20,000 bases of DNA. Origin: an uncultured virus (IMG/VR IMGVR_UViG_3300025326_000019) (taxonomy: Duplodnaviria; Heunggongvirae; Uroviricota; Caudoviricetes). The notes under the pieces are model-generated. The model made no database searches and had not been told where the DNA came from. It saw only the letters and a list, made by a program, of their open reading frames with translations. Location: IMG/VR virus record IMGVR_UViG_3300025326_000019; one strand, written 5' to 3'. Made by a program: the position numbers and the translations under genes. Shown piece after piece: positions 1 to 20,000 of the stretch (positions are counted from its first letter, which is position 1; every line of letters starts with the position of its first letter).

Positions 1-822
1 CTCAAAGCACTGGCAGAACAGCAACGCATCGAGTTAGCCGCAGCACTTGCCAATGCTACGTACAAGCCCTCACCGGAATTCACAAAAATCTTTGATGACA
101 CCATCGCAACCCTTACGGCTGTCCAGGCTATCATAGATGAACAGGCAGCGGCGGCAGCGGCGGCAGCAGCAGCAACCCGCGCGGCGGCGGATGCCGCGTT
201 CCTGGCTGTCTTTACGTCCACCATTGCCACCCTTACCGCTGTCCAGGTCATCATAGACGATCAAGCTCGAGCCAATGCTGCGACAGCAGCAGCGACCCGT
301 GCAGCTGCGGATGCTGCGTTTCAAGCCATCTTTAATACAACCATTGCCGCACTTGAAGCCGTCGGAGTGTCTCTCCACGCGCAGGCAGCAGAAATCACTG
401 ATGTCTTAGGTGAAATTCTTGGGATCGGTAATACGATTGCCGATCTGACCGCACACAATACGACTGCGATGGCTGACGACATGGCAGAACTTCTCGCGTT
501 AGTGCGTGCGCGTTTCATTGCGCTTGGATTTGAACCACCGCCACCGGAAACCCCGAGCGCTCAGCACGGTGCATGGTATACCGCAGGGGGCCTGTATCGA
601 CTTCACGAAGGTGAAATGGTCTTGCCTCCGGCTGTGGCCGCATCCATACGGCAGAGTGGCGGTGGGGGCGGAGGGATTACACTTATGATTTCCCCTGGGG
701 CCATTGTCGTGACCGGAACCTCGGATCCTATCGAAGTAGGCAAGTCAGTCGTCAAGGAAGTCGAGTCGAGCATTCGTACTGGGCGCTTGGGACATGTCAT
801 TGCGCAGCGAGTAGGCAAATGA
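1..822 (+). CDS. Phage tail tape measure protein, C-terminal part (5' truncated by window edge)
   Basis: Frame 1 is open from base 1 to TGA at 820-822, so it is longer than the ORF track shows. It has Ala-rich helical 40-aa repeats and the C-terminal motif AQHGAWYTAGGLYRLHEGEMVLP (the 'LHxGExVxP' motif typical of tape-measure C-termini), followed by a Gly run. It lies directly upstream of tail-tip genes. Confidence 0.8.
   Translation, partial: LKALAEQQRIELAAALANATYKPSPEFTKIFDDTIATLTAVQAIIDEQAAAAAAAAAATRAAADAAFLAVFTSTIATLTAVQVIIDDQARANAATAAATRAAADAAFQAIFNTTIAALEAVGVSLHAQAAEITDVLGEILGIGNTIADLTAHNTTAMADDMAELLALVRARFIALGFEPPPPETPSAQHGAWYTAGGLYRLHEGEMVLPPAVAASIRQSGGGGGGITLMISPGAIVVTGTSDPIEVGKSVVKEVESSIRTGRLGHVIAQRVGK
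79..363 (+). repeat. 120-nt (40-aa) coding repeat, about 2.4 copies, within the tape measure gene
   Basis: Units start at 79, 199 and 319: FTKIFDDTIATLTAVQAIIDEQ...ATRAAADAA / FLAVFTSTIATLTAVQVIIDDQ...ATRAAADAA / FQAIFNTTIAALEAV. Confidence 0.85.
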
Positions 823-1619
823 GAAGCTACCCGACGTATCTGTCGTTGCTCAATTACGTAGCGACGGCTGCGATTACCACGACTGATCCCAATGGTAGTG
901 CGACGGCAGACTATATACGATCTCCAGGGCGTCCGTTCCTTCCGTGGCGAACGGGTGCGCTGGGTGCGCAAAACATCGTGATCAATTTCGGCAGTACGAA
1001 GTCTGTCAAGCTGCTACTCCTTGTTCGGACAAACTTTACAACCGCGAATATTCAAGGTCATCCATCCGATTCCTGGGGAGCCCCGGCGTTTGATCAAGCC
1101 ATTACGATCAGCCGGAACCCGTGGAATTATCGCTATCAATGGGGCATGCGAGTGGTCGGATTCAGCTATCAGTACATGCGTATTTCTATCCCGAGCCAAT
1201 CGACTACGGATGGGAGTACTGGATACCTTCTTGGAGGAGTGTGGGCAGGCGATGAACTCCGTATCCCGCGACAATTCCGCTTTGACTACGATGCTGAGAC
1301 GGTGGAACCGCTCGTGGATATGATTCCACCGCACCAGGGTTGGCGGCAACGGCTCATCATGGGCGAACCGATGGCGCGATTTACGTTTTCCAGGATTGCG
1401 ACGATCGATCAGTTCACGCCAGGGTACGCGGATCAATTGCTCGCGTGGAAGGATATCGATCGGCAGATCCGTGAGAATGATATCTGCGCCCTTCTGCTGA
1501 CCACGCAAGATCCTGCACAGGCCTTCGTCGTCCGGCCCACTGGAGATAACAAGTGGCGGCGGAACAAATATACGATGGCGGAGCATCAAATATCGCTCGA
1601 GGAAGTTATTGGGCCATGA
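819..1619 (+). CDS. Putative distal tail / tail-tip structural protein (266 aa)
   Basis: ATGA overlap with the tape measure stop. The N-terminal half is beta-rich and discoidin-like (WRTG...IVINFG...YQYMRISI). The gene position immediately after the tape measure is where distal-tail genes normally sit. Confidence 0.55.
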   Translation: MRSYPTYLSLLNYVATAAITTTDPNGSATADYIRSPGRPFLPWRTGALGAQNIVINFGSTKSVKLLLLVRTNFTTANIQGHPSDSWGAPAFDQAITISRNPWNYRYQWGMRVVGFSYQYMRISIPSQSTTDGSTGYLLGGVWAGDELRIPRQFRFDYDAETVEPLVDMIPPHQGWRQRLIMGEPMARFTFSRIATIDQFTPGYADQLLAWKDIDRQIRENDICALLLTTQDPAQAFVVRPTGDNKWRRNKYTMAEHQISLEEVIGP

Positions 1620-1643
1620 TATGCCATTTGAGGAGGCTGACTA

Positions 1644-2321
1644 ATGTTTGTCAATCCTAATACTGAGATCATCTCCTGCATGTCGTGTGGGATCTCTCAC
1701 GCCTTACCTGTGGAGATTCGACAGCGTCTTGCGTCTGCACAAGGTTTCGCCGACCGTCATCTCGAGCATTCACTCACCTTTGGACGCATTGCCCCGCCAG
1801 GCGTCCATGCGCAGTACGGCGTCGCGTGGAACAGTGACGTCAAGATTGCCTTGCAAGCCGTGCAGACCATGACGGTCACAAATCTGCATTCGCTGGCCAA
1901 TTCTGCTACGGCAGGTTGGCAGAGTGCTGTGGTTGATAATACCTCGAACTTATTTCTCGAATCCCTCGTACAGGTCGTGCTGGATTTTGCCAACACCGCT
2001 CCAGCGAATTCCAAGGCTGCGTTTGTCTTTGCCTATGGAGGGATTGAAACAGGGGTATACAGCAATCCGGCAAGTGGGACAGAAGGCGCGCTCACGCTCG
2101 TCGATGTGGATAGCAATGCACAGAATCTTCGGCTGATTGGCACGATGCCGTATACCACGGCTGATGAAGTCGTTGAATCTTCGCCAATGAGCGTTGCGGC
2201 TGCGTTCGGAGGCTTATTGCCTCCGTTTTGGGGCCTAGCCATCATGAACCGGTCGGGCGCTGCCCTTGCAGGGAGCGGTAATACGGTGAAACATCGCGGA
2301 CTCTATACGACAATTATCTAG
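1644..2321 (+). CDS. Putative virion structural protein with N-terminal CxxC...HxxH extension (225 aa)
   Basis: Strong RBS GAGGAGG at 1630-1636. The body is Ala/Ser/Thr/Asn-rich and beta-sandwich-like (SLANSATAGWQSAVVDNTSNLF), and it lies in the tail module. Confidence 0.6.
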   Translation: MFVNPNTEIISCMSCGISHALPVEIRQRLASAQGFADRHLEHSLTFGRIAPPGVHAQYGVAWNSDVKIALQAVQTMTVTNLHSLANSATAGWQSAVVDNTSNLFLESLVQVVLDFANTAPANSKAAFVFAYGGIETGVYSNPASGTEGALTLVDVDSNAQNLRLIGTMPYTTADEVVESSPMSVAAAFGGLLPPFWGLAIMNRSGAALAGSGNTVKHRGLYTTII

Positions 2322-2341
2322 ATTACCCGGTGACTTAAGCC

Positions 2342-5300
2342 GTGCTCGTTATCGGAAGCAAGCGTTGGACTGAGAAACCCCCACTCGGTATTGGGCTGAA
2401 TCACAGCCTTCCCGCGGGAACACTCGGCCTGTGGCTCATGAATGAAGGTCTTGGTATTCGCAATATCCTACGCGAGGAATTTGGGGCTGTCACAGGCACA
2501 CGAACCGCTGGCGTAGGTTCTCGCGGCACAATGCTGTCTCACACAGCAACGACTGCTCGATCTGATCTGTTCGCTGCAGCTATTGCAGCGAGTATCGTTC
2601 CTACGCAAGAGATTACGGTGTGTCTCGGTTATGAAAAACGAGATGCCACGCTTCGTAATAGTGGTGCGTTCGGTACTGGTAGTACCAATGCAGAACGGTG
2701 TGGCGTTCATCTTCCGTATACGGATGGCAAGGTCTATTGGGATTTCGGCGGTGTTGTCGAAGGTACCACGCGGCTGAGTATCGCTGGACTGACTACCTCT
2801 GATTATCATACCTGGGCATTCACCAGCGGGCCGCGTGGTATGGAAATCTGGCAGGATAGCATACTCCGCGCAGCCAATAGCAGTAATCCTACGAGGACGG
2901 CTTCAGCTTCAGCGTTTCGGTTGGGCATTCACCCAACTGGAAGTACCAGTGATCTCGCAAATTATTATTGGGTCTGGATCCACCGTTCACAAATGCCGGT
3001 ACAAGTTTTACAGGATATTCTGCTTGATCCATACAACACGCTGTGCGCTCCTAAATCTCTATCGAAAAGGTTTTTCACGCCGAATATTGTAGTACCAGGC
3101 ATATCTGTATTTGATGACGTACTTGGTACGGAAGACATCAGTTTAACATTGGCTGCTCAGGGTGAGATAAAAACTCACGATGATGATGATGTCGTAGACA
3201 ACGCGGACGTATCTGTATCTCTCGCCCTATTGGTAGTGGACTCGAATATCTCTACAGATGACGTACAAATAGCGACAGCCACGGTATTGTTGTTTACATC
3301 GGACGATATTGTTACCACAGAATCCGTGGCATTTGGAACAGCCGTTATCGGCACCTCGATTACTGCAGCCGATATAGCAAGTATAACAGATGTCGCATCC
3401 GTTCAACTACCGGCTGTCCCTGTAGGTCCAGCTGTTCTCCTGATCGATGTTCCGACGATCACGGAATCCGTTGCTCTTGCCTTCAATCCAGGAACACCCT
3501 ACGCATTAGATACTATTGATGTCACGGATTCAGTAACGCTGGCATTCTCCAATCTTCAGATTGATGTGTTTGATGATGCCAACACGACTGAAAGCTGGCA
3601 AGTCTTTGCCCTCACGCTCCAGGATACACAGGGCGGCACAGGTGGCGGAGCACCCACTGCAGTCTGGCGACCTGTCTGGCTCATTGATATGTCGCAAATC
3701 ACCATTATCCCAGCACCGTATACGTCTGCTGAACTCAAATTCTCCAACGTCGATATCGAACAGTATCCGCCCTATAACGGTCGCATCCTTGATGATCCGA
3801 TCATTGATCGTCAACTCATGGATACATTTTGGGGGTTCACGCAGGTCTCGACCGTCTCGTTCTCGCTGGCGAATGCCGATGGATATCTCACGAATCTGTT
3901 TACACACAATCTCCGTGACCAGCCGATTACCATCCAGCGATATGATATTGCCTCCGGTGTGACGGTTGAGGCTCTCTGGGCCAAGATTAGCAGTGTTGCG
4001 TTGGGCGACGGTGAAATTATTATTACCGCAGAAAGTCCAGCGCTCGAACTTTTCGAGCAGGAGATACCAAAGAAAGACGTTAACATCCGAGATTTCCCGT
4101 GGTCTGTCGGCGGTCCAGACGTCGGCAAAGTGATTCCCGTTGTCTTTGGCGATGCGAAAGCGGTTCCCATGGTGTACGTGTACGACGGCGTGACAGAGAA
4201 CATTTATGAATATGTCCTTGCTGGGAATCTAACGATCAATGCGCTCTACCGCAATAAACCAGACGGATCACTTGAACTGATAGAGACCTCAGAATATCTG
4301 ATCTCGACGGATCGGTACCCCGGGAATACATGTGTGCGTTTCCCGATCAGGCAACGGGATTTTAGCAATAACTTTCATCAGATCTATGCTGACGCATCCT
4401 CGAGTAGCCGGAACTTTGCTGATGCCATTGAGGAAGTCATTACCAATAGTGAATGGGGACTCAATCACCTCGTTGACCTTATTTCGTTCGGTGATGTTGC
4501 GCAGGCGCTCGAAGATCTTGGATTACTGTGTGATGGATTCCTGAATACGAAACTCCAAGCCCAAGCTGTGCTGAATAGCCTTATGATTGTACGCGGAATG
4601 CGTCTGGGATTCAATGCCTCCGGACTCATTACCCTGGCAGCAGATACCGCACCAGCCGTCATTTCAATGCAGATCCGCGACGGGACTGGTGATGGAGAGC
4701 GAAATATTCTGAAAGCCGGGAAAAAGGCTATCGTTGATTCGAAGAATGCGATCTCGACCTATATCGTCAATTATCGTCTTGATGGGACAAAGGATACCTA
4801 TCTCTCCAAACAGACACGCGTGGTCACCGGCATTGGAAAAGAGAAATCTCTCGACGCCCCATTTATTTGGGATCACGTCACGGCGGATAAGGTCACAGAC
4901 TACTTGGCGAAGCGCGAATTCTATGGCCAAGTTACATGTGATTTTGAAGTCACTCAGGAAGCACGCCGCCTCATTGAGGGAAATCTTGTTCGCGTATTCT
5001 ATACCCCGTGTGGCTATGCTAACGACATCGTTGAGATTCGCCAGGTACAGAAACGGCGAGAAAGCATCCAAGTGGTAGTCGTCGGCTGGGATCAATCGAT
5101 CTACGTGTATACACCAGGAGTACTCCCGATTGATACACCACCTGGTACGCCACCTGGCAGTCCGCCGCCGGCACCGCCGCCTGGTACTGGACCACCTCCA
5201 GGTACATGGAATCCTCCACCGCCGCCAGGAGGGACACCGCCAGGAGGTACACCATTCGGCAGCATCGCTATTCCACGTCCTGGTGGCCTTGAAATTCCAG

Positions 5301-6031
5301 GGCAACGTCTTGACCAGGAATTTGTCGGCTGCGATGTTATCTTGCACTGGCACGCGAACTCAGAACTCTTTTTCACTAGTCAAGATGAGGAAAACCTGAC
5401 TGGTTCAACGGTTGCCGGGTACTGGGTCACGGTGATTGTCAACGACGTTACCGTGCGAGAGGAATTCGTCAAGATTGCCGCGTACGAATACACGATTTTC
5501 AAGAACATGACTGACAATCCACCGTTTGGTGCGCGCATAATCACGTTCAAGATTCAAACTCAATCCCTCACCAATCGCCTCGGCGAACCGAACTATATTA
5601 CGGTCTTTAATCTCGAGGAAGATCTCACGCCACGGTGGGCGGCGGTCTACGACGATCTTAGTGTAACGGATAGTGTCGCCTTCGCATTTGGCTTTGCAAC
5701 AGGAAATGTGTTCGATGACAATCCGGTGACCGAACTCGTCGATGTGATAATCCAGGGGCGGCAAGCCATTGCACGAGACTACCAAGACGTCTGGGACTAC
5801 GTCACGGTACAGATCAACGCGTGCTTCATCAACGTCACGGATTATATCGCGGAATACGACGTGGTTGAGCGCATTGAGTCAACCGGCCTTTCGATCTTTG
5901 TCGCTGAAGACATTCAGTCGGACGATATTGCAGCGATCAGTAGCAATGTCATTACTGTTTCTGACGACATTAACCTTACTTTCAATCCAGAAGGACAGAC
6001 ATTTGAAAAGGTTACAATAGTTAGGGGGTAA
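2342..6031 (+). CDS. Large multidomain tail-tip / baseplate-hub / host-specificity protein (1229 aa)
   Basis: Long ORF. In order: N-terminal LamG/concanavalin-like region (GLWLMNEG...YHTWAFT...MEIWQDS), acidic beta repeats, hub-like region (SFSLANADG, GKVIPVVFG), PPGT linker, FN3-like region (VILHW...GYWVTV...FKIQTQS), C-terminal acidic repeats. The GTG start is uncertain. Confidence 0.75.
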   Translation: MLVIGSKRWTEKPPLGIGLNHSLPAGTLGLWLMNEGLGIRNILREEFGAVTGTRTAGVGSRGTMLSHTATTARSDLFAAAIAASIVPTQEITVCLGYEKRDATLRNSGAFGTGSTNAERCGVHLPYTDGKVYWDFGGVVEGTTRLSIAGLTTSDYHTWAFTSGPRGMEIWQDSILRAANSSNPTRTASASAFRLGIHPTGSTSDLANYYWVWIHRSQMPVQVLQDILLDPYNTLCAPKSLSKRFFTPNIVVPGISVFDDVLGTEDISLTLAAQGEIKTHDDDDVVDNADVSVSLALLVVDSNISTDDVQIATATVLLFTSDDIVTTESVAFGTAVIGTSITAADIASITDVASVQLPAVPVGPAVLLIDVPTITESVALAFNPGTPYALDTIDVTDSVTLAFSNLQIDVFDDANTTESWQVFALTLQDTQGGTGGGAPTAVWRPVWLIDMSQITIIPAPYTSAELKFSNVDIEQYPPYNGRILDDPIIDRQLMDTFWGFTQVSTVSFSLANADGYLTNLFTHNLRDQPITIQRYDIASGVTVEALWAKISSVALGDGEIIITAESPALELFEQEIPKKDVNIRDFPWSVGGPDVGKVIPVVFGDAKAVPMVYVYDGVTENIYEYVLAGNLTINALYRNKPDGSLELIETSEYLISTDRYPGNTCVRFPIRQRDFSNNFHQIYADASSSSRNFADAIEEVITNSEWGLNHLVDLISFGDVAQALEDLGLLCDGFLNTKLQAQAVLNSLMIVRGMRLGFNASGLITLAADTAPAVISMQIRDGTGDGERNILKAGKKAIVDSKNAISTYIVNYRLDGTKDTYLSKQTRVVTGIGKEKSLDAPFIWDHVTADKVTDYLAKREFYGQVTCDFEVTQEARRLIEGNLVRVFYTPCGYANDIVEIRQVQKRRESIQVVVVGWDQSIYVYTPGVLPIDTPPGTPPGSPPPAPPPGTGPPPGTWNPPPPPGGTPPGGTPFGSIAIPRPGGLEIPGQRLDQEFVGCDVILHWHANSELFFTSQDEENLTGSTVAGYWVTVIVNDVTVREEFVKIAAYEYTIFKNMTDNPPFGARIITFKIQTQSLTNRLGEPNYITVFNLEEDLTPRWAAVYDDLSVTDSVAFAFGFATGNVFDDNPVTELVDVIIQGRQAIARDYQDVWDYVTVQINACFINVTDYIAEYDVVERIESTGLSIFVAEDIQSDDIAAISSNVITVSDDINLTFNPEGQTFEKVTIVRG

Positions 6032-6036
6032 TAAGC

Positions 6037-6336
6037 ATGTCCAACCCACGAATGGACGTACTTAGACACCGGAAAGATAATATGAATTTCCTCAAGGCTC
6101 TCGTCTTGTCTGACATTCCAGCAGAATTGCCGGAAATTCAGAAACTTCGGATGAAGATATCAGCCGCACGCGCATTGTTTCTCGCTATGGAAACCGCCCT
6201 GACGTCGCTCCACGAACGAGAGATACCACGGTCCATGCGTACGGTAGATCCTAATGCCCATCTCGTGCACATCGAAAGCCGTGCATTGGTTGAGGTTGCG
6301 CTCCAACTGATTACGCACGCGAAGACGACTTTGTGA
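6037..6336 (+). CDS. Hypothetical helical protein (99 aa) in tail module
   Basis: ATG-started ORF that fills the gap between two tail genes (5-nt and 7-nt spacers). Confidence 0.6.
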   Translation: MSNPRMDVLRHRKDNMNFLKALVLSDIPAELPEIQKLRMKISAARALFLAMETALTSLHEREIPRSMRTVDPNAHLVHIESRALVEVALQLITHAKTTL

Positions 6337-6343
6337 GGACCGA

Positions 6344-8146
6344 ATGTCCATCGTAGTATCAGATGTATCCGCAATCGGTGAAGCGTTGGCGATCGCTTTG
6401 CAAACACCGCTTGCCATTGATTGGGCACTTGCTGCTACGATTCCTGGACACGATACCGCATCGGGAATCAGTAATATCGGTGGAGGACGTATGGTTGCGG
6501 TGGTTGGCGCTACGTATAGCCTTCCGTTCTCTTCCTTAAAACGCGGTGAAGTCTGGGCTTCCAATGATGACGGTAAACCAGGCTCCTGGCAGCGCACTTC
6601 AGGCTTAGCTATGTTTTCGGAACTTGGGGTTTCCGGAGAGGATGTGTTTAGTATGGGCGCTGGGTTACTGTGTTACAAGCCAAGTGACTGGCTGCATGCT
6701 GAAGACGGAAAAGGTCCTTCTTCCGGCGATGCCGGCGGTATCATTCGGGCTCATCAAAATCGTGACGTCGGACCTGGAACGCCGATTTTCTTATTGACCG
6801 GGTGGTCACAATTTGGCCGGCCTAGCATGAACGGACGGAGGGATGTGGCAACGCGGAAATTTGCCGTCTGGCCGGGGTTGTTCCAATATGAAATGTTCGG
6901 CCCCGATCCAGTGATCCACGGTCAATTACTTCTCCAACTGTCACAAGCTGGTGCAACGTCATTAACGACTGCATTCATACTGAATGAACTCGAACCTGGA
7001 GCCGCCTATGCACAAAGTATCAATCCGGATGGAAGTATCAGCTGGATATGGGTCACTGAACCGCCCCTGATTGGAAGTTCGACTCTCTCCGGCACTATCC
7101 CTGGGCTCATGGCAGACTCCTATTTTTATATGATTGCGTCACACGACGGCGTAATCTGGCGGCCGTACGGAGATACGTCGGAAGTTATTGGTAGTGGACG
7201 TATGCAAGGCATCGGCATTAATTCCTGTGGTGAAGCGTTCTTTCTCAGCGACCATGACACACTGCTCCTCGGTGTCAATGTCACGGGATTATCTCCGTGT
7301 ATTTTCAAGAGTACCGCACGTGGAGCACCAGGGACGTTTAAAGAGATTGTCATGCCTGGAAACTTCTTTAACTTTATCCCGCAAGGCCAAAAGGGGCAGT
7401 TTGTCTTTAGCAGTTTATACGTCATGACGCATTGTTTCTGCGAGCTCGATGATGGAACTGTGCTCTGTGCTGGCGGTGCCCCGACAGCTGTGAATCCTGT
7501 GTCTAATAACAATCAAACCAGTCCAGCATACCATTATGCCGTTATCTGGCGATCGGAAGACAAGGCCGAGACGTGGGAAAATATTAGTCTCAACAACGAA
7601 TTGCCAAGTCCGTTGCCAGACGCAAATGATTATTGGTATGAAGGACGTACGTTACTTGCGCTCGGTGGTCAAGCTGCGTTCTTAGGTTGTAATATCTCTA
7701 CCGATTTCGTCGACCCGACATGGACACCGTTTTTCTTGACTAAGGACGGGGTGAATTTCGTCAAGTCTGTGCCAACCTCTCGAGTCGGTATGTTTGCCCT
7801 CGATGCATCAGTGTACCCGACCGTCGTCCAAACAACATTCGCCGACGATGGAACTATCCTCGCGATCGTGTCGCTCTTGTACGCGGGACCTGGGAATGTT
7901 GGCCAAGTAGAAATCTGGCGCGGCATGATGACCGGTGGCATCCTGACAGGTCGCACGATCACCGGAGAGCCGATTATACCCAACCCATCCGGGGTCCCGC
8001 CGCCGGGGACTCCACCGCCAGGGACACCGCCAGGGACGCCGCCGGTGACACCACCAGGAGAGACGGATGTACATCGTGCGGTCGGCTTTCTCGAACAACG
8101 TCCGCCATCGTCCATGATCCCTGAGCAGGAACTTGGAAGAGGCTAA
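6344..8146 (+). CDS. Putative receptor-binding virion protein with Asp-box/BNR-like beta-propeller and Pro-rich tail (600 aa)
   Basis: RBS GAGGA. Asp-box-like motifs WASNDDGKPGSW, IASHDGVIW, WRSEDKAETW and FLTKDGVNF. C-terminal PPGT repeats. Confidence 0.65.
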   Translation: MSIVVSDVSAIGEALAIALQTPLAIDWALAATIPGHDTASGISNIGGGRMVAVVGATYSLPFSSLKRGEVWASNDDGKPGSWQRTSGLAMFSELGVSGEDVFSMGAGLLCYKPSDWLHAEDGKGPSSGDAGGIIRAHQNRDVGPGTPIFLLTGWSQFGRPSMNGRRDVATRKFAVWPGLFQYEMFGPDPVIHGQLLLQLSQAGATSLTTAFILNELEPGAAYAQSINPDGSISWIWVTEPPLIGSSTLSGTIPGLMADSYFYMIASHDGVIWRPYGDTSEVIGSGRMQGIGINSCGEAFFLSDHDTLLLGVNVTGLSPCIFKSTARGAPGTFKEIVMPGNFFNFIPQGQKGQFVFSSLYVMTHCFCELDDGTVLCAGGAPTAVNPVSNNNQTSPAYHYAVIWRSEDKAETWENISLNNELPSPLPDANDYWYEGRTLLALGGQAAFLGCNISTDFVDPTWTPFFLTKDGVNFVKSVPTSRVGMFALDASVYPTVVQTTFADDGTILAIVSLLYAGPGNVGQVEIWRGMMTGGILTGRTITGEPIIPNPSGVPPPGTPPPGTPPGTPPVTPPGETDVHRAVGFLEQRPPSSMIPEQELGRG

Positions 8147-8149
8147 GGC

Positions 8150-8806
8150 ATGATCCCGACCGTTATTCCACTTACCAATGCTCTGCTCGTTGATTGGAGC
8201 AACTTCACACCATCGGCAGATCATGAATTCTACAAAGTGGTCTACGGACTGACCAATCCACCCACCATTGTGTGGGGCAATACCACTGCGCAGCAGATAA
8301 CCATTAGTGGTCTCACGGCCGGTGTTACTTATTACGTGCAAGTCTTTGCCTTCGATTGCTTTGGTGGTGGACAGGGTAGTGGCATCGCGTCAGGCACTCC
8401 ACTGGATACGACAAACTGCGCTCCGTGCCGCGCCGGCAAGACATCGATCGTCCAGACTGTGTCTCGTGTACTTACTATCGACTATCAAGACATCCTTTCG
8501 GTGACGGCTGTACTCACGCAGGTGGGGCAGTTCGTATCCCTCTGGGCTGGCGGAGATTTTGCATACACTTCAGCCGGCGTGGGCAGGTTTCTCGTCCAGC
8601 GACGGGTGTCAGGCGGTGGAGGGGTAACCGTGGACCTCCGATCCAGTGGAGTCTATGTCCCGAGTACGAACGACCCTGTCACTGGGCATATCAGCCTGTC
8701 TGACGCTCCGGATCCAGGCACATGGGAATACGTACTGATGGCCAAGTGTACCGTTCCGGCTACCGTACTGACCGCGTCCTACATCGATCTTCTCCAGGAG
8801 AGGTGA
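8150..8806 (+). CDS. Fibronectin type III domain tail protein (218 aa)
   Basis: FN3 signature: LLVDW...YKVVY...ITISGLTAGVTYYVQVFAFD. C-terminal beta-sandwich region ending DAPDPGTWEYVLMAK. Confidence 0.7.
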   Translation: MIPTVIPLTNALLVDWSNFTPSADHEFYKVVYGLTNPPTIVWGNTTAQQITISGLTAGVTYYVQVFAFDCFGGGQGSGIASGTPLDTTNCAPCRAGKTSIVQTVSRVLTIDYQDILSVTAVLTQVGQFVSLWAGGDFAYTSAGVGRFLVQRRVSGGGGVTVDLRSSGVYVPSTNDPVTGHISLSDAPDPGTWEYVLMAKCTVPATVLTASYIDLLQER

Positions 8807-8813
8807 AGCTCTT

Positions 8814-9473
8814 ATGCCACAATATAAAGAAGGCACTGCCCGGGCACTCAGCGCTGCACATCAACGGATTGAGCTTGTGGGTGGTACGACCACAAATCAT
8901 ATCGTCACAGGGGATCTCTTCCGGTTCCGTGCTGACGTCGCGTCAGCTTGGTTCGAAGTCTCGAGCATCGTCAGCGCCACGATTTTCGATTTGACGGGGC
9001 CGTATAACGCGGCCCAGGCATTCGATACGCTGCTCCCATATCTCATTGTCAGGGATTTTACCCCGAATTTCGAAATCCCAGAACTGGCGCCTGGAGACAT
9101 TGCCATCCGGGAAGTCTTCACGGAAGCCATGCGCGTGATCGATGGTATCCTGTCCTTTGCCGCGCGGGCTGAGTTCTCATTTGTCGGTGCGCTCTCCATT
9201 GGAGACAAGCCGTTCCGGTGGTATTCTCCACTTCGCATGACCACGCGGACGGTGCACATTTCCGTAGGATCGCCCGCTACGAGTCCCGTCACAGTGGATG
9301 TCAAGAAGAATGGGTCCACCGTGTTTACTGACTCGGCGGCAAGGCCAACTATCGGTGTTGGCCAGTATTCTGCTGAAGTTCCGTGTGCAGCATCGCTCGT
9401 AACCAATGACTACCTAACGGTTAGTATTATCGCGTCAGGTGGTTCAGATTTGGTCGTACAGGTGAGGTTTTAG
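8814..9473 (+). CDS. Tail fibre/spike-related virion protein (219 aa)
   Basis: RBS GAGGTG. The N-terminus resembles phage tail-fibre attachment domains (YKEGT...GDLF...FEVSSIVSAT..DLTGPY...YLIVRDFT). The small C-terminal beta domain reads VTVDVKKNGSTVF...DYLTVSI...SDLVVQV. Confidence 0.6.
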   Translation: MPQYKEGTARALSAAHQRIELVGGTTTNHIVTGDLFRFRADVASAWFEVSSIVSATIFDLTGPYNAAQAFDTLLPYLIVRDFTPNFEIPELAPGDIAIREVFTEAMRVIDGILSFAARAEFSFVGALSIGDKPFRWYSPLRMTTRTVHISVGSPATSPVTVDVKKNGSTVFTDSAARPTIGVGQYSAEVPCAASLVTNDYLTVSIIASGGSDLVVQVRF

Positions 9474-9475
9474 GA

Positions 9476-9832
9476 ATGGCTAATTCCCGCGAACGCCTTG
9501 AATTTCGTTCTCCGAAAGACCCCAAGCCAACTTGGGCGCTTTTTCCGAACGAAATTGCCAAGCAACCAGGCCTTGTGATCGTTGCCAACGCCAAAGGCCG
9601 TGTGATCGCTACCATTGACCCCGTTACTCGCGAACGCCGCACGCTCAATGGGACCGTCGAAGCCAAGCTATCCCCACAGGGCTGGCTCCTGCCCATTTCC
9701 GACACTGCAATGATCTTCAATCACGCACCGCGTCAAGTTCAGCCGAATTACGAGCTTTCCCTGGCTCGGGATAGGGATCCTCGGTCGGCGTCACAGCGAG
9801 AGAGAAGGAAGAGCAACGGAAAAAGGGCTTGA
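9476..9832 (+). CDS. Hypothetical protein (118 aa) with basic C-terminus
   Basis: ATG lies 2 nt after the previous stop. Last gene before the promoter; its stop codon lies inside the TTGACA -35 box. Confidence 0.55.
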   Translation: MANSRERLEFRSPKDPKPTWALFPNEIAKQPGLVIVANAKGRVIATIDPVTRERRTLNGTVEAKLSPQGWLLPISDTAMIFNHAPRQVQPNYELSLARDRDPRSASQRERRKSNGKRA

Positions 9833-9857
9833 CAAAAGCCACCACCATCAGTACGAT
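9829..9857 (+). promoter_or_regulatory. Sigma70-type promoter at the late/early module boundary
   Basis: TTGACA (9829-9834), 17-nt spacer, TACGAT (9852-9857), with an A-rich tract upstream. Confidence 0.8.
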
Positions 9858-9864
9858 TCTCGCC

Positions 9865-9990
9865 GTGACGCTAAAAAAGGGCTTGCCGAAATCCCGTACC
9901 TGCCCCAAGTGTAGTGTTACGTGGGTACCGCGCAAGCTTACATCCGTGAAGTGTCCAAGGTGCTGGGTTCTTCTACCGAAGGAGGGCTAA
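9865..9990 (+). CDS. Small zinc-ribbon protein (41 aa), probably leaderless; not in ORF track
   Basis: GTG...TAA translates as MTLKKGLPKSRTCPKCSVTWVPRKLTSVKCPRCWVLLPKEG, with two CPxC knuckles. The GTG lies 7 nt after the -10 box. The stop sits 1 nt before the next ATG. Confidence 0.75.
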   Translation: MTLKKGLPKSRTCPKCSVTWVPRKLTSVKCPRCWVLLPKEG

Positions 9991-9991
9991 C

Positions 9992-10207
9992 ATGGCGAAA
10001 TCACTTCACGTTCCAGGCGTCCCGAAGGGTTTCACGGGCCATATTCTGTGGATCCGGAAAGGTCAGGATGCTCAGTACTATATCCGCCTTATCTCGCGCA
10101 ACCGGCAGATTCGGATGGTCAGCGAAGCCTATCCGACGCGCACACATGCCAAGCGTGCCGCCAAGAGTCTAGCGTCCGCACGGACGGCAGCCTGGGTGAT
10201 CGTATGA
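9992..10207 (+). CDS. YegP / DUF1508-like small protein (71 aa)
   Basis: RBS AAGGAGG. WIRKGQDAQYYIRLISRNRQIRMVSEAYPTRTHAKRAAKSL matches the DUF1508 pattern (G.[WY]..RL.A.NG.I...SE.Y.....A). Confidence 0.75.
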   Translation: MAKSLHVPGVPKGFTGHILWIRKGQDAQYYIRLISRNRQIRMVSEAYPTRTHAKRAAKSLASARTAAWVIV

Positions 10208-10707
10208 AGAATGCTACGGGCCTGCGTAGCAACTCCACCGCAATGAAGAATGCCGGCAGCATTAGCCTTGCATTTGTGTGGGGTATCCGTCTCAGGCTCT
10301 GGGCCGAGGGCGACAAGCTCCGGGCCGAGGGCGCCAAGCTCTGGGCCGAGGGCGCCAAGCTCCGGGCCGAGGGCGCCAAGCTCCGGGCCGAGGGCGCCAA
10401 GCTCCGGGCCGAGGGCGACAAGCTCCGGGCCGAGGGCGACAAGCTCTGGGCCGAGGGCGCCAAGCTCTGGGCCGAGGGCGACAAGCTCCGGGCCGAGGGC
10501 GACAAGCTCTGGGCCGAGGGCGACAAGCTCCGGGCCGAGGGCGCCAAGCTCTGGGCCGAGGGCGGCAAGCTCCGAGCCGAGGGCGGCAAGCTCTGGGCTG
10601 AGGGCATTCTTGAGGCCCACGGGAATATCCGCGTGGAATGGGTGTACCGCGAAGGCAAGGATAGCTATGCGTGCAAACTAGAAACTGGCGAAGTCTTTGA
10701 GCCGTGA
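10204..10707 (+). CDS. Heptad-repeat (KL[R/W]AEG[D/A/G]) protein, about 167 aa
   Basis: ATG at 10204 overlaps the upstream stop (ATGA); an alternative ATG lies at 10243. Fifteen 7-aa repeats are flanked by short unique regions. Confidence 0.75.
   Translation: MKNATGLRSNSTAMKNAGSISLAFVWGIRLRLWAEGDKLRAEGAKLWAEGAKLRAEGAKLRAEGAKLRAEGDKLRAEGDKLWAEGAKLWAEGDKLRAEGDKLWAEGDKLRAEGAKLWAEGGKLRAEGGKLWAEGILEAHGNIRVEWVYREGKDSYACKLETGEVFEP
10294..10608 (+). repeat. Tandem repeat, 15 x 21 nt, consensus AAGCTCYGGGCCGAGGGCGVC
   Basis: Read directly: units start at 10294, 10315 and so on to 10588, with no spacers. Confidence 0.97.
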
Positions 10708-10827
10708 AGGCCTTGGCCCGTTATAGGCACGACAAAACCTGTGCAGCTGCGAGCTCCATAGGACAAATCGTGCGCCTCTCGCAGAGGAAAGCGATGGTCA
10801 TTGCGACCACGCCGGGCCTTCTTTTTT
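10706..10827 (+). ncRNA. Candidate structured RNA element (four-way junction) closing onto a T-tract; possible terminator/attenuator
   Basis: P1: GAAGGCC-T-TGGC (10706-10717) pairs with GCCG-GGCCTTC (10811-10821), followed by TTTTTT (10822-10827). P2: GCACGA/TCGTGC, CCTGTG/CATAGG and AGC/GCT. P3: CCTC/GAGG. P4: TGGTC/GACCA. It fills the only sizeable intergenic gap in the window. Confidence 0.6.
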
Positions 10828-10840
10828 GGAGCAGAGGTAG

Positions 10841-11332
10841 ATGAATACAGTAGCGATGAATACAGTAGCTGAACAGATTGCCGAGTTGAAGCGCATCGGT
10901 CTCGTCGCGTCCACCATGCCTGATCGGTTGGCCCAGACGAGAGCCATCCTAAGCAATCTCCGTGCTGATCTCGAGTCAGCCTCTAGTCTTGTAAAGGATC
11001 GTGAGGCTGAAACGTTGTCACTGGTATCGGCTGAAACGTTACCAGACAGCGCCAAGCCTGCGTTTTCAAACAAGGAATCCCGTGAGGCAGAGGTACGACA
11101 GCGTTTGGCTGAGGATGTGACCTATAAATTTCTCGTAGGTGAAGAACAGAATGCACAGCGGCAAAAGTCGGACGTCGAGATTCAGCTAGCGAAGCTACAG
11201 GATGAAGATCGGCTCATTGATCGTCAACTTGAGGCTGTCGCAGCATCCTTACGCGCAGAAACTGTCCAGTTGCTTCGGCAAGCTCTCGTAGACTTTGTCT
11301 CTGTTGAAGCACGGCGACTAACGGACAAGTAA
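10841..11332 (+). CDS. Coiled-coil phage protein (163 aa)
   Basis: RBS GAGGT. Helical heptad pattern, with the motif FSNKESREAEV. Confidence 0.7.
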   Translation: MNTVAMNTVAEQIAELKRIGLVASTMPDRLAQTRAILSNLRADLESASSLVKDREAETLSLVSAETLPDSAKPAFSNKESREAEVRQRLAEDVTYKFLVGEEQNAQRQKSDVEIQLAKLQDEDRLIDRQLEAVAASLRAETVQLLRQALVDFVSVEARRLTDK

Positions 11333-11333
11333 T

Positions 11334-11570
11334 ATGATGCCCACATTGTCTCCACAAGGAGGGTGGCCGAGCGCTGACGGTCTTCCATGCTGCGGCTGTG
11401 GAGCAGACCTGAATTACAGTGAATGTGTGCAAGTAAGCTTCTCTGATCGTAACTTCATGGCGTTTTGTGGTTTCAAATGTCTAGCGCTCTGGACTCATTA
11501 TTTCTCAGGGCGCTTTGATGAAGTGCGTGCGTGGACAGCGTTGGTAGAACCGCGTTCGGTGTCTCACTAA
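11334..11570 (+). CDS. Small Cys-rich (TRASH-like metal-binding) protein (78 aa)
   Basis: CCGC...FCGFKC motif. The ORF fills the gap between its neighbours. Confidence 0.55.
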   Translation: MMPTLSPQGGWPSADGLPCCGCGADLNYSECVQVSFSDRNFMAFCGFKCLALWTHYFSGRFDEVRAWTALVEPRSVSH

Positions 11571-11595
11571 CAACCAAGGTTGTACGGAGGGCATC

Positions 11596-12498
11596 ATGAC
11601 TGACCCAGTTACTGGTACCACGACCAGCGTAATTCCTAGCCACACCGGCCTCGCCAAGAAGCGCGATCCGATGCTCGAGATGGCCGAATCCAAGACCGTG
11701 CCGCCAATTCTCCGGGAACACTTTACGGAGACCGATTGGGGCGCGATGGCGGTCCCAGATCGCATGGAAGCGCTCGCGTTCTTCGCAGCGGAGCAAGCGG
11801 AGACGACCAAAGGCCTCATCATCACGTTTCCGCAGATCAAGTATCCCACCGCGCAGGCCGGCGTCTGGGTTGTACCGGATGCCACAGGCACGCCGCAATA
11901 TCGTCCGACTATCGGCGGAGTGATTCTGTTCAAACAGCCCGTGAGGGCATATTGGCCAATCGACAAACCACTGTCGAATGATCCACCCATGTGCTCATCG
12001 CCAGACGGACGGAAACCTGATACGCCTGGACCGATCAATCCAATCGGTGGTCGACAAGCCGATACCTGCGCAGCCTGCCCACGCTCAGTATTTGGGACAG
12101 GCAAGGAGGGTGAAGGGCAGGCTTGTAAGGCCAGGATCAACACATTTAATCTCATGGATCAGAATGGGCACGACGTCAAACAGCCTCTTCAACTTGAGGA
12201 AATCCCTACGCTGATCTCCGTTCCACCTAGTCAGCTCAAGGCATTCAGTGAATACGCCGTCCAGGTCAGGAAAAGTTCCACGGGCTCGCTGCTCGCCTGG
12301 ACTACGACGTTCGGTCTCAAAGATGACAAGAACAAGCGCGGGACGGAATTCAAGGCGCTCGTCCTGTCGACAGGGAAAAAGCTCACCTATGAACAAATGC
12401 AGACGTGTCGGAAAATCTCCGATAGCTTTGCGGATCAGTTCAGTCGGCGTGGCTTTGTGCCTGAGGATGCTGAAGAGGAACCCACGTTCCCAAGCTAG
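11596..12498 (+). CDS. Putative phage single-stranded DNA-binding protein with Zn motif (300 aa)
   Basis: RBS GGAGG. Motif CSSPDG...CAACP...FGTG...GQACK, and an acidic C-terminal tail (EDAEEEPTFPS) typical of SSBs. Sits in the recombination module. Confidence 0.6.
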   Translation: MTDPVTGTTTSVIPSHTGLAKKRDPMLEMAESKTVPPILREHFTETDWGAMAVPDRMEALAFFAAEQAETTKGLIITFPQIKYPTAQAGVWVVPDATGTPQYRPTIGGVILFKQPVRAYWPIDKPLSNDPPMCSSPDGRKPDTPGPINPIGGRQADTCAACPRSVFGTGKEGEGQACKARINTFNLMDQNGHDVKQPLQLEEIPTLISVPPSQLKAFSEYAVQVRKSSTGSLLAWTTTFGLKDDKNKRGTEFKALVLSTGKKLTYEQMQTCRKISDSFADQFSRRGFVPEDAEEEPTFPS

Positions 12499-12504
12499 CT
12501 GCGA

Positions 12505-12903
12505 ATGCGAGTATTAGAAGTCTGGATCCCAGGTGTCGTGGTTAGCGTAAACACGTTCCGGCGTCGCGGCACCAGGGATCGCATGGCAACCATCAAGATG
12601 GAGCGGGACAGAGCCAAGGCATGCGCGCTCAAGGCTGTACGGGAGAAGTATCGGAGTGGGGATGACACGTGGACTGGGCCGACAACTATCGACTTTGAAA
12701 TCTATACAAGTCGTACGCTGAAAGATCGTTTGCAAGTAGGGGGGGCACTAAAGGCCACACAGGATGGAATTTGCCTTGCTATCCTCCCACTTGGCGATGG
12801 GCATGGAACACCGTACGTTTGGCGTGAACCAACGCAGATCAAAGTCAAGACACGGAAGGAAGAGGGCGTGCTAGTGACGATACAAGAACTTAGCAATGGG
12901 TAA
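12505..12903 (+). CDS. RusA-like Holliday junction resolvase fold protein (132 aa), divergent active site
   Basis: Size and pattern fit: IPG...SVN, a basic helix, beta strand GPTTIDFEIY, D....ALKATQDGI, and terminal strand EGVLVTIQEL. Confidence 0.55.
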   Translation: MRVLEVWIPGVVVSVNTFRRRGTRDRMATIKMERDRAKACALKAVREKYRSGDDTWTGPTTIDFEIYTSRTLKDRLQVGGALKATQDGICLAILPLGDGHGTPYVWREPTQIKVKTRKEEGVLVTIQELSNG

Positions 12904-13795
12904 AACCAATATCGAGTGGGCAACCGATGTTTGGAATCCCGTTCGCGGATGTTCTCGTGTATCCGAAGGATGCCGTTTTTGTTACGCAGAAATCATCGCA
13001 GCTCGTTTCTCTGACTCCGGGATGCCATATGAAGACCTCGCTACGCGTACCTCAATAGGCCCACGGTGGACCGGCAAAGTCCAATTCATTGAAAAGCATC
13101 TATTTGATCCGATCAAATGGAAAGCGCCGCGAAGAATATTTGTCGCAAGTATGTCCGATCCGAATCACGAAAAAGTTCCTAACTCGTGGCGGGACCAAAT
13201 GCTTGCTGTGATGATTCAGGCACCGCAACATAAGTATCTCTGGCTGACGAAGCGGGCCGACAACATGCTGGCATACTTCGCCGACCCGCATACACGCAAT
13301 AGAGTTGCTGCTCAACTTGGTTGGCGACCAGAGCGTATGAATAACACGTGGCCAATTCCAGGTCTCTGGTTAGGTGTATCCGTCGAAAATCAAGCAACGG
13401 CCGATGAACGGATTCCGTTGTTACTCGAAACGCCAGCGGCGATACGGTGGATAAGTTACGAACCCGCATTAGGAGTCGTAGATTTCTCTTCTAGGCCGAT
13501 GGAAGAAGGCTGGTATCACAACTGGTTGAAGATTACTGAGACAGAACCACCAATTCCACGGCTCGACTGGATCGTATGTGGCGGTGAGAGCGGTTCTGGT
13601 GCACGGCCTTTTGACCTCACATGGGCTCGGCAGACCATCATTCAGTGTACTGAGGCAGGTATTCCGGCGTTCATAAAACAGCTTGGAAGTACGCCTGTTA
13701 ATGGCACAGAGAAGATACATCTCATAGACCGCAAGGGCGGCGATTTGGACGAATGGCCAGAAGATCTCCGCGTACGAGAATTTCCAGATGCCTAA
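12896..13795 (+). CDS. Phage Gp37/Gp68 family protein (DUF5131, radical-SAM-like)
   Basis: Motifs TNIEWATDVWNPVRGCSRVSEGCRFCYA, IFVASMSD, LTKR, WLGVSVENQ, SYEPALG, LDWIVCGGESGSGARP, FIKQLG and REFP. Confidence 0.92.
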   Translation: MGKTNIEWATDVWNPVRGCSRVSEGCRFCYAEIIAARFSDSGMPYEDLATRTSIGPRWTGKVQFIEKHLFDPIKWKAPRRIFVASMSDPNHEKVPNSWRDQMLAVMIQAPQHKYLWLTKRADNMLAYFADPHTRNRVAAQLGWRPERMNNTWPIPGLWLGVSVENQATADERIPLLLETPAAIRWISYEPALGVVDFSSRPMEEGWYHNWLKITETEPPIPRLDWIVCGGESGSGARPFDLTWARQTIIQCTEAGIPAFIKQLGSTPVNGTEKIHLIDRKGGDLDEWPEDLRVREFPDA

Positions 13796-13985
13796 TCCGC
13801 GCCCATGGATCATCGCCTACGATGCCACCGGCCTGCACAAGAAGCCACCGTACACGCTGGAGTGCCGGCGGTGCTTTGCCACTTATTCGCCGACCATTCC
13901 TGTGGCGGTGGATATCTTCTGTGCGATGGCGGAGGTATTTGAAAAGCAGCATACGCGGTGTGTGGAGAAGACGGAGAAAGCATGA
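13788..13985 (+). CDS. Small putative Zn-binding protein (65 aa)
   Basis: CRRC...HTRC motif. Overlaps the upstream stop and the downstream start. Confidence 0.6.
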   Translation: MPNPRPWIIAYDATGLHKKPPYTLECRRCFATYSPTIPVAVDIFCAMAEVFEKQHTRCVEKTEKA

Positions 13986-14149
13986 CAACGTGCCGACATA
14001 CCTATTGCGAGAATCCAGCTACCAGCGATTCACCGTACTGTGTAATCTGTCAACGCTACGTGACAGGCGGAGACCTGACTGATTACTCCTGTCCATGTGG
14101 CGTGCTGGAGTGGATGAAAAGCGGCGGAAGCCGGGGCTGGCATCCATGA
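13982..14149 (+). CDS. Small Cys-rich protein (55 aa)
   Basis: ATG at 13982 (ATGA overlap, RBS GGAG) gives MTTCRHTYCENPATSDSPYCVICQRY...CPCG. Confidence 0.5.
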   Translation: MTTCRHTYCENPATSDSPYCVICQRYVTGGDLTDYSCPCGVLEWMKSGGSRGWHP

Positions 14150-14427
14150 TCTACCTCGTATTACTCAAGGGTGGCGTCAGGAAATGGCAAACCCTTGGGC
14201 ATTTATCAGAACCCAAGGTGGTATGGAATATTCCGGTTCCACGCCATGGTGTATTTAGCTGGATTAGCACGCCTATGTGTGCCGCAGCAGAATTTACATC
14301 TCGAGAAGCCGCACAAACTGCTATCAATGTTACTGAAAAGTACATCGACGATCAGATTACTGCGGGCAATCCAAACTTTACTAAGATCCCTGGAATTAAA
14401 TACTGTATTGCGAAGGTGGAGGAATGA
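14146..14427 (+). CDS. Hypothetical protein (93 aa)
   Basis: ATG at 14146 (MIYLVLLKGG...) with ATGA overlaps at both ends. Confidence 0.55.
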   Translation: MIYLVLLKGGVRKWQTLGHLSEPKVVWNIPVPRHGVFSWISTPMCAAAEFTSREAAQTAINVTEKYIDDQITAGNPNFTKIPGIKYCIAKVEE

Positions 14428-15530
14428 AGATCAGCGTACTTGGCGATCTTCACTTATCAGAACAAAGTCCGCGCTACGCCCACGCGCTTGAGGTCCTCGA
14501 TCACTGTATTGATGTCGGCGTCCAGCGTAACGCGAAGATCTGGGTATTTTGCGGTGACGTATTCGAAGGGAAGCCGACCCCTGGCGAGTATCACGCGTTC
14601 CTACAACGCGTGTACCGGATCATCGAACATGGTGGAATGGTCTGCGTTGTACGTGGCAATCACGAGGCCTACGAGGCCTATAGTTTTTTCGAACTCCTAA
14701 ACCCCATGATCCGGGTGGCGTGGGATGCGTTCCTTTGGCAGGAATTCGACGCATGCCGAGTACTTCTCATGCCGTATCCCGTCCGCTATCGGCCACCGTT
14801 TCACGCCGTTTACCAGGAGACGATCTCAGGAAGTATGCGAGCATCGGTTAATCTCATAGCTGACAAAATACGAGAGGTTGCGGCCCTTGATGCTAAGTCC
14901 TTGTTCGTCTTTGGACATTTTTCTATTGAGGGCCTTACTACGAGAGACACAGATTTCGAGCGTCATTCTCCAAATGAGGTCGTAGTGCCTCTTGAGGCAT
15001 TCGAGCCGACAGCTCTCACGCGCGTTGGCCACATTCACAGAGCTCAGCAACTCACAGATAAAACCGGAAGCGTCGGTTCGTTATACCGAACAAGTTTTGC
15101 CGAAATCGATGATCCGAAGATCTTCTGCCTCATTACCGTAGCTGACGATGGCACGATAACGACCGAAGATATCCCAACTGGATGTCGCGGCATGCGCGAG
15201 TTTGCTCTTGAACTTGATGACCTCACCAGTACTACGCTTCGTGAGATCGAGGACGTCGCTGCGCAGGGCATTGAAATCAAGGTCGTGCTTAGCATGGCAT
15301 CGACCGAAGTTTCACGCTATGATCCCACGGTCTTCGACAAGGTGAAAGCGACCGCGCCACTGTTTGTGCTGGAGAAAGACGTGCGGCCTGTGCAACGTGT
15401 CCGAGCACCGGCGTTACAGCCCAATATGAACCTGACCGAGGAATTCTTTGCGTGGACGCAAGCTATTGGAACTGAGATCGCGGCCGAGCGTATGCCGAGC
15501 ATTGGTGAGAAACTAAGAGAGCTAGAATGA
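14424..15530 (+). CDS. sbcD: Mre11/SbcD-like metallophosphoesterase nuclease (368 aa)
   Basis: All five phosphoesterase motifs are present: GDLH, GDVF, GNHE, GH and GHIH. RBS GGAGG. An SbcC-like gene lies downstream. Confidence 0.9.
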   Translation: MKISVLGDLHLSEQSPRYAHALEVLDHCIDVGVQRNAKIWVFCGDVFEGKPTPGEYHAFLQRVYRIIEHGGMVCVVRGNHEAYEAYSFFELLNPMIRVAWDAFLWQEFDACRVLLMPYPVRYRPPFHAVYQETISGSMRASVNLIADKIREVAALDAKSLFVFGHFSIEGLTTRDTDFERHSPNEVVVPLEAFEPTALTRVGHIHRAQQLTDKTGSVGSLYRTSFAEIDDPKIFCLITVADDGTITTEDIPTGCRGMREFALELDDLTSTTLREIEDVAAQGIEIKVVLSMASTEVSRYDPTVFDKVKATAPLFVLEKDVRPVQRVRAPALQPNMNLTEEFFAWTQAIGTEIAAERMPSIGEKLRELE

Positions 15531-15688
15531 AAATGGACGATAACGAGGAACGCGGACTGATGGAGATGATGCGGACACAAGCGAAGATGGTGCGAGCATA
15601 CTTTGACGCGCTCATCGAACAGAAGTTTACGCCAGCGGAAGCAATGCGCATGACCGTGGCATTCATTACGCGTCGAGTTGGTGATTGA
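15527..15688 (+). CDS. Small helical phage protein (53 aa); not in ORF track
   Basis: MKMDDNEERGLMEMMRTQAKMVRAYFDALIEQKFTPAEAMRMTVAFITRRVGD. ATGA overlap with the sbcD stop. Confidence 0.65.
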   Translation: MKMDDNEERGLMEMMRTQAKMVRAYFDALIEQKFTPAEAMRMTVAFITRRVGD

Positions 15689-15868
15689 ATGTACATCCGC
15701 GTATCCATTTATGAGGGTCTCAATCAACCGCCACTCAGAGAAGTCTTCCTTGAATTGCGACCTGAAAGCATAGTGCCAACGGTGGAACAGCTTCGCTATG
15801 CTGCGATGTTTGTTAGCTTGGCACTACAAGCCGAACAGGAATACCCGAGACATGCAGCTCGTGTGTGA
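15689..15868 (+). CDS. Hypothetical protein (59 aa); not in ORF track
   Basis: ATG immediately follows the previous TGA and reads MYIRVSIYEGLNQPPLREVFLELRP...RHAARV. Confidence 0.55.
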   Translation: MYIRVSIYEGLNQPPLREVFLELRPESIVPTVEQLRYAAMFVSLALQAEQEYPRHAARV

Positions 15869-16055
15869 ACATGGCGTAGTGCTATATAAGGTGACTCAAG
15901 ATATCCCAGCCGGTGACGCCGGAGCAGCGTGGCTAAATGAGCATGTGCCGATTGAGTACATTATCAAGTTGCGCAAGGACAAATGTTCAGCGTGCGCGCT
16001 TGAGTTTACGGTGGGGATAGCCCCACAGGATAATACGCCATGGCGAGCCAACTAG
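15852..16055 (+). CDS. Small putative Zn-binding protein (67 aa)
   Basis: Likely ATG at 15852 after AGGA. Motifs CEHG and CSAC. Confidence 0.5.
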   Translation: MQLVCEHGVVLYKVTQDIPAGDAGAAWLNEHVPIEYIIKLRKDKCSACALEFTVGIAPQDNTPWRAN

Positions 16056-16459
16056 GCGGATTCGTACCGAAGGATTCTGGTCGCTATTCCATTGATCGCT
16101 ACTGCGATTTCTCGGCGCCTGGCGAAGTGAGTATATCGCCAGAAGTATGGTGGTTATGGTGCTTGCCGCATAACCAACGTGATACTTCTTGTGAGTCCGT
16201 TGTGTATTGTGCGGTGAAGCTGTTCTGGTGGAGAGGAGACACAGTGCGCAGATCCAGTTCTTTGGGACAACGTGCACTCGGTGCTGGGCTCATGACTAAA
16301 CGCCTTGGTATGGAAATCAAGATCAAGGATAACCACATTGGAACGGTCTTCGATGCAATATTACGGGAGTTTTGGATGACGACAGAAGAGGTTGACGAAT
16401 ATATTTGTCTCTTGCAACTGGCGCAAGGTCAGTTACGGCAGGAGAGTAAACGTGACTGA
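16040..16459 (+). CDS. Hypothetical protein; true start uncertain (16040, 16127 or 16292)
   Basis: The open frame fills the gap. The last 55 aa (MTKRLGMEIKIK...) look most gene-like. Confidence 0.35.
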   Translation: MASQLGGFVPKDSGRYSIDRYCDFSAPGEVSISPEVWWLWCLPHNQRDTSCESVVYCAVKLFWWRGDTVRRSSSLGQRALGAGLMTKRLGMEIKIKDNHIGTVFDAILREFWMTTEEVDEYICLLQLAQGQLRQESKRD

Positions 16460-16667
16460 CGTGAATTTGCCGCGAGAAAAGATCAAGTTCGGCGATCGAG
16501 TGCTCATACTCGACGGTTTCTATGCTGGCCAGCGTGGCATCGTGTGGGAAGAAACAATGTACGGTGTACAAGGAGGCATAAAGTATCGCGTACGGTTGGA
16601 CCGGGAAATTTTCCCGAATTCACAGTTAGATGTGTGGGTGCTTCCTACACATTTAGGCCACGGATGA
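16452..16667 (+). CDS. KOW/SH3-like small protein (71 aa)
   Basis: GTG at 16452 after GGAGAG. KOW motif FGDRVLILDGFYAGQRGIV...YRVRLD. Confidence 0.7.
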   Translation: MTDVNLPREKIKFGDRVLILDGFYAGQRGIVWEETMYGVQGGIKYRVRLDREIFPNSQLDVWVLPTHLGHG

Positions 16668-19147
16668 TTCTCCACCGTCTCTTGAGCGCTGGCACCATTC
16701 CATTCCCAAAGGAAATTGTTGTGGATTTCGACGCTCTACCTACGGTTATCGCGTGTCATGGGAAAAACGGTGCTGGCAAAAGTACATTTTTAGAACTCTG
16801 CGTAAGCTGCTTTTACTTGACGATGCCATTTCGGCCAGGGCCTTTGTATAAAAACTTCGCATCACGAGGGTATATTGACTTGACGTGGAGCGCAGTCCCC
16901 GGTGGTCCGCGATTCAGGTCGCGTCTCAATATTGATCCAGTAGCAGAACGTGTAGAAGCTAGTCTCTTCAACGCCGAAGGAGGTTCAGCTATTGCCGGGC
17001 CGCTTGCACGGGACTACCTAATTGAAATGCGAAAGCGAGGGATCCCACCGCTTGACGTGTTCCTCTCGACAGCTTACACGCTCCAGCCGAGTTCGACAAC
17101 GGCCAAGAACTTCTTTAGCTTTCTCCTCGCTGACCGAGCCGAGCGCCGGGAGATCTTTGCCGAGCTCCTGGGGCTCAAGCCTTACCAGATACGCGAGGCA
17201 GTGGCCAAGGACAAACTCAAGGCCCTGGATACACAGATCGTCGGGAATGCGGGCCTGATCCGGGCGCTCGAGCAAGACATTATGAAGCGTCCAGCGGCAG
17301 CCGAGAGGGTTCAGGACACCGTGGCGAGGCTAGAAGCCGCCAAAACAGCCCGCGATGACCTCAGGAGCCGCTTGGAGGGGCTCAGGATAGCCGCAGCAGA
17401 CGCCAAAGCGCGGGTAGCCGCTATCCTACCCTTCCGGGCGCAGAAAGACGCCCTGACGGCTGAGGTGGGCGTTCTGATAGCCAAACAAACGGCCATTGAG
17501 AAGACGTTGGTAGCCGCCCGCGTGGACATAGCCGCAGCGACAGAGGTCCAAGAGGTACCAGCCGAGAAGGAAGCATTGATTGCGAGGCGTGCTAGCCTAC
17601 TGCCACTTAAAACGCAGGTCGACGACTTGGACAAGGAGATCAGCGGACTTGAGATTGAGCTACTCGAGATCGCTGAAAACATCAAGCGTAACGAGTACTT
17701 ACTGGCCGAGGAAGATATCATACTTGCTTCGGTCGACAGGATGACTGCAGTACAGGCTGAAATTGCCGCTCTAGACGCAGAAATTGACCGCGAAATGGCT
17801 ACAGATTCAGCAGCTCTAAGTGCCTACCAGGATTGGCTTTCTATCAGAAATGACCTTGCGGCAAAGATGGCAGAAGAACAGCGCCTGCAGCTCCAGATCT
17901 CTACGATGGACTCAGTCCCGTGTAAGGGGGTCGACGAGTTTGCCGGCTGCAAGTTTCTTAGCCAGGCCGCGGCGGCGCAGAGCACCCTGCCAGGCGTCCA
18001 TGCGGACGTTATCGCGCTTAAGGAACAGGTGGGCGAGTTACGGACAACGCCGGTCGCTGCAGCGCCTCCGCTTAAGGCTAAGCGTGCAACTATGCTCATT
18101 GACAGGGATAATTTAGCACCGCTGGTCAGCAAGCAGGTAGACCTTGCGTCCGCACGGTCACGTGTGGACGGCTTAAGCGACCGCAAGGTCCGGGTATCTG
18201 TGACATTGGACGACAAGCGCGTGGCCCGAGATGCTCTGACAGATCAGGTCACAGTACTTCCAGTAGTTAATGCCGCGCTTCGAGCGATCGAGCCCAAGGT
18301 CATTCTGGCCGCTACCCTCGGACCAGCACGTGCGGTTGAGGCACAGGCTGTCCTGACACTTGGCGAAATAGGCCTTACGCTGGCCGACAAGCGGATTGCG
18401 GTAGATATGGTCACAGCCTATCTCGACGGGCTGACTGATGCCGAGGCTGCGGTTACACAGGCCGACACCGCCCTGTCATGGTCCAGCATAGAACTGCAGA
18501 AGGCCGAGAGTACCCTGGGCACCATCGAGCGAGAACTTGGATCAGCCCAGGCAGAACTGACTCGGCTGGAGGAGACTGCGGCACGGCTCGAGCGCCTCAG
18601 GGTGGAGATGCTGCCGCTTCAGTCTGACTTTGAAGATTGGAGTCTGATTGCACGGAGCCAGGGGCCTACCGGTATCCCTGCACTGCGCGTCGATCGCGCC
18701 ATCCCGGAAATCGGTGAGCGAGCGACAGAGTTATTACGCGAATGTCTGGGCGAGACTATTTTTACCATTTTGCTCACCACACAAAAACAGTCCGCAGATG
18801 AGAAAAAACTTCTCGAAACGCTCGACGTTATCGTCCTGCGCAATGGGAAGCCAATGGACGCCGCACTCTTATCCGGCGGTGAAGGTGTACTGGTCTCTGA
18901 GGCGCTGTCGTTATCGATCGCGCTCTACAATGCAGAACGATCAGGTGCGAGATCCTATACGTTATTCAGGGACGAGGTGGGCGCGGCCTTAGATGCTGCA
19001 CGCGCTCCCGCGTTTACACGATTGCTTGCTCGCGCCGCACGGATAGGTGGTTTTGACAAAATTTTATTTGTTTCACATAATAAGGAAAGCGTAGAACTTG
19101 CCGATGCAAGACTCGAATTTTCCAACGGTATTATAACAGTTTCATGA
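16664..19147 (+). CDS. sbcC: Rad50/SbcC-like SMC ATPase (about 827 aa)
   Basis: Likely ATG at 16664 (ATGA overlap). Walker A GKNGAGKS, long coiled coil, signature LSGGE, Walker B/D-loop LFRDEVGAALD, H-loop VSH. Confidence 0.92.
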   Translation: MILHRLLSAGTIPFPKEIVVDFDALPTVIACHGKNGAGKSTFLELCVSCFYLTMPFRPGPLYKNFASRGYIDLTWSAVPGGPRFRSRLNIDPVAERVEASLFNAEGGSAIAGPLARDYLIEMRKRGIPPLDVFLSTAYTLQPSSTTAKNFFSFLLADRAERREIFAELLGLKPYQIREAVAKDKLKALDTQIVGNAGLIRALEQDIMKRPAAAERVQDTVARLEAAKTARDDLRSRLEGLRIAAADAKARVAAILPFRAQKDALTAEVGVLIAKQTAIEKTLVAARVDIAAATEVQEVPAEKEALIARRASLLPLKTQVDDLDKEISGLEIELLEIAENIKRNEYLLAEEDIILASVDRMTAVQAEIAALDAEIDREMATDSAALSAYQDWLSIRNDLAAKMAEEQRLQLQISTMDSVPCKGVDEFAGCKFLSQAAAAQSTLPGVHADVIALKEQVGELRTTPVAAAPPLKAKRATMLIDRDNLAPLVSKQVDLASARSRVDGLSDRKVRVSVTLDDKRVARDALTDQVTVLPVVNAALRAIEPKVILAATLGPARAVEAQAVLTLGEIGLTLADKRIAVDMVTAYLDGLTDAEAAVTQADTALSWSSIELQKAESTLGTIERELGSAQAELTRLEETAARLERLRVEMLPLQSDFEDWSLIARSQGPTGIPALRVDRAIPEIGERATELLRECLGETIFTILLTTQKQSADEKKLLETLDVIVLRNGKPMDAALLSGGEGVLVSEALSLSIALYNAERSGARSYTLFRDEVGAALDAARAPAFTRLLARAARIGGFDKILFVSHNKESVELADARLEFSNGIITVS

Positions 19148-19674
19148 GCCCACGTGGCCGATCCAGAGATCAACATTGGAATTGGAAAGGCTGGCGTTAT
19201 CTTTGTAATGGGTATGTCTACATTCATCTGCCAGAGCATCCGCGAGCAACAAAAGATGGCTATGTTTTGGAGCATGTGCTCGTTGCGGAGAAAAAGGTTG
19301 GGCGTGCTATTCTTCCGCACGAAGTCGTTCACCACCGCAATAAACAACGCGCGGATAATCGGCCAGAGAATCTTGATGTGCTTACGAGACAACAACATCA
19401 GCAACATCATAACGGCCTCAATGGACGGCCAAGTCAGCGCAAGAAACGGTATTGCATTGATTGCAGTGTGAAGTTGTTATCACGTCATCTTAAAGTCATT
19501 AGATGTCGTAGTTGTTCTGCAAAACATCGCCATATAGAATTCCGTACTTGTAAATTTGATGGCTGTAAAGCTACATTTCAAGGCAGGATTTCATCGTTCT
19601 GCGAAAAACACAGAAAGCTACTATGGTGGAGAAGACGCTACGCTAAGCTAGAAGAATACTCAGGGCTCCGATGA
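19144..19674 (+). CDS. HNH endonuclease (putative free-standing homing endonuclease) with C-terminal Cys clusters (176 aa)
   Basis: HWNWKG, GYVLEHVLVAE, EVVHHRNKQRADNRPENL...H...H, then CIDC, CRSC and C....C...CEKH. The DNA is visibly AT-richer than its neighbours. Confidence 0.85.
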   Translation: MSPRGRSRDQHWNWKGWRYLCNGYVYIHLPEHPRATKDGYVLEHVLVAEKKVGRAILPHEVVHHRNKQRADNRPENLDVLTRQQHQQHHNGLNGRPSQRKKRYCIDCSVKLLSRHLKVIRCRSCSAKHRHIEFRTCKFDGCKATFQGRISSFCEKHRKLLWWRRRYAKLEEYSGLR

Positions 19675-20000
19675 CCGTAACTGACTGGCTCAATATGTCA
19701 TTTGGCGAACCTACACCAGCCGTCTTCATCGGCAAGGGTAAACGAGCCAAAATAGTCACGCCCGAGATTTCAGCGCCACTTATCAAGGATCGCCTGGCAG
19801 AATTGGTATATCGGAATGGCGGCCAGTTCAAAGTCAGCGGCTGGGGCATGAAGCAATCCGGTATCGGTATCTATGACTCCATGGGCCTTGACGTCTCTGA
19901 GGCGTTTGATCTCGTATATTTTTACGGCATGATAACAGGCTTCGGTCTCGCTGGACCGGGACGGCAACACGTGGAAACGCAAGTGCGGGATGTGCTCAAG
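19671..20000 (+). CDS. Hypothetical protein, 3' truncated by window edge; not in ORF track
   Basis: ATG at 19671 (ATGA overlap), open for 110 codons to the window end: MTVTDWLNMSFGEPTPAVFIGKGKRAK... Confidence 0.65.
   Translation, partial: MTVTDWLNMSFGEPTPAVFIGKGKRAKIVTPEISAPLIKDRLAELVYRNGGQFKVSGWGMKQSGIGIYDSMGLDVSEAFDLVYFYGMITGFGLAGPGRQHVETQVRDVLK

Follow-up and report, generated by a model that had tools for sequence, protein, structure and literature searches.

What fills the short gap between two gene blocks of this uncultured soil phage, and what might it do there? In the window analyzed (the whole 20-kb stretch of DNA), the long ORFs that tile the sequence, which were taken as genes, are all on the + strand. 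The fragment is tightly packed, and near the element described here only two sizeable gaps, 9833-9991 and 10708-10840, are without a listed ORF of at least 100 aa. The element itself fills a gap of about 115 bases between the two blocks. The window is matched by a 24.8-kb IMG/VR record (G001), whose completeness is estimated at 19%, and near-identical DNA (at least half of the sampled words) was detected in 13 soil or sediment metagenome runs. An earlier note on this DNA had proposed that the site encodes a candidate structured RNA, a four-way junction with complementary hairpin loops followed by a run of T, and had named a riboswitch, an attenuator or antiterminator, an sRNA and a single-stranded DNA (ssDNA) priming signal as possible functions.

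The sequence features listed in the note were all found where it had placed them, including GCACGA (10727-10732) and TCGTGC (10768-10773), the AGC-TGCGA-GCT apex, CCTC-TCGCA-GAGG, TGGTC-ATTGC-GACCA (10795-10809) and T6 (10822-10827). The proposed junction is also the MFE fold of the 10700-10830 RNA (-55.3 kcal/mol, z -3.37), and its folding energy beats that of dinucleotide shuffles, none of the 200 being equally stable. The components of this fold are as follows.

10715-10720, + strand: 5' strand of P1, GGCCCG, which pairs with 10813-10818 (pair probability 0.94-0.98).
10727-10773, + strand: long arm P2, composed of 6 bp, a 5x5 A-rich internal loop, 6 bp (one G-U), a 1x1 C/C mismatch, 4 bp and a GCG loop (0.81-1.0).
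10775-10787, + strand: hairpin P3, CCUCU-CGC-AGAGG (0.81-1.0), with one unpaired base (G10774) between P2 and P3.
10791-10812, + strand: hairpin P4, GCG-A-UGGUC AUUGC GACCA-CGC (0.98-1.0), which abuts the 3' strand of P1 with 0 unpaired bases.
10813-10818, + strand: 3' strand of P1, CGGGCC, which pairs with 10715-10720.
10819-10827, + strand: U-rich tail TTCTTTTTT (8/9 T), which includes T6 (10822-10827) and lies directly 3' of P1.

Two helices differ from the earlier description. The register of P1 is GGCCCG/CGGGCC, with a probability of 0.98, versus 0.015 for the pairing claimed before (GAAGGCC 10706-10712 with GGCCTTC 10815-10821). The core hairpin of P4 was correct, but its limits were not, as positions 10810-10812 extend it (GCG 10791-10793 with CGC 10810-10812). 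The inner helix of P2 is formed by CCTGTG (10738-10743) and CATAGG (10757-10762) and contains a G-U pair, G10741-U10759. The P1 stem encloses 92 nt (10721-10812) with three hairpins, and the arms of the junction are separated by 6, 1, 3 and 0 unpaired bases. This spacing is reminiscent of a tRNA-like cloverleaf. However, the arms have unsuitable sizes, and no tRNA genes were detected by ARAGORN.

The four-way junction of the element is real as a predicted fold. In the ensemble of 10700-10830, the pair probability is at least 0.94 for the four helices and 0.81-1.0 for all core pairs. Closure of P1 is worth -12.2 kcal/mol (-49.8 versus -37.6), and when growing prefixes of the sequence were folded, P2, P3 and P4 appeared in turn and P1 appeared last. 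When 7 larger stretches around it were folded, the junction was kept in 5, where the P1 probability was at least 0.89. In the other two P1 was displaced (probability 0.01 and 0.55), as GGCCCG is also able to pair with CCGGGCC, a motif that recurs many times in an upstream 21-nt tandem repeat.

The complementarity of the P2 and P3 loops, which the note had emphasized, is present and is longer than described. TGCGA occurs at 10748-10752 and 10802-10806 and TCGCA at 10779-10783, and the full complementary stretch is 7 nt (CTGCGAG 10747-10753 with CTCGCAG 10778-10784) when two stem bases on either side of each loop are counted in. However, both loops are reduced to 3 nt in the MFE fold, with U-A closing pairs of probability 0.81, and a match of the size first noticed is common: hairpin apices matched over at least 5 nt in 101 of 1000 shuffles, versus 2 of 1000 for at least 7 nt, and the TGCGA/TCGCA pentamers have 44 occurrences in 20 kb. 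The loop-loop duplex was calculated at -5.2 kcal/mol when 5 nt pair and at -10.4 kcal/mol when 7 nt pair. Relative to the MFE, a forced 7-bp helix costs +8.5 kcal/mol and the P3-P4 alternative +10.3 kcal/mol, and therefore a thermodynamic switch is not indicated. The complementarity, which was noticed post hoc, thus appears weakly unusual, and a tertiary kiss between P2 and P3 is possible.

Compared with its surroundings, the fold moderately exceeds chance. When 2650 sliding 125-nt windows from both strands were ranked by GC-corrected MFE, those of the element were 13th (- strand) and 18th (+ strand). Most of the windows that outranked its + window (14 of 17) belong to the neighboring 21-nt tandem repeat, and outside this repeat 9 of 958 windows of the same length are equally stable. 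The reverse strand of the element folds as well (z -3.57), and ssDNA forms the same junction (z -2.66, 2 of 200 shuffles). Therefore, folding energy alone cannot choose the strand, and the case for a + strand RNA rests on the T-run, the gene orientation and one G-U pair. G10741-U10759 is a pair on the + strand only, and it is also only on the + strand that the T-run lies 3' of the stem.

The closing stem P1 is followed by UUCUUUUUU. On the + strand, runs of T6 or longer occur twice in 20 kb, and the other one (14684-14689) is located inside an ORF (14424-15530). Intrinsic terminators have a GC-rich stem that stops 0-3 nt ahead of a U-rich tract of about 7-9 nt; here, the stem ends at 10818 with the U-rich tract 0 nt away, and it is co-directional with the upstream gene. 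A simple hairpin with a loop of 3-8 nt, however, is replaced by the 92-nt branched loop, and the element is absent from the consensus scan. This agrees with the remark in the note that no simple hairpin abuts the T-run, as the scan for a simple hairpin plus T lists none there. The features that flank the fold are the following.

9829-9857, + strand: promoter-like TTGACA-17-TACGAT (10/12 consensus matches), in the about 160-nt gap ahead of a two-gene cassette.
9992-10207, + strand: first cassette gene, 71 aa, weakly DUF1508-like (PF07411, E 8.7e-4, below the Pfam cut-off).
10204-10707, + strand: second cassette gene, 167 aa, a heptad-repeat protein with AEGxKL[RW] about 14 times.
10704-10844, + strand: ORF46, a possible gene of 46 codons from GTG to TGA, which overlaps the upstream stop (GTGA) and the downstream start (ATGA).
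10828-10843, + strand: ribosome site GGAGCAGAGG, beginning 1 nt after the T-run, and start codon of the 163-aa gene (ATG, 10841).
10841-11332, + strand: 163-aa coiled-coil-like gene, first of the recombination/replication block.

The promoter-like site at 9829-9857 is the sole such site in 9000-13000, would drive the cassette genes and is located inside one of two copies of AAAAAGGGCTTGMC. The same consensus scan of 9000-13000 detected no promoter-like sequence between the element and the 163-aa gene, nor just ahead of the element. It should be noted that window-wide counts showed no excess over shuffles for either promoter-like (18 versus 16.1) or terminator-like (17 versus 16.8) sequences, and that these are consensus signals from which those of the host may differ. 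The 71-aa gene is preceded by a strong ribosome site, GAAGGAGGG, and the two cassette genes are joined by an ATGA overlap, with the second ATG over the first stop. The stop codon of the 167-aa gene (TGA, 10705-10707) is located 7 nt before P1, and two relatives were found for the C-terminal 42 aa of its product. On the downstream side, the 163-aa gene is followed by genes for a phrog_23155 protein, a DUF5131 protein, SbcD- and SbcC-like proteins and an HNH protein, and a Prim-Pol/DnaB helicase is encoded beyond the end of the window. Upstream of the cassette are large ORFs almost without family matches (one weak fn3 match), which are presumably structural genes.

The explanation that we favor, and to which we assign an even chance of being correct, is that the element acts on the + strand as an intrinsic (Rho-independent) terminator or attenuator of branched shape, either leaky or regulated. 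Of the functions suggested in the note, a terminator- or attenuator-like role fits the anatomy and the gene context, whereas no positive evidence was found for a riboswitch, an sRNA or an ssDNA priming signal. According to this model, the element would be transcribed as the 3' untranslated tail of the promoter-proximal cassette, which consists of the DUF1508-like and heptad-repeat genes. The P2, P3 and P4 hairpins would fold successively behind the advancing RNA polymerase, and the emerging CGGGCC (10813-10818) would then pair with GGCCCG (10715-10720) and close the junction. A GC-rich stem would now be immediately 5' of the T-run, which is a transcript-releasing geometry. In this way the element would set, and could regulate, transcription passing from the cassette into the recombination/replication block. 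As no promoter-like sequence lies between the T-run and the 163-aa gene, the downstream block would therefore have to rely on read-through. We infer termination, leakiness or antitermination and a temporal role of the element.

If the fold does terminate transcription, it would represent a natural intrinsic terminator with a four-way junction enclosed by its stem. This geometry is missed by standard terminator finders, and termination would depend on folding of the whole domain. If true, the arrangement would be a simple way of regulating read-through where two phage modules meet. The element, found as a single copy in a single lineage of uncultured soil phage, is a candidate and not an established new RNA class. 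Neither a four-way-junction intrinsic terminator nor this element is described in the accessible parts of the literature searched. According to the accessible part of one study, a terminator is predicted in 1241 of its 8495 candidate structured RNAs from IMG/VR (PMC10690425).

Searches with Rfam covariance models yielded no matches, either at gathering thresholds for the whole window or at E up to 10 for 10650-10880, which bears out the earlier impression that no known family is represented. Blastn in distant mode with 10600-10900 found no homologue in GenBank phages. An exact 25-mer of the P2 apex was absent from viral contigs, and an exact 23-mer of the P3/P4 region was absent from genome contigs of 185,579 species. 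A single-sequence covariance model (R1) recovered only the element itself from G001, 4 whole distant phage records and 74,337 bases of loci, and the element is single-copy in both the window and the 24.8-kb record. The three loop motifs, combined into a gapped pattern, matched 9 loci in viral contigs, all of which were folded, and none was like the element. Other DNA stretches of the same survey contained no look-alike either.

For the 163-aa protein, 10 proteins were listed. The best is 100% identical and was taken to be the window's own protein, leaving nine other relatives, among which are P0002-P0004 and P0007 at 53-70% identity, the first three of these being at 61-70%. The protein occurs on contigs of up to 128,929 bases. 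No close relative of the 163-aa, 300-aa or helicase proteins was found in viral contigs, tblastn of the 163-aa protein against GenBank phages gave no match, and the DUF5131 protein has relatives only at 33-37% identity. An alignment-based search (A1) of genome contigs gave no match, and that of metagenome contigs revealed at least two loci, with homologues of the 163-aa protein at 57% and 38% identity. Both homologues are preceded by a small, translationally coupled HTH_3 gene and are without the element, and in one of these relatives a promoter-like TTGACG-17-GAATAT was read by eye. The block of the relatives begins with its own HTH_3 gene, and thus the start of the block is a control point in this lineage. 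Because both relatives have the HTH_3 gene instead of the element, the latter is no old, conserved partner of the 163-aa gene.

Contigs of three public runs match the upstream gene as far as 10704, beyond which at least 100-255 letters of unrelated sequence follow. Thus, a mosaic breakpoint coincides with the 5' edge of the element. Breakpoints at stem-loops or terminators are common at phage module joints. The variant sequence past 10704 is unlike what follows the element, so that this is not a simple insertion, and a 30-letter loose-end consensus of the variant contigs had no exact match in viral contigs. Among contigs of four low-share runs, none of which spans 10720-10744, one from run X10 covers 10765-11340 with 0 differing letters, so that no within-population variation of the element was seen in the part covered.

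One alternative is that ORF46 is a real 46-aa gene coupled to both neighbors. The fold would then be secondary, or translation of ORF46, or a ribosome at 10705-10707, would mask the 5' strand of P1 and thereby suppress termination in a pyrBI-like manner. The P1 5' strand, being 7 nt past the stop codon, would indeed be inside the ribosome footprint. ORF46 overlaps both neighbors by 4 nt, and the same overlap joins 5 other gene pairs in the window. In addition, this very position is occupied in relatives by a small gene that is coupled to the 163-aa gene. We also considered whether the gap contains a decayed HTH gene, but BLASTP of ORF46 against the relatives' HTH proteins gave no alignment at E up to 100. 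The codon score of the ORF46 frame is higher than those of the other two frames (-0.01 versus -0.22 and -0.22), but it ranks at the 3rd percentile among true in-frame pieces and at the 97th among off-frame ones, and 164 of 942 off-frame 46-codon windows (17%) are open by chance. Moreover, the translation had no Pfam match at E up to 10 and no PHROG match at E up to 1, and among 1.84 billion representatives it matched only two giant repeat proteins, via repeated segments. Its Atlas recognition was 1310, whereas 91 of 100 real family members reach 2300. The fold model, a single helix with pLDDT 72.7 and pTM 0.33, was uninformative, and GTG 10704 is preceded by a weak Shine-Dalgarno match. We consider it fairly unlikely that ORF46 explains the locus.

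The element might instead be a new structured RNA that acts in cis or in trans, resembling a riboswitch or an antiterminator or being an sRNA with its own terminator. The folded junction, perhaps with P2 and P3 docked, would then be the functional unit. The four-way fold is sharply defined and has no Rfam match, but no homologue that could show covariation was found in the collections searched. Similarly, the 7-nt complementarity between the P2 and P3 apices is rare in shuffles, but the 5-nt loop match is frequent, the MFE loops have just 3 nt, the pentamers recur throughout the window, and the alternative helices are costly. Transcriptional attenuators usually have their terminator right before a ribosome site. 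Most riboswitch classes occur widely, in contrast to this single-copy element, and a promoter-like site just upstream was not found. The probability of this explanation also appears rather low.

We regard as quite unlikely the possibility that the element is a mobile or selfish structured DNA repeat (REP/MITE-like, with a stem plus three hairpins) or a functionless leftover of a recombination joint. The mosaic breakpoint at its 5' edge would be consistent with such an origin, but the variant sequence after 10704 does not resemble what comes after the element, as it would with a simple insertion. Equal folding of both strands also speaks for this origin; however, the T-run and its orientation suit a terminator. 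Multiple dispersed copies were not observed either, as one copy is present in the window and the 24.8-kb record and neither the exact 25-mer (viral contigs) nor the 23-mer (genomes of 185,579 species) recurs.

It is distinctly improbable that the junction is a new kind of attenuator in which a sensing fold is itself the terminator, such that P1 forms and transcription stops only if the inner hairpins pack correctly. The outcome would then be decided by a P2-P3 loop contact, by binding of a factor or a ligand, or by a ribosome located at the stop codon or within ORF46, and the element would gate the switch from the cassette to recombination/replication. Finally, an ssDNA structure (priming or origin signal) or an RNA processing or stability site without termination (e.g., RNase III acting in P2) is very unlikely: ssDNA gives the same junction (z -2.66), P2 is long and irregular with an internal loop, and the element is at the head of the replication block, but there are no iterons or AT-rich tract at the element, the phage encodes Prim-Pol/DnaB with no indication of a need for such a site, P2 has only 16 bp, which is short for RNase III, and the T-run abutting the stem would be left unexplained.

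A terminator or attenuator, the explanation preferred here, can be compared with several known systems. Like canonical intrinsic terminators, the element has a GC-rich stem and a U-rich tail (8/9 U), is co-directional and is located 7 nt past a stop codon. Unlike them, its stem closes a four-way junction of ~92 nt rather than a 3-8-nt loop, and the next ribosome site follows 1 nt after the T-run, so that the downstream genes need read-through. The general layout (promoter-like site, one or two small genes, putative terminator, and co-directional promoterless recombination/replication genes) is similar to that of the lambda-type tL1/tR1 terminators and the HK022 put RNA. In lambda, an immediate-early gene is followed by a terminator and delayed-early genes, and tL1 and tR1 are overcome by antitermination. 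Both lambda tR1 and tL1 are largely Rho-dependent.

The pyrBI-type leader-peptide attenuator is similar in that a 46-codon ORF runs through the element and ends at the downstream start, and a ribosome on it would block the terminator stem; however, the putative ORF46 has its start over the stop codon of the gene before it and not after a promoter. In the yybP-ykoY (Mn2+) riboswitch and other four-way-junction aptamers, as far as the accessible parts of their descriptions go, a closing helix decides terminator action, as is proposed here. In contrast to these, the element has no Rfam match at E up to 10, its closing helix would itself be the terminator stem, and it has neither conservation nor a candidate ligand. 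REP/BIME/bcr1-like repeats share the shape (an outer stem plus three hairpins), the size class (80-140 nt) and an intergenic location, often at gene ends. These repeats, however, are multi-copy and often perfectly paired, whereas the element is single-copy in the window and the 24.8-kb record and contains internal loops as well as a bulge and a G-U pair. Taken together, these comparisons suggest that the element, which belongs to no Rfam family, would work most like an intrinsic terminator or attenuator.

The end of the heptad-repeat gene that lies upstream of the predicted four-way-junction RNA was matched by metagenome contigs from three public sequencing runs: X10, where 85 nt align with a single difference, and X15 and X16, where 66 nt align with 5 differences. 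From 10705 on, the contigs of all three runs were unlike the window for at least 100–255 letters, which places the breakpoint at 10704/10705 and indicates that related phages carry different sequence after this gene.

Several repeats were detected in the window:

10293-10605, within the heptad-repeat gene (10204-10707): 21-nt tandem repeat, about 14 head-to-tail copies, 84–100% alike
9820-9894, in the gap that precedes the DUF1508-like gene: AAAAAGGGCTTGMC, present twice with a spacing of 54 nt
99-338, inside the window's first ORF, whose 5' end is open: 120-nt tandem repeat, two copies, 74% alike

The 21-nt units encode the heptad repeat AEGxKL[R/W], which is followed in the gene product by a non-repeat C-terminus of 33 aa. 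This stretch has the highest self-complementarity in the window. It also contains numerous CCGGGCC motifs, which, as judged by folding, could compete for the P1 5' strand of the RNA element (GGCCCG, 10715-10720). In the case of the AAAAAGGGCTTGMC repeat, the -35 of a promoter-like site falls in the first copy, and each copy, when read on the - strand, forms a short hairpin followed by T5-T6. The top promoter-like match of the window (TTGACA-17-CATAAT, 11/12) is located at 19053-19081, within the last part of the SbcC-like gene and shortly before the HNH endonuclease gene at 19144.

The 163-aa gene downstream of the element starts with a 15-nt tandem duplication (10841-10870; ATGAATACAGTAGCG / ATGAATACAGTAGCT), which is translated as MNTVA MNTVA. 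One copy is missing from one X10 contig; thus, the duplication is polymorphic. Separately, a 36-nt piece within this gene (11274-11309) matched short contigs of three runs with 6 differences, and the flanks of these contigs were unrelated AT-rich sequence.

In two relatives, represented by metagenome contig loci L002 and L003, a gene of the HTH_3 (Cro/CI-type) family, coding for 61–69 aa, directly precedes and overlaps the homologue of the 163-aa gene:

L002, 1-192: HTH_3 gene ahead of the homologue
L003, 183-392: HTH_3 gene ahead of the homologue

In L003, the HTH_3 gene is itself preceded by what reads by eye as a promoter-like sequence (TTGACG-17-GAATAT) with an inverted repeat.
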